A DNA stretch of 64,000 nucleotides from a virus (taxonomy: Duplodnaviria; Heunggongvirae; Uroviricota; Caudoviricetes). Numbering within the stretch: the stretch's first letter is position 1; each line of letters opens with the position of its first letter. The stretch is taken from the IMG/VR virus record IMGVR_UViG_2740892441_000001; one strand, 5' to 3'. The notes under the pieces are model-generated. The model saw only the letters and a program-made list of their open reading frames with translations, had not been told where the DNA came from and searched no databases. Both the position numbers and the translations under genes were made by a program. This document shows positions 1 through 64,000 of this stretch, in pieces.

Positions 1-319
1 GAACCTGAATAGCCAACTGGTTGTTGGTGTCGGCCATAGTGGTCGCCAGGAATTTATCAACGTCTACGTCACCAGCCAGAATACGCAGTTTCGCAACGCA
101 TTCTTCGAAGGTTGCTGCACCTTCAGGGATGGTGTCGTTAACGTCGATGAAGGTAGCTTCACTCAGCGTTTTTTCACGGTTGTACAGATATGCCTTTGAA
201 TTAATTTTCATAAAAGGCAGGATGGCAAACAGGTCATCGCGATCGATGATGGTTTCAATCACGCCCTGTTCAAGTTCGTTGTTAGACAGCTTTTCAGCTT
301 CTTCACGCAGTAATGGCAT
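1..319 (-). CDS. Major capsid protein, N-terminal fragment (gene runs off the window start)
   Basis: Minus-strand ATG at 317-319 preceded by AAGGGA RBS; translation MPLLREEAEKLSNNELEQGVIETIIDRDDLFAILPF...; sits directly downstream of scaffold-like gene in terminase-portal-scaffold-capsid order. Plus-strand ORF 21-341 judged antisense artefact. Confidence 0.45.
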   Translation of the reverse strand, partial: MPLLREEAEKLSNNELEQGVIETIIDRDDLFAILPFMKINSKAYLYNREKTLSEATFIDVNDTIPEGAATFEECVAKLRILAGDVDVDKFLATTMADTNNQLAIQV

Positions 320-344
320 CTATCAATTCCCTTTGATTTAGATG

Positions 345-1232
345 TTACTTAAGTCCAATTTTCCCCAGACCGGAGGCCAACTTATCCATAGTCGACTTGT
401 TCTTCGGTTGGGATATTGTGTAGGTCGATTTGGAATGTGAGCCTACACCCTGCTTGGCTTCGCTACGCATCAATGCGTCAGCTTCCGGATCTGCCCGCAC
501 AATGCGTTCAATCGCGGATTCAAACGGCAACGGCTTACCTTCACCGTCAACCAGAACAGCTCGTTCTTTATGACCTGCCGGTTTGTCATAACCCACTACG
601 CTACCGTCTTCACCCACTTCAAAATGAGAACCGTAGATCACGCGGGCTTTTGCCGGAGTCATCAGAACTTTGTCACGTAGGAAGAGAGAGTTACTGAAGG
701 AAGTGCCCACGGTCATCTCGACTAATTGAGATTTCAGTGATGCGTTTTCACTTTCCAGTGCTGTATAACGTTCGTCACGCTGTGCCAGCTCTGCCTGGTG
801 TGCTTCGATCATCTGTTTTTTAACAGCATCGAACTCACCACGACGCTCCAGTTCAGCTTGCTCCGCCTCACGACGTGCATTTTCTGCGGCCTGTTCAGCT
901 TCTAAAAGCTGGCGAGCACGCGCCGGGTCGATATCACCGTACTGAGCAAGCTGATCGGCCAATGTGCGCTCTTTCTCTTTGCGCTTCATGTTCTCTTTCA
1001 GCAGTTCAGCACCAGCTTTCTTGGTTTTGCGAAGTTCGGCCAGTAACTCTTCATGAGTCATGCCAGCGTATTCGTCATCACCCTTCGGCTGCTCTTTTTG
1101 TTCACCCTGTTTGTCAGGATCTTGTGTACTCTGCTCATTATCAGCAGCTACACCGCCAGCGCCTCCACGCTCATGCGCTTCAGCAACATCCATCAGACCA
1201 CGACGGGCCAAAAGCATTTGCCACAGTTTCAT
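345..1232 (-). CDS. Head scaffolding-like protein (charged, coiled-coil rich)
   Basis: 295 aa, highly charged with long E/A/R/Q-rich helical stretch; located between portal-like gene and capsid start. Assignment by position and composition only. Confidence 0.45.
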   Translation of the reverse strand: MKLWQMLLARRGLMDVAEAHERGGAGGVAADNEQSTQDPDKQGEQKEQPKGDDEYAGMTHEELLAELRKTKKAGAELLKENMKRKEKERTLADQLAQYGDIDPARARQLLEAEQAAENARREAEQAELERRGEFDAVKKQMIEAHQAELAQRDERYTALESENASLKSQLVEMTVGTSFSNSLFLRDKVLMTPAKARVIYGSHFEVGEDGSVVGYDKPAGHKERAVLVDGEGKPLPFESAIERIVRADPEADALMRSEAKQGVGSHSKSTYTISQPKNKSTMDKLASGLGKIGLK

Positions 1233-1253
1233 AAAAATTCCCTTTGTTACTTA

Positions 1254-1622
1254 TCACTCGTTCTCTTGAGTAGATGAGTCCCCATTCCCTCGGGGTTGAT
1301 CTTGCCCGCTTTCTTGGGCTGCGTCTTGATCATAAGTAAGTACTGACTTATTTTCAAGGGTATTTAGATCATTTTTTGGCGGAAAATTCAAGAGATCTTT
1401 ATCAAATTCCTTCTTCATCGCCTCAGTGATGTTCGGGAAAATCTTCTCAATCAGCATTTCCATCTGGTGACGACGTACAGAGTCCGGTGCCTGAAGTAAC
1501 GACAGTTTCTCGGCAACAGAAAATTCATCAGTAAGGCCACGAATATCGAAACTTTCTGGATACGCAATTAAAGAGTGGTCTTCGTCCAGATCTACCCCCA
1601 TCCATTTCGCAACCAGTAGCAT
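1254..1622 (-). CDS. Hypothetical acidic head-module protein
   Basis: 122 aa ORF; start overlaps end of upstream portal-like ORF; no recognisable motif. Confidence 0.35.
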   Translation of the reverse strand: MLLVAKWMGVDLDEDHSLIAYPESFDIRGLTDEFSVAEKLSLLQAPDSVRRHQMEMLIEKIFPNITEAMKKEFDKDLLNFPPKNDLNTLENKSVLTYDQDAAQESGQDQPRGNGDSSTQENE

Positions 1623-2827
1623 GATTTGGCGTTCAGCCTTTCCAGACGCTCTGCTTTTGTGACAAGCAAGCTATTTACACGCTGGAAGTCATACATTTTT
1701 GCGGCACCAGATGAGTTATCGATTCCCTGTGCGTTGTCCTGCTTCGTTCGCTCACCAGCTACACCAACTGAATGGTAGATTTCGTTAATCACCGTCTTAA
1801 TCGTAGTGATGATCATCTGAGCTTGTTTCGGGTCTGGTGACAGATAAAACGGCTGGTTTCCACCTTCAGAATCGTAGGTGAAGACTCGCTTTGTGCCCAT
1901 TTCAAGCACTTTAGTGTGGTTTTCATCACCAGGTAAAAGCGACTGTACCGGTATAGCCAACTGGCTAAATGTCTGATCCTGAATAATGGCATCAAGGTTT
2001 GACAGATAGTTTGCAACCGCACGATCAAGATAAGCGATATCATCGATCAACGATGGGCTGAAATACGGTGATTCACTTTCTCCAATACAATCAACAGGAA
2101 ACACAGGAACTACGCCGAGATTATGCTCACCGCTATCCTCTAAAATAACTTTTGCCTGACGGCGACCTGCTCCACCAGCGCCCTTCTTCACTTCCTCACG
2201 GAACAGATACCACTCGTTTTGTGTCCACAGACGATAACGTTGGTATTCCTGACCTGTAGAAGTAAAAGGATCTGCGTCATCACGAGCGACTTCCACAATT
2301 AACGCCCACAACATATTCCCGTCGTCGTCCCATGCCACATCCAGCATTTGCTGAGGTGAAATCCAGTAGGCGTAGGCGCGAGCATCTTTCTTTTTCTCGT
2401 CAGCTACTGACTCAACATCACCACTCATCGTGCTATCGACAACAACCCATATGCGACCGTAAATAGACGACTGCAAATCAATAGCGGCCATAAATGAGTC
2501 AATAGAGGCATTCTGGCGGGTCGCACGTTTCCAGAAATTGCGGATCTGCTCTGGTGCCTCTTCGATATTTCTATGAATGTCTTCTTTAAAGAGATATTTG
2601 TTGATGAGGTTTACCACCTCACGAGTGTGGTTGAAGCGATAAGCACGCTCAACTCGCTCCTTAAACTCCTGATCTCCCTCTTTAAAGTAACGAAAGATAT
2701 TGTCTGTAAACCAACCACGCCCGCCAGCGTAAGTGCTGGCGAGGAAGTCCCAATGTTCTTTTTTCTTTTCGTATTCCGGGTGGCGTCGCGCCACCAGATC
2801 CTTAATTTGTTTGTCGTTCAATTCCAT
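1592..2827 (-). CDS. Putative portal protein
   Basis: 411 aa ORF immediately downstream of large terminase on the same strand; RBS AAGG upstream; assignment by synteny. Confidence 0.5.
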   Translation of the reverse strand: MELNDKQIKDLVARRHPEYEKKKEHWDFLASTYAGGRGWFTDNIFRYFKEGDQEFKERVERAYRFNHTREVVNLINKYLFKEDIHRNIEEAPEQIRNFWKRATRQNASIDSFMAAIDLQSSIYGRIWVVVDSTMSGDVESVADEKKKDARAYAYWISPQQMLDVAWDDDGNMLWALIVEVARDDADPFTSTGQEYQRYRLWTQNEWYLFREEVKKGAGGAGRRQAKVILEDSGEHNLGVVPVFPVDCIGESESPYFSPSLIDDIAYLDRAVANYLSNLDAIIQDQTFSQLAIPVQSLLPGDENHTKVLEMGTKRVFTYDSEGGNQPFYLSPDPKQAQMIITTIKTVINEIYHSVGVAGERTKQDNAQGIDNSSGAAKMYDFQRVNSLLVTKAERLERLNAKSCYWLRNGWG

Positions 2828-2853
2828 TTGAATAACCTTAGATAATTACTTAC

Positions 2854-4110
2854 CTATCGAGAACCACCAAGAATAACACGGTTTTTGACTGGATACCTAC
2901 GATGTACTGGATAGCCCAATGCGTCTGCACTATGCTCAATGCCACCTGTCTTATCCATATCTCGTGTTCCAGGCTTGTAGATGACCTTTTCCAGTGAATC
3001 AATCAAATGCTTGCACTTCGGATCGATATACAGCCGGATATCTCCAGATGCGGTCATCAGCATTCGGTTAACAGCATTAACACGATCCGCAATTGGCGGG
3101 TGCTTTTTCGAATAATCGACACGTAAGAATCCCTTCTCTTTGAATATGTCTACGTCAGACTCCCCGCGAGCATGTTGGCGATAAGCACCTGCCGGATCTG
3201 GAAATACCGTTATCTGTGATTTCCAGCGCCAGAAGCGCCTCTCAAGCTCATCACAAACCTCTGCCGTGTTAGAGGAAAAGAGCACCAATTCATCAATTGC
3301 CCATAGCTCACCATTTGGCTGAGGTTGCAAAATTACGGAAGACATCGGGTCAATGTTGAAGTCCTGTCCTACCCATATAGGCAACCGAGGGTTGAACTGA
3401 AGCGGTTTAACATGCACGTTTCGATCGAACGGGTAGTAAACGCGCCCGGACATATTTTCAAAGCTGGCCAGGTACTCCTGAGCGAACGATTTAGGGTCCA
3501 TATCGTTCTTAGCAGCTTCAATTTCCGCCGTAGGCACAAACGGCGAATCAGCAGTTACAAACTGCCAGCTCTTCCACTGTCCCTTTCTTTGCAGCTCTAC
3601 GTTCTGGCCTATAGTCCACAGTTTGTGAAATTCCGAGAAGCCTTTTGGCGTACCAATGATCAGTGCACCGCCGCGTGTCGATGAAAGAGTAGGTCGTAAC
3701 ACCTTGTACCAGGTGTCAGCCTTCATATCCTGAAATTCATCAAGCACTACAAAATGCAACGCTACGCCGCGCAGAGTGTCAGGTTTATCAGCACCTTTGA
3801 GGGCGATCTCCGAACCGTTCTTCAACACGATTGTCATCGTGGTGTCGTTCTTTTTCCTAACCCACTTACGGGGCAGAACTTCCTGTAGATCGTCCCACAA
3901 AATCTGGCGAGCCATCTGGTAAGTAGGAGCGACATACCAGACCCTTTGCTTTTTTTCCTTTGCCGCCGCACGAATAATAGTGGAGATCGACAACCGGGAT
4001 TTTCCCCAGCGTCGACCAGCACAAACAACTTTAAATCGATGCGGAGACTGGAAGACTTTCATCTGTCCAGAATGCAGTTGCACAAGACTGAGCGAGGACG
4101 GGATTGCCAT
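2854..4110 (-). CDS. terL: Terminase large subunit
   Basis: 418 aa; Walker A-like VVCAGRRWGKS, Walker B-like HFVVLDEFQD, C-terminal nuclease-like region with conserved acidic residues. Confidence 0.9.
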   Translation of the reverse strand: MAIPSSLSLVQLHSGQMKVFQSPHRFKVVCAGRRWGKSRLSISTIIRAAAKEKKQRVWYVAPTYQMARQILWDDLQEVLPRKWVRKKNDTTMTIVLKNGSEIALKGADKPDTLRGVALHFVVLDEFQDMKADTWYKVLRPTLSSTRGGALIIGTPKGFSEFHKLWTIGQNVELQRKGQWKSWQFVTADSPFVPTAEIEAAKNDMDPKSFAQEYLASFENMSGRVYYPFDRNVHVKPLQFNPRLPIWVGQDFNIDPMSSVILQPQPNGELWAIDELVLFSSNTAEVCDELERRFWRWKSQITVFPDPAGAYRQHARGESDVDIFKEKGFLRVDYSKKHPPIADRVNAVNRMLMTASGDIRLYIDPKCKHLIDSLEKVIYKPGTRDMDKTGGIEHSADALGYPVHRRYPVKNRVILGGSR

Positions 4111-4742
4111 TATTCGTCCTCCCCTTCACTTCCATCATCTGTCGCATCAAATTCGCTTAGAGCTTCTTCTTCCAACGTCTCAAGCAATTCGTCATCGATG
4201 ATTTCAGGCTCGTCGTCTTCCTGACGTAATTTCGCCACCTGGGAAGGCGTAAGCTCACCAAATACCAGGTTCGGAATTTCTTCCTCGTCATTTTCCGCAT
4301 GATCCATGCCCAATGCTTTGGACGAAACTTCAAAGCATTTTGCAAGGGTATTACTGGCTCTCTGTAAGCTCTTGAGAGAACCCTCAATCGCCCCTAAAGG
4401 CTTACCCTCACGTTTGGCCGTAGTGACTTCGACCATCACCATCTGCCCCAACGCATACGCCCAGCCGTCATAACGTGTACGACGTTCTTCTATCTTTTCC
4501 GCACGGGCTTTAGCGCGAAGCTCTGCGTCAGATTTAAGAGACTCACGAACCATCTTCCCAACAGAGTCCGCGCCTTTCTCTAATCCTCGCTTTTTGAAAT
4601 GTCTGGAGAGTGTTTCACGACGAATGCCGTACTCTTCCTCCAGCTTTGAGAGTGTATATTCGCCTGACGTCCATTTGGCTTCAGCTTCGGCCCACTCCGC
4701 TGGTGTCAGGCGAGTTTTTACCTCGTCTTTTTCGACAGTCAT
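4110..4742 (-). CDS. Putative terminase small subunit / DNA-binding packaging protein
   Basis: 210 aa immediately upstream of and overlapping terL start; N-terminal HTH-like segment, acidic C-terminus; GAGGGA RBS. Confidence 0.5.
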   Translation of the reverse strand: MTVEKDEVKTRLTPAEWAEAEAKWTSGEYTLSKLEEEYGIRRETLSRHFKKRGLEKGADSVGKMVRESLKSDAELRAKARAEKIEERRTRYDGWAYALGQMVMVEVTTAKREGKPLGAIEGSLKSLQRASNTLAKCFEVSSKALGMDHAENDEEEIPNLVFGELTPSQVAKLRQEDDEPEIIDDELLETLEEEALSEFDATDDGSEGEDE

Positions 4743-4838
4743 AGATCCCTCTAAAACACACAGAGCGCGTCCATGCGCTCTAAAACAACTTGTTTACTGC
4801 ATCTGCTAACCAACTTGTTTTCTGGTGTGTCTAATTAG

Positions 4839-4936
4839 GTCTGGGCATGTCTTACTAAGCCTGCTTCCGTATATATTTAATAAGTTACTTATTATTTATA
4901 TATACGGAAGCAGGTCTTTAAATAACGTCCCAGACC
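4839..4936. repeat. Long near-perfect palindrome (CCTGCTTCCGTATATAT ... ATATATACGGAAGCAGG) with outer GGTCTGGG/CCCAGACC arms
   Basis: Read directly; lies between stop of 4939-5205 gene and the terS promoter region; a second copy of the same arm sequence is at ~35979-36037. Confidence 0.7.
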
Positions 4937-4938
4937 GA

Positions 4939-5205
4939 TTACATCACCAGTAACTTCGCTTTGGCTCGACCTAAAGTGGTTAACCCAAGAGTCCGGCGGT
5001 GATAGCGATTGTCACTGCGTTGGCGCGTATGCCCTTTCTCCACCAGCCCCTTTTTTATCAGAGCGCGAATTGAGAACTGGATACTTTGCTTTGTTGTCTT
5101 GTACGGCAAAACTTCAAGCAATTCGTCCAGATCAAGTAGATGACCTCGCTCATAACCGAGATTGAGCGTTTTGATGATGTCCTTTTGTTTGTCGGTTAAC
5201 GTCAT
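4939..5205 (-). CDS. Small putative DNA-binding protein (winged-helix-like)
   Basis: 88 aa, basic C-terminus; first gene downstream of the 5215-8112 operon. Confidence 0.45.
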   Translation of the reverse strand: MTLTDKQKDIIKTLNLGYERGHLLDLDELLEVLPYKTTKQSIQFSIRALIKKGLVEKGHTRQRSDNRYHRRTLGLTTLGRAKAKLLVM

Positions 5206-5214
5206 GGCAAATCC

Positions 5215-6105
5215 TTATGCCGGTAAAGCAATTTCTAACGGTTTATCCAAAGGTTGTTTGTCGAATGCCAGCAGTGGCAGCGTGTCAGGCAGTCGACGAC
5301 CAAAGTCAGGGTTTCGATACACACCATACAACGGAGACGTAAAGCTCAGGTTGTGAATGTCCTTGAGCAGCTTCACAATGCTGGCCTCGTCCACCAGACT
5401 GTCGGCAATGTCCTGAATCGTCGTGCCACGATTCCGCCCAGCTTTTGCCAGGGAACTGTTCTTGTGGTAGTCCGCCACCAGATCACGCAGTGCACGGCGA
5501 CGACGTGACTCGCTCATTGCGAACAACTCTTTGACGATCGCCTCGTTATCACCCGGGTCGGAGCGGAAATGGCGCTGGAACACACGCAGTGCACTTTCAT
5601 AGCTCTTCGGTCGCTCAGGGCGGATGAACTTGAACCCTGCTTTCATGGCGAAGGGATTGTATTTGCTCATCGAGGATTGGATCTCAATGATTGGCCGGTC
5701 ATGCATCCTGCTAACCAGGTTAATCATTCGATAAGAGACGCCTACGCCACGGTACTGAGTATCCACAACTGAGCGGCTGATCACCGCAAAGTTGTTATTC
5801 ACGTACCGGCCCCAGTACTGGTTAGCCACGGTGGTATTGGTGGTTGGTTTCAACTTAGGAAACATGCGATGGCGAGGTGCCAGCAGAAGTTTCGGGTAAG
5901 CCATAACCACGACGCCCACCAGACGGTCATCCAGTTCGCAGCGATAGTATGTTGGCGCGAAAGGTTTGCCGTCTGTTTTGTAGTGAAGCGACTTAAGAGC
6001 GTGCCAGTCCTCTACAGTTCCCTTTGTGACAGTCATTCGCTCCAGAAAGTCCAGATGACGCGGAAACTCTTCAGGGCGGTAGCGTTTAATGATGATGTCC
6101 GTCAT
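5215..6105 (-). CDS. Hypothetical protein (possible acyltransferase-like fold)
   Basis: 296 aa; stop/start overlap with upstream ATPase gene implies operon; weak GNAT-like segment RCELDDRLVGVVVMAYP. Confidence 0.5.
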   Translation of the reverse strand: MTDIIIKRYRPEEFPRHLDFLERMTVTKGTVEDWHALKSLHYKTDGKPFAPTYYRCELDDRLVGVVVMAYPKLLLAPRHRMFPKLKPTTNTTVANQYWGRYVNNNFAVISRSVVDTQYRGVGVSYRMINLVSRMHDRPIIEIQSSMSKYNPFAMKAGFKFIRPERPKSYESALRVFQRHFRSDPGDNEAIVKELFAMSESRRRRALRDLVADYHKNSSLAKAGRNRGTTIQDIADSLVDEASIVKLLKDIHNLSFTSPLYGVYRNPDFGRRLPDTLPLLAFDKQPLDKPLEIALPA

Positions 6106-6767
6106 GAATGGACCTCATCATAACTACCATTGTGATATTCCACCTTCACGCGTTCTTTGTAGTGCTTGGTGATCTGCATATCCGGGCGCAGCGCGTTCTT
6201 CAGGTCTTCGTGAGTCGTCGCCACCATTACCGTCGCACCAACCTTTCGAGCGGCACGCTGGAGGTTAGATGCCACAACCTGAGCGGTTACACGGTCTAGA
6301 ACAGCACCGAACTCGTCAGCAGCCCACACTTTAGCGCCTGACTCAATCAGTTTGGCAATCTTGAGACGATATTTCTGACCGTCTGACATTTCAGAAGGCT
6401 TGCGAACAAACAGATATGCATCGTTCAGACCTGCCATAGATAACAACCCAAGCGCATCACTGGTAGTTTTGCCCAGTTGGTCAATGACGTTAACCTCATT
6501 ATCGAAGGTAAAGTCATCAATAGAAGCTACAGAAAGCCCTTCATCCTTCATCTGGCGTTGCAACTCGCGCAACACAACGGATTTACCTGAACCGGATTGG
6601 CCGGTGATGTACACCACATCGCCCTGCTTCACTTCCAGCTCCAGATTGTCGTAAAGCGTCCACTCTTTTTCGTCCAGGCCAAGCCCGAACGACTCAGCGA
6701 TTTCCAACGTGCGCGTGGTTTTATTTACGCGTGTCTGAAACGATACGTTGATGATGTATTTGCTCAT
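6102..6767 (-). CDS. ABC-type ATPase domain protein (soluble)
   Basis: Walker A GQSGSGKS, ABC-signature-like MSDGQKYRL, Walker B VWAADEFGAVLD, H-loop-like ATTHED. Confidence 0.65.
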   Translation of the reverse strand: MSKYIINVSFQTRVNKTTRTLEIAESFGLGLDEKEWTLYDNLELEVKQGDVVYITGQSGSGKSVVLRELQRQMKDEGLSVASIDDFTFDNEVNVIDQLGKTTSDALGLLSMAGLNDAYLFVRKPSEMSDGQKYRLKIAKLIESGAKVWAADEFGAVLDRVTAQVVASNLQRAARKVGATVMVATTHEDLKNALRPDMQITKHYKERVKVEYHNGSYDEVHS

Positions 6768-7432
6768 GCAGCCATCTCCCCGGAAGAGATCTTCTCCGCA
6801 TATGCCACAAATGCGTCTACCCCGCTTTCTCCCGTCATTTCTTCCATGTGGGCAAGCAAATCACCAACAACAATGGCAGAGCCAGCAGGGAGCGTTTTAA
6901 AGCCCAATACGTCGATAACACGTACTTCTTCCGCTGCAACTTCACGACTGATCTCGGTGTGTTCATCCTTCTGTCGTTTAGTTTCTTCGCCCAGATCGAT
7001 AACTAGCGAGTCGGTGTCCATTTCTTCTGTCATGCTGCCAACGAGAACATTCAACTCCCGCTCTTCAAAGCCGAAAACCTCGATATCGTCCAGAACAAGC
7101 GACTCAAGTTCTTTCTGTAGCTTAATTGCATCGTAATCAATGCTGGCAAGTCGGTTATCTTCAAGGCGCTTCGCACGAACCTCGTCATCACTGAGATCAT
7201 CGCGAACAATAACCGGTACGCGCTCAAGTCCAGCAAAAATTGCAGCCTCACGGCGGCCGTGGCCAGTAATAATTACGTCGTTCTTATCGACCGTAATTGG
7301 CTGGTCAAATCCGCGCTTTTTAATGGCTGCGGCCAGATCTCGGATCTGCTGTTCATCATGCTTTTTGGCATTCATCTCATAGGGAATAAGATCTGCCGGG
7401 TCGCGATATACGATTTCAAACTTTTTGGTCAT
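6764..7432 (-). CDS. ParB-like nuclease domain protein
   Basis: ParB N-terminal-like motif ITGHGRREAA...VPVIV; start set at MTKKFEIVY (ATG overlapping upstream stop). Confidence 0.6.
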   Translation of the reverse strand: MTKKFEIVYRDPADLIPYEMNAKKHDEQQIRDLAAAIKKRGFDQPITVDKNDVIITGHGRREAAIFAGLERVPVIVRDDLSDDEVRAKRLEDNRLASIDYDAIKLQKELESLVLDDIEVFGFEERELNVLVGSMTEEMDTDSLVIDLGEETKRQKDEHTEISREVAAEEVRVIDVLGFKTLPAGSAIVVGDLLAHMEEMTGESGVDAFVAYAEKISSGEMAA

Positions 7433-8112
7433 TACATACACTCCTTGTAGTAGTCGACCAGCCACACCAGAGCCTCACCAGCGTTCTCCATTTCATTACC
7501 GGTGTTAATAGCCTGCTCTTTGATGATGTTTTTTATGGTTTCTGCAACACGATCTGACGCATCGAAAGTTACTTTGAAGCGCATGGTCTGATGTTCCGCA
7601 CCCACACGTTCGGTTTTCTCTCGTTTGTCGGTATCGACAGGCTCATCACTACCACGAGACAACGCCTCCAGTGCTTCAAGGTCGATTGCCGCCTCTTTTG
7701 CTAAAACCATCGAGATTTCGTCGTCATACGGGGCGATTTCAGACAGTTGATAGTCAAGTTCTGACTGAATTTCTTCAATGAAGCGTTGCAATGCGATTTG
7801 GTCGTCTTCACCGTATCGCTCGTTGTCCACTAGTGACATCTGTTTAGCTACGACATCGCTAATTTTGCCCACAGAAAGCACCGGAACCGTTGAAATTCCT
7901 TGCTCAATAGCAGCACGCCAGCGATGTTCGCCGCCGAGGATTTCAAAAAATCCATCTTCAAGTTCACGAGCCAAAATTGGCTTAAAAAAGCCCAATTTTT
8001 CGATAGAACCTTTCAGTTTTTCAAAATTCTGCGCACCAACCGAATTGGTGTTCCAGGTATTCGGGCGAAGGTTGGCAACATCAACCTGCAAAATCGTGAT
8101 TTTTACATCCAT
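7432..8112 (-). CDS. ParB-like nuclease domain protein
   Basis: ParB/Srx signature FEILGGEHRWRAAIEQGISTVPV; first gene of the operon, divergent from helicase gene. Confidence 0.65.
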   Translation of the reverse strand: MDVKITILQVDVANLRPNTWNTNSVGAQNFEKLKGSIEKLGFFKPILARELEDGFFEILGGEHRWRAAIEQGISTVPVLSVGKISDVVAKQMSLVDNERYGEDDQIALQRFIEEIQSELDYQLSEIAPYDDEISMVLAKEAAIDLEALEALSRGSDEPVDTDKREKTERVGAEHQTMRFKVTFDASDRVAETIKNIIKEQAINTGNEMENAGEALVWLVDYYKECM

Positions 8113-8194
8113 TTTATTGCTACAATCAACTAAGTAATTACTTACTTATTATAATAGCCAAATAACATACAAAAGGCACTAAGGAAAGAGGTTT

Positions 8195-9754
8195 ATGACT
8201 GTTCGGATTGTATCTAACGCAGTAAATGCGCTTATTTCTGGCGCAGATGACAAGGTAAAGCAACTGGTGCAACAGATGTTGAGCTACGAAGTCGAGACTG
8301 GCGACTGGAAAGGCACAAGCACGATGTTCAACTGGAGTAAAAACTCGTTCCCTGCTGGCTTTGCCAAGCCTGTAGCGGCGAACTTGAACAAGGCGGGCAT
8401 CAAATGTGTTCATATCCGCAAAGACAAAGCCCCGGCGCTTGGAAAGCCAAATCCGGCGGTTAACCCATTCCCATACAATCCTGATTATGCGTATCAGGAT
8501 CAGACTGTGGAAACGCTAGTTCGCGAGGGAATGATGATTGCGCAGATCGCTACTGGTGGCGGAAAATCTAATGTTGCCTGCAAAGCAGCTGCACGTATCG
8601 GTCGAATGACATTATTTTTAACAACCCGCTCTGTTCTGATGTTTCAGATGGCCGAAAACTTCCAGAGATCCATCGACTACCGCGCCGAAAATGGCGAACC
8701 GTGGTTAAAAGACCAAAAGGTTGGAGTAATTGGCTCGGGTGAGTTCCAGGTATCGCGACATATCAACGTTGCTACAGTTCAAACTCTTGCAAGTTTCCTC
8801 GAAGAACCACCACGCGATGCAACACCAGATAAGAAAAGCTACCACCTCAAACGTCGGGAGTTGGTGAAACGCTTCCTTTCAAGTGTCTCTCTTCTTATTC
8901 TGGAAGAGGCGCATGAGTCTTCAGGCTCTAATTTCTATGACATTGCCAGATTATGTGCGAACGCAGACTATCGCCTGGCGCTTACGGCAACGCCGTTCAT
9001 GAAGGATTCTACGGAAGCCAACATGCGTCTGATGGCTGTGGCCGGGCGAATTGAAATAAAAGTCACGGAAAAGTACCTGATTGATAAAGGCATTCTGGCA
9101 AAGCCATACTTCCTTTATCATAAAGTTGCCTACAAACCGGACGAGGTCAGAATCAAGGCAGAACTTGCTAACAAACACCTCAATTTTAGAGTAGGTATGA
9201 GCACTGCCTACCAAAAGGCTTATCAGTTGGGGATCGTGTATAATTTGGGACGTAACGAGGCCATTGTGCGCGAAGCATTGCTCTATAAGCAACACTCTCT
9301 CAACTGCATGACTCTGGTTCGTCTTAAACGCCACGGGCAAATCCTGATGGAGATGATGAAGGAGTCCGGTCTTAGAGTTGACTTCATCTATGGGGAATCG
9401 AACCAGGCGACAAGGCAAGCAAAGCTGAACAGTTTAGCGTCTGGTGAAATAGATGTTTTAATAGGCTCGACTATTCTGGATGTCGGTGTTGATGTGCCAA
9501 GCGTTGGTGCGGTCATTCTTGCTGGTGGCGGGAAAGCAGAAGTTGAAATGAGACAACGTGTCGGTCGTGGCTTACGAGCCAAGAAGAATCAGGCAAACGT
9601 GTGTTTTATCACTGATTTCATTGACATTAGCAACAAATACCTGTTGTCTCACTCTTATGAGCGAAAACACATCATCGACACTACACCTGGCTTTGCAGAA
9701 GGTGTATTGCCTATTGATGGCGCATTCGATTTTGGAGTTCTGAAACGAGATTAG
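8195..9754 (+). CDS. Superfamily-2 DEAD/DEAH-box helicase
   Basis: Motif I IATGGGKSN, motif II ILEEAHE, motif III LALTATP, motif VI RQRVGRGLRA; RBS AAGGAAAGAGG. Confidence 0.8.
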   Translation: MTVRIVSNAVNALISGADDKVKQLVQQMLSYEVETGDWKGTSTMFNWSKNSFPAGFAKPVAANLNKAGIKCVHIRKDKAPALGKPNPAVNPFPYNPDYAYQDQTVETLVREGMMIAQIATGGGKSNVACKAAARIGRMTLFLTTRSVLMFQMAENFQRSIDYRAENGEPWLKDQKVGVIGSGEFQVSRHINVATVQTLASFLEEPPRDATPDKKSYHLKRRELVKRFLSSVSLLILEEAHESSGSNFYDIARLCANADYRLALTATPFMKDSTEANMRLMAVAGRIEIKVTEKYLIDKGILAKPYFLYHKVAYKPDEVRIKAELANKHLNFRVGMSTAYQKAYQLGIVYNLGRNEAIVREALLYKQHSLNCMTLVRLKRHGQILMEMMKESGLRVDFIYGESNQATRQAKLNSLASGEIDVLIGSTILDVGVDVPSVGAVILAGGGKAEVEMRQRVGRGLRAKKNQANVCFITDFIDISNKYLLSHSYERKHIIDTTPGFAEGVLPIDGAFDFGVLKRD

Positions 9755-9756
9755 TT

Positions 9757-10035
9757 ATGAGCGAAAAGAAAACAACTTATTGTCAGGTAGCATTGACTGA
9801 TAAGGCCAATGACAAACTGGGAAAATTTCAAATGAAACTAAAAGAAAAAAACATCAAAATGTCCAAGGCTGAAGTTATCAATACCATTCTGGAGACGATG
9901 ACGATGGCTGAATTTGACAAGGTTTCATCTGCCGTTGGCGTCTCTGCTAAGGCTCGTGAAAAAATCATGCGCATCTATGAGAACTCTAATATGACAAAGG
10001 AAGACCTAGAACAAATTCTAAGCAAACTGCCATAA
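9757..10035 (+). CDS. Hypothetical small protein, coupled to helicase
   Basis: 92 aa ORF starting 2 nt after helicase stop. Confidence 0.5.
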   Translation: MSEKKTTYCQVALTDKANDKLGKFQMKLKEKNIKMSKAEVINTILETMTMAEFDKVSSAVGVSAKAREKIMRIYENSNMTKEDLEQILSKLP

Positions 10036-10177
10036 CATTTCACATTCCCTCCATCCGCCAATTCCAAGATGTGCTTACTTGTAAAAGGAGCACATCAATT
10101 GATGTGGCAGAGAATGAATTTAATCAAGACAAACATTGAATGATTAATAGACTACGATAGTGTCCAACAGGGCATTC

Positions 10178-10200
10178 TCATGTGACATTTGTCACATTTT
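10178..10200 (+). terminator. Rho-independent terminator-like hairpin (CATGTGACA..TGTCACATTTTT)
   Basis: Perfect inverted repeat followed by T-run, downstream of 9757-10035. Confidence 0.5.
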
Positions 10201-10287
10201 TAACCGCATAAGTCTCCGGCTGAAAAAAGTTCTTGATTGGCTGAATGATATTTGTAGGCTTATCAATGTTTAGAGCCGGAGGTGTGA

Positions 10288-10830
10288 ATGGGTGTACTTG
10301 ACATTGATAGTAATTACTTAAGTGCAAGGCGAATAAAGGAATGTGTTCATATCTATTGTAAATCAAAGCAGTCTTGTTTAGAAAAGCAGGCGTACCTAAC
10401 ATCTTCTCAAAAAGGAGAGCACAAACTCATCAAATATAAACTAAAGGCTTCGCGCAAAGATCGTTATGAGCACTATATATATGTAAAGGATATTGAAGGC
10501 ACCAAGACAAATTGCGGTATTATCTTTTATCCCTATGATATATCAAGACTGTTCTCCATTATGAAATCCTGTGTCGGCGTAGCTCCAGGTAAATTAGAGT
10601 TGCATTCAAACTTATACGATTACCCAAATGCTCAAAAACAGATAAACGATAGCACTTCGCCCTATGGATTTTCGTTTCTCTTTAAGAATCATCTCGCATT
10701 GAAAGATTTCATCGAAAAATACAATGAAGGAATAATATCAGGCGAATTAAATTTCAACAAAATCTGCGGAGATATAAAAAGGGACGACCTCTTAATAGAT
10801 ATTTACAATAGAATCCAAGTTAACGTGTAA
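10288..10830 (+). CDS. Hypothetical protein (low-GC accessory gene)
   Basis: 180 aa ORF, AT-rich codon usage distinct from neighbours. Confidence 0.5.
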   Translation: MGVLDIDSNYLSARRIKECVHIYCKSKQSCLEKQAYLTSSQKGEHKLIKYKLKASRKDRYEHYIYVKDIEGTKTNCGIIFYPYDISRLFSIMKSCVGVAPGKLELHSNLYDYPNAQKQINDSTSPYGFSFLFKNHLALKDFIEKYNEGIISGELNFNKICGDIKRDDLLIDIYNRIQVNV

Positions 10831-10857
10831 CCATCCATTAATCATAGCCAGACAAAT

Positions 10858-11277
10858 ATGAAAGTAACAAACCTAATTATTCTGACACTAGCCACATCAC
10901 TAATTGGGTGTTCATCTTCATCTATATCTGTTTCAAAGGCAAAGTATGCGCCTCAAAGCAGAATATTTAAATATCAAACACCACATGAGTCTAGTCTAAC
11001 AATAGTTAGAGACAAAGGGCTGGTTGGTTCTGGATGTAACGCTTCCATATTCATCAATGGAGAAACGGCAGCAAAATTGGAACCTGGTGAAAAAGCAACT
11101 TTCTATCTTAATGAAGGAGATTGGATCGTTGGGACATCAATTGAAAGTTCAGGTCTTTGCGCATTTAACCCCTCTAGGATGGAGCGAGAAATAAAACTAA
11201 AGCAAGGCGACGCGAAAACATATCGGGTTTTCACTACCTGGGATGGTACAATGGATATATTGCCAACCACTTTATAA
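10858..11277 (+). CDS. Putative lipoprotein
   Basis: N-terminal signal peptide MKVTNLIILTLATSLIGCSSS with lipobox LIGC. Confidence 0.6.
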   Translation: MKVTNLIILTLATSLIGCSSSSISVSKAKYAPQSRIFKYQTPHESSLTIVRDKGLVGSGCNASIFINGETAAKLEPGEKATFYLNEGDWIVGTSIESSGLCAFNPSRMEREIKLKQGDAKTYRVFTTWDGTMDILPTTL

Positions 11278-11806
11278 TGATATGACGACGAAAGACATCA
11301 CCTACGGTGTGCCAGCAGAAGTCTGGCCTCGAGATTACACTAACGTTGAAAAACTACTGATGTTCTGGCGCAGAGAACAAATTCCTGTAAGGGCCACTCT
11401 AGAAGATGGCCAGGCGTTTTGCATGTACGTTTATGGCCTCATGCCATCTCGTAACAAAGTTGACCTTTGCCCAGCCCCTTTTGACAAAGAAAATCGTATA
11501 AGGCTCCCACTTGAACGCATTAGTACAATTGAATCAGGTGTGGTTGACAGTATCGCTCACGATTTCAAAGGTCGATTAACAGTTCACCCTGATTATGTCG
11601 ATAATCGGCCATCACGCCGCGATTTTTTTGCTATTTGCAACCAAGCCTATAAAGCAAACAAATCTATAAGGGTGTACATGGCGGATGGCCGTGAAATTGA
11701 GGGGGTGTCAGCAGGCGCAGATGCTTGTCAGGTTACACTACGTGTCGAGAACGGTAGAAAAATAGTTATTTTGTTCGATTGGGTTGAACGAATTTTGCCT
11801 TTTTGA
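11243..11806 (+). CDS. Hypothetical protein
   Basis: 187 aa ORF; true start may be the internal Met at ~11281. Confidence 0.45.
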   Translation: MVQWIYCQPLYNDMTTKDITYGVPAEVWPRDYTNVEKLLMFWRREQIPVRATLEDGQAFCMYVYGLMPSRNKVDLCPAPFDKENRIRLPLERISTIESGVVDSIAHDFKGRLTVHPDYVDNRPSRRDFFAICNQAYKANKSIRVYMADGREIEGVSAGADACQVTLRVENGRKIVILFDWVERILPF

Positions 11807-11809
11807 GTT

Positions 11810-12118
11810 ATGAAATCGATATTGTTACCACCATTATTTTTACTTTGCTCAGTTGCAGCAAATGCAATGGACTATAAGCCTGTCATTCAGTCGCTGATGA
11901 ATGACGTGTGCTCAACGTCTCAGAATGTATCAGTTTGCATGTATCAATTTTCGGCAGCCGTAAAAGCAGGAAAAGCGATAGGTGAGAATGTGGAACTGTG
12001 TAAGAAAGTGGCAAATGAAGAACGAGCAATGTTGGATTGCGAATCTAGCGAGTCATCGGCACAGTTCGTTGATGCGCTATTTGACACCAATCGTAAGGCT
12101 GTAGAGTCTGTCCAATAA
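11810..12118 (+). CDS. Small secreted protein
   Basis: Signal peptide MKSILLPPLFLLCSVAANA; 102 aa. Confidence 0.55.
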   Translation: MKSILLPPLFLLCSVAANAMDYKPVIQSLMNDVCSTSQNVSVCMYQFSAAVKAGKAIGENVELCKKVANEERAMLDCESSESSAQFVDALFDTNRKAVESVQ

Positions 12119-12337
12119 ATCTATAAGGTTAATAACCGGCTAAGTCCGGTTATTATTTTTCACATCACTTCTTTATATCTATAAATCAAACAACCTAAAT
12201 ATATAAGGTCGAAAGCCGGAATCGATTATTTATTTAGGGAACACCTTCGACGATCTCGCTTTTATTTCTAGGACTTTCATCCCTGCAAAAAAATTTAAAA
12301 AAACACTTGCAATCTTTTTTCGCGTATCGATAATTGA

Positions 12338-12399
12338 ACTCGTCGAAAGCGAAGATGCTAACGACAATAAATTTTAAATTTACATAAGGAAAAATTATC
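12338..12399 (+). promoter_or_regulatory. Sigma70-like promoter (TTGCAA - 17 nt - GATAAT) for 12400-13050
   Basis: Hexamers read directly upstream of RBS AAGGAAAAA. Confidence 0.5.
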
Positions 12400-13050
12400 A
12401 TGGCTAACATTATCATTTCTAAAAAATCCATCATTGAAGCTGCTTCCATTGTATCCGACGAGCTGCGCGAAAAAGCAGATCTGGCAACTCAAACATATAA
12501 CGAACATTATAAAAATGGTACGCACACTAAAGCAGACAAAGCAAATATGCAAGCTGCGACCACTAAACTTGCTTACTTCATCAACAACGTTGTAAACGCT
12601 GTTGAAGACGAAAAATTATGCTCTGTTTTCTACTATGCGATTAAAGCAAGCAAACAAGCGCCAGAAGTATTTTTCCGTGATGCAATGACTAATAGTTATT
12701 CACTGGAAAAACTGGTTTATCTGGTTAAATCTATTAAAGCTGGTAAATGCGTTTATTCCGTCGCTGATATGTCAGGATCTCGTGTATTCGCTTTAATCGA
12801 TATGATTAACGACGAGATCGACACGTTCACCAATGGCGCTGTTTTCGATTTAATGAATGAAGCTAAAAAAGCGTGTGAGATTAAATTGGACGCTGGCTAT
12901 ACTCAAGCCAACCAGTTGATCAATCTTTGCGAACGTCTCGGACTTGTTGAAAAAGTCAAAGGAGCTGGGAGCGCAAAAGCTGGTACTCAGCAATATCGCT
13001 TTATCAAGAATGATTTCTACAATTATCTAGCTGATGCTTTCAAAGCGTAA
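12400..13050 (+). CDS. Hypothetical protein
   Basis: 216 aa ORF with good RBS and own promoter; hairpin GCGCCCACTATGGGCGC at 13064-13080 downstream. Confidence 0.6.
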   Translation: MANIIISKKSIIEAASIVSDELREKADLATQTYNEHYKNGTHTKADKANMQAATTKLAYFINNVVNAVEDEKLCSVFYYAIKASKQAPEVFFRDAMTNSYSLEKLVYLVKSIKAGKCVYSVADMSGSRVFALIDMINDEIDTFTNGAVFDLMNEAKKACEIKLDAGYTQANQLINLCERLGLVEKVKGAGSAKAGTQQYRFIKNDFYNYLADAFKA

Positions 13051-13097
13051 TTAATGGAATCAAGCGCCCACTATGGGCGCTTTAAAGGAGCTTTAAA

Positions 13098-13301
13098 ATG
13101 GTCAGCTATGACAAGATCCGCGCGGAATATCGCGCAAAGTATCGCGCTTACAAACTGGAATTAATCGATGATTTGATCGCGCAACGCGACCAATTAAATT
13201 TTACGTTTTCTGATTTGCTTAACAGCAAGCGAGATTGCAAGCGCAAACGTGAATATTTACGTTTAAGCGCATTAATCGGAAAACTTCAAAATTCTATTTA
13301 A
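13098..13301 (+). CDS. Hypothetical small protein
   Basis: 67 aa, RBS AAAGGAG upstream. Confidence 0.5.
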   Translation: MVSYDKIRAEYRAKYRAYKLELIDDLIAQRDQLNFTFSDLLNSKRDCKRKREYLRLSALIGKLQNSI

Positions 13302-13321
13302 TTTTTTTAAGGAGCTTAATC

Positions 13322-13549
13322 ATGTTTGTTCTTATCGCTGGCGTTAACGTCCACAATGAATATTGTGTTAATGATATTGCTGGGATCGCTGGTTACGCTG
13401 GATCTGTTGAGCTTATAGATGAAACGACGCGCAAAATTGACTTATTGAGCGACCAGGAGCGAAAAAAAGCAGACGTGAACGACGCTGATATATTTTTAAT
13501 GTTAAAAGCGTTTGTAGAAATGGGATTTGAAATCAGTTTACATAAATAA
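13322..13549 (+). CDS. Hypothetical small protein
   Basis: 75 aa, RBS AAGGAG upstream. Confidence 0.5.
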   Translation: MFVLIAGVNVHNEYCVNDIAGIAGYAGSVELIDETTRKIDLLSDQERKKADVNDADIFLMLKAFVEMGFEISLHK

Positions 13550-13553
13550 AATC

Positions 13554-13578
13554 GAGCGCCCACTATGGGCGCTTTTTT
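13554..13578 (+). terminator. Rho-independent terminator (GAGCGCCCACTATGGGCGC + TTTTTT)
   Basis: GC-rich hairpin followed by T6; same stem as hairpin at 13064-13080. Confidence 0.8.
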
Positions 13579-13601
13579 CGTTTCCAATACTCCCACCATA
13601 A

Positions 13602-13628
13602 CGCGCCATCATTGGCGCGTTTTTTATT
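13602..13628 (+). terminator. Second tandem rho-independent terminator (CGCGCCATCATTGGCGCG + TTTTTTATT)
   Basis: Hairpin plus T-run read directly. Confidence 0.75.
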
Positions 13629-14029
13629 GTCTTTAACTCACTCCAACAACATAAAAATAAGCGCCAAAATAACGCCATAGACGCGATTTTATATCCTCGC
13701 CAGTACATACCCATTACTTAACACATTAACGCGCTTAAAACGCGTTATATTGCGCTATAGAGTATGGTTAATCGTTGGCTTTTAGTCTTGCTTTATGATC
13801 CGCGTTTATTTGTCGGCGCGGATCGGCATTTTGTTTTGTTCCGTATCCGCTCGCGTATTATGTGCGCGTGATTTTTCACATAATCACACCACTTAATCAC
13901 GTATGTGATTATGCTACGAAAGAAATCTGGATGTCTCAGGCGACGAAAGTCATCATAATTTTCCCCGCTCACCTGTCCGACAACCGCTGGTTGGATTCAA
14001 CCAGCTTCCCGATGTTTTTTCTATATAAA

Positions 14030-14160
14030 GGCGAATGCAGCCGTTTCCCGAAAAAATCCTGGCCGTTTCCCGTCGGCTCATGAATGCGTTCCTCGCCGTT
14101 TCTGAAAATTTCCCTGCGGCAGCTGGTGGCTATAGAGAAAGGGCCGTTTCTGGCCCTCTT
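14030..14160. repeat. Array of about 4 direct repeats of (G)CCGTTTCC(C/T)GAAAA-type units
   Basis: GCCGTTTCCCGAAAA, GGCCGTTTCCCGTC, GCCGTTTCTGAAAA, GGCCGTTTCTGGCC read directly; same repeat family recurs at 17640-17800. Confidence 0.65.
14131..14156 (-). terminator. Terminator-like hairpin (GGGCC..GGCCC + T-rich) after gene 14166-14648
   Basis: Minus-strand hairpin followed by TTTCTCTAT. Confidence 0.45.
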
Positions 14161-14165
14161 CTCAG

Positions 14166-14648
14166 TTACACGCCATCAAGGATGTGGATGCGGTTGCTTG
14201 CGTATACATTCAGCATAAAGTTAGCGCAAAACAGTTTCCATGTATCAACGCCAGCGGTATACGTAATGTTTTTGCATTTAATCGCATTGTTGGCGATCCG
14301 CATCCCCTGCGATACTGCTTCATCGTCGGAAAATTTGAACGACGATTGAGTTTTAATCCAGACAGAAATCTGCGTAGCGAACTCAATCAGCTTGGACTGG
14401 CAGAATCGCCCGGAGCGCACCGGAAAGACGAACGTTCCGAATCCAGAATTTACCACATACGCTTTCTCAAATACCCGCGAGTAACGACGATTGCCAATGA
14501 TGTCGCGTGCAATAATGCATTTTTCTTGTGCTGACAGTTCTACCGTCTCATTGTCGCGCCATGCACCAAGTACTCGTTTTTCAATGTCAGAGAACGTTAC
14601 AGCGATATTGCCATGTGCGGGTGCGTTTACAGTAGCGATAAAATTCAT
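14166..14648 (-). CDS. Hypothetical protein
   Basis: 160 aa; preceded by conserved promoter/leader element and RBS AAGGAAA. Confidence 0.55.
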   Translation of the reverse strand: MNFIATVNAPAHGNIAVTFSDIEKRVLGAWRDNETVELSAQEKCIIARDIIGNRRYSRVFEKAYVVNSGFGTFVFPVRSGRFCQSKLIEFATQISVWIKTQSSFKFSDDEAVSQGMRIANNAIKCKNITYTAGVDTWKLFCANFMLNVYASNRIHILDGV

Positions 14649-14725
14649 GATTATTTCCTTATCGTAAATAACAAATTGTTTTCTTGTTGGTGTTAATTAT
14701 CGTTGTACGAATAAGGCGTCAAAGT
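14649..14725 (-). promoter_or_regulatory. Conserved promoter/leader element (TTGACG ... GATAAT ... AACACCAACAAGAAAACAATTTGTT)
   Basis: -35/-10-like hexamers plus the conserved leader motif shared by more than 10 genes in the window. Confidence 0.5.
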
Positions 14726-14823
14726 GGAAAGTTGCGGTAGCCGGACGGGAACAGGTGGGTTTTTCGGTTGCCTGGAGGTAAGAGGTTGGTGTTTTTAGCC
14801 TGCGGGAAACAGGATGGTCATTT

Positions 14824-14847
14824 AAGGCCACCAATGCTGGTGGCCTT
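14824..14847. terminator. Conserved hairpin AAGGCCACCAATGCTGGTGGCCTT (terminator or processing site)
   Basis: Perfect stem-loop; near-identical copy at 15294-15320 and related copy at 16945-16963. Confidence 0.4.
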
Positions 14848-14852
14848 AGTCT

Positions 14853-15134
14853 TTAGTGGAGCAGACCGATGTCGATGGTATCCCCTGAATCCCCCACACG
14901 GATCATCAGCATGGCGAAGGCGTTTAGTGGATAACTGGCGTGCCATTCAGGGAAGCGGTCATCTCGCATGAAGTCGGCAATGTCGTAAACGCAGCCCTCA
15001 AAGTGGAAGAATCGCGTGCTTACCTGCTCGTCATATTCCACATGATCCATTTCTTGCTGTTCTGTTTCCGGCAAGTCCAGCCATGATTCAAGGAATACAT
15101 TTTGTGCTTTAGGGGTAATGGTGAAATCAGTCAT
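14853..15134 (-). CDS. Hypothetical small acidic protein
   Basis: Start reassigned to internal Met (MTDFTITPK...) because the conserved promoter element lies inside the longer ORF; RBS GAGGATA. Confidence 0.5.
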   Translation of the reverse strand: MTDFTITPKAQNVFLESWLDLPETEQQEMDHVEYDEQVSTRFFHFEGCVYDIADFMRDDRFPEWHASYPLNAFAMLMIRVGDSGDTIDIGLLH

Positions 15135-15469
15135 GAGCATATCCTCACTGCGTAAACATATTGTTTTCTTGTTGGTGTAATTATCGCAGTGTAGATAAGG
15201 CATAAAAGAAGTTAATACAGGCTGAATACACAAGAAAGGTTCTGGAAGTTGATAGCCAGGTTTCAAACTAACCTTCGGTTATTAAAAGTCATTTAAGACC
15301 ACCAATGCTGGTGGCCTTAATAATTATCGCCCGATTACGCTAAGGATCTTTTCCTCAACTGATTTGTTGTTGCGACTAAACTGCCTTGCGTATCTGATGA
15401 CAGAAGAGGCGTTTTGCTTTCTGACCATCTCGGCTCTTTCCTTCAGGCGTTTCTTGAAATCGCCCATAT

Positions 15470-15862
15470 TTACCACCAGGCGCAGAACGTCAGTCTGTTA
15501 TTGTGAAAGTCGTAATTATTAATCAGCTCTTCTACAAGTGCTTTCAACTCCCCCACGTCACGCCAGTAATCTTCGTCATAATCCATGCTGCCAAAGTAAA
15601 AACCTCCAGTCGGCTCGAACTCATCCTGAGTAGGCAGAAGGGCTTCGCAATTACTCTCGTTGAGACGAATCAGAGTAGCCTTTAGAGCGCAAAGATCATT
15701 CTTTGTAATTTCTAAAAATTTAAAACTATCAACTTTGCCTACGTTCCGATTCACCCACCCAACAAGCGCATTAAACTTATAAAAATAGCCTACTTCCTTT
15801 CTGGCTGCTTCGTTATTCAGATCGTTTTTTGGCTGCGTCTCGATATAGATATCAAGTCCCAT
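15470..15862 (-). CDS. Hypothetical protein
   Basis: 130 aa; RBS AAGGAAACC; upstream GGCAGAAAACAAATT element. Confidence 0.5.
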   Translation of the reverse strand: MGLDIYIETQPKNDLNNEAARKEVGYFYKFNALVGWVNRNVGKVDSFKFLEITKNDLCALKATLIRLNESNCEALLPTQDEFEPTGGFYFGSMDYDEDYWRDVGELKALVEELINNYDFHNNRLTFCAWW

Positions 15863-15986
15863 GATGGTTTCCTTATTAAGTATTAAGTTGCTTCAGTGAA
15901 AGCATTTTCACAAATCAGATAAGGCAGAAAACAAATTATTATCGGGCATAAGAAAATGGCGCGGTTTACGCGCCATTTAAAGAGGA

Positions 15987-16382
15987 TTAAGCGAATACGC
16001 TTTCAGGGATTAAGGTATCAGCAGGAATGCCGGATGTAATACGCAGACCGTACTGGCCAATCCAGGTGGTGCTGGTGTTCAGGCTGGAGGCGAATACGGA
16101 ATTAACCATATTCATCATGGTTTCAAACACCTCTTCATCAACCTGGCGGAAGTAGTTCTCGATTTTCAGCAGCAGCGGGTCAGTTGCATCGAGAATGGAC
16201 TGGTATTGAGTCGCGTACTCGCCGCCGGAGGCATCACCTTTACGCACGATCGTACTGGCCTGTACTTCGGCACCAGTTTCGGTGTTGTACGTAACAACGG
16301 TGATTTTTGCCACATTCTTACCTTCGGCGGTTTCAGAGGCATAGTAAACATCAACTGTCAGTTTTTCGCGTTTAACGGTCAT
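15987..16382 (-). CDS. Hypothetical protein
   Basis: Start set at MTVKREK; RBS GGAGAGTGAA; upstream palindrome GTAAGTACATACTTAC. Confidence 0.5.
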   Translation of the reverse strand: MTVKREKLTVDVYYASETAEGKNVAKITVVTYNTETGAEVQASTIVRKGDASGGEYATQYQSILDATDPLLLKIENYFRQVDEEVFETMMNMVNSVFASSLNTSTTWIGQYGLRITSGIPADTLIPESVFA

Positions 16383-16508
16383 TTCACTCTCCGTAGTGTA
16401 TTGGTTATTTTTATATTCTATGATCGTAAGTATGTACTTACAAAACAAAAAAGCCCCGTAAGGATGGCGGGGCTGTCGTACTGTCGACTAATTACCACTT
16501 GCACATTA

Positions 16509-16820
16509 TCAGGCTATTGCCATCACTGATGCTCTCTGAATCTCTTGCTGGGCCACGCGGTTAACTTCCATCAAAGCCAGTTCGAGCTGATGTTCCGGCC
16601 ACATTCTTTGAAACGCCATCCAGCCTTTTCCACGCTGGCGGCGAACATTCATTACATAACGAGTAAAGGTGTTTTTATCGAAAGACACCGCTGTTTCACG
16701 GAACAGACGAATAGAGGTTCCATTGGCAACGATGTCCAGCAAAGTTAATTGAGCAACCAGCGCAGGCTTCTCTTTTCTCTTCTGGTCTTTGTCCAGACCA
16801 AGAACCAATGATTTTTTCAT
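16509..16820 (-). CDS. Hypothetical protein
   Basis: Start set at MKKSLVLG (RBS GGAG) downstream of conserved promoter element at 16833-16865. Confidence 0.5.
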   Translation of the reverse strand: MKKSLVLGLDKDQKRKEKPALVAQLTLLDIVANGTSIRLFRETAVSFDKNTFTRYVMNVRRQRGKGWMAFQRMWPEHQLELALMEVNRVAQQEIQRASVMAIA

Positions 16821-16973
16821 CACAACTCCGTAAACAACTTGTTTTCTCAATGGCGTAAATAATACCAGTAAGAAAACGGCTACAAAGCATATTGATCAGG
16901 TGCATGAGCGATATGCAGGTTCTTCCCTGCGGCTATAGAGAAATTAAGCCAGCAATGCTGGCTTTGGTTGGGG

Positions 16974-17303
16974 TTACTCGAATACTTCAAGAAACTCCTG
17001 AACGTCCCAATGCTGGACGAGGTGAAGATAGACCTTAGAAATCACGTCATTTTCGCTATCGCATGTGAAGTAGTACTTCTGGCTGCGGTTGTATGTGTCC
17101 ACACAAAATTCGCTCATATCCATAAAGTCAGCATCTTCACCCATGTCGCAAATCATCAAAGCAGGTGCGTCATCACGAGTCATCAGCTCAAGCACCCACC
17201 GCGAATTGATCAGAGTGGAAGACCAACCTTCTAACTCATAAAACTGATCAAACTCTTTTTGAGTTAATTTCTTGATTTGGTTGATGTCGATATTTGCAAA
17301 CAT
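16974..17303 (-). CDS. Hypothetical acidic protein
   Basis: 109 aa; conserved promoter element at 17318-17350 immediately upstream. Confidence 0.5.
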   Translation of the reverse strand: MFANIDINQIKKLTQKEFDQFYELEGWSSTLINSRWVLELMTRDDAPALMICDMGEDADFMDMSEFCVDTYNRSQKYYFTCDSENDVISKVYLHLVQHWDVQEFLEVFE

Positions 17304-17639
17304 AAATCAATCCTTAAACAACATGTTTTCTTATTGGTGTTATTATCGCAATAACGCATAGGCGAAAAAGGATTTTATTCCGGTGAATGTGGTTTTGGCA
17401 GTGAGTTTTCAGGTTCAGTACCGAGTACACTTTTTACATTATTCTGATTTAGTAGCCGAAGGTGGCTGGTGGGCAGAATAATCATCTCCCCGAAAACCTA
17501 CTGAAATCGATTGTGACCCGCTGACTGTCTGGCACAATTACGCTGTAGTTGGGCATTCAGAGGGAATCCAGCGGTAAGTAAGTTCGCCTGCACGTGAGCG
17601 CCTCTCTTCTTCCCGCACATTACAGGTGGATAGCCGCAA

Positions 17640-17800
17640 CTCTCCCTCTCGCTATACCGGTACGCCGCCGTTCCTGAACCGGCATCGAGCCTTTTCCCGA
17701 AATCCACACAGGCAACTCGACCGTTTCCCTGAAAACCTCCAGCCGTTCCCCGAAGGCAACCCAGCCGTTTCTGTAGCGGGATGCAGCCTTTTCCCTGTAT
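17640..17800. repeat. Array of about 6 direct repeats of the CCGTT(T/C)CC(C/T)GAA family
   Basis: CGCCGTTCCTGAAC, AGCCTTTTCCCGAAA, GACCGTTTCCCTGAAAA, AGCCGTTCCCCGAAGG, AGCCGTTTCTGTAG, AGCCTTTTCCCTGTAT at ~22-30 bp spacing; contains DnaA-box-like AAATCCACACA. Confidence 0.65.
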
Positions 17801-17949
17801 GGACCGAAGGCTGACCGTAGGGGTGTTACGGGGGATAAAATCAGTAGTTGAATAAATACGAAAAAGGAGGCGACACCCCTCCTTCCCTCCCCACTTATAC
17901 ATACCTGGCTTCTTCGCTATGCATGTTGTGTTTTCTTCGTGTTTTATCT

Positions 17950-18500
17950 GTTTCAACCTCTCTATAGGCGTTAATGCTCACTCCTTCCAGAACGTTCTAT
18001 ACGGCAACTATTTCTGTTGGTGAATTGGGTGTGTTGTTTTCTCTGTCGGTGTATGTGGTTTCGTTCGTTTTGCGGTGGTTCTTCTATAGGGTGTTCTCGT
18101 CGTTTTGGTGATTGTTCTTCTCCGTCTATGGAGTAATGGCAGGTGGGCGATTCCTTTCGTTATTGTGTTTGAGTTGTTTGTCTGGAGTGCGTGAAGGGCT
18201 TTTGTAGTTATTCGTGTATTGGGTAATGGCGTTTCCCGTGATTGTTCTGTTTCGTGTCTTTTGGGATTGAAGAATCCTTGCGGTAACAGGCTTCGTTGGG
18301 GTTTCAGTGATTCTGGTGTTTCTTCGCTGTTTGGGTAATGGCGTGTCGTGGGTATCGCGCGTATGAATGTTTTCGGATTGCCTGTGAAAGTTAGGTTGGT
18401 TGTCCGGTAGCCTGGGAAGAAGAGGTGGGTCTTTTCGGTAGCCTGCCATAAAGAGGTTGGTTGTTTTTGGGAATGGCATATGCGTTATTTAGTTGTTTTG
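17950..18500. repeat. Strongly GT-skewed non-coding region built from degenerate tandem repeats
   Basis: Plus strand almost entirely G/T; repeated TTGGGTAATGGCGT units (~18135, ~18220, ~18335) and GGTAGCCTG units; overlapping ORFs have implausible T/P/Q/N-rich composition. Confidence 0.6.
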
Positions 18501-18866
18501 TTATGCCTGAAAATAAGTTGTTTATATGGTTATGTAACGCAACGGGAACGATTTTGAGCGTGTGTTTTTGTTGGTAGTGTGTTGGGTCGTCTGTGGTGAA
18601 AATTGGACGCTGTGGCGCTGTCTGCTGCGTAGGATTGCGGGTATAAGAAGTAATGTGTGAAAACGTCAATTTTTTAGACCAAATCGGGTGAAAGCGTTGA
18701 CGTTTCGTTGATCTGTTATTCAGTTGTTTTCTTGTTTGTATAAACAACTATAACCTATTGATATTTAAGGGTGTGATTGCAGGTATGGAAGGGGAGTAGT
18801 GGCGATCAACGGATTCTTATAGAAAAGAATCAAATTGTGACCGCCATTATCAATAAGTTGCAACCG

Positions 18867-19436
18867 TTAGTTGTTCAGATAAACATTTGGAACACGGACG
18901 TAGAAGTTCCTGTCACCGGTAAGTTCCAGAGTAATGTTAATGTCATTACCATTGTCTAGTGTAGCCGTTGCTCTATAGAACTTATCCGTCACCTTGTCCT
19001 CTATTGTCACCTTCATACATTTTGGTGCAGTCGAACCGTTATTCTCTTTCAGAATAGTTGTCACGAGAGGGCAGGCTGCTTCTTCAAGAGCAACCTCGTC
19101 CTTGTGTGGGATGCCGATGAAGATAATCCAAGCCAGCGACGCAACGATTATGATAAATGGCACTCTGCTGCCTTTTGTAATAGTCGCGCGCTTCCAGAGA
19201 TAGACAGGCAGGAGGAATACCCCCCATAGAATTGAAGGTGGTTCACAGCCAGACTCCGATAGAGCCATTCTGTCAGCTACTAACAAACCGATGGTAGTTA
19301 CACCCCCAATTATAATAGCGTAATTGGTATACTCTTCCGGCAATACTCCAAAGAAGAAAGGCATGAACGCTAGAATCCACGCATAAATGTTATTCAGAGG
19401 TTTTGTTTGTTGGTTCTGGGTTTCCATCACATCCAT
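18867..19436 (-). CDS. Putative membrane protein
   Basis: 189 aa with several hydrophobic helices (e.g. IYAWILAFMPFFFGVL, FIIIVASLAWIIFIGI). Confidence 0.5.
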   Translation of the reverse strand: MDVMETQNQQTKPLNNIYAWILAFMPFFFGVLPEEYTNYAIIIGGVTTIGLLVADRMALSESGCEPPSILWGVFLLPVYLWKRATITKGSRVPFIIIVASLAWIIFIGIPHKDEVALEEAACPLVTTILKENNGSTAPKCMKVTIEDKVTDKFYRATATLDNGNDINITLELTGDRNFYVRVPNVYLNN

Positions 19437-19588
19437 TCCATCACATAAAAATCGCTTTTATATATTATCAATTTTCTCACTTGTATAACCTAAATACGCA
19501 TCCGTTTATCAATCCACCTTCCACAAACATCAGCTTTGGCTATGAAAAATGACAATCTCAAAGTGAAACCATTATCATAGGATAACGA

Positions 19589-19774
19589 TTAGATGAGATG
19601 GTCTAATTCATCATCTATCATCGCTTTAACACTTGAGTCATTAACCCCGTATTGATTTATGAGCCGTTTCAGCTCCGGTGAAAACTGAAGGTAGATATCG
19701 TGGGCGTTTTTCACTGTAGGTTCAACGCCACGCATTTCAAGCGCCTTTAGTAGATATGAGTCTTCTTTAAGCAT
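19589..19774 (-). CDS. Hypothetical small protein
   Basis: 61 aa ORF in operon with 19811-20119. Confidence 0.4.
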   Translation of the reverse strand: MLKEDSYLLKALEMRGVEPTVKNAHDIYLQFSPELKRLINQYGVNDSSVKAMIDDELDHLI

Positions 19775-19810
19775 AAATTCTCCGTTATCTAGTATGAAGC
19801 GATTGCCGGA

Positions 19811-20119
19811 TTACCATTGCCAGCACTCAAGCCCTTCAACGACCGGTGCGCCACAATCAAAATGTACAGAGTCAAAGCCTACATCAAGTACTTTCTGAAT
19901 GTTCGCAATCGCGCCCTCGGATATACCATATCGACGCAACTCATCTTTCCAGTCATCGTCCTGTAACCCGGCGTGGACAATGCAACCGTACTCAATTTGT
20001 GAAACCCAATCCAGCTCATTGCTTGCGATCATGAATCGGCGAGCATCTTCCTCTGATGTATGAGATGAGCTGATCAATGCCACCTGGTAGGCTTGGGTAA
20101 TGTTCAACATTTCAACCAC
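19811..20119 (-). CDS. Hypothetical protein
   Basis: 102 aa; tandem conserved promoter elements at 20120-20195 upstream. Confidence 0.5.
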   Translation of the reverse strand: MVEMLNITQAYQVALISSSHTSEEDARRFMIASNELDWVSQIEYGCIVHAGLQDDDWKDELRRYGISEGAIANIQKVLDVGFDSVHFDCGAPVVEGLECWQW

Positions 20120-20271
20120 TCCGAAACAATTTGTTTTCTTATGTGGCTTATTATCTCAATCAACAAAAGGCAGAAAACAAATTGTTTTAGGGTTTGTTAA
20201 AGTCAGAAGGGATTGTGTCTATATGAAAATGCCCAGCGTATTGCCGGGCATTGTGAAGAATGGTTGCTTAA

Positions 20272-22305
20272 TTACTTAACCTGGTGGCCAGGTTTAGCAC
20301 CAGCATCCGGGCTTAACAGGAAGATGTCTTTCCCGCCGGGGCCAGCAGCCATCACCATGCCTTCGGAGATACCGAAACGCATTTTACGCGGAGCCAGGTT
20401 AGCCACCATAATGGTGTGACGGCCAATCAGTGCCTGTGGGTCTGGATAAGCGGAACGGATGCCTGAGAAGACATTGCGTTTTTCACCGCCGAGATCCAGC
20501 GTCAGGCGCAGCAGTTTGTCAGAACCTTCAACAAAGTCTGCGTTTTCGATCAGCGCCACGCGCAGGTCAACTTTGGCAAAGTCGTCAAAGGTGATGGTTT
20601 CCTGAATCGGGTCGTCTGCCAGCGGGCCAGTAACTGGCGCGGCAGTAGCTTTCACTTCTTCTTTAGACGCTTCCACCAATGCTTCCACCTGTTTCATGTC
20701 GATACGGTTATACAGTGCTTTGAACGGATTCACTTTATGGCCCAGCAGCGGTTGCTGGATACCATCCCAGGTCAGTTCTGTATTCAGGAATGCTTCTGCA
20801 CGTTCAGTCAGTTTCGGCAGTACCGGCTTCAGGTACGTCATCAGCACGCGGAACAGGTTAATGCCCATAGAGCAAATCGCCTGCAGATCGGCATCGCGTC
20901 CTTCCTGCTTCGCCACCACCCACGGAGCCTGTTCATCGACATAGCGGTTAGCCAGGTCAGCCAATGCCATGATTTCACGGATAGCTTTACCAAATTCGCG
21001 GCTTTCCCATGCTTCGCCAATCACTTCAGCGGCATCAGTAAAGGTTTTGTACAGTTGCGAGTCAGCCAGTTCGCTTGCCAGCACGCCGTCAAAACGCTTG
21101 TTGATAAAGCCTGCATTACGGGAGGCCAGGTTAACCACTTTGTTCACGATATCGGCATTCACGCGCTGAACGAAATCCTCCAGGTTGAGATCGATATCAT
21201 CAATGCGCGAAGAGAGTTTCGCAGTGTAGTAGTAACGCAGGCTGTCGGCGTCAAAATGATTCATCCAGGTGCTGGCTTTAATAAAGGTGCCGCGAGACTT
21301 GGACATCTTCGCGCCGTTCACCGTCACATAGCCGTGAACAAACAGGTTGGTCGGCTTGCGGAAGTTGCTGCCTTCCAGCATGGCAGGCCAGAACAGGCTG
21401 TGGAAGTAAACGATATCTTTACCGATGAAGTGGTACAGCTCGGCGGTGGAGTCTTTCTTCCAGTATTCATCGAAGCTGGTAGTGTCGCCGCGCTTGTCGC
21501 ACAGATTCTTGAAGGAACCCATGTAGCCAATCGGTGCGTCCAGCCAGACGTAGAAATATTTACCCGGCGCGTTCGGAATTTCAAAACCGAAGTAAGGTGC
21601 GTCGCGGGAGATATCCCACTGTTGCAGACCAGATTCAAACCACTCCTGCATTTTGTTTGCCACCTGCTCCTGCAACGCACCGCTGCGGGTCCATGCCTGC
21701 AACATTTCGCTGAAAGAGGGCAGATCAAAGAAGAAGTGTTCAGAATCACGCATTACCGGCGTAGCGCCAGAAACTACCGATTTCGGCTCAATCAGTTCAG
21801 TCGGGCTGTAGGTCGCGCCGCAAACTTCACAGTTATCGCCGTATTGATCTGGCGCTTTACATTTCGGACAGGTGCCTTTCACAAAACGATCCGGCAGGAA
21901 CATGCCTTTTTCCGGGTCGTACAACTGAGAGATAGTGCGGTTTTTAATAAAACCGTTCTCTTTCAGGCGAGTATAGATAAGCTCAGACAGCTGGCGGTTC
22001 TCTTCGCTGTGCGTCGAGTGATAGTTGTCATAGCTGATGTTAAAGCCTGCGAAATCAGTCTGGTGTTCCTGGCTCATTTCGCCAATCATCTGTTCCGGTG
22101 TGATACCAAGCTGCTGTGCTTTCAGCATGATCGGCGTACCGTGGGCATCGTCGGCGCAGATGAAGTTGACCTCGTGGCCGCGCATTCGCTGGTAACGGAC
22201 CCAGACATCAGCCTGGATGTGCTCCAGCATATGGCCGAGGTGGATTGAGCCGTTAGCGTACGGCAGCGCGCACGTCACCAGAATTTTCTTCGCGACTTGG
22301 GTCAT
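20272..22305 (-). CDS. metG: Methionine--tRNA ligase (methionyl-tRNA synthetase), enterobacterial type
   Basis: 677 aa from [26 protein letters not shown]... with HIGH (HLGH) and KMSKS motifs; recalled as near-identical to E. coli MetG; start reassigned to 22305. Confidence 0.97.
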
Positions 22306-22462
22306 AGTAGGCATTACTTCTTTGTAGTGAAAAGGGGCTTGATAGTAACAAAATGGCCTTATGTCTGCCATGTGATAACAGCATTTCTCATAAATGATTA
22401 AATGTCGTAGCTGGAGTACACTACAAGGCGACAATTGCGCAAATTAAAATAAAGGAGACGGG

Positions 22463-23563
22463 ATGAGCGAGTCCAAATCGCCGGATGCCCTGAGAGCAAT
22501 GGTAGCCGGTACGCTGGCTAATTTTCAGCACCCAACCCTGAAGCACAACCTGACTACGCTTAAAGCGTTACACCATGTTGCGTTGATGGATGACACACTG
22601 CATGTCGAACTAATCATGCCTTTCGTGTGGAATAAGCCTTTTGAAGACCTGAAAGAGCAATGTAGTGGTGATCTGCTCCGTATCACTGGCGCAAAGGCTA
22701 TCGACTGGAAGCTGTCGTACAACATTGCCACGCTTAAGCGCGTCAAAAACCAACCAGGCATTAATGGCGTTAAGAACATCATCGCCGTCAGCTCAGGCAA
22801 GGGCGGTGTAGGCAAATCGTCCACAGCAGTAAACTTGGCACTGGCGTTGGCTGCTGAAGGTGCGAAAGTTGGTATTTTGGATGCCGATATCTACGGTCCA
22901 TCAATTCCAACCATGCTGGGTGCGGAAAACCAACGTCCAACCTCACCGGACGGTACTCACATGGCACCTATCATGTCTCATGGCCTGGCAACCAACTCTA
23001 TTGGTTATCTGGTCACCGACGACAATGCAATGGTGTGGCGTGGACCGATGGCCAGCAAGGCGTTAATGCAGATGTTGCAGGAAACTCTATGGCCTGATCT
23101 GGACTATCTCGTTCTCGATATGCCGCCGGGCACTGGTGATATTCAATTGACGCTGGCGCAGAACATTCCTGTAACTGGTGCTGTTGTGGTAACTACGCCG
23201 CAAGATATCGCGCTGATCGATGCGAAGAAAGGCATTGTGATGTTCGAAAAAGTCGAAGTGCCGGTACTGGGTATCGTCGAAAACATGAGTGTGCATATTT
23301 GCAGTAACTGCGGTCATCACGAGCCAATTTTTGGCACCGGTGGCGCACAGAAGCTGGCCGAGAAATACAACACGCAGTTGTTAGGCCAAATGCCACTTCA
23401 TATCTCTCTTCGTGAAGATCTGGATAACGGAACACCAACCGTTATTAGTCGTCCAGATAGCGAATTTACGGCTATTTATCGTGACCTCGCAGATCGCGTT
23501 GCTGCCCAAATGTATTGGCAAGGTGAAGTAATACCTGGCGAAATCGCATTCCGCGCAGTGTGA
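22463..23563 (+). CDS. apbC: Iron-sulfur cluster carrier protein ApbC/Mrp (P-loop ATPase)
   Basis: 366 aa; deviant Walker A SGKGGVGKSS and CxxC motif (CSNCGH); divergent from metG with enterobacterial-type intergenic region. Confidence 0.95.
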   Translation: MSESKSPDALRAMVAGTLANFQHPTLKHNLTTLKALHHVALMDDTLHVELIMPFVWNKPFEDLKEQCSGDLLRITGAKAIDWKLSYNIATLKRVKNQPGINGVKNIIAVSSGKGGVGKSSTAVNLALALAAEGAKVGILDADIYGPSIPTMLGAENQRPTSPDGTHMAPIMSHGLATNSIGYLVTDDNAMVWRGPMASKALMQMLQETLWPDLDYLVLDMPPGTGDIQLTLAQNIPVTGAVVVTTPQDIALIDAKKGIVMFEKVEVPVLGIVENMSVHICSNCGHHEPIFGTGGAQKLAEKYNTQLLGQMPLHISLREDLDNGTPTVISRPDSEFTAIYRDLADRVAAQMYWQGEVIPGEIAFRAV

Positions 23564-23565
23564 TA

Positions 23566-23590
23566 AAAAGGTGGTGCAATGCACCACCTA
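23566..23590 (+). terminator. Hairpin GGTGGTGCAATGCACCACC after apbC
   Basis: Perfect inverted repeat immediately after apbC stop. Confidence 0.5.
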
Positions 23591-23600
23591 AACAGTTCTC

Positions 23601-23990
23601 CTACATCACAGGACAATCATCAAACTCGCCACTTCTTGCGTCGTTGATAATGTGAGTGATCACACCAAACACGGCATTGCTGCCCGTGCATCCATCATCA
23701 TCCTTTGGCAATGCTTCCTTCTTACCAGTTCTTAAATCCTCCAGATGCTGACGTGGATACTTCCGGTATCTTTTTACGCGATATTCCCCATCCAGAGCAC
23801 ATACAAGAAGAGATCCATCAACAGGAGTGAGTGAGGAATCGACCACCAGCAATGCACCCTGCAATATTCCCTCACGATGATGACTATCAGCCGCCCTCAT
23901 GAAGTAGGTCGCTGAAGGATGTCTAATTATCTGCTGATCAAGAGAAATACGGCTCTCTGCATAATCCGCCGCAGGAGATGGGAAGCCCAT
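23601..23990 (-). CDS. UmuD'-like S24 peptidase-fold protein (HumD-like, lacks UmuD N-terminal arm)
   Basis: 129 aa starting MGFPSPAADYAESR, matching E. coli UmuD from Gly25 onward; conserved Ser and Lys positions present; LexA box upstream. Confidence 0.85.
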   Translation of the reverse strand: MGFPSPAADYAESRISLDQQIIRHPSATYFMRAADSHHREGILQGALLVVDSSLTPVDGSLLVCALDGEYRVKRYRKYPRQHLEDLRTGKKEALPKDDDGCTGSNAVFGVITHIINDARSGEFDDCPVM

Positions 23991-24008
23991 AGCGTTTTCA
24001 CCTCAAAA

Positions 24009-24028
24009 TACTGTTTATATATACAGTA
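24009..24028. promoter_or_regulatory. LexA (SOS) box TACTGTTTATATATACAGTA
   Basis: Perfect CTGT-N8-ACAG palindrome 19-38 nt upstream of the UmuD'-like start, overlapping a TATACT -10-like hexamer. Confidence 0.8.
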
Positions 24029-24120
24029 TACATGAAAGAAACCCACTTAGTGCAACCGATCGAGACTCTTCACCAAACAAAAATATTTTTCTCAAATAAG
24101 AAAAGGCAGAAAACAAATTG

Positions 24121-24150
24121 TTTAAGGCCACTAGTTGTGGCCTTAATGGG
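24121..24150. terminator. Hairpin AAGGCCACTAGTTGTGGCCTT (terminator-like) after gene 24161-24685
   Basis: Stem-loop read directly; same family as 28300-28325. Confidence 0.4.
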
Positions 24151-24160
24151 GGAGGGGTGC

Positions 24161-24685
24161 TTATTGGCTATGGCTAAAAATCAAATGAGACACTTCATGT
24201 GGTTGTAGCTCGTCAAGATCCGGGGCCACAAAACCTTTTCCGAAAGACTTCACAAGTGATTCACCAGCCGCATCATTGTCACCTATTACGCGAAAGTCAT
24301 ACGGCAGCATTGCCAGTTGACGACGTAATCCTGCTGAGAAAGTCGAACCTAACAGCGCCCACGAATTTCCGCCCGCGTTGTGCACTGCTGCACTTTTAAA
24401 AATCGACTCAGTTATCCATATCGGTCCATCTTTTAAAGGAAGATAGGTTCCCCATAGTAGCTGTCTGCCGTGCGCTCGTGTGAAATACCGGGCCATCTTC
24501 GGATTGCTATGCTGCTTAGGAGCGCCTGGTCTGTATGTCTGATACCCGGCCAACATCCCATCAAACCTGTATAGAGGGAACGTAACAACTCCTTCGCTTT
24601 CATCGATCCACTGTCTATATGGATGCACATCATGGCGGTAGTTGCGAGTTAGCAAATGAGCTTCCAGCTTTCCAAATTTGGTCAT
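24161..24685 (-). CDS. TOPRIM-domain protein (primase-like fold)
   Basis: Start set at MTKFGKLEAH; segments ITESIFKSAAVHNAGGNSWALLG and VIGDNDAAGE resemble TOPRIM E...DxD motifs. Confidence 0.45.
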   Translation of the reverse strand: MTKFGKLEAHLLTRNYRHDVHPYRQWIDESEGVVTFPLYRFDGMLAGYQTYRPGAPKQHSNPKMARYFTRAHGRQLLWGTYLPLKDGPIWITESIFKSAAVHNAGGNSWALLGSTFSAGLRRQLAMLPYDFRVIGDNDAAGESLVKSFGKGFVAPDLDELQPHEVSHLIFSHSQ

Positions 24686-24698
24686 AACTTCGCATCCC

Positions 24699-25553
24699 TC
24701 ATAACACTTCCCATTTATCACCATATTTCTCCATAGCTCTTAGCCAGTAAACATGGCCACTAGGCATAGTGATGTGAGGCTCGCCAAACTCTTCTCCATG
24801 CACATCAAAGATGTCCCCAACAGAGAATTGGGGGATTTCTACGCCGTTTTCACCTATATGCGTAATTCGTATACGTTTCGGTTGAAATTGTCCACCTTTG
24901 AGCGAGTTGTTCACTGCTCTGGCAATTTTCTCCCGCAATTGCTGCGTTACGTGGTACTGAACCGCAATATCCCGCAACTCGTTCACCAGTTCTCTAATCT
25001 GGTGATCTTTAAGCTCATTATTTGGGTGATGGGCAACAACTCTGGTTAATTCACCCTTGTCTTTTGCTCTTACGTATGCAGCTCTTGTGCATTCGACCCA
25101 TGTATTACCGCCTACATTAACTTCGTAGATTAGGCTGGACTTATCTGTCAATTCGGAACAAATACGGGCCGTGGTCTGGCAACTAGAGCATTCGCAGTTA
25201 TCGCGGAAACCGTGGTCTACTGGCTGCGGTTTCACATCATCAACTTTTTCTACCCTATTGGAATTTAAATACTTCGAAGCCTTGCTATGCCAATCGCTGG
25301 TTTTAGGATCTTGTCCATCCATCAAACGCCAGGCTTCAGCGATTAACTCATAACTAGTGACTGTAGCTTCCTGCGCATCACCAATAAGTCGTGTAATCTC
25401 TCTTTCAAGCCGACCGCCTAGCTCTGTTTTAGTGCAATGTTCTGACCAATCGCCAGCCTCAAGCAGCGCGAGAATGCTTAAAATATCGTCCAATAGAACG
25501 GTAGTATTATCGACTTCCTTCTGAAACTCACCGGCTACTGATTTATGCATCAT
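24699..25553 (-). CDS. Hypothetical protein
   Basis: 284 aa ORF in operon with the TOPRIM gene; cysteine cluster CECSSC. Confidence 0.5.
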   Translation of the reverse strand: MMHKSVAGEFQKEVDNTTVLLDDILSILALLEAGDWSEHCTKTELGGRLEREITRLIGDAQEATVTSYELIAEAWRLMDGQDPKTSDWHSKASKYLNSNRVEKVDDVKPQPVDHGFRDNCECSSCQTTARICSELTDKSSLIYEVNVGGNTWVECTRAAYVRAKDKGELTRVVAHHPNNELKDHQIRELVNELRDIAVQYHVTQQLREKIARAVNNSLKGGQFQPKRIRITHIGENGVEIPQFSVGDIFDVHGEEFGEPHITMPSGHVYWLRAMEKYGDKWEVL

Positions 25554-25852
25554 TCGTCATCCTCATCCGAGTCATCCTCATCACAGGATGAGAGTAGTGG
25601 GTTAGTCATTCGCCCTACTTGAGTGGCGTAGCCACGCCGACAGAGATTGCGCAGCACACTGTATATTTCGAACATCTCGGTTCGTTCATCGCCAACATCA
25701 AGCTCAGATGCTATAGCGTGGCATTCAGTCGCGAGAGCCGATATTTTCTGAAATAACTCTGCTTTATTCACTCTTAGACTCCTGCGGAGGTTCTGGTAGC
25801 GGCATCCAGTGAGTTGCTTGCTCAATACCATTACCCGGCTTAATCGTTGCAT
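25550..25852 (-). CDS. Hypothetical protein with acidic C-terminal tail
   Basis: 100 aa ending CDEDDSDEDDE; start uncertain. Confidence 0.35.
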   Translation of the reverse strand: MQRLSRVMVLSKQLTGCRYQNLRRSLRVNKAELFQKISALATECHAIASELDVGDERTEMFEIYSVLRNLCRRGYATQVGRMTNPLLSSCDEDDSDEDDE

Positions 25853-26498
25853 CTCCGCGCCGAAAGGTGCTTCCGGTATAGCGTGCGGAGCATATTAGCG
25901 GTTCAACCAGAGAGCTATCGAAATTCACCGAAATAAGCACGTTCTGGCCCTTTTCAGGCATTCGCTCACTACAGCTTATCCAACCATCCGGAGTTACCGG
26001 ATTGTTGCCAGCCTCATACGCGACCCTTATCCAGTGCATAAGCATTTCAGTACTTACACATCCACAATCAACATCAATTTTGTCATGCTGCTGTTCCAGC
26101 CATTGCTCAAAAGTTAACTTGTAAGTTTGGCTTACAGGTTTGGCTTCCAGTTCTGCTATGTGATTTTTGGCTGATTCCAACTCAATCGACAATTTTTCCA
26201 ACTGCTCTTTATGATTTTTATATTCCTGATATGCGTGCCAAGACTGACCTTTGCGCACACTATCAGTGATATCAGCAACCTGCTCTGGTGTTAGCGTGGT
26301 CAGTGGCTGTGCTGGAAAAATCATCACTTGCCCGGCATCCCAATCAAAACCCGCCTGAATTGACTGAACCTCAACTGATGGTGTTGAACCGATGCGACCA
26401 GGCGAATGAACAACGATCGTTACATCCATATCGCGACGATGGCTGTGGTTGTTGGACAAAATACGATTCACCGACTCAGAAAATTTGGAAAATTTCAT
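25764..26498 (-). CDS. Hypothetical phage protein (DUF551-like C-terminus)
   Basis: Start set at MKFSKF; C-terminal WMPLPEPP segment typical of a common phage domain of unknown function. Confidence 0.5.
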
Positions 26499-26821
26499 GC
26501 TGACCCCTCTTTCTCTCCCCGGATAATTCTGTTGCACACATCCACACACTCGTCGCAGATGAAAACGGCGTCCCCAGCAATTAACTTTTTGACGGCGTAC
26601 TGGGATTTGTTGCAGAAGCTGCAACAAAGTGTTCGCCTGGCTGATAAGGATGGAGCGCCAGATGTCAGCCGCTCCATATCGTTCTTGCGACGCAATATCA
26701 CACGGCTGAACTCAACCAGTTTCTCCGGGGATATCTCCTCCTCCTCCGTAGCGAGCGTCTCTAGTCGTTCGAGTATGTGGAAGGCTTTTTCCTGGGTAAT
26801 TGCAGAATGCGATGTGGTCAT
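26495..26821 (-). CDS. Small protein with ClpX-type C4 zinc finger
   Basis: C-terminal [31 protein letters not shown] closely matches the ClpX N-terminal zinc-binding domain. Confidence 0.55.
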
Positions 26822-26822
26822 C

Positions 26823-27434
26823 TCACTCTCCTTTGATGCGAATGCCAGGGGCGCGTGGCACATTAACTTCCACGATGCGCACTGTTGGTTTGTACATCTC
26901 AATCGCTGTCAGCCAGTCAGCTCCTGTCATGCGCTTTTCCGCATCGCCATTAGTCCACTGAACCGGTACACCAATAGCCTTCATCGCGATTTCTATTTCC
27001 CCGGCAATGGCGCTTTTTCCGCAACCAGTAAAACCAGATACAACGACCAGAACTTCACCTTTGGCTGGTTTTATTTCCCGTGCTTCCAGTTCTGCAATGC
27101 GCTTACTTCCATCCGAGATAACGCCCTCGTAATACTCACGCTGCTCGTTGAGTTTTGATTTTGCCAACTCCAGTTGTTTTGTTAGTTCTGCAATACGACA
27201 AACATCGTTGATACGCGTTTCCTCTAATGCGTTGCTCTCATCCAGTAGCGCCAGCACGGTTTCTGGTCCGGCCAGAAATTTGAAGGCGTTGAGGGCATCA
27301 ATATCAACACCGCTATCTTTAAGTTCCTGTTCGCTTATCAGATCATCATCAACTGGCAACATTAACAGGCGTTCCATTGCCGGAATTGCACGCTCTGCCG
27401 CCTCACGCAGTGCCTGATAGTCAATCTTGCTCAC
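26823..27434 (-). CDS. Hypothetical protein (Ead/Ea22-like coiled-coil protein)
   Basis: 203 aa; coiled-coil N-terminus, resembles lambdoid ea22-type early proteins by composition. Confidence 0.45.
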
Positions 27435-27874
27435 TGGATGACTCCTTTACGAAGCAGTTCAGCAATACTTACGCATATCTCTGCGCCTCTAATCAGCCCC
27501 GGAACGTTCTTGTTTGGCCCAACTTCACCATCAACAAAATCAATCATCGCGTTACGAGCCATATCCACGCCCTGCGCACGTACTTCAGCCAGAAAAGCAT
27601 CGGTAGCTGGAGTTTCGCTGTGGTGCAGGGCATCGTTGATAATCATTGCAGCAACTCCGGCCTGCCCTGCATCCGTGACCGACACATGCTCAAGAGTTAC
27701 GGCCATTGCGTGTTTCAGCCCAGCGTTCTCTGCCACCAGCGCAGCGAGATTAGTCTCAAGCTCTGAAATTCGGCACGTGGCATCAATATTTGTGTCCTCC
27801 AGCCGCTTAATTTCATCCAGTAGTGCCAGCACATCCTGCGGATGCTCTTCGACCTCTTCAAATTCTTCTTCCAT
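27431..27874 (-). CDS. Hypothetical protein (Ead/Ea22-like)
   Basis: 147 aa acidic coiled-coil N-terminus; start overlaps upstream stop. Confidence 0.45.
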   Translation of the reverse strand: MEEEFEEVEEHPQDVLALLDEIKRLEDTNIDATCRISELETNLAALVAENAGLKHAMAVTLEHVSVTDAGQAGVAAMIINDALHHSETPATDAFLAEVRAQGVDMARNAMIDFVDGEVGPNKNVPGLIRGAEICVSIAELLRKGVIQ

Positions 27875-27908
27875 ATATCACCTCAAATAAGTGGTTTGCT
27901 GCCTGAGC

Positions 27909-28238
27909 TTATTTTGCTTTGAGCAACTTCATCGCTTCGTCAATGCGTGATTGTGTCCCTGCGTTTGGCTCCACTACCTGAAGGCGGCGGGCATCTTCAA
28001 GAAGTTTCGCAATCATTTCTTTAAGTACTTCGTTATCGTTATTCATGAGCGTGCTCCTGTCAGTTAGCTTTGAGTAACGCGCCGCGATTTGCATCTCCAC
28101 GGTTCCGTCATGCAATGCAACAATCTCTCGGACAGCAACCGGGTGGTTGATGTAGTCTTCGCCGGTATATTTTCTTTTCTGACCAACGCCACCATGAGCG
28201 CCAGCGGCGAACATATGAGCTTCGGAAATACTAGACAT
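27909..28238 (-). CDS. HD-domain protein resembling the RelA/SpoT (p)ppGpp-hydrolase N-terminal region
   Basis: AHMFAAGAHGGVGQKRKYTGEDYINHPVAV...ALHDG matches the SpoT/Mesh1 hydrolase motif including the HD dyad; only 109 aa so possibly truncated. Confidence 0.5.
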   Translation of the reverse strand: MSSISEAHMFAAGAHGGVGQKRKYTGEDYINHPVAVREIVALHDGTVEMQIAARYSKLTDRSTLMNNDNEVLKEMIAKLLEDARRLQVVEPNAGTQSRIDEAMKLLKAK

Positions 28239-28357
28239 TCTTAACTCCGTTGTTTTCTAGTTGTGGTTATTTTCACAAATAAGAAAAGGCAGAAAACAAT
28301 TTATTCAAGGCCACAACTTATGGCCTTTATTTATTCATGCCGAAGGATTTGTAGCGT

Positions 28358-28738
28358 CTAATTGCCGGATAAAATGGGGTGAGGTGCTTGCCAGTAGGCC
28401 CCACCGTTCCATGTGAACCCCATGCGAATAAGAGTGTTTATTGCGGCTTTGGTAGACTCCGATTCGACACTGGCTTTTCGAAACTCTTGAACCTCTTTCG
28501 CCAACTTGTATGTAATTGTGCAGGGGACGATTGCAGCCCAGCCTTTCTCATGACTGTTAATGACCATCTGGATGTGACCATCCAGAATAGGTTGATCAGG
28601 CATGTTATTGAAAACGTCTGCCTGTTTTTGAATGTGAAGAAAAAGCCTTGCCAGCTCCATTTGCTCACTACGAGACAAGGGATTATCAAGAGGGCTTTTT
28701 GCAAAAGCGGCTATACGCTGTGCGTCAATGCCAAACAT
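28358..28738 (-). CDS. Hypothetical protein
   Basis: 126 aa ORF. Confidence 0.5.
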   Translation of the reverse strand: MFGIDAQRIAAFAKSPLDNPLSRSEQMELARLFLHIQKQADVFNNMPDQPILDGHIQMVINSHEKGWAAIVPCTITYKLAKEVQEFRKASVESESTKAAINTLIRMGFTWNGGAYWQAPHPILSGN

Positions 28739-29442
28739 CAGCGCACCTCACCATCTTTATGGCTGGAGTTAACTTCCGCCATTAAATGTCTGACGTAATC
28801 GACAAGAGAGCCACCTGGTGGAATCTGGCATTCCTCAACTAACTGGAAGTAGATATCAGCAGCATTACGTGTATTGCTACCCGCGCATATTCTTTCTTCC
28901 CGAAGTGCATGAAGCTCGTTGATCAAACGGTCACACTCTCCGTTACGCTGATCCACAACAGCCTCAAGTTCTGCGACGCGTTCACCTGGCGTCTTACCTT
29001 CTTTGCGTTGGATGGTAACGACGAAATCGCCCATTTCAGGGACGTTGTAATCCAGCTCAAGGTAGTTTTTGGCACCGCTGCGGACGAACTCACCCGCGAA
29101 CATGGTGGCGAACATCGCAGAGGCCATTGTGCCGTTGAAAAGTGACTCCAGATCTAACGGAGTCCCGGCAGCCAGAGCCTCTTTTGCTGTATCCATTGCA
29201 TCCATGAACCGATCAAACTCATTGGCGCGCTTTTCCAGGTCTTTCCATTGCTCGCTCCAACGTTTGGCAACGAAGTCTATGAATGTTTTCGCGGATTCAT
29301 CAAAATCCCCCTCAAACTTAACGATGCCTTTATCAATAATGATCTGGCCTACCGCATCCTCTGCATAACCTTTCAATGTAAACTTGAAAGGAAAATCGGA
29401 ATGGCCTGTGACGTTAAAATGCTCTAACTGGAGGTTGCTCAT
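28738..29442 (-). CDS. Hypothetical protein
   Basis: 234 aa ORF, start overlaps downstream gene. Confidence 0.5.
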   Translation of the reverse strand: MSNLQLEHFNVTGHSDFPFKFTLKGYAEDAVGQIIIDKGIVKFEGDFDESAKTFIDFVAKRWSEQWKDLEKRANEFDRFMDAMDTAKEALAAGTPLDLESLFNGTMASAMFATMFAGEFVRSGAKNYLELDYNVPEMGDFVVTIQRKEGKTPGERVAELEAVVDQRNGECDRLINELHALREERICAGSNTRNAADIYFQLVEECQIPPGGSLVDYVRHLMAEVNSSHKDGEVR

Positions 29443-29503
29443 GTGTTTTTCTCTTATCGTTTAGTTACTACATTCTTACACAAATTAAGTAAGTATTTAC
29501 CTA

Positions 29504-31189
29504 TTATTTAACGCGTTTGAAAACGTATACGCTGACTGTGATCCCGGTATCTTCAAACTCGTTGGTAAACGACTTCCCTTTGGCATAAACGTAATTATCC
29601 ATCGTCATCCAGCTCAGGATTGGCGCAGTGCCCGGCAATACTGCTACAAGACGCCCGCCGACTTTCAGATGCCCCAGCGCAGCCAGCGTGTGCTCTCTAT
29701 GACGACCAAGCGAGTACGGCGGGTTCATAACGATTTTGTCGAACTGATAACCTGCGTTGTCCTCAGACCACTTTATGAAGTCACAGCAAATCGTGTTCGT
29801 ATACCCTTTTCCACGCAGGATATCAGCGAAGAGAGGTGCGATTTCTATGCAGGTAACATCTTCCAGATCGGCGTTAATATAGGCCAGAAGATCCCCACGT
29901 CCGGCTTGAGGCTCCAGCAGCTTCTCACCAGGCTTCAATTCAGTGGCTCTGGCAACGTACTCAGCAATCAAGCGTGGGGTAGGGTAGAACTGGTGTGATT
30001 TTGTATCCGGTATTAAACCGGTAGCCACAATCGTATTTAGCGTATGGCCGATGTCATACGGGAACTGCCAGTGCTTTTTCTCCTGCACGCCGCCAATGAA
30101 GCTCAGTGTGCGCTCAAGCTCTTCCACCTGCGACTTCTGGAGAGCTGAATCAGAGAAGTACCATACGCCTTTGTCTTTGCTCAATCGCCCGTCACGAAGC
30201 GCAGTGCGAACCGGCACGGAGATCGTCTTCTGGATTAAACCGAACTGCTTTGGTGCCCGTGTTTTTGGCGCAGTTCGGCATGGCGAGGGGATTGCAGCAG
30301 GCATACTGTAAGCCAGCACCTCATTCAACTTCCAGGCCACGTCAGGATGTATTTCAAAGTGAACGTTGCCGTTCTTGAACATCTTCACGCGCATCAGATT
30401 TCCATCGACGTTCATCCAGTCACCGGTCTGGCAGTCGTTTGCCCTATACGCAGCTGATAGCACCTCAGCAGTGCGGTTGATGGTAATAAATTCTTTGTGC
30501 GCGAAGAAATGAAGCAAGACACGCAGATCGTCGATGTAGTCCTCTTTGCGATAGTTCACGCTAACGCTGTCCCGCCAGAAATCAGAAATGCAGTCAGCGA
30601 TTATCAGACGCTCGCTGAAACCGTTTGTCTTATTTGTCTTGTGCGCAGGACTCAGCGCCTTAAACAAGCCATACACGCGCTCAGAGAGATATTTGTGCCT
30701 GTCATTCAGCAAATTAAGCATCGTGGGTATGACCGTTTCTGCTTTGAACTCCGGTACACCAACGAACTCTTTAACCTTCATCTGGTAGCCGGTTCTGTCG
30801 GTTTTGATGACTTCCTGTTTGCCCTCTATAAACTGCTCGCGCCACTCATCTCGACGGGAAGCTGGCATGATCAGCAAAACGTTAGTCATGTCCGTGACCT
30901 TCCTCCAGTACTCGGCCCAAATATTCTGTTTCACCCATTCCAGATCGACTTTATCCAGCCAAGCTCGATTCAAACGTGAGCGTTCTTCATCTGGTCGGTG
31001 GTTCAGTTGCAGCAGGCGATTAATCATGTTGTGGCGTTCGTCGCCATAAACGAAGTCGTGAACCTGGTACATGAAAGCGATCTCTTTCTCGCACTCGGCC
31101 ACAATTTCGTGGATGACGTTCATTTCCTGCCGATAGTCGATAGCAGTGTTTGAGTTGGCATCGTCGATGATGGAAAGGGCTGTATTCAT
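29504..31189 (-). CDS. DNA N6-adenine methyltransferase (gamma-class C-terminal domain) with large N-terminal domain of unknown function
   Basis: C-terminal motifs in order X-I-IV: YPTP, LEPQAGRGDL, IVMNPPYS; N-terminal ~390 aa unassigned. Confidence 0.8.
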   Translation of the reverse strand: MNTALSIIDDANSNTAIDYRQEMNVIHEIVAECEKEIAFMYQVHDFVYGDERHNMINRLLQLNHRPDEERSRLNRAWLDKVDLEWVKQNIWAEYWRKVTDMTNVLLIMPASRRDEWREQFIEGKQEVIKTDRTGYQMKVKEFVGVPEFKAETVIPTMLNLLNDRHKYLSERVYGLFKALSPAHKTNKTNGFSERLIIADCISDFWRDSVSVNYRKEDYIDDLRVLLHFFAHKEFITINRTAEVLSAAYRANDCQTGDWMNVDGNLMRVKMFKNGNVHFEIHPDVAWKLNEVLAYSMPAAIPSPCRTAPKTRAPKQFGLIQKTISVPVRTALRDGRLSKDKGVWYFSDSALQKSQVEELERTLSFIGGVQEKKHWQFPYDIGHTLNTIVATGLIPDTKSHQFYPTPRLIAEYVARATELKPGEKLLEPQAGRGDLLAYINADLEDVTCIEIAPLFADILRGKGYTNTICCDFIKWSEDNAGYQFDKIVMNPPYSLGRHREHTLAALGHLKVGGRLVAVLPGTAPILSWMTMDNYVYAKGKSFTNEFEDTGITVSVYVFKRVK

Positions 31190-31292
31190 AATTGCACCAT
31201 TAAGAAGTGATTTGTTTAATGGTGCAATTATTTCAAAAATGAAAAGGTACTAAATAGAAATAAACAGGCAATCCTTCAAATAAAGGCATTGG

Positions 31293-32191
31293 CTAATCAT
31301 ACTTGGAGGTATTTATCACCAGAATTTTGTTTGTATAAATCTTCTTAATATCCCATGTGACATTACCGGAATACCATTGACCGTTATATACTTGGTTTCC
31401 AGTTGCACCTGTCATTGTTACATAGACAGGTCTGTCGTAATCGGTTCGTCTATAGTTATATACCCCAACCATAGCAGGCATTACCGCACATGGATACCCC
31501 ATATCTATTGTAAATTGAGGGTCAGAAATAGTGATAAGTTTCGCATCAAGGGGCATCATCTCACCGTGATACACCATTGCGCCTGCGCTGTTATACATGG
31601 CAATGCCATAGCCAGAATGTGGTAACACCATATCAGAAAAAGCATAAACTGTTATTGTTCCGGGGCTACCATTTACCTGATGCAATCTGAGAGCATTGTA
31701 TCCGTTACTATGCTCATGAATAAACATCATGTTCGCCTTATTACTGCTTTTTATGAAAAAAAAACATGATTTGTTTGATGGGATTGATGTTTGAAAAACA
31801 GAACCTTTAGATGTAGACATTGTCCCTTTATTAATCAGATTTTGCGGAGTAAATTCTGGACTCATCCACAAACTTCCATCTGATTGAGTAATTGACATCC
31901 CGAACATAATTATCCCCAGTATGTGTATATGTAAGAACCAAGCCCTGTATATAAATTTGACCAACTAACCGTATTTCCATTAATTGTCACTGTTGGAATA
32001 GGTAAATCGATATAGTTGTCGTTGTTAAGAGGCATCAGTGACCATACAGCATGTAGCGATTTACCCGGTGGTGGATTGGAGTACGTCTTAGAGCCTGATG
32101 ACGCCGTAAATCGATCAAGAAAAAAAATAGGTGTAAGGAAGCCTGTAACGTTAATTCCTTTATTGTTGTAAATCCCTGTACCGTATGCCAT
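31293..32191 (-). CDS. Hypothetical protein(s); two overlapping ORFs (31910-32191 and 31293-31964) possibly one frameshifted gene
   Basis: Low-GC region; ORFs overlap by ~55 nt in different frames. Confidence 0.35.
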
Positions 32192-32245
32192 TTTTCATCC
32201 TTGTTTTTATCAACATAATATGGCCGATCATGCGGCCATATCAGA

Positions 32246-32815
32246 TCAATTAGAGCTTTGAAAGGCTTTGTGTGGCTGTGTTGCGAGGTTATGTCGATGA
32301 CTTAACTCACGCATCATGTCTTCAAGGCGACTCTTTGTGTCGTCGAGTTGATCAGCCATTGCTCCCAAAAGCTGACGAACGGCCATCGGATCGTCGCTGT
32401 TTAGTGATGGCATTTTATAACCCGCCTGAGAAGACATCAGATTGAACGCAGACATCAACATCGTTAGAGAGGATTTAAGCCCGGCAATTTCACGATCTTT
32501 GCTGGCAATAATCGTCTCACTTTTGTTACCGTCATGAGTTCCTTGAGTCTCGCTCACCATATCCAAAGTCGCTTGCAACTTATCAGCTCTCTCTTTTTCA
32601 GCAAGGTAATGAACACCGAAATGATGTGCTAAAGCTACAACCTGAGTTGGTTCTTCAAAGGTGGAATTAAAATTAAGTACTGTAAACAGTCTCTCAAATA
32701 TGGAAACGTCTTCTGTTCCCCGAACAATGCCTAACATTTTGACAAGTTCATTAGCATCCATTTCTTCGAATAGGGCGTTTTGTTCATCAGCTATTGCTTT
32801 GCATTTCTCGCACAT
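32246..32815 (-). CDS. Hypothetical protein
   Basis: 189 aa; conserved promoter element at 32828-32860 upstream. Confidence 0.5.
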   Translation of the reverse strand: MCEKCKAIADEQNALFEEMDANELVKMLGIVRGTEDVSIFERLFTVLNFNSTFEEPTQVVALAHHFGVHYLAEKERADKLQATLDMVSETQGTHDGNKSETIIASKDREIAGLKSSLTMLMSAFNLMSSQAGYKMPSLNSDDPMAVRQLLGAMADQLDDTKSRLEDMMRELSHRHNLATQPHKAFQSSN

Positions 32816-32954
32816 GTGTTTTCCTTAATGCTTAAACAAGTTGTTTTCTTATTGGCTTTATTGTGATGTGACATAAAAGGGGAGCAAGCTAAACGTAAAG
32901 GTGCAAACTCTCTATTTCGGTCAACGAAACACAAGGGCCAAATGGCCCTTGTCA

Positions 32955-33113
32955 TTAACACGTTGCTTTACGGACTAGCGGATAAGCGAAGTAGATCGCC
33001 AGACCAATGAGGACGCCATCAGAAATGACAGACATCATCTTTCCCGTAAAATCCACCAACACCGCCATCACCAGAAGAGCAATGACGGTCACAAGCCGGA
33101 ATCTCTCAAGCAT
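32955..33113 (-). CDS. Small hydrophobic protein (52 aa), translationally coupled to the TerB-like gene
   Basis: Hand-translated MLERFRLVTVIALLVMAVLVDFTGKMMSVISDGVLIGLAIYFAYPLVRKATC; ATG overlaps upstream stop; below the 60 aa ORF cutoff. Confidence 0.3.
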   Translation of the reverse strand: MLERFRLVTVIALLVMAVLVDFTGKMMSVISDGVLIGLAIYFAYPLVRKATC

Positions 33114-33538
33114 TAGAGATAAGCATCCAGTGACAACTGAAGCGCCTGGGCGATCTTTTTCAGCGCCAGCTCTTCTGGTTCATCAATGCCGTCTTGGTCG
33201 GCAATATCAAGGCACAGACACAGTACATCTACTGCATCATCAGTCCCGGCCACATCCGCCAGCTCACGTAAAGCCTGGGCATTAGCACGGCGCGGTGAGG
33301 CTTCGTATTGAGCGCGGATATTGGCGCTCATCTGGGCAATCTCACCAGCAAAAGGAGAAAATGCAGGCAGAGCTGCAATTGTTTTCTCAAGAATGGAAAT
33401 TTCTTTTGCGTCACATGTACCGTTGGCATAGGAGATCATGTACCCGCCCCACACGGTGGCTTCAACCGCATCACGGTTCTCCATTTTTTTGACTTCGATA
33501 ACTGCTTTACGAGTTTTCTTTTTGAAGAAACCTAACAT
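33113..33538 (-). CDS. TerB-like domain protein
   Basis: 141 aa; C-terminal DIADQDGIDEPEELALKKIAQAL resembles TerB-type repeats. Confidence 0.45.
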   Translation of the reverse strand: MLGFFKKKTRKAVIEVKKMENRDAVEATVWGGYMISYANGTCDAKEISILEKTIAALPAFSPFAGEIAQMSANIRAQYEASPRRANAQALRELADVAGTDDAVDVLCLCLDIADQDGIDEPEELALKKIAQALQLSLDAYL

Positions 33539-33631
33539 GTGTTTTCCTTTTGTTATTTGTCAAAACAAGTTGTTTTCTAGTTAAATAAATTGCTTACGCA
33601 AAGACGGTCAATGCATAGGCACTAACAGCCG

Positions 33632-33823
33632 TCAGAAATAACCAAGTACCGAACCAACTGGAAAAACAAAAATCCCAACTACACGAGCCAAGGTCATGCC
33701 AGCCTGAAACTGGAGATCACCAGAGCAAACAAGTTTTATAATGTTCGATACCCAACCGGCGGCCATGAGGCCAGAATTGCCAGCCAAATTTTTCCAAAGT
33801 GATTTGAAAACCAGTTCATACAA
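33632..33823 (-). CDS. Small putative membrane protein
   Basis: 63 aa, hydrophobic. Confidence 0.35.
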   Translation of the reverse strand: MYELVFKSLWKNLAGNSGLMAAGWVSNIIKLVCSGDLQFQAGMTLARVVGIFVFPVGSVLGYF

Positions 33824-33828
33824 CCGCC

Positions 33829-34323
33829 TTAGTCACAGCATGATCCTGAGTAACTGGATGAACTTGAGGTATCGCATCCACCGCCATCCCATCCAGAGTG
33901 ACAGGACGCTCCACTGGAGTGGTGGTAATTGTCGTCGACGAAGGTGTGGTGATGGATGAATCCGGCATCAAAAGGCTCTGACCGGCTGGAACGGCTACCG
34001 TCGCCAGTGAAACTATAATGAGAACGTAGGCCATTGGTTTCAGCCTCTTTCTTTGAAAATTTTCCATCCGAACGGTCCTTGTTATTTTTCTCCTTCACTA
34101 AAGGCCGTGCATTTTTCGCTTCACATGAAGAACTGGAGGTTACAATCGCCCCCACGTTCGCAACAACTGACGCTTGCTTATCTAAACGTGCCTTCAGCAC
34201 CAGAACGGTAGTTTCCAATTCATCAAGACGTGACAGAAGGCGACCGCTAAATAATTCGGCCAAAATTTGACGTAAAGAACGAGGGCGTTTAGTTGCAGGA
34301 GTTAAAAAAAATTGACGTGCCAT
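33829..34323 (-). CDS. Hypothetical protein (C-terminal part doubtful; alternative embedded ORF 33816-34067 has a signal-peptide-like N-terminus)
   Basis: N-terminal 80 aa coiled-coil-like; C-terminal Ser/Gly/Cys-rich tail looks non-native. Confidence 0.3.
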   Translation of the reverse strand: MARQFFLTPATKRPRSLRQILAELFSGRLLSRLDELETTVLVLKARLDKQASVVANVGAIVTSSSSCEAKNARPLVKEKNNKDRSDGKFSKKEAETNGLRSHYSFTGDGSRSSRSEPFDAGFIHHHTFVDDNYHHSSGASCHSGWDGGGCDTSSSSSYSGSCCD

Positions 34324-34468
34324 ATGGACTCCATCCAGTGTCAGAAAGAGTTGCGGCTGGCGATTGCCAGCCGCCTTTCTCGTTCCATCCTGGAACTGTG
34401 TCTTACCGACACATTGTCATCCTGACGCCGATAAGATACATGATTTAAAATGATAGGTAAACACTTAC

Positions 34469-35062
34469 TTACTGCTTGTTATAAACAAAACCAATATCTT
34501 TCTTGTGAGGCATATCTGCTGCGGAAAAAGCTGCGATCTTCGCGAGTCGATCACATATTTCATTTTCACGATGCCCGGCGTGACCTTTAACCCACTTCCA
34601 GCGAACATTATGTCGACTTGCGGCCTCATCCAGACGCTTCCACAGATCAACATTCTTTACCGGTTTTTTGTCAGAAGTCATCCATCCATTGCGTTTCCAG
34701 AATTTCATCCACTGTGTCATGCCGTTTTTCAGATACTGGCTATCAGAGTGCATAATAACGTTGCATGGATATTTCAAACGCTCCAGCCCGATAAGTGCCC
34801 CCATCATCTCCATGCGGTTATTGGTGGTGCTATGAAAACCATCTGAGAACTCGCGTTCCTCACCACGATACTGGAGAACTATACCGTAACCGCCCGGGCC
34901 ACCCGGATTTTTAAGGCAAGAGCCATCACTGAAGATTTTCACGGTTTTAAGCTGGGGATTGAACTCTACGACAGGCGTTGTGGGATTGGTGCGGGGAGAA
35001 TTTTTGTTTTTGTCTTTTTTGCGAGTTTTTGCTTGCGACCGGGCTGGTGTCTTCGACGTCAT
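34469..35062 (-). CDS. rnhA: Ribonuclease HI with basic N-terminal extension
   Basis: Core [18 protein letters not shown]...[11 protein letters not shown]...DSQY...[15 protein letters not shown] closely parallels E. coli RNase HI; start set at MTSKTPARS (RBS GGAG). Confidence 0.9.
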
Positions 35063-35119
35063 ATAAACTCCTGAATCAAGCGCCGCGCCGTTTTTTCCTC
35101 GCGCGTGCGCACACACGTG

Positions 35120-35640
35120 CGTGTAATAATTATTAAAATAAACAAATTACTTCCCAGTACAGGTTTTTATAAACCTGAACTGAACGAACGAAGTGAGTGA
35201 AGTTCACCTCGAACGAAGTGAGAGGTTGTCTTTTCAGGTAATACTCTCCCAGGGAGGTGAGTATAAAATTCCTCACCAACCTGGTCGTTTCATAACCTGA
35301 AAAGCTATGGTCTAAGTCTACTGCCAGCTTAGACTTGGGAAGTTATGGATGACAGCACCCCAGAACCGAGATCTTCCCACACTTTATGAAGGGGAGTACT
35401 GGATTCAACCTCTCGAAACACCCCAGACTCGACAATCATAAAGTGACCCTTGTCTCCGCTCACTTTGGTTCCCCCTTCCCCGACACCTAAACGGCACCGG
35501 TTCTACGCTGGTAGTGAGCTTTTTTAAACCTGACGCCAGTGACGCTTACCCCCACCCATCAGGTCGAGTCTCCAGTCTACGACTGGAAACTATCAGATCT
35601 TAGCACTTACAATTCATCTTATGAATAGTTTGTACTTATC
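35120..35640. other. ~520 bp ORF-free region with multiple hairpins and a 12 bp direct repeat (GAACGAAGTGAG x2)
   Basis: No ORF of 60 aa or more on either strand; hairpins CAGGTTTttataAAACCTG, GGTGAG..CTCACC, GTCTAAG..CTTAGAC; AGTGAGC + TTTTTT at ~35511-35526. Confidence 0.5.
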
Positions 35641-35642
35641 TA

Positions 35643-35897
35643 TCATTTCGATTGATTATTTTCTCGACCATGTAGTTGAACATTCAAGGCAAACACCTCG
35701 TTAATCAACTCACCTAAAAGCTGTTCAACAAGTTCGCGATGCTCCCCAAGATGCAAGCACTTAATTGCCCATTCGTACAAGTTGAAAGCCTGCTCGCGAT
35801 CTTTCATCATTTCACGGGCCTGGGCCAGAAAATCGCTCTCTACGAGCGCAACGACATTAGTCGGGTATGACATGTTAGTTTCCTTAAAGTGATTCAT
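35643..35897 (-). CDS. Hypothetical small protein
   Basis: 84 aa; start may be the internal MSYPTNVV. Confidence 0.4.
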   Translation of the reverse strand: MNHFKETNMSYPTNVVALVESDFLAQAREMMKDREQAFNLYEWAIKCLHLGEHRELVEQLLGELINEVFALNVQLHGRENNQSK

Positions 35898-35953
35898 AAA
35901 ATCGATTTTAAAGCGTCTGGGAAGGGGTTCTAGTGGATTCTGTAGTGATGTTC

Positions 35954-36045
35954 AGGTCTGGAGTCTCTGATACAAAACAGCCTGCTTCCGTATATTAATA
36001 ATTAATATGTAGTTATTTATATATACAGAAGCAGGCTAATTACAG
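35954..36045. repeat. Second copy of the long palindrome (AGCCTGCTTCCGTATAT...ATATATACAGAAGCAGGCT)
   Basis: Shares the CCTGCTTCCGTATAT arm with the 4839-4936 palindrome. Confidence 0.7.
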
Positions 36046-36058
36046 ACGCCAGAACAAA

Positions 36059-36652
36059 CTAAGCAGCCTTCTTTGATGGTCTTTTTTTCCTGATCACATT
36101 CGCAGGATCATACCCTCCCAGACTTTTCATGACGTCCAAAGGGATCTTGCTTATAGAGTGCCCAGCGTCCTGACAGAATCCTCGAAAAACAACGAGCATA
36201 CTGCCACCTGGGTTGATGTTTACTTCTACCTGACCCAGATTGACGTCAGGCTCGACAAACGCTACGCGGCCACCAGACAGAATAATCGTCTCATTCGCAC
36301 ACTCTGTTGCACGCTCATACCACTTTGTATCTAGGGATTGAGGAATTAGCATCACTGTTGTAACTCCGCGAGCCTGCTCACGTATAGCCGCATCAATCCA
36401 GGGGGAGATTTTGGAGTAGGGTGGATTGAGGAAGGCAATTGTACCTGGCTGTCCCCATTCAGATTTCAAAGCATCACGCTCAACGCCTATGAAATTAGGC
36501 AGCTTTGCATTGTCCTTGTTGCAGGCAACGTCAACATCAAATGTCACTCCAAGATAACGTTGAATGGCAGAAAACAGCCAGTCAGGTGTTCTCCAGAGGT
36601 CACGAAGAGAGTTGTCGCGCTTTCGCTGTTTGATTTTTTCGGCTGCAATCAT
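36059..36652 (-). CDS. Phage Dam-type DNA N6-adenine methyltransferase
   Basis: DLWRTPDWLF and AFLNPPYS motifs characteristic of the phage Dam family. Confidence 0.8.
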   Translation of the reverse strand: MIAAEKIKQRKRDNSLRDLWRTPDWLFSAIQRYLGVTFDVDVACNKDNAKLPNFIGVERDALKSEWGQPGTIAFLNPPYSKISPWIDAAIREQARGVTTVMLIPQSLDTKWYERATECANETIILSGGRVAFVEPDVNLGQVEVNINPGGSMLVVFRGFCQDAGHSISKIPLDVMKSLGGYDPANVIRKKRPSKKAA

Positions 36653-36835
36653 CTTCTTTCTCGATAGGTAAGTAAATACCTATTTTTGCATTTGATTTTA
36701 TGTCTGGCAATCAAATAAAACGCGCCAGAAATGCAAACGAGAAGCTCTCTGGCGCGTTTTTGTGGTGCTGGGTATGTGATTGGCTTACCCAGCACTATAA
36801 AGCTCTCTATGGGCTTTATTTTCAGTAGGGGAACG

Positions 36836-37645
36836 TCATCCAATAGTGTACTCCGCGACAAACTTCTTAACGATCGGTGATTCTTCGTTCAATGTTAGAT
36901 TTCCACCGCCTCTAACGGCAATTCCTGTCGCTGGAAATACAGCCATCATTTGCCCAGCCTGAGTTGACGCAGTGTTAAGCGGATACGGTTTTTCTGGATT
37001 GCTCATTAAAGCAATCTTAATACTATTACTTGTAGCCTTCTTTTCTGTGAGAAGGTGTCTCATGGAAATTACCGTGTAAACACTAATATCTGGACCTCCG
37101 CTAAACCAATTAAGAAGGTTTAATATCTTATCCTTTGCTTTGACAGGCGCGTTATCGTAAGCGTCTAAGAAAATATCTTTTTCTAAGCCCGCTTTATTGA
37201 AAAACGAATCATCTTTATCACTTAAAGTAAAACGAGGACCTCTTGCAGTACGAGCTTTTTTATTTGTATTGCTATCATTTGACTGTTGAACTTTTAATTC
37301 ATCATTAACCTCAACACACTCTTCAACCTCAATAAATCCCAATTGTTCTGGCTCGTTTTCGGCAGCTTCAACACTTTCAGCGTTAATTACGTTTATAGGC
37401 TCATGCGCTAACTCCAACTCATTTAAAGCAGAGCTGAAATCACCTGCTTTTTCTTCATTGAACAGTTCTTCGGCAACATCATCAGAACTCATGGCTACGC
37501 CAGCATCTAGGCCGAGCAGCAGATCGTCAATATCATCAGTATTTTCAACCTGTGCAGCTTTTTTTACTGGTTCATCAAGTGATTGCAACATGGCTGTCAG
37601 CTCGTCCAGATCATCATTTGTCATTACATTTTCAACCGAACTCAT
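36836..37645 (-). CDS. Hypothetical protein with highly acidic N-terminal half
   Basis: 269 aa; N-terminal ~110 aa extremely D/E-rich; terminator hairpin at ~36720-36755 downstream. Confidence 0.5.
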   Translation of the reverse strand: MSSVENVMTNDDLDELTAMLQSLDEPVKKAAQVENTDDIDDLLLGLDAGVAMSSDDVAEELFNEEKAGDFSSALNELELAHEPINVINAESVEAAENEPEQLGFIEVEECVEVNDELKVQQSNDSNTNKKARTARGPRFTLSDKDDSFFNKAGLEKDIFLDAYDNAPVKAKDKILNLLNWFSGGPDISVYTVISMRHLLTEKKATSNSIKIALMSNPEKPYPLNTASTQAGQMMAVFPATGIAVRGGGNLTLNEESPIVKKFVAEYTIG

Positions 37646-37803
37646 GTAAGTCTCCTTCTGTTTGGTTACATTTGCGTTTCGATGGCTACATTTTGACTAA
37701 ACCTATCAGGCGGAAAAGTATTAAATACAGGCAGGAAATGATTGAAAGGCGACTGTTCTTTAAAAGAAAGCCTACTTTAAACTTTTTAAAGTAGGCTTTT
37801 GTT

Positions 37804-38352
37804 TTACACAATTTCAGAGGGTAATTTAAAAAATCCGTACTTATTACGTGCCTTAAAGAAGCATTGCATCATTAAGTTTGTGTCATATAAGGCACTATGT
37901 GCTTTGGCATGATCGTATATAAAGCCAAGAGAGAAGGCCAACTCTTCAAGGCGGGGACGTTTACCGTCTTCTGTGGCCCACAGGGAAAATAGAGTGTCAA
38001 TCAATGGGATGTCTGGAAGCGAAAAACCGTAACTTTTCAGCTCATGCCTAATAAACGGAATATCGAACGCTTCGCCGTTGTGGGCTATCCAAATATCGGA
38101 AGAAGAGAGATACGAAGCGACAGATGAAGCGTGATCGGCTAGTAACGGCTCGGCGGCTAAATCTTCAAGACTGATGCCGTGTACCGCTTGCGCTTTCGGA
38201 TCGATACTGCGACGCGGGTTGAACCGCATTGCAAAACTATCAACCATTGTCTGTGTCTCAATTTCGTACTTCACCATTGCGATTTCAATGATTTTATGGC
38301 CTGAGAGGAAATCAAGACCTGTTGATTCGATGTCCACCCCTGTAGCAATCAC
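37804..38352 (-). CDS. DnaQ-like (DEDD) 3'-5' exonuclease
   Basis: Exo I VDIESTGL, Exo II IAHNGEAFDIPF, Exo III HSALYDT motifs. Confidence 0.8.
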   Translation of the reverse strand: MIATGVDIESTGLDFLSGHKIIEIAMVKYEIETQTMVDSFAMRFNPRRSIDPKAQAVHGISLEDLAAEPLLADHASSVASYLSSSDIWIAHNGEAFDIPFIRHELKSYGFSLPDIPLIDTLFSLWATEDGKRPRLEELAFSLGFIYDHAKAHSALYDTNLMMQCFFKARNKYGFFKLPSEIV

Positions 38353-39143
38353 TTTTTATCTCCTTTTACTGGTCGTTTGGACGGTGTGAAGATGGCAGCT
38401 TCAACATCCCACCCCCTCAAAATTCGCTGCGAGATAATGGTCGCAGTCAAGCCAACCTCTCTAGCCCATTCGGTAATTCGCTGAGTTCTGCCGCGACACT
38501 CGATCAGACGCTTACTATCTCGGTTGGCATACGTGTCGACGCTGGCGTTAAGCGCGCGATCTAATGGCCACCCTTTCTTGATTCGATAGTGAAGAGTTGA
38601 TGTCTGAATCCCGGCTCTTTTAGCCCATTGTGAGAGAGTCAGCTTTTCCCCCTTATGCTCCAAAATTAAGTTTGAACGCGTGTTATTGGCCTGTTCTTCA
38701 AAAGTCGCCCATCTGCAATTTTCAGGTTCGTAGTCACCATTCACATCTTTGCGATCAAGAGACATCCCCTCTGGTCGCTCTCCCATGTCAGCATAAAAGT
38801 TTTCAAATATTTGCCACCGCTCGCAGACTTTGATACCTCGGCCGCCATACCACTTATAGGCGTGATGGGTTGGTTTTTCACATCGTTCCCGCATACCCAG
38901 CCATATACGATAAATTGGCGTTTTACTCATACCATGAGGCTTTACGCTACGGCGATGTGCGTTGTAGACACAGCCACACGATATTGTCGCCCCGTGATTT
39001 AGCTTCCCGTAACTAACCAGGCAGGTGTTGCCGCAATCGCAGATGCAATCCCAAAGTCGCCCTTGTTTGTTTGAAATACCGGAATATTTAAGTGCAACCA
39101 ACTTTCCAAAACGTTTACCTGTTATGTCTACCGGTTGTCCCAT
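38349..39143 (-). CDS. HNH/AP2-type homing-endonuclease-like protein
   Basis: Cys cluster CICDCGN...CGC plus IYRIWLGMRERC...YGGRGIKVCERW...F.NFYADMG typical of phage free-standing HNH endonucleases. Confidence 0.65.
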   Translation of the reverse strand: MGQPVDITGKRFGKLVALKYSGISNKQGRLWDCICDCGNTCLVSYGKLNHGATISCGCVYNAHRRSVKPHGMSKTPIYRIWLGMRERCEKPTHHAYKWYGGRGIKVCERWQIFENFYADMGERPEGMSLDRKDVNGDYEPENCRWATFEEQANNTRSNLILEHKGEKLTLSQWAKRAGIQTSTLHYRIKKGWPLDRALNASVDTYANRDSKRLIECRGRTQRITEWAREVGLTATIISQRILRGWDVEAAIFTPSKRPVKGDKK

Positions 39144-39152
39144 TACTACTCC

Positions 39153-39571
39153 TTACAACTTCTTAGCGCCCTTAAGTAGTGCGCTACGTACAAATTGAGC
39201 CGCTTTTTTCAAAGTTTCTTCACTGGTTTCACAGACAACCGGATCTTTCCACTTACCTGACGCCGTGTTGAGAATGTTGATTTGGTTGCTATCCAGACAA
39301 ACAGAGACGTAAAGCACCGTGCCACCAGCCAGCATCAAATGCATAGGAAACAGAGGCTTTTTACTGCCTTCACTGAACTGAGACATGGCGATGTTAATGC
39401 TTCACCTACTTGTGCGCCAACAAGCCCTTGCGCAATTTCGAATACGGTACGAATAGCCAGACGAGCCTCTCGATCGCTCATAAGCGACCGGGAATGTTCG
39501 TCCGCTACACGAATCAAAGCCTCTGTTGTTTTCCGATCCAGTTCATCTTCAAGTAACATTTCACTAAACAT
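39153..39571 (-). CDS. Hypothetical protein; two overlapping ORFs (39335-39571 and 39153-39386), possible frameshift
   Basis: ORFs overlap in different frames; no motif recognised. Confidence 0.3.
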
Positions 39572-39632
39572 TTTTTATCCTTAACCCATTTTGAGAGTTT
39601 TATTGTCGCAATGTCGAAGAGGCGAACAATTT

Positions 39633-40277
39633 CTAATGAACGGTCACTCGGCCACAGAACCGGTTTTCTATCTTTTCTACAGCGTTATCTAGCATTCTCA
39701 TCACTGATCTGGCTCTTGCTTCAACCGTGCGATATCGGTTGGAAACGACGAAGGTTTGCAGATCCCCCCTTTGCGGATGCAGGTGAATTTTTGTCAGTTC
39801 CCCGCACATCAACGCATCAATACGAGCGACATACAGACGGTCTAATGATGCTCGTTGTGATCGCAAGTAATCTCGCTCTGAGAGAGCGACTCCCGGGCGT
39901 AAGCCAGCAATGGCGTTAAAGTTTGAAATAGCAGTTTTGTGGCAAAACTTTTCGATATCGAGGGCTAACTCAATACATCGATCTTCATTGGTATGGCCGA
40001 CCAAATCCAACGTGTAGGCCATAACATCAGCAGGTGTGCGATCGATAACAAAGCCTTCAACACCACGCGTAAGTAGCTCTATATGCTTTGCTATTTCCAT
40101 TTGAATCTGAAGCCGCTCATATAGAGGCATAGACTCACCTACTCGAACACCGAGTCGGCTCATCAAACTTCCGACACCAGCATCCACGTAAGGGATTCCG
40201 TAATGTTTGTCGATATATTTTGCCAGGGTTGTTTTCCCACTGCCCTGAGCACCAGTGATCCCAATCCGGTAATCCAT
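39633..40277 (-). CDS. P-loop NTPase, probable (deoxy)nucleotide kinase
   Basis: Walker A GITGAQGSGKTT at N-terminus; small size and position within the nucleotide-metabolism cluster. Confidence 0.55.
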   Translation of the reverse strand: MDYRIGITGAQGSGKTTLAKYIDKHYGIPYVDAGVGSLMSRLGVRVGESMPLYERLQIQMEIAKHIELLTRGVEGFVIDRTPADVMAYTLDLVGHTNEDRCIELALDIEKFCHKTAISNFNAIAGLRPGVALSERDYLRSQRASLDRLYVARIDALMCGELTKIHLHPQRGDLQTFVVSNRYRTVEARARSVMRMLDNAVEKIENRFCGRVTVH

Positions 40278-40752
40278 TACGACCTTCTGTATACGATCTG
40301 CGAAAAGCCAGGCTCTTCCTCGCTGGCTCGTTGGGTATAAGCTGTTTCAACAGGCACAAAGCCTAAGTTACGCATCATGCTTGCCGGGAAGAATGCATCG
40401 GCGTTTGGTACATCAACGCCGATGTGGGAGAGCCAAATCTCTTCAACATGCGGCATGAATAGCGAGTAAATTTGTTCCCCGCCAATCACCCACACAGGCT
40501 CTGGTAATCGCAACACATCATCCACACCAGCAGGTAGAATCCATTTGGTACAAAGCCATGAGAGCGCGTCAAAACGAGGTTATGACGCTCTGGAAGAGGG
40601 CGTTTGAGACTTTCCATCGTTTTACGCCCCATAACGACAGTGGCGTTTTTGGTGAGTCTCTTAAATAGCTTCAGATCGGTAGAACAACGCCAGGGGAGTT
40701 CATTCGCTATGCCGATCTCATAGTTACGGCCAACAGCAGCGATCATCTTCAT
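40277..40752 (-). pseudogene. Dihydrofolate reductase, interrupted by a frameshift (or sequencing error)
   Basis: N-terminal [25 protein letters not shown]...[11 protein letters not shown] and C-terminal ORF ...[10 protein letters not shown]... are DHFR halves in different frames; junction ~40525-40565. Confidence 0.75.
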
Positions 40753-41162
40753 TTGCTCACCTCATAGATGACCGGTCGATGGTGAGAGTCGGCTAAAGCG
40801 GCACGGAGTCGAGGATCGTGCACCAGCGCAGCGATAAGCAGATCGCCTTTATGCTCCGCTAATGTGCGCTTAATATGCTTCTCATAACTGGTGCCATTCG
40901 GTACGAGATGAAGCCAGTCATAATCAACGCCAAAATCTTTCAGCCATCGTTTAGTTGGCGCTTCAAGAGTTTCAGAGCGGCTACTGATAAGCACCACTTC
41001 AGCCCCTGAGCGAGCAAAACCACGCAACATACGGCTGGTGGGGAAAATGAGTTCATCACCGGCAATGAGCTGGCCTGCATCCGCGTCAGATACTGATTTA
41101 CGATGGCTGGCATTTGCCAGCACACCTTCAATTTCGCATAAGACATACATACCTCTTGCCAT
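40749..41162 (-). CDS. Hypothetical protein (possible degenerate HAD-like nucleotidase)
   Basis: Start set at [17 protein letters not shown]; weak resemblance to HAD motif I. Confidence 0.35.
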
Positions 41163-41163
41163 A

Positions 41164-42267
41164 TCACACCGCCACTGGAACCTTGATCCACGGTAGAGGG
41201 TCATAGCCAAGAATTAAAACCTCGTCCCATTTGAAATCATCCAACTCTGACCATTCATGAGGGAAAATAACGACCGGATCTGAATGCTCTGGAGCCTGTC
41301 GTTTCATTAGCTCACACACACCTTCCATGTGGTTGTTGTACAAATGCACGTCAAAGCCAAAATGCACAAATGCACCGGCCATGTGACCCGTAATCTTCGC
41401 GAGAAAATGAGTGAGAATGCCATAGCCAGCAATATTGAATGGCATACCAACAAAAGTGTCTACGCTACGCTGTACGAGGCAGGAGTTGAGGATGCGTTTG
41501 GGGATTCCAAGTTCATCCAGTTCAGCTTCAGTAACACTGCCGTCCATCTCCAGATCGTATAGCATCTTGGTGTAGATAGACTCGTAACCGAGGCGACTGT
41601 GTTGAAGACCAATGTCAGTTGCCATCGTTAAACGGGTTTCAAAATCCAGCTCACGACTCCACAAAGAGAAGACAAAGTGGCAAGGTGGCAGTTTCATATC
41701 CTCAAGCTCGCCTACGTTCCATGCGTTAAGCATGATGCGACGATCGGTGGGGTTCGTGCGCAGTGTATCGACAATACGCTGTAGCTGATCGATTTCACGG
41801 GACAGCACTACGCGATCTTCACTGATACCCAGGTATCCCTCGACTTTGTACCCGCGTTCACGGAAAGTATCGATCTTGCTCAGATATTCACTATGGCTCA
41901 CGATGCGGGTATCTTCCCATCGACGCCACTGCTTACCGTAAACCGGCCCCAAATCGCCATTCTCATCGGCCCATGCATCCCAAATCTTAACGCCGTTATC
42001 CTTGAGAAATTGGATGTTGCCCGTGCCTTTCAGATACCACTCAAGTTCGACAAGTAGTGGCTTAAGATTTACCGCCTTTCCAGAAATAAGCGGCACAGTC
42101 CCACCAGTAAGCATGTAGTAAGAGGGAACATAGCAGGTGCTTAAAGTACCAGTGCCTGTGCGATCATCAGCCTGCACGCCGCTTTTAAGCACCGTCTCAA
42201 TAACTTTTGCATACGATGCGTTTGTTACCTGACCGTTCGTATGCTCTCGATTCAAAAGGAGTGACAC
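41164..42267 (-). CDS. thyA: Thymidylate synthase (ThyA family, with insertions)
   Basis: DRTGTGTLS, WDAWADENGDLGPVYGKQWRRW, NAWNVGELEDMKLPPCH (catalytic Cys), GMPFNIAGY, GYDPLPWIKVPVAV parallel E. coli ThyA; 367 aa versus ~264 aa. Confidence 0.88.
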   Translation of the reverse strand: MSLLLNREHTNGQVTNASYAKVIETVLKSGVQADDRTGTGTLSTCYVPSYYMLTGGTVPLISGKAVNLKPLLVELEWYLKGTGNIQFLKDNGVKIWDAWADENGDLGPVYGKQWRRWEDTRIVSHSEYLSKIDTFRERGYKVEGYLGISEDRVVLSREIDQLQRIVDTLRTNPTDRRIMLNAWNVGELEDMKLPPCHFVFSLWSRELDFETRLTMATDIGLQHSRLGYESIYTKMLYDLEMDGSVTEAELDELGIPKRILNSCLVQRSVDTFVGMPFNIAGYGILTHFLAKITGHMAGAFVHFGFDVHLYNNHMEGVCELMKRQAPEHSDPVVIFPHEWSELDDFKWDEVLILGYDPLPWIKVPVAV

Positions 42268-42437
42268 AAAAACCTCACAAAGATAAGTAATTACTTATTC
42301 ATCGTGTGAGTTTACATTCATTGAGAGAACAAGACCAGACAGATAAAAAAATGGTGGCCATAGGCCACCAAAACGAATAGTCATTCCAGAGTTTTATTAC
42401 GCATGTTAAATATACACAGATAGATAACTACCTACAA

Positions 42438-43307
42438 TTATTTTTTGATCATTCCGTACATTGCTGAGGCTTTAGCTTGCTCAACAAAGGAGGATAAATC
42501 GACATCACTATAGGTTGGAGACTTCAGAATCTTTCCATCGGAAATTCGAAAACCGATCATCTTATCGGTGCCATCAGCATGGCGGAATCCCAGATCTGAA
42601 GAGTCGTATTTGCAGTTGGCCACAGCCTGGCGACGTTCCTCAACATCAGCAGGCCATAATTTTGTCATGTTAGACCGATGAATTTCGCCAACCAGCTCGA
42701 CGACATTGATACCGAGGAAATCAGCCAGTCGATAAGTCATCATGCACGCCACATAGATTTTGTTCATTACACGGCGCAGTTCCTGAATCAGCTCAGAATC
42801 CTTAACAGTCTTCTTCTCAAGTTTATCTGCCAGCTCTTCGAGCATACATGACGCCTCACGAGCTTCCTGAAATGGCATTGCCATATCATCGAAAACAGTG
42901 TTACCGGGCACAAAAATTGTCTGCATAAAGCGATCAATGCTCTGTTCCTGCGTGTAATAGGTCATGCCGGTAGAAATACCACCTTTGATGGAGACCATCG
43001 TACCAACACCAACGTATAAAAAGTCGGCCATTGCATCCAGCAGTTGCTCAATATCCCCATTCATTGCGGCTGGAATACCTTCCACTACAGCTTCTTCATG
43101 AATCAGGCTTGCACGGAGACGAAGCAGCTCTGGTGTCGGCATAACGCGTCTCGGATGCTGGAAGAGTTCATGAAACTGATCGACCATCTTGTAAATACTT
43201 TCAGTGGCTACACCATGGCCTTCATGCAACTCATATGGTTCTGGCTTAAATCCAATGAGTCGATCGGTGGCAAGTTTCAGGTGGTCAGTCAGTTTGGTAA
43301 AGTTCAT
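42438..43307 (-). CDS. Hypothetical protein, possibly MazG-like all-alpha nucleotide pyrophosphohydrolase
   Basis: Start set at MNFTKLTDHL; segment LIHEEAVVEGI...DIEQLLDAMADFLYV resembles the MazG/HisE EExxE motif region. Confidence 0.4.
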   Translation of the reverse strand: MNFTKLTDHLKLATDRLIGFKPEPYELHEGHGVATESIYKMVDQFHELFQHPRRVMPTPELLRLRASLIHEEAVVEGIPAAMNGDIEQLLDAMADFLYVGVGTMVSIKGGISTGMTYYTQEQSIDRFMQTIFVPGNTVFDDMAMPFQEAREASCMLEELADKLEKKTVKDSELIQELRRVMNKIYVACMMTYRLADFLGINVVELVGEIHRSNMTKLWPADVEERRQAVANCKYDSSDLGFRHADGTDKMIGFRISDGKILKSPTYSDVDLSSFVEQAKASAMYGMIKK

Positions 43308-43384
43308 GCTAGTTTTGTTCCTTCTTAATTCTTGTGATCCATTGTGGCCCAGCGTTGCCAGGCCACATAATGCTTTGTATCGGT

Positions 43385-44527
43385 TTACAGGTCTGCAAAC
43401 TGGCTTAGAGAAGCCTTGTCCACGGTAGAATCGATCTGACCTACCAGATATGTGCTTTGCTCTGCCTCTTGTGGTGCAATTTGCAGTGTGTCGGTTAACA
43501 ACCACTTGTTCATCCAGACCAGCGGATCTGTGGTAACTTCTGGAAATAAAGCCTTCAGGCCAAGACGATTCATAGCCAGATTGGTGCGGTATTTTACATA
43601 GGTCTTCAGAATATCCGCGTTTAAACCAATCATCGAACCGTCTTTGAAGAGATAGTCTGCCCAGTTCATTTCTTGTTCGGCGACTGATTTCATGGTGTCG
43701 TAAATGACGTTTTCTTCATCAGCAGCAATCTCTTTCCACAATAAACCTTCGCGACCGGTACGCATGAAGCGGATCATGCGTTCAGTTCCTTCGCAATGCA
43801 GAGCTTCATCACGGGCAATAAAGCGCATAATTTTGGTGTTACCCTCAAGCAACTTCCGTTCGCCAAAGGCAAACGTACATGCAAAACTTACATAGAAACG
43901 GATCGCCTCAAGCGCATTAATGGACACCAACGTGCGGAAAAGCTGACGGTGCAAAGGGTATGGCTCCCAGCCATATTCATTTACGTACAGACGTTCAAAC
44001 TCTTTCTCACCTAACGACTGGCGCTCGCAGGTCATCCCATAAAGCCTGTCATATTCAGCAGAGATACTGATCGCTCGGTTGATGATTTCTTCATCCGTAA
44101 CAATACCGTCAAAAACAATACTCGGATCGTCCACCATGCCACGAATAATGTGGGTGTAGCTGCGGCTATGGATAGTCTCAGAGAAAGACCACGTTTCAAC
44201 CCACGTTTCCAGTTCAGGAATAGAGATAAGCGGCAGCAGAGTTGCGTTTGGGCTACGTCCCTGAACTGAATCGAGCAACGTTTGATAACGGAGATTACTC
44301 AGGAAAATGTGGCGTTCGTGGTCCCGCAGCTTCGTATTGAAGTCGATGCGATCGCTCGAAATATCAACTTCTTCCGGCCGCCAGAAGAAAGACAATTGAC
44401 GTTCAATCAACTTTTCAAAATCACGGTATTTTTGTTGATCGTAACGAGCCACGTTGACAGATTGTCCGAGGAACATAGGCTCTTTGGTTGCATCATTAGC
44501 ACCCAAACGGAACGTTGAATATGACAT
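43385..44527 (-). CDS. nrdB: Ribonucleotide reductase class Ia beta subunit
   Basis: 380 aa closely paralleling E. coli NrdB ([43 protein letters not shown]). Confidence 0.95.
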
Positions 44528-44627
44528 GTGTTTTTCCTTTTTTGATGTGTTTAAACAAGTTGTTATCTTATGTGTTTAAACAAGGCTTACAAATCAAAGA
44601 TAAGGTGGGGATATACCCCACCATATG

Positions 44628-46942
44628 TCAGATTTTGCAGGCTCCGTCGCACTCATCTTCTGGCTCGACGGCTACAGCTTGCGTAAGTGGATTCTGCGCT
44701 TCGTCGTCATCACGCTTTCCTGCACCATCTCTGGTGTTGTGGTAGTAAAGCGTTTTAACTCCCATCTTGTAGGCGAGAAGCAAATCTGACAGTAGCGTCA
44801 TCATTGGGACTTTATCGCCTTCAAAGCGAGAAGGGTCATAGTTGGTATTGGCTGAAATAGCCTGGTCAAAGAACTTCTGGATGATCGCCACCTTTGTCAG
44901 ATAGCCGCGGTTGTCCGGCATATCCCACAGGTATTCATACTGTTCCTTCAGTTTTTCAAACTCAGGCACGACCATCTTGACGATGCCGTCCTTAGAAGAT
45001 TTCACTGACACCGGGCCACGAGGCGGTTCGATGCCGTTGGTGGAATTAGTGATCTGGCTGGAAGTCTCGCATGGCATTTGTGCCGTCAGTGTGGAGTTGC
45101 GAAGGCCGTATTTTGCAATACGTTCACGCAGTTCTTCCCACGGCATCTTTAACTCAAAGTTGGTTTCGCCGCTTTCGTCTAATGAAGAACGGTAATGGTC
45201 GATCGGCAACTGACCAATTGCGTATTTGGTCTGCTCAAACCAGTCACACTCACCTTTTGCTTCAGCAAGTCGGCAGCTGGCGTCAAGAAGGTAATACTGG
45301 ATAGCTTCGAACGTTTCATGCACCAGTTTATTGCCAGCGGTATCAGAATAACGAACGCCATTCTTTGCCAGGTAATAAGCAAAGTTGGTTACACCAATTC
45401 CCAGGCTACGACGAGCTTTGGCAGGCACTTCGGCTGCCTCCATCGGATAGTCTTGATAATCCAGTAACGAATCCAGTGCAGCAACGGCATAGAACGCCAC
45501 CTCTTTAAGAGACTCCAGTGAACGGATGGCTCCGAGGTTAAAAGCGGATAAAGTGCATAGCGCGATCTCACCGTTCGGGTCGTCGGTAAATGCCAGTGGA
45601 CGGGTGGGTAGAGTGATCTCCATGCACAGGTTTGACTGGCGAACAGGTGCAAGAGCAGGAATGAAAGCGCCATGCTCGTTAATATGATCGACGTTCGCAA
45701 TATAAATTCGGCCCGTGGACGCTCGTTCCTGCATCAGAGATGAGAACAGCTCAATGGCAGGTACTGACTTCTTGCGAATTGAATCATCGGCTTCGTATTT
45801 ATGGTACAGCTTTTCAAACAGATCCTGGTCTGTGAAGAAGGCTTCGTACATATCAGGCACATCATGCGGCTGAACAGAGTGATGTTCTCGCTTCTGACGA
45901 GTCGACGGTACATTAGACGGTTACTCATGACGCCGTAATCAAGATGGCGAACGCGGTTTTCATCAATACCACGGTTATTTTTCACCACCAGCAGACTTTC
46001 AACCTCAAGATGCCAAATCGGGTAAAACGCTGTTGCTGCGCCACCACGAACACCACCTTGCGAACAAGATTTAACAGCCGTCTGGAAATGCTTCAGGAAT
46101 GGAATAACTCCGGTATGGGTGGCTTCACCATTGCGGATCTCACTGCCCAGCGCACGGATACGGCCAAAACCAATACCAATTCCAGCACGACGTGAAACGT
46201 AGTCGATAATTGCGGCTGAAGCTGCACTAATCCCTTTCAGACTATCGCCAGACTCAATCAGCACACAACTGGAGAACTGACGGGTTGGAGTACGGACGCC
46301 GGCCATGATTGGTGTGGGCAGAGACAGCTTGAACGTACTTGTAACGTCATAGAAACCTTTGACCATCTCCATACGTGTTTTGCCCGCGCAGTCGTCTTCC
46401 CAATTCTGGAACAGACACATGCCCACCAGCATATAGATATGTTGCGGGCCTTCGTGAATCTCACCAGTAACACGGTTTTGAACGAGGTATTTGCTTTGCA
46501 ACTGCACCGTAGCTGCATAGCCAAAAAGATCGTCACGTTTCGGCTTAATGTAATTGCCGAGTTCTTCGATCTCTTCAAATGAATAATGTGTCAGCAAATC
46601 CTTGTCATAAACGCCCTTGTTAACGTTCTTGACAATGTGTTGGTAGAAGTTCGGATAGTCGTAACGACCGAAGGCATCTTTGCGGATTTTAAAAATGTTC
46701 AGGCGGGCAGCCACCTGCGAGTAATTTGGTGCATCTGGTGAGATCAAATCAGCGGCAGATTTAACCAAAGCCTCATGCAACTGGCTGGTGGTAATCCCAT
46801 CAAAAATGCTGGTCGCAGCTCCCATTGCTACAGCGGATGCGCTTACACCACGAATGCCTTCTACGCCATACATTACGACGCGGTTGTATTTTTCTTCGGA
46901 TAACGGCTCTGTTTGGCCGTTACGTTTTACGATGCTTATCAT
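44628..46942 (-). pseudogene. nrdA: Ribonucleotide reductase class Ia alpha subunit, split by a frameshift near 45860-45900
   Basis: N-terminal ORF 45734-46942 and C-terminal ORF 44628-45860 (ending ...ECDGACKI) together are about the length of E. coli NrdA but in different frames. Confidence 0.88.
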
Positions 46943-47015
46943 GTATCACCAAATAAAGAGGGCCACTATATTTAGTGGCCCATGTTAATAGATAAGCACT
47001 CACCTATCAATGAGA

Positions 47016-47585
47016 TCAAATGAGAGACTTGAGAACATCGCGCACCTGGCGAAACTGATCTGTTTGCATACCGGTATGGATGGCAGCCACCGCATCAGCC
47101 AAATGTTCGTTTTTGTTCACGAGAACATCCTGTCCAGATTGCTTACGACGCAGCCACGGTGCTTTAGGGTGTTTTTTCGTAGCCCACTGGATAATCTCTT
47201 CTTTCGATGTTGTAAGTTTATTGCCGACAAAATGTTTAATTTCGTTTGGAGTAACCTGGATCAATGGCTTATCTACGCACGCAAGTACACCGATGCAAAT
47301 ACCGTAAGACGTCTGCGAACGAGAGTTTTGGCTCCCAACCGGTAGCTCACAAAAAACCATATTTGCCTTATCAATGATTGGCTTCGCAACACGCCATATT
47401 TCACTGGCACGGCGCAGATCGTCACTGTTCACACGAACGGTCTTTTTGTTACTCCCCGCTTTAGTCTCAACAAGAGTAAGGCCGTGAATCTCAAGTTCGT
47501 CCGTTTCAAGGTCTAAAGTGCCCACAGCAAGCCCAAAGTTGCTCATAGAGGGATCAACACCAACTACGCTGATTTTTTTACTCAT
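47016..47585 (-). CDS. RuvC-like Holliday junction resolvase
   Basis: 189 aa; ISVVGVDPS (Asp), FCELP (Glu), HLADAVAA motifs of the RuvC/RNase H-like fold. Confidence 0.55.
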   Translation of the reverse strand: MSKKISVVGVDPSMSNFGLAVGTLDLETDELEIHGLTLVETKAGSNKKTVRVNSDDLRRASEIWRVAKPIIDKANMVFCELPVGSQNSRSQTSYGICIGVLACVDKPLIQVTPNEIKHFVGNKLTTSKEEIIQWATKKHPKAPWLRRKQSGQDVLVNKNEHLADAVAAIHTGMQTDQFRQVRDVLKSLI

Positions 47586-47594
47586 ATAGTCTCC

Positions 47595-48337
47595 TTACCA
47601 TGTTCCCCATAGAGGGTTTTCCAATAATCTCGCCTCCAACGAATTGGCTACTATTGCCGTTTGCAACGTTGGTTGGGGATAGTTTGCAAAGTCTGAATAC
47701 TCATTTTCCTGCGTGACACGTTTATCTACGGCATGTTTAACGCCACTTGCTATGAAATGACGCATGATACCCAACAGCCTCCGACTGTCTGCACTATCGT
47801 TTGCTAAAACATGAGGGAGCTGAAGTTCGATTTCTACCATTTCTCCATACTTACCAACAAACTGTAGTTTGTCCGCACTGTACTTTTTATCCCTCCTTTG
47901 GATAAGGAAACCAGTAAAAGCATCACCTGGCGATGCCAAACTATCCACCCGCTTATTGGCAAGTCGAATAAGGTTCGTGAAAGCCATACAGTGATGCGCC
48001 CCCATTCCCCCAAAGAATCCTTCGCTATTAATGTTAAGATCTTCAGTTTCATGGGATGCAATAAACCCAGGCCCGACGTTGGGAGATATCCCCCCTCAAC
48101 AAAAGGATTAATCAGGATCGGCGCAATACATCCAGGTGGTAGTGATTTCAAACTTTGCATCAATGGTGTCTCGGATATTAGACCAAGCAACGCGGCGAAT
48201 TGTACTCCGTCAATATTGTTGCTGCCCCACAGAATACGTGGAGCCGCACCATTGGAAGTATGCCCATTGATCAGTTTTATCGACTGCATCACTGCAAATA
48301 CCTGCAAAAACTGCGAGCGGCTTAATTTAAACGACAT
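47595..48337 (-). CDS. Hypothetical protein, apparently split into two overlapping frames (47834-48337 and 47595-48005)
   Basis: Two ORFs overlap by ~170 nt in different frames between recombination genes. Confidence 0.35.
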
Positions 48338-50243
48338 AGCTGCGCCCCTCTTTAACTTCCAGCGTAATAGTTTCCCGGAACCATGACTTCATCTCTTTAT
48401 GGGAGATAATCAGCACAGTACCTCGCTCGCGAGCTTTGGACTCCAGAATACCCATGAGGCGTTCAAGACCGGCTGTATCGAGTGCATCGTCAATTTCGTC
48501 GCCGATAAACAAATCGATGTTTTTACTCGCCCGGTTACTAACCAGATCCTGCAATGCCAAAGAACACGCAATGCGAACCTTCCGCTTCTCACCACCAGAG
48601 AGGGTTTGGAACGACTTACTTGAACCTTTCTTCTGCACACTAATGTTGAATTTGTCGCGATACTCACCTTTTTTAGTGACATCCATCGTCGACCACTCAG
48701 CAGTAATGTTCCCGTCAGACAACGTATTGAGATATTCTGCTGTGCGTGTATTCAGGAAAGGCGTAACAGACGTCAAAATATGAGAACGCACCCCGGCAGG
48801 AGAGTAGACCTGACGAGCTTTTTCCAATAGCAACGTTTGTTCCTGAATAGCCTTCAACTCATCTTTTAAGGACTTGAAGGTAGACTTACTGGATACCAGG
48901 TTATCTTCGTGTCTGGCGATAAGAGCAATAAACGGATTAATCTCTTTTGATATACGATCGACCTCAGTACGAGCACGAGTCACAAGAGACTCAATAGCAA
49001 CAACCTCCTTCTCACGATGACGCAAAGATGAGAGTTGTTTCGTAAGCTCTTCAATCCGGGCAATGATAGCCGTTACATCAGGTGTCGTTTTAACAAGGGC
49101 AGACTCAATGCTTAACGCTTTCTCAAGATTCGTTTTGTGTTTAGCCATTGCCTCTGCAAGTGTCTTCGCCTGACCAATTTCCTGACGTGCTTGTTCAATG
49201 AAATTCTCCTTCACCGTTGATAGATCTTCTTCGCAGTAGGCTTTGCCACAAGTAGGGCATGGTGATCCCACTTTAGTACCAACCTCTTCTGCTTTGGTCT
49301 TAAAATTACGCGCACGGTTCATTGCATCAGCCTGACTATTTTCTGTAGCTTTGATGCTTGCCCGAATATCAGTTATCGCACCACGAACTTTGAGCAACTT
49401 GGCGTCATGTTCTTCTTTTGAGGCTAACTTTTTGCGCTCACTTTCGATTGCCTTCTCGGTATCACGTATCTGTTCGGGAAGAGTGCGGATCTCAAGTTCA
49501 ACTTCCGTTAACTCAACTTCGGCACTGGCCAGCCCAGCCAGGGCATCGTCATAACGTTTAGAACGCTCTTGCTCCCATGATTCAGAGGAGGCTTTCGCTG
49601 ACTCAATTTCTGACTGTGTTGCCTCAATGGTCGAGATTGTCGACTCCAATTTGGTTTTAACCACATCCATACGTGCGGCAGCTGCATTAGCTCGCTCACG
49701 AGCAATAGCGTAGGCGCGTGTCAGTCTGTCAACGCCAGCGGCTTCTTCTACGATGGTTTTGAGGTTTTTGTCGGACATTCCAGGTAAATCTGGCATAGCT
49801 TCTTGGCTCGCATAGATGGAAGCCATGAAAACCTCTTTAGATGCACCAATCAGGCGTTCAACGAACTCCTGCGTCAGCGTGTCCTTGCCTTTGGTCATGT
49901 CACCGTCTTCACCGCGGACGATCAGCCGGTTCTTGAACTCTTTGTGTTTACGGTGACGAATGATCGCGTATCTCTTGCCTTCATCCTCAACAGTCACCAT
50001 TACACGACAGTTTTTCTCGTAGCCTGTAGACAGCACGTCGTCACCTTTGACTCCATGCGCAGTTTCGCCATACAGACACCACATCAGGCTGTTCATCAAA
50101 GTAGATTTACCAGCGCCATTACTTGATGCGGAACTATCATCACTATTAACACCCTGAATGAGCACTAAACCACGCTGATCTAACTCGACCTCCGCGCTGG
50201 CGATAGCCATAAAATTCTCAACCTGGAGCTTTAAAAACTTCAT
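48327..50243 (-). CDS. SbcC/Rad50-like recombination ATPase
   Basis: N-terminal Walker A GVNSDDSSASSNGAGKST, long central coiled coil with CPTCGK zinc hook, C-terminal signature/Walker B (LSGGEKRKV, DLFIGDEIDD). Confidence 0.88.
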   Translation of the reverse strand: MKFLKLQVENFMAIASAEVELDQRGLVLIQGVNSDDSSASSNGAGKSTLMNSLMWCLYGETAHGVKGDDVLSTGYEKNCRVMVTVEDEGKRYAIIRHRKHKEFKNRLIVRGEDGDMTKGKDTLTQEFVERLIGASKEVFMASIYASQEAMPDLPGMSDKNLKTIVEEAAGVDRLTRAYAIARERANAAAARMDVVKTKLESTISTIEATQSEIESAKASSESWEQERSKRYDDALAGLASAEVELTEVELEIRTLPEQIRDTEKAIESERKKLASKEEHDAKLLKVRGAITDIRASIKATENSQADAMNRARNFKTKAEEVGTKVGSPCPTCGKAYCEEDLSTVKENFIEQARQEIGQAKTLAEAMAKHKTNLEKALSIESALVKTTPDVTAIIARIEELTKQLSSLRHREKEVVAIESLVTRARTEVDRISKEINPFIALIARHEDNLVSSKSTFKSLKDELKAIQEQTLLLEKARQVYSPAGVRSHILTSVTPFLNTRTAEYLNTLSDGNITAEWSTMDVTKKGEYRDKFNISVQKKGSSKSFQTLSGGEKRKVRIACSLALQDLVSNRASKNIDLFIGDEIDDALDTAGLERLMGILESKARERGTVLIISHKEMKSWFRETITLEVKEGRSYVV

Positions 50244-50518
50244 ATAACACCTCTGATATCGTGTGTTAGCTTTTGGCCTTCTTTCAATCTGAACTCCGTA
50301 TGCGCCGGGAAGGATCTGCGCCTCAATACGCCTTTTCTTGTTAACCTTCCAAGATAAAACGCTACGGGATTTCCTTGTGGCGGGTAGGGCTTGTGAAACA
50401 TCACCGTCTGGCCTCGTTCAAGTCTTTTCATCGTGATGGCAAAGTCTCGAAAGCTCCCATAACGACTTTGCTTCACACAGCCTCCGAACTCTCCGCTTCG
50501 GTGAGGATTTCCTGACAC
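50240..50518 (-). CDS. Hypothetical small protein
   Basis: 92 aa between SbcD-like and SbcC-like genes; overlaps both ends. Confidence 0.3.
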   Translation of the reverse strand: MSGNPHRSGEFGGCVKQSRYGSFRDFAITMKRLERGQTVMFHKPYPPQGNPVAFYLGRLTRKGVLRRRSFPAHTEFRLKEGQKLTHDIRGVI

Positions 50519-51558
50519 AAAATATCCAATTTGCTCAGATCAAATCCGCCGTCAGTATCGTGGACAATCTTGCAATAAGCAGATACCGACTCTCCCAGGC
50601 TATCGATTTTGCTGGTTTCAGTTGTGCTGGCTGTCCCTTCCATCATTGATGACTTACGGATGAAGTTGCACACGACACCTTTTGCACCCATTGTTTTGAG
50701 GATGTTCTGGTACTTAATGCCTTCTTCATCGTTCTCAATTACGGCGCGGAAACGCACGTAGTTGCCGCGAATTTGGTCATCAGCAACATCATCTTCCAGG
50801 TTAATGAATTTAGGCGCACTGGTTTCGTAGTGACTGAAACTGCCGTCCGGGTTTACGATCATGTAGCCAGCCAGAGATCCAACATCTCCCCAATTTTGAT
50901 GAGTCAGTGCACCGACACTGATAACTCCAGGAATGACCTCTTTGTGGTTGTGGTAATGCCCACTAAGCACGAGACGAAAGCCGATATCCTTTAACTCCTG
51001 CGCATCGATACCGACGTCAGGCATTGTTGGAATGGCTTTGTTAATGGATGTATGGATAACAACGTCATGATTATCACCTTCTACGCTCTTACGTAATGCT
51101 TTCAGATCGCTGATAAGCTCCGCATGATTGTTACGCCAGCTAATCAGGTGGACAGTGACATCACCAATTTTTATTGAGTGTGGGCGTTTTCCACATACGA
51201 TTACCACGCCGATAGAACTCAGCGATGCTGCTGCGTTGGCGCTATATACTGAATCGTTGGTTTCAAGATCGTGATTACCGGCCAGCATTACTACTGTCAG
51301 ATCAAGCTCGTTGATAATCCACTTGTACGTTTCAGTTACGTAATGCAGAACAGAAGGGGACACAGTTCCTCGGACGTGAAATGTATCACCGGCAACCAAC
51401 ATGTACTTACAACCAGCCTTCTTCATGGCGATGGCGGCTTCTTTCGTTGCTTCCAACTGTATTTCAAGTCTGGAGTTAAGCCCCTCAGCGTTCGTCGTGG
51501 AGAACGCATCCCATTTGTGGTAGTGGCAGTCAGAAATGACGCCGTATGGCAAAGTCAT
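50473..51558 (-). CDS. SbcD/Mre11-like nuclease
   Basis: Start set at MTLPYGV; calcineurin-like phosphoesterase motifs (VAGDTFH, LAGNHD, GHYH). Confidence 0.85.
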   Translation of the reverse strand: MTLPYGVISDCHYHKWDAFSTTNAEGLNSRLEIQLEATKEAAIAMKKAGCKYMLVAGDTFHVRGTVSPSVLHYVTETYKWIINELDLTVVMLAGNHDLETNDSVYSANAAASLSSIGVVIVCGKRPHSIKIGDVTVHLISWRNNHAELISDLKALRKSVEGDNHDVVIHTSINKAIPTMPDVGIDAQELKDIGFRLVLSGHYHNHKEVIPGVISVGALTHQNWGDVGSLAGYMIVNPDGSFSHYETSAPKFINLEDDVADDQIRGNYVRFRAVIENDEEGIKYQNILKTMGAKGVVCNFIRKSSMMEGTASTTETSKIDSLGESVSAYCKIVHDTDGGFDLSKLDILCQEILTEAESSEAV

Positions 51559-51784
51559 GTGTTTTTCCTTTGTGGTTATTTTGATACAGATATTAAGTGT
51601 GTTTGAGAGGCGAACAATCCAGATAACACGGCCATTAAGAATGTTCACAGACACATGATTATGGCAAATTCATAGGTAAGTGAATACCTATTTTTATGGG
51701 CAACAAAGATTTCTAGATGTTACAAGCCACTCTATAATCGCAGTCACTTAATGATGACAACCAAACGAAAAAGGAGAACTGACG

Positions 51785-52288
51785 GTGAAACGCGTAATTA
51801 TAGGGACGATGGCCATTGCTCTGATCGGATGCGTACCAAAACCACCTCAAGATGAAAAGTCAGCTGGCGGGTACGTTGATATTTACTCCACTTCAAGCGT
51901 AGCAATTGCCCAAGACAGAGCCGACAAATTGTGTGGAAGCCATGCCTATTATGTCTCTAACGACAATGATTTAACCAAAGTCATGGGTAGATACGCGCCT
52001 TCATTCCCAAAAATCAGGTTCAACTGTGATCTTGAAATGGCCGCTTATCTGGGCAGCAAAGAGGCAAAGGAGATCAAAATGAAACGCATAGAGGAAGCCT
52101 ACAAGGAGATGTACAAGGCCCAATATGAGCTGAAAGAAGTGCGCCGTAAGAACGCTGATCCGAAGAAGCTGGAGTCTTACACAGAACGCGATCCGGACGG
52201 TACTATTCGCAGCTACAGCTTCTTGAATGGCAAGTCGTGCGAATCAATCGTGTACCCAGACGGCACGGGCAAAACGACTTGTGATTAA
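51785..52288 (+). CDS. Putative lipoprotein
   Basis: Signal peptide MKRVIIGTMAIALIGC with lipobox; RBS AAGGAGAA; terminator downstream. Confidence 0.6.
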   Translation: MKRVIIGTMAIALIGCVPKPPQDEKSAGGYVDIYSTSSVAIAQDRADKLCGSHAYYVSNDNDLTKVMGRYAPSFPKIRFNCDLEMAAYLGSKEAKEIKMKRIEEAYKEMYKAQYELKEVRRKNADPKKLESYTERDPDGTIRSYSFLNGKSCESIVYPDGTGKTTCD

Positions 52289-52290
52289 TT

Positions 52291-52325
52291 CTTCAGGAGC
52301 ACCTCGTATGGGGTGCTTTTTATTT
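52291..52325 (+). terminator. Rho-independent terminator (GCACCTCGTATGGGGTGC + TTTTTATTTT)
   Basis: Hairpin and T-run read directly. Confidence 0.7.
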
Positions 52326-52760
52326 TGGGTCGCGAAACAGCATGTCGGCCATTTGCGAGGATTTGACGTAGCACTTTGCCATCATCGGCTGACTAGGGTT
52401 TGATGCGATCATGTCGGACACCAGCATTGACCCATAGCCTTTTCCGCGAAGCTCTTTGACAATACTGACGGCACGGAGTTCAAGTCAAGGTGCGCCAGTC
52501 GGATCGAGTGCGGCACAGAACCAGATTAGTCCTACTTTTTGTCATCAGAACGATGCAGCAGGATGTAGATAAAATGCCCGGAGTATTGGCCCCGCTCGTT
52601 CGTCTTGATTGCCAGTCTGGTCTGCTGCTCAAAGGTTTTACCCCCCCTTTGATGTGAGGATCTCTTCGTAGAAGTGACCTTTGCGTGCGCCGTCCTCGAA
52701 CTCAGCCATGATAAAAGGCATGTCTGTCACAGTTGCTGCCCTTGAATAAAATTCACTCAT
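52326..52760 (-). pseudogene. GNAT-family acetyltransferase remnant with multiple frameshifts (one at a C9/G9 homopolymer)
   Basis: Hand translation gives MSEFYSRAATVTDMPFIMAEFEDG..., then in other frames ...VSIVKELRGKGYGSMLVSDMIASNPSQPMMAKCYVK... (GNAT motif A); homopolymer at ~52644-52652. Confidence 0.5.
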
Positions 52761-52816
52761 GTATTAATCCTAAAAGCCCTCAGTGTCTTTCTAATGCACC
52801 ATATTTTATGCCTCGG

Positions 52817-53479
52817 TTAAACCCTGAGATTACGTTTAAAACGTCTCAGTGGCTTTTTACGCGCTGCGTTTATGCTTATGACGCCAGCTTTTGGACGTGG
52901 GTCAACAAGGTTAAGCTCTTCTTCGCTGTGGTATTCGAGGTCGAACTCACGTTTTACATGTCTGATGTAGATTGCGGTGAGCAGGCTATCTTTGGTCAGA
53001 AAGTGTCCGTAGGATTTGCGGATCACTTCTTCTACCTTCTCGATTTTCTCACCACCCATACAGAGATGATTAAACCGGCTGTGTTTCCGCAACATTTCGT
53101 CTACTGGGCCTGAGTAAACCTTGTCTACTTTCCCAAAACGGATGATTTTCCCTGTGTCTGCGGATACGAGGCAAATCAGCTTGTCTGGTGATAAACGATC
53201 TCGCCACGTCACACCTGAACGGAGTGTGTTGAAGTAGGGCGCATCCAATCCGATGATCGGTTTACGAAATGCGAGCAATGGAACGTACCTGATACAACTA
53301 TTCAAATGAAAGTTCACACCAGCCTTATCAAGTTTAATTCTGGTTTCGTAGATCGGGCACTTCGCCGCTATACCGCAGATATCACAAAGTAACTTCTGCT
53401 TATTCAGGTTGGAATTTGATTCGATAGTGTAGGAGCCGTCCTCAAGACGACGAACCCAGCGCGTGCGTTTTAGATCCAT
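52817..53479 (-). CDS. Hypothetical protein
   Basis: 220 aa ORF with Cys pair CDICG; no family recognised. Confidence 0.5.
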   Translation of the reverse strand: MDLKRTRWVRRLEDGSYTIESNSNLNKQKLLCDICGIAAKCPIYETRIKLDKAGVNFHLNSCIRYVPLLAFRKPIIGLDAPYFNTLRSGVTWRDRLSPDKLICLVSADTGKIIRFGKVDKVYSGPVDEMLRKHSRFNHLCMGGEKIEKVEEVIRKSYGHFLTKDSLLTAIYIRHVKREFDLEYHSEEELNLVDPRPKAGVISINAARKKPLRRFKRNLRV

Positions 53480-53539
53480 AATCGTTTTTTCAGTAGTTAT
53501 TGGCCGATGCTACGATAACTCATTAGGCATACCTTAATC

Positions 53540-54220
53540 TGCATTTGCCTGTTTTACTTATCCCAGTTATCCACTGGATAGATCCAAATAAGAGATCCCA
53601 AGTAAGATCAAATAGAAGATCCAAAGAGATCCCCGATCGCCTCTAGCCGTTGCGGTTACTGGTCTGAAAGGGTGTTGCCATCCACTATGGAGAGCAAAGA
53701 AACCTCTGTAGAGAGCTGAATAACCGCTATGAAGAGTAAAACAACCACTCTGGAGAGCTGTATATATCCACTGTAGAGAGTAGAGCACATTGTCTTTTAT
53801 GGATAACTTAATGACTTAATTCTTCATTAACATACTGATATACATAGATATATTTTAAACTCTACTCTTAGTCATGATTCTTATGTCCTTAAATATCCAC
53901 AGAAGAGTAGAGTTACCTGTTCTTGAAATCCTCTGATTTTTATCCACAGGCCCGATCCAGTAATTCAGATCACAAAGAGAACCAAAGAGACCCATAAAGA
54001 CCCAATAAGATCCCCGCCCACCTCAAACCGTTGTGCCATCTGCCTTCAGACATGATCGATATCCACTATAGAGAGCGAATAATCCACTATAGGGAGCAAA
54101 GCAACCACTATAGAGAGGAGAAAAACCACTATAGACGGTAGGATAACCGCTGTGATGAGTGCTACTATCCACTGTAATCAGCAAAGGCCACCAAAGCCGT
54201 CGAATAACAAGAGACATTTG
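53540..54220. promoter_or_regulatory. Plasmid-type replication origin region: two arrays of 22 bp-spaced iterons, DnaA boxes, GATC clusters and an AT-rich segment
   Basis: Iterons (A/T)TCCACTATAGAGAGC-like at ~53681-53780 (5 copies) and 54061-54182 (6 copies); perfect DnaA box TTATCCACA at 53940-53948 plus near-matches at 53566-53574 and 53893-53901; 6 GATC in 53570-53640, 4 in 53960-54060. Confidence 0.75.
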
Positions 54221-54222
54221 GA

Positions 54223-55278
54223 ATGAGCGAAAACGGCAATAAAAACATAGCGATCGTTGAAGCATTTTCAGAAACAGATAAAAAGACAGGCGAAGTTGTT
54301 ACGTTGGTTCCTAACACTAATAACACTGTTCAGCCTGTTGCTTTGATGCGTCTGGGCCTCTTCGTTCCGACGCTGAAATCGACATCCAGAGGAAGAAAGG
54401 GGCAAATGGTCTCTATGGATGCCTCTGCTGAACTCAAACAGCTGTCTCTGGCAAAAGCCGAAGGGTACGAAGACATAAGGATCTCTGGCCTTCGGCTTGA
54501 TATGGATAACGACTTTAAAACGTGGGTGGGAATAATCCACGCGTTTGCCAAACACAAGGTCGTTGGCGATACTGTCACGTTGCCGTTCGTTGAGTTTGTA
54601 AGGCTGTGTGGCATTCCGACCGCCAGGTCATCAGCGAAGTTACGCAAACGCCTGGACAGTTCGCTAAGCCGTATTGCCACAAATACCATCTCGTTCCGTA
54701 GCAAAGGCTCTGATGAGTTTTACGTAACGCATCTTGTGCAAACGGCAAAATATAGTGTCAAGCACGATACGGTCGAACTGAAAGCAGATCCCAAGATTTT
54801 CGAACTCTACCAGTTCGACAAAAAGGTTCTTCTGCAACTCCGGGCTATAAACGAACTCTCAAGAAAAGAATCCGCTCAGGCGCTTTATACTTTTATTGAA
54901 AGTTTGCCGCCTGATCCGGCACCAATATCACTAGCCCGTTTACGCGCCAGACTTAATCTGACAAGTCGCACTATTACTCAGAATGCGACGGTAAGAAAGG
55001 CTATGGAACAGCTGCGAGAGATAGGATATCTCGATTACACGGAAGTTAAGCGCGGAAACTCGGTCTACTTCGTCATCCACTATAGGCGGCCAAAGTTACG
55101 CCAGGCACAAATATCAACAAAAATCGATAATGATGAGACGGAATATAGCCTCCCAGATGAGAATCAAGATGACATTATCGACGTTGTGCCTGACGAAAAA
55201 GAAGGCAAAATGGTCATGTTGAGTAAAGAAGAACTGGCGCTTCTCGAAGAGTTGCGCAAGGCAAAGACTCGCAAATAG
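54223..55278 (+). CDS. Putative iteron-binding replication initiator (RepA-like)
   Basis: 351 aa gene flanked upstream and downstream by iteron arrays; assignment rests on context, not a recognised sequence match. Confidence 0.65.
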
Positions 55279-55282
55279 CCCA

Positions 55283-55762
55283 ACCACTGTAGTTAGTAGT
55301 AAGGCTCACTATCCACTGTAGTGAGCCTTACTTATATCTGTAATTCGCTATCCACTATAGTGAGTATCGTTATCTGTTGATAACCACTGTAGGCAGTAGA
55401 ATGCAAATACTGAATCAAATGTTAGTGATCACTAACACTGATGAAACAAGGGCTGCGAGGTTAGTGGTCACTGGGTATCTTGGAAAATTTACTGTCTATA
55501 GTGGTTGTTGTCGCCCTCATCTTTGAGCGTATCCACTGTGGCGAGTGGATATCCACTGAAAACAGCAAAGGCTTACTCACCATAGTGGATACCCGCTGGA
55601 CATCTCACTCCAATACTCACCATAGTGGTTGTTTGATGCGAATGAAAGGCTGTCTACTCGCTACAGTGGTTAGCAGATATGTAGGAAGAGAGGACTGCAG
55701 ACCACAGTGGATAATGAGCTGATACGAATGCGGTGAGCTGGCTACTCACCGCAGTGGTTGGT
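55283..55762. repeat. Downstream iteron array in both orientations (incA-like control locus)
   Basis: ACCACTGTAG, ATCCACTGTAGTGAGC, ATCCACTATAGTGAGT, then inverted copies (CACCATAGTGGAT, CTACAGTGGTT, CACCGCAGTGGTT). Confidence 0.7.
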
Positions 55763-55766
55763 GCTA

Positions 55767-55979
55767 TTAGTGTATTTTCTTCAACAGGCCCCAAAGTGTT
55801 CCGGCTTTTGTAGTCAGTTTTCCTGTTTCTGGATCGTACATACGCCATTCACGCCGCTGGTGGACGATATACCCATCTTCACGTTCCAGACGCTCAAGAA
55901 TGCCAGGCTGCTTGAAACCCTTAGCACGCCAGTATCCGCTTGTTTTCTCGATTTCCAGACCTGCCAGTGTTAATGCCAT
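55767..55979 (-). CDS. Hypothetical small protein
   Basis: 70 aa ORF overlapping the next gene's stop. Confidence 0.4.
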   Translation of the reverse strand: MALTLAGLEIEKTSGYWRAKGFKQPGILERLEREDGYIVHQRREWRMYDPETGKLTTKAGTLWGLLKKIH

Positions 55980-56314
55980 TATCCAACCTCCTTGCAGTCA
56001 TCGAAAAGGTAGCTTTGCTGAGAAGCGTGCACGCCATAGAAGCCCTTGTATTTGTTGTATACGAAGTGGTCTTCTCCGACGCCGGTTAATTTGCCATTAC
56101 GGTTTGTGAGATATGGGGATGACAATACTCGATCGTCACGCACAACATAGAACTGGTCGCCGCTGTCTACGACCATCGCTCCATATGGTGCTTTTATGAC
56201 GTCGGTAAGAGCGCCATTCTTAACGTCGGCTACAGACATTTCACACTGATAAACAGTGGTGTCGGCCACAACGATCGAGGAAAGGAACAACAGAGCGAAT
56301 GGGATGGCCTTCAT
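55979..56314 (-). CDS. Small secreted protein
   Basis: Signal peptide MKAIPFALLFLSSIVVA. Confidence 0.5.
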   Translation of the reverse strand: MKAIPFALLFLSSIVVADTTVYQCEMSVADVKNGALTDVIKAPYGAMVVDSGDQFYVVRDDRVLSSPYLTNRNGKLTGVGEDHFVYNKYKGFYGVHASQQSYLFDDCKEVG

Positions 56315-56490
56315 GCTGCCACCTCTTTGATTACATCAAATGCTGAATTAAATACGAGCACGATAGCCAAAGCGTTTATGACTACATCGTTCACCGGGGA
56401 AAAGACTTTACGAATGACACCAGTGAAAATGCAGTCGATGACAAAAGCTATTGACACGATGAGTAACAAGTATTCAATAAAAATCTTCAT
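56314..56490 (-). CDS. Small membrane protein (58 aa), translationally coupled
   Basis: Hand-translated MKIFIEYLLLIVSIAFVIDCIFTGVIRKVF...; stop overlaps start of 55979-56314. Confidence 0.3.
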
Positions 56491-56529
56491 GATAGGTAGA
56501 TACTAACTTATATAAATTTTACTGTAAAC

Positions 56530-56805
56530 TCACTCAAAAGTGCTGATGCTTAAAATACGCTCAAGATGTGCGGCATCTTCATCACTGATTTGTTGAGTCT
56601 CTTCTACGTACCAACAGTTGCCGTTATGCCAACAAACACCATCATCATCAACCATCACTGAATCAGCGTCATAACCTGTATATCCAACGAGAATACGCTG
56701 GATCAGCGCGTCAGTTTCTTCGTCGTTAAGGCCATCGGCTTTGACCATAAAAAGCGGAAACACGTCATAGACAGTGCTGGTAACGATTCGAACTAAAACT
56801 CTCAT
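56530..56805 (-). CDS. Hypothetical small acidic protein
   Basis: 91 aa ORF. Confidence 0.45.
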   Translation of the reverse strand: MRVLVRIVTSTVYDVFPLFMVKADGLNDEETDALIQRILVGYTGYDADSVMVDDDGVCWHNGNCWYVEETQQISDEDAAHLERILSISTFE

Positions 56806-56860
56806 GTGTTTTTCCTTTTGTGGTTAGTGTTTACTTATTTTGTTAGTTATGAATAGGCGA

Positions 56861-57286
56861 TCAATCTTCTTGTTTAGGGAAAAACTGTTCAATAACTCTG
56901 TCAACGGCTGTGTCTATATGGAGTAGATGCCACACAACCATATCTTTGCTTCCCATGCCTTGTGTGAATATCACGTCATACTTACGCCATGCGCAGTGGA
57001 ACCAATATGCTGAGTCATCAATTGGTAAATCCTCTCCCGCCTCTTTGAAGTATTTCAGCAGCATTGCTTGCTCTGCCGTTGGCGTTGGGCCTATTTCCTG
57101 AGCGTACATACGGATAAATCGCTGCCAGTCTGTCTCGTCGGGGGTTGGATCTGGTGGGGTCATTTCTGCGATAGCGTTTCGTAGCTGATGTGCCCAATCA
57201 GGTTCAGGAAAGCCTTTTGATACTTCATCATCAATAACATCCAGAGCCACGTTTGCGGCATCGTAGAGTTTCTTAATAGCTGTCAT
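56861..57286 (-). CDS. Hypothetical protein
   Basis: 141 aa; conserved promoter element at 57302-57335 upstream. Confidence 0.5.
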   Translation of the reverse strand: MTAIKKLYDAANVALDVIDDEVSKGFPEPDWAHQLRNAIAEMTPPDPTPDETDWQRFIRMYAQEIGPTPTAEQAMLLKYFKEAGEDLPIDDSAYWFHCAWRKYDVIFTQGMGSKDMVVWHLLHIDTAVDRVIEQFFPKQED

Positions 57287-57333
57287 GTTTTCTTATCCTT
57301 TTAAACAAATTGTTTTCTTAATAAGATAATTGC

Positions 57334-57361
57334 GATAAAAAAGGCGTCCAACTGGACGCCT
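57334..57361 (-). terminator. Rho-independent terminator (AGGCGTCCAGTTGGACGCCT + TTTTTT)
   Basis: Hairpin plus T-run on minus strand after SPFH gene; same stem family at 58481-58500 and 62081-62098. Confidence 0.75.
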
Positions 57362-57377
57362 GAACTTTTTAGGGGAG

Positions 57378-58208
57378 TTATTTCACTGTAATGAAAGGAG
57401 TGTTAGCCCCTTGAGTCATGTACTGCGGTAACTGGCCATTCCATTTATTGATGGCTTCCAGTTCCATAACGTTCGGGTTTTGACGCAGAGCTTCACCGCG
57501 CAGACGAATGGCGTCTGCTTCTGCTTGCGCACGAGCACGGATAGCATCAGCTTCACCATTAGCCTGTTCACGTAGCATATTCGCCTCAGCTTTACGTTGT
57601 TCAACTTCCTGCTGACGTTGCAGAGTACGCTGGTTAGCCGTTACTTTGGCGTTAATAGATTCAATGACAGTTTTTGGGTAATCAGGCTTTCCAACCCATG
57701 ACAGGCTCAGTACCTCAATACCAACCGGAGACATCTCTTTCTGAATATCTTTCAGTGCGTTGTCCAGCAATTGTGCCTTACCACCGTCGATAAATGAGTC
57801 AGTGGTCATACGGCTGGCCAAACGGTTTAGAGAGTCGGCAATTTTCTGACGCAGATCTGATTCGGTGATATCGTCTACGCCTTTGCGATAGGTCTGGAAC
57901 ACCGTAGTTACCTTGTCACGATTAACCAGATACGCAACGCCAATTTTGTGACCAATAGCAGTACCGTCACTCATCTGGAATGTGAACGGCTCGTCGTAGG
58001 TCTTCATTTGTTTGAAGGTCGGGAATACGTAAAGTTCGGTGTTAAGACCTGTCCATTGGCGACCAACGCCAACCACTTCACCAATCCCTTTGTCTTCACC
58101 TAATTTGTTTACTTTGATGCCAACGTATCCAGGCTCAACGCGATCGCAGCCAGTAAGACCCATTGTGCAAATAGCCGCCAGAGCAACTGCAAGTAAACCT
58201 TTCTTCAT
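57378..58208 (-). CDS. SPFH/band-7 (stomatin/prohibitin-like) lipoprotein
   Basis: Lipobox LTGC after signal peptide; SPFH-like core and C-terminal Ala/Arg/Glu/Gln-rich coiled coil. Confidence 0.75.
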   Translation of the reverse strand: MKKGLLAVALAAICTMGLTGCDRVEPGYVGIKVNKLGEDKGIGEVVGVGRQWTGLNTELYVFPTFKQMKTYDEPFTFQMSDGTAIGHKIGVAYLVNRDKVTTVFQTYRKGVDDITESDLRQKIADSLNRLASRMTTDSFIDGGKAQLLDNALKDIQKEMSPVGIEVLSLSWVGKPDYPKTVIESINAKVTANQRTLQRQQEVEQRKAEANMLREQANGEADAIRARAQAEADAIRLRGEALRQNPNVMELEAINKWNGQLPQYMTQGANTPFITVK

Positions 58209-58211
58209 TAC

Positions 58212-58412
58212 TTACTTCTCCTTCGAATTGATGAGTGACTTTAGAAACTTACGACCTGCAATAAACCCGATCACAGGAGCACCAAAAGCAACGATGATTC
58301 CAAGCATTACGGCAATGTCGCTTTTAGCAGAGATCAGCGACGGAACCAGCAAACAGTAGATGAAAACTACAGATAGACCTGTAACTACTGCCATAAGATA
58401 GAGTTTGATCAT
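58212..58412 (-). CDS. Small two-helix membrane protein upstream of the SPFH gene
   Basis: 66 aa hydrophobic; 4 nt upstream of the SPFH gene. Confidence 0.5.
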   Translation of the reverse strand: MIKLYLMAVVTGLSVVFIYCLLVPSLISAKSDIAVMLGIIVAFGAPVIGFIAGRKFLKSLINSKEK

Positions 58413-58471
58413 GTGTTTTCCTATGTGGTTATTGTGTGCTAATGATAAGTAAGTACTTATACATTTTCAAC

Positions 58472-58500
58472 ATACAATAAAGGCGTCCGTTTGGACGCCT
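58472..58500 (-). terminator. Rho-independent terminator (AGGCGTCCAAACGGACGCCT + TTTATTGTAT)
   Basis: Hairpin plus T-rich tail after recombinase gene. Confidence 0.7.
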
Positions 58501-58505
58501 GATAA

Positions 58506-60845
58506 TTAATCTTCTAGTTCTTCTGTTGGTGATGTCTTCTCTCGTCGGTCATCTATCGCCTGTAACGCAGCAATGATTTCAGCCAGTGGCTTCTCCCGAT
58601 ACATCTCGACGATCTGCGATTTGGTGTATTTCTTGTCACCAATTTCAACTCTCCCGCTGGCGTTCTTTGGCAGGTATCCTTCTTCCAGCATGTACTCGAC
58701 GAGCGATTCGATAACGTCGAGGCCACGAGTAGGATCGAAGTAGAATTTCCAGGTGCATTTGCCATACGGTGGTGCAACTTTGTTTTTGATGCACTCTGCG
58801 CCTACGTCCTGACCGATCTTCTCTTTCCCATCCTTCATCACCGATGCACCGAGACGGATGCGCACAGAAGCGTAAAACTTCGGTGAATCGCCGCCTGGAG
58901 ACGTAGTAGGGTCGCCAAACATTACACCGATTTTTGTGCGAACCTGATTCAAGAAGATGATGCAGGCGTTGTATTTGCGTGCCCACAAAGCCAGAGTAGG
59001 GAAGTTCGCACTCGTCGCACGCGCCAGTGCCGTATTGTCGTTCATGTTTAGCTGATCTTTGTCTTTGGCTGTGCCTTCAGCCATCTTTTCGAACTTCTCG
59101 GCTTTGGAGTTCGGAACCATAGACGCAAGAGAGTCAGCCACGATACAGATAGGTGCTGATTCGGGGATAAGCTCTTCATCACGAACCAATTTAAGTATTG
59201 TGCCGATCAACTCTACAGAGTCTTCGAAGGTATCTGGCTGCTTGTATACCCACTGACCGTCATCCTCATCTGCATTCAAACCATTGGCTACAGCCAGGCC
59301 AACGTCAAAACTGTTTTCATGATCGAGGAATACCGCCAGACCATCTTGTTTTTGAGCGGAGATCATCGCTGCTGTTGCAAGGAATGTGTTGTGGCTGATA
59401 ATCCCGTTAGACCAGAAAGAGTGTGTTTCCGGCATCGCTACGTCGAACGTTGGTGCTTCACCTTCCTCAATAGCCACGACTTCGTCGTAGAACAAGTTAG
59501 AGCCAATTACCGCTGCCAGTTGTGCAAACAGATGCTCGTTAAAACGATTCTTTCTGCCAATGAAGGAGACATAGATTTCTCGCAGTTTGTCTATTCCGAC
59601 ACGATCGCCGCGGCCAATAACGTGGTCTACCAGAGCGTAGTCTTCACGGGTGGTCTTGGTGAGCGACTCGTAGAGTGATTTCACTAAGCCGCTGATGTGC
59701 GGAACATAGCCTGAGTAAGTGCGGTCAAAACCAATGTCCCGTTTGGTTGCCACTGATAAACGTGCCGGAGATTCGAAACCAATCGTTGACAGAAAAAGGT
59801 CGTAATTAGAGCCACTGAATGACAGCCGGTAATATGTATTTTCATAACCCGCGACGTGTTTTTCAGAGATAGTTGACGTAATCCCCAGATTCAGGAGCAT
59901 GAGGCGAATTTGCTGTAGCAGCAGCCCACTCGCGCTCACAACCTCAATGCAGCGACCATCATTGACGTGGCATTCCAGCTCAAAGTAGCCGCGAAGGAAT
60001 GCAATTTGAGCCTCGCTATTGGCGCGACGCACACTCAACGGAACCTGCTTGCCAGCAGCTTTCTCATACTCCAGACCATATTCTTTAAAAAGCAGCGAAC
60101 GCACCTCTTTGCTAAACAGCACATGGTCTTCCGAGCCGTTATGTTTTCTCGTAACTGGCATCTTGTCTGATACCAGCGAAATGAGGCGGTAGTACTCATC
60201 CTTGATGAAAGGATCTGTGTTAGAAAAATTCACTGAATTTTCAGAGGCCACGTATCCGTCAGCAATTAAATAGCCCATCAGTTTTGCGATATTGGCATCC
60301 AGGTGCTGATCGCCGAATTGATGTGTGCCAACCATTGAAGGAATCGTGTCGCCTACACTGATTTTTTCAGCATGTCGCCAGACGACATTACCTAAGTCGT
60401 CAACCACACGGATTGGGTGACGGAACGTAGCCTCGATATAACCGCCTGATGCCAGCTTAATACGCTTGAATTTGCGACGGTTGTTCCATGTCAGGTGTGA
60501 GGTCTTCTCTATCACGCCATTTTCATTGATGAGTCCAACGTTATGCTCTACATCGCGAGTAGTGCATGTCGCTTTGTACCCTTCAATCTCAAACAACTCT
60601 TTCACTGTTACCATTCCACGCTCCGTCAGCAGCATGGTGTCTGCGGTAACACATTTCCCCGCACTTGGAGGACCGAATACTTCGACGATACGACCACATG
60701 GGAAACCGCCATCGTAACGACCGGAAATCGCTTTGTTTAACGGAGGAAAGCCTGTGTCAATCCAATGAGTTACTTTCTGAATTTCGTCGTTGCTACCGAT
60801 TTTCTTTTTCAGAGCAAGTGCCAGTGCGGATTTTCCTTTTGCCAT
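58506..60845 (-). CDS. RecA/UvsX-like recombinase containing an intein in the Walker A P-loop
   Basis: 779 aa; extein reads FGPPSAGK | C...(422 aa)...SHN | TFLATAAM; removing residues 65-486 leaves ~357 aa, RecA-sized. Confidence 0.88.
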   Translation of the reverse strand: MAKGKSALALALKKKIGSNDEIQKVTHWIDTGFPPLNKAISGRYDGGFPCGRIVEVFGPPSAGKCVTADTMLLTERGMVTVKELFEIEGYKATCTTRDVEHNVGLINENGVIEKTSHLTWNNRRKFKRIKLASGGYIEATFRHPIRVVDDLGNVVWRHAEKISVGDTIPSMVGTHQFGDQHLDANIAKLMGYLIADGYVASENSVNFSNTDPFIKDEYYRLISLVSDKMPVTRKHNGSEDHVLFSKEVRSLLFKEYGLEYEKAAGKQVPLSVRRANSEAQIAFLRGYFELECHVNDGRCIEVVSASGLLLQQIRLMLLNLGITSTISEKHVAGYENTYYRLSFSGSNYDLFLSTIGFESPARLSVATKRDIGFDRTYSGYVPHISGLVKSLYESLTKTTREDYALVDHVIGRGDRVGIDKLREIYVSFIGRKNRFNEHLFAQLAAVIGSNLFYDEVVAIEEGEAPTFDVAMPETHSFWSNGIISHNTFLATAAMISAQKQDGLAVFLDHENSFDVGLAVANGLNADEDDGQWVYKQPDTFEDSVELIGTILKLVRDEELIPESAPICIVADSLASMVPNSKAEKFEKMAEGTAKDKDQLNMNDNTALARATSANFPTLALWARKYNACIIFLNQVRTKIGVMFGDPTTSPGGDSPKFYASVRIRLGASVMKDGKEKIGQDVGAECIKNKVAPPYGKCTWKFYFDPTRGLDVIESLVEYMLEEGYLPKNASGRVEIGDKKYTKSQIVEMYREKPLAEIIAALQAIDDRREKTSPTEELED
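59388..60653 (-). mobile_element. Intein (422 aa) with LAGLIDADG homing-endonuclease domain inside the recombinase gene
   Basis: N-terminal Cys after GPPSAGK, C-terminal His-Asn followed by Thr; LAGLIDADG-type motifs LMGYLIADGYV and IAFLRGYFELE. Confidence 0.8.
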
Positions 60846-60847
60846 GA

Positions 60848-61120
60848 TCAGGCTCCTTTTGTTTCGTTGATTCGTTTTAAAGCGGCGGATTCGTCGAATA
60901 CAATCGCATCGTGGTTAAGGAGTCTGGATACACGAGCGAGGATTTTTACGACCTGCTCGCTGACTAATCCAAACTCGCGATCTGTCGCTTTCATTCCGGC
61001 AGCGCCTAGAATTGACGGCAGTGCGATGACAGCGTACTCACCGTGATAAAAGACAATCTCTTTTGCCAGTTGGGCAGGGGTGGTTGTAGCGCCATTAATA
61101 ATCGATTTAAGCATTAGCAA
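60848..61120 (-). CDS. Hypothetical small protein
   Basis: 90 aa ORF between flap endonuclease and recombinase. Confidence 0.4.
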   Translation of the reverse strand: MLMLKSIINGATTTPAQLAKEIVFYHGEYAVIALPSILGAAGMKATDREFGLVSEQVVKILARVSRLLNHDAIVFDESAALKRINETKGA

Positions 61121-62108
61121 TACCTTTCGAATGGAAGAACAAACACTTCAAGGTCTTCAAGGAACGAACGGAAATTCAGCTCGTAGCACAGTTGCTCGAA
61201 TGCTTTCACGTCACGATTGCCTTTGATTGTTTCGATTTCGGTAGGCGGAAACTTCGTCTCAATCAGGTTCATTAGCGTGATGTTTCTCTTGAACGCTTCG
61301 AGCATTCGACAGCCTGTTTTCTCGTTGAAGGCATTCTTCGCTAGTTTGTTGAAGGCGGTCTTATGGCGTCCTTTGTCAACCACGATTGAGCCGTCGTTGA
61401 TGCCGCGTACCATCGTTGCGACACTTCCCCATTCATGCAGCAGCTCTTTCGCACCGCCAGCACCAATGCCACCAACACCGCTAATGTTGTCCGATTTATC
61501 GCCTTGTAATGCTTTTGCTTCCAAAAATGCGCGAGGAGTAGCGAATCCTGTCAGCTCCGCAAATTGCTCAAAATTAACCTGCTTGTTTTTGGCGTCTTCG
61601 CGCAGGCTTACCCAGCTTACGTTTTCGCGAACTAACTGAAGCCAGTCGCTATCGCCTGTTAACAGATAGATGTGTTCAACGGTTGGCTGCGCTGCCATGC
61701 GGGATACCAGCAGCCCGGCCAGATCATCCGCTTCTGCATCTTTTGCAATGAGTTGGGTAACTCCAAGCGCGGTCATCATTTTGAGGATGTATGGCTTCTG
61801 GATAGCAAAGCCTTCCTTCATCTTTTTCATATCAGGATCGTCGTCGCGATTTGCTTTGTAGTCCGGGTAAAAGTCGCGACGCTTGTCACTAAATCCATCC
61901 CAAAGAATCATAGGTCGGGCATGGAGGATGGAGGCATAACGACGGACGTTCTTAACAAAGCCGAAAGCAGCCTGTACTTCCATTTCGCCGTTGTGCAATT
62001 TGTCAGATTGTTGGTGGTAATAACCCAGCTATTGCCATCTACGAAGAGATAATTCACCGGTACATTCCTTCCAAAAAGTAAGGCGTCCGTAGACGCCTTA
62101 CTGGTCAC
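61114..62108 (-). pseudogene. 5'-3' exonuclease / flap endonuclease (FEN), N-terminus in a different frame (frameshift near 61990-62000)
   Basis: ORF 61908-62108 encodes ...YLFVDGNSWVI (FEN N-terminal motif); ORF 61114-61998 carries KDAEADDLAG and GDKSDNISGVGGIG (helix-hairpin-helix). Confidence 0.75.
62072..62098 (-). terminator. Rho-independent terminator (AGGCGTCTACGGACGCCT + TACTTTTT)
   Basis: Hairpin plus T-run after SSB gene. Confidence 0.7.
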
Positions 62109-62117
62109 GTAATGGGA

Positions 62118-63146
62118 TTACAGAGAGTCCAGCTCTCTCAGTAGGTCATCCAGACCTTCATCTTCCGTCGCAGATGCGGCTGCTACAGATGTCGCTGCGA
62201 CTGCTTCAGACTCTTTGACTGATACTGCAACGGCAGCGGAACTTGCTTCTGGTTTAAATTCAGTTTCAACGGCACGGAGGATTTCTTCATCAACCAGACT
62301 GGTTGGTTCAGAAGCCGGTGTGTGCGCGGTTGCTACAGCCGTCGCTCCTTCTGTATGACCAGTGACAGAGCCAAATCCAGGTAGTGCCGCAGCCGATGTT
62401 TTCGCGGTTGAGGAAATTGCTGGTGCAGATGCTGCGGCAGTTGGTGCAGCGATGCCAATCAGACGACCCATAGTGCGAACTGTCGACAGAAGACGAGTTT
62501 CATCAGCCTGATTTGCGTATGCGATCAGATCATGCTGGGTGTTCCAGAATTTATCTTCGATATCGCCTTTGTAGACTTTACGCTTAGGCGAGACGTCATA
62601 TTTGGTATCGCGACCAGAGCCAGTACGTTTAATCAGGAATGCGTAGCCTTCCTCTTTGCTCAGTGGATTGCCGATATCATCAGCGATGTCTTCGGTGATT
62701 GCTTTGCAGATATCATCGAATACAGTAGACGGCAGCTCGATTAACTGGCATTTCTCAGCATCTGCGAAATCCTCACGAGCAGAAAGAATGCCGTTGACCA
62801 GGTAGCGAGGAGTGGCACGCATTTGACCGATGCGTTCTTCCATTGCTTTGTTACCCTTGTGACGAGCGCGACCTTCCATCACCATTTCGCATAGCTGACA
62901 AGCGCGACCGTGAGTATGTTGCTCACAAATATAAGCGTTGGTTGCTTCTTTACCTTCCTCGTTCTGATACTTAACGTAGTGCATACCGAAAGTCTGGAAG
63001 AACTTACCGTTTGGGTCGTCTTTATTCGGGAAGATGCGGATATAGTTGACGCCGTCTTTTAAGCGAGTCAGATCAACGTTGTTGCCACGTTTGGCGGCAA
63101 TGTCTTCACGAGTTTTGTTAAGCAAATCAAGTAATGTCTTAGACAT
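62118..63146 (-). CDS. Single-stranded DNA-binding protein, T4 gp32-like
   Basis: His/Cys cluster YICEQHTHGRACQLCE consistent with gp32 zinc site; Ala/Ser-rich linker; acidic C-terminal tail EDEGLDDLLRELDSL. Confidence 0.65.
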   Translation of the reverse strand: MSKTLLDLLNKTREDIAAKRGNNVDLTRLKDGVNYIRIFPNKDDPNGKFFQTFGMHYVKYQNEEGKEATNAYICEQHTHGRACQLCEMVMEGRARHKGNKAMEERIGQMRATPRYLVNGILSAREDFADAEKCQLIELPSTVFDDICKAITEDIADDIGNPLSKEEGYAFLIKRTGSGRDTKYDVSPKRKVYKGDIEDKFWNTQHDLIAYANQADETRLLSTVRTMGRLIGIAAPTAAASAPAISSTAKTSAAALPGFGSVTGHTEGATAVATAHTPASEPTSLVDEEILRAVETEFKPEASSAAVAVSVKESEAVAATSVAAASATEDEGLDDLLRELDSL

Positions 63147-63263
63147 GTGTTTCTCCTTGTTGTGATTTGGCCGATGGCGCTATGCGCGTTGGGCTTTCGT
63201 TCATTCGTGGCTCTTTCGAGCTGTTAAATGATAGATCAGTACTTACTTATTATCTATCAAAAA

Positions 63264-63695
63264 TCAACGGGGAGTAATAAAGCGTTCAGAGCCTAATCGC
63301 TCTAATTCAACGATGGCCATCTTTGACGCCTGAACGATCATGTCTCGGCGATGCGAAAAGGCGGCGACAGCATGTTTGTATATGTCTGCGATGTGCCGTG
63401 CTTCATCCAACTTCTGCCGTTTAGACAGATACTGTGGGTTTGTTTTAACCTTAGCGTCCAGTACAGACTCGTTGAACTTAATGCCGTTCATACTCAAGTT
63501 CTTACGCTCTGTGTCGTATAGCTTTGCTTCAACAGCTTCAAGGTTAAGTTTTGCCTCTGCGACATCTCGATCTGCCTGCGCTAGTTTTGACCCATACTCC
63601 ATTAAAAGCCGTGGCTGTTTACGCCATACTTCCTCAAGGTTGTCGCGGTCGAACTCCAGATCGGCCATGATTTTAGAAAAAATATCAGTGTTCAC
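63264..63695 (-). CDS. Hypothetical protein
   Basis: 143 aa coiled-coil-like ORF. Confidence 0.5.
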   Translation of the reverse strand: MNTDIFSKIMADLEFDRDNLEEVWRKQPRLLMEYGSKLAQADRDVAEAKLNLEAVEAKLYDTERKNLSMNGIKFNESVLDAKVKTNPQYLSKRQKLDEARHIADIYKHAVAAFSHRRDMIVQASKMAIVELERLGSERFITPR

Positions 63696-64000
63696 TCTAA
63701 TAGGTTCCTACTTATAAAATCTGTATCAATTATATCAAACAGAGAACGGGTTTATGGCGTCATGTCAACTTTGTTCAGGGGAAGATATTGAGATCACCGA
63801 AGATAATTAGTTGTCTTATTTTGGTAAGCTGTGCTGACCATCTTTAGGTCACATACATGAGATGGATGGGGGTGTGGCATGAACGGATGAAATTCAGTCG
63901 CCGTTGACAGATGTCAACACTGTGAATAGAATACTATTATCGGAGGCGAATGAAGCAACATCCGAATAAGCATATTCAAGCAGCCATTGACTATGCATTA

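Follow-up and report, generated by a model that had tools for sequence, protein, structure and literature searches.

The split flap endonuclease gene in the record of an SSU5-like phage-plasmid is probably a sequencing or assembly artefact

Introduction

Why should a flap endonuclease (FEN) gene lie in two reading frames? The question is raised by a viral DNA of 64,000 nucleotides (IMG/VR record IMGVR_UViG_2740892441_000001; the whole stretch is referred to as the window), in which a first-pass annotation, made from the sequence alone, described two open reading frames (ORFs) for one such gene, 61908–62108 (−; 66 aa, with ...VNYLFVDGNSW...) and 61114–61998 (−; 294 aa). Both ORFs are present as described. 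FEN appears split because the assembled sequence is without one C at 62027/62028, and with a probability of roughly 0.85 the split is a systematic sequencing or assembly/consensus artefact, the gene being intact in nature.

The FEN gene and its protein

DNA of the FEN region was 99% identical to that of Escherichia phages Cyrano, PhiR41_1 and CMS-2020a and 82% identical to that of Salmonella phage SSU5, and matches were also obtained to 218 records of E. coli plasmids in RefSeq complete genomes and to 737 plasmids in PLSDB. These similarities to both phages and plasmids place the window in an E. coli phage-plasmid of the SSU5-like kind (described in PMC7969092). The same gene is found at the same position in Salmonella phage SSU5 (SSU5_058, YP_006906690.1), Cyrano (CYRAN_54, CAH1234456.1) and the E. 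coli plasmid pLAO7 (WP_021512304.1); as a 5'-3' exonuclease of phage-plasmids it is known and annotated as a matter of routine. Biochemical work on the SSU5-group enzyme was not found in the literature searched. In relatives FEN is a single 945-nt coding sequence of 314 aa with a GTG start, beginning VNYLFVDGNSLGYYHQQSDKLHNGEMEV...; the window gene, read as 61114–62057 (−) with a GTG start at 62057–62055 and a stop at 61116–61114, is 1 base short of this length. The SSU5-group genes share with the window the GTG start, the Shine-Dalgarno-like sequence (GGAAGGA at 62066–62072 (−), 8 nt 5' of the start and invariant in close relatives) and the upstream hairpin; the window gene differs from them in having one C fewer at 62027/62028, which splits its ORF. 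Apart from this frameshift, one residue distinguishes the window protein from Cyrano FEN (Pro to Ala in ...SRMA[P/A]QPTVEH).

On the minus strand, codons 1–10 (V N Y L F V D G N S; 62028–62057) are in the original frame, and codons 11–314 (LGYYHQQSDKLHNGEMEV...ERYC; 61117–62028), which encode H3TH and what remains of the nuclease domain, form an open frame shifted by −1 from that of the start. After the lesion the original frame runs on into an out-of-frame tail without family match (WVITTNNLTNCTTAKWKYRLL...PDL*; 61908–62027 (−)). With one base restored, the 304-codon open frame at 61117–62028 becomes one of 334 codons. The upstream ORF at 61908–62108 does hold the FEN N-terminus, as the first-pass annotation had it, but its part at 62058–62108 is intergenic and contains the terminator-like hairpin, the start being GTG 62057–62055 according to the relatives.

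The identification as FEN and the two-frame layout were borne out by profile searches and by alignment to T5 FEN. PF02739 matched an intact relative with an E-value of 1.9e-24 over profile positions 2–159, and the 294-aa ORF of the window with an E-value of 3.5e-22 from profile position 28 only; PF01367 (C-terminal H3TH, SAM-fold DNA-binding) matched window ORF and relative alike, above the gathering score (E-value 4e-12). A Pfam search of the 49-aa product that runs from GTG 62057 through the out-of-frame tail gave no match. The T5 D15 flap endonuclease (PDB 1EXN, 5HMM, 1UT5) belongs to the same family and has the same PIN-like 5' nuclease and H3TH domains, but is a distant homologue only, and the FEN of the window and the SSU5 group is without its N-terminal extension. 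The alignment to T5 FEN that had been proposed as a check was obtained with structures 1EXN and 5HMM (phmmer E-value about 3e-15, residues 2–217), and the acidic motifs VDG, lwD.G, EADD, GDsDw and GDksDN aligned with their T5 counterparts; around VDG the alignment reads NYLFVDGNSLGY / NLMIVDGTNLGF. The Asp that aligns with the VDG-motif Asp of T5 FEN is encoded by GAT at 62039–62037 and is stranded in the upstream fragment; we take it to correspond to the metal ligand D26 of T5 FEN. With the PIN-like 5' nuclease domain, H3TH and the aligned metal-binding acidic residues all present, the protein is assigned by sequence to the FEN family, and the true gene would encode a 314-aa enzyme with all metal-binding acidic residues.

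The missing base

Alignment with Cyrano, PhiR41_1, CMS-2020a and SSU5 showed that one C of a CC dinucleotide is missing at 62027–62028 (−). On the sense strand AGCC|TGGG has become AGC|TGGG (on the plus strand, CCAGGCT has become CCAGCT); relatives read AATAGCCTGGGT at this site (AAT AGC CTG GGT), against AATAG-CTGGGT in the window, where the FEN reading frame is thus interrupted by a 1-base deletion. The frame switch had been placed near 61990–62000. It lies about 30 nt upstream, at the missing C between 62028 and 62027, and position 61998 is merely the first start codon of the mechanically called downstream ORF. Similarly, the proposed motif YLFVDGNSW holds as the conserved N-terminal motif except for its W, which comes from the wrong frame; what is conserved is VNYLFVDGNS-LGYYHQQSDKLHNGEMEV.

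The gap at 62027/62028 was seen against all three complete relatives and ten further contigs, and the deletion was absent from every relative checked individually (approximately 180 sequences). For the 1301-nt query, all 60 top matches listed from the E. coli genome collection, and likewise all 60 from the plasmid collection, extend over 1302 nt. Public contigs were scanned with a variable-gap exact pattern accepting either allele: CC was present in all 44 contigs having the site (31 from IMG/VR and 13 metagenome contigs), the deleted allele was found in 0 contigs of IMG/VR and the metagenomes, and the same either-allele pattern gave no match in GTDB representative genomes. FEN was 314 aa long in 10/10 contigs that encode an identical 779-aa RecA-intein protein, and the 294-aa and 78-aa fragment proteins of the window were not on record.

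Other private deletions in the window

The whole window was compared with three complete relatives (pLAO7, pAMPD01 and Cyrano; 97–99% identity), 46.5 kb being covered by all three. This analysis of private indels rests on agreement among the three, because in three annotated collections no relative was more than 99% identical over long stretches. Ten private indels were found in the 46.5 kb, all of them 1-nt deletions (at 1637, 18270, 35124, 35271, 39399, 40533, 45868, 48083, 52851 and 62028), with 0 insertions. The FEN deletion is absent from relatives and is one of about ten error-like deletions of the same type, so that an N-terminus placed in another frame is most likely no feature of the biology. 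Restoring one base re-fuses the genes for the portal (1254–2827; 417 + 138 to 530 codons), nrdA (44628–46942; 430 + 403 to 772 codons) and DHFR (40277–40752; 100 + 91 to 161 codons), as well as a 140-codon ORF, a 264-codon ORF and FEN; the private deletion near 52851 changes a C-terminus.

As a control, mechanically called ORFs of 150 aa or more were searched by tblastn. In the window 4/47 large ORFs were split by frameshifts, against 0/77 and 0/84 when Cyrano ORFs were compared with the other two relatives and 0/72 and 0/75 for pLAO7 ORFs. 'Internal stops' in this control were confined to unannotated ORFs antisense to annotated genes or to the non-conserved upstream extension of one annotated gene, and no genuine nonsense codon was found in the window. 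Many frameshift deletions together with no genuine nonsense codon are unlike the signature of ordinary gene decay, and any 'pseudogene' or 'split gene' finding in the window is to be regarded with suspicion.

A second assembly of the strain

An exact 289-aa FEN fragment with an ATG start is on record in the Logan assembly of sequencing run SRR1596056. Over 16.8 kb, contigs of this run and the window differ by 0 substitutions, against 1–2% for other relatives, so that the Logan assembly represents the same strain. Over these 16.8 kb the two assemblies differ by three single-base indels: the window deletion at 39399 is absent from the Logan assembly, and two deletions are present only there, one at 39764 and one at 48851, the latter disrupting an SbcC gene that is whole in the window. 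Deletions common to both are those in FEN (contig SRR1596056_456, as in the window), nrdA and DHFR and that at 48083. Thus 3/7 of the deletion sites covered by both assemblies are assembly-dependent, and since two assemblies of one strain differ only by indels, the underlying data are indel-noisy. A literature search on SRR1596056, SRR1599274, CBWH01 and GCA_000529975 found no publications.

Sequence context and recurrence of the deletions

A G(2–3)CT context was present at 9 of 17 distinct deletion sites in the noisy assemblies, against an expectation of 4% (of all runs of 2 nt or longer) to 10% (of G/C runs). This motif was spotted post hoc, and in the independent set, which is small, it fits 2 of 4 new sites. 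On the opposite strand G(2–3)CT reads AGC(2–3), which the FEN site AGCCT fits. The contexts are AGGCT at 62028, GGGCT at 45868 and 52851, TGGCT at 39399, GGGCT (reverse complement) at 1637 and, in the Logan assembly, AGGCT at 48851. Every deletion in the window lies in a run of 1–3 nt, and none of the 259 runs of 5 nt or longer carries one. The long-homopolymer error model, the usual picture for Ion Torrent and nanopore data, fits poorly with the absence of private deletions from runs of 5 nt or longer. Nanopore error related to Dcm methylation was considered for the CCTGG/CCAGG at the FEN site and dropped in favour of G(2–3)CT, the other deletion sites being without CCWGG.

Deletions of the same class were found in other public assemblies of related elements. 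CBWH010000055.1 (GCA_000529975.1), which is IMG 2617271087 (IMGVR_UViG_2617271087_000005), has deletions in the portal, nrdA and terminase genes and intact FEN and DHFR genes; IMG 2740892439 (IMGVR_UViG_2740892439_000007) has deletions in the portal and terminase genes, and SRR1599274 (SRR1599274_80) has the DHFR deletion only. In CBWH010000055.1 and IMG 2740892439 single G/C deletions occur at AGGCT, TGGCT and GGGCT sites, new sites included. The portal, nrdA and DHFR deletions elsewhere sit at exactly the positions of those in the window, another lies in the large terminase gene, and divergent elements share identical deletions without any nesting. Such recurrence, at specific sites in short runs and without nesting, speaks for systematic technical error and not for inheritance or slippage, and the presence of the same deletion class in other public assemblies suggests a technical cause shared across data sets.

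A published precedent is the comparison of Ion Torrent and Illumina assemblies of Listeria (PMC12046094), in which consensus single-base indels likewise split genes and assemblies of the same isolate likewise differ by indels and not by substitutions. In that study, Ion Torrent errors fall preferentially in long runs of A, 5.5 in mean length (PMC12046094); the deletions described here differ in lying in G/C runs of 2–3 nt with a G(2–3)CT bias.

Weighing the explanations

In the explanation that we favour, the data set behind the assembly would drop single bases in short G/C runs, preferentially in G(2–3)CT; as the FEN site AGCCT fits this context, one C of its CC would have been lost from the assembled sequence, and we infer that the missing C is present in the real DNA. 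Three lines of evidence argue for such an artefact: many lesions of one type occur in one assembly against intact relatives; two assemblies of one strain differ by nothing but indels (at the FEN site itself they agree); and a context bias, in a motif recognized post hoc, is combined with recurrence at the same sites in unrelated samples. Against it stand the poor match to the Listeria Ion Torrent profile (PMC12046094) and the presence of the FEN deletion in both assemblies (window and SRR1596056_456), so that at least one set of reads supports it well. Should the two assemblies stem from different platforms, the four deletions that they share would be real. That the lineage really lost one C and that FEN is a fresh pseudogene is, all told, unlikely. 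Such a loss would agree with the presence of the deletion in both assemblies; prophage genes carried on plasmids can decay, and as a plasmid the element might survive the loss of FEN, portal or nrdA. GTG 62057 would then give a 49-aa peptide, and a product from ATG 61983 or TTG 61998 would be without the first catalytic Asp. Yet a real loss would have to be one of at least six gene-breaking 1-nt deletions arising together, unaccompanied by any insertion or genuine nonsense codon. Replication slippage is expected to affect longer runs; here deletions in runs of 1–3 nt with 259 longer runs untouched are the opposite of it. The assembly dependence of three of the seven jointly covered sites and the non-nested recurrence of deletions at shared sites across unrelated elements also speak against real mutation. 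A variant in which the deletions are real and come from a context-specific mutational process at G(2–3)CT, recurrently (perhaps reversibly or heteroplasmically) silencing FEN, portal, nrdA, DHFR and SbcC in multicopy SSU5-like phage-plasmids, would explain both the disagreement between assemblies of one strain and the same sites being struck across lineages; we regard it as very improbable.

Two further explanations would leave the sequence as it stands and seek a function in it. The downstream ORF could be initiated independently, at TTG 61998 or ATG 61983, and be made as a working, N-terminally truncated nuclease: it retains most of PF02739 and all of PF01367, and a gene caller called the 289-aa product with an ATG start on the Logan contig. 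However, neither start is preceded by a Shine-Dalgarno-like sequence, the product would be without PF02739 profile positions 1–27, VDG Asp included, and no relative uses a short form, all having 314 aa, which makes independent initiation a most improbable account. Alternatively, a −1 ribosomal frameshift or transcriptional slippage could join the frames into a full-length enzyme, in keeping with a downstream frame that is −1 relative to the start and with the long overlap between the frames. Known genes with programmed −1 frameshifts (dnaX; the phage tail chaperone G/GT) are similar in the superficial layout of two overlapping frames only; unlike these, the window FEN has no slippery heptamer and its layout is not conserved in relatives. 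From 62057 to 61908 no X XXY YYZ heptamer was found in any frame and no homopolymer run suited to transcriptional slippage, and keeping the conserved LGYYHQ... needs a shift at AGC TGG G, which is not slippery. The two-frame layout is seen in none of the relatives, each of which has a single ORF. Programmed frameshifting is effectively ruled out by this comparison, and we give recoding of either kind next to no credence.

The main value of the artefact reading is in quality control. Context-biased single-base deletions create false pseudogenes (FEN, portal, nrdA, DHFR, terminase, SbcC) in the window and in no fewer than three further public assemblies of related elements, and scans for split genes, recoding or pseudogenization on such records yield false positives. 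If the FEN deletion were real, it would merely add one more inactivated accessory nuclease gene on a phage-plasmid.

Neighbouring features and other observations

FEN is part of a recombination/replication module of UvsY-like, gp32-like SSB, FEN, small-ORF and RecA-like genes, being flanked by the gp32-like SSB gene (62118–63146) and, on the other side, by the small ORF and then the RecA-like gene (58506–60845 (−)). The latter encodes a RecA-like recombinase of 779 aa with an intein, which has a LAGLIDADG homing endonuclease and is inserted in the P-loop (GPPSAGK|C...). In SSU5 and pLAO7 the RecA-like gene is without the intein and of about 358 aa; the 779-aa RecA-intein protein of identical sequence is widespread (165 index blocks). 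Between the SSB and FEN genes a terminator-like hairpin (62079–62100 (−); 9-bp stem, 4-nt loop, followed by a U-run) was kept in relatives, as far as SSU5, by alignment. It was not reported by a simple consensus terminator scan; folding confirmed it (RNA fold −19.8 kcal/mol, z = −5.0 relative to shuffles). Its position suggests that FEN is transcribed by read-through or from a signal of its own.

An ORF of 264 aa at 38349–39143 (−), between a 3'-5' exonuclease gene and the 140-codon ORF, is missing from this position in the SRR1599274 element, pLAO7, pAMPD01 and Cyrano; its one match, to PVL_ORF50, was sub-threshold, and it may be a mobile, homing-endonuclease-like insertion. In the metG region of pAMPD01 (NZ_CP058309.1; approximately 4900–6400, corresponding to window 20275–22443) there are many private insertions and deletions of 1–2 nt, and the annotation shows several small hypothetical ORFs; either metG has decayed here or the RefSeq record is locally rich in errors.
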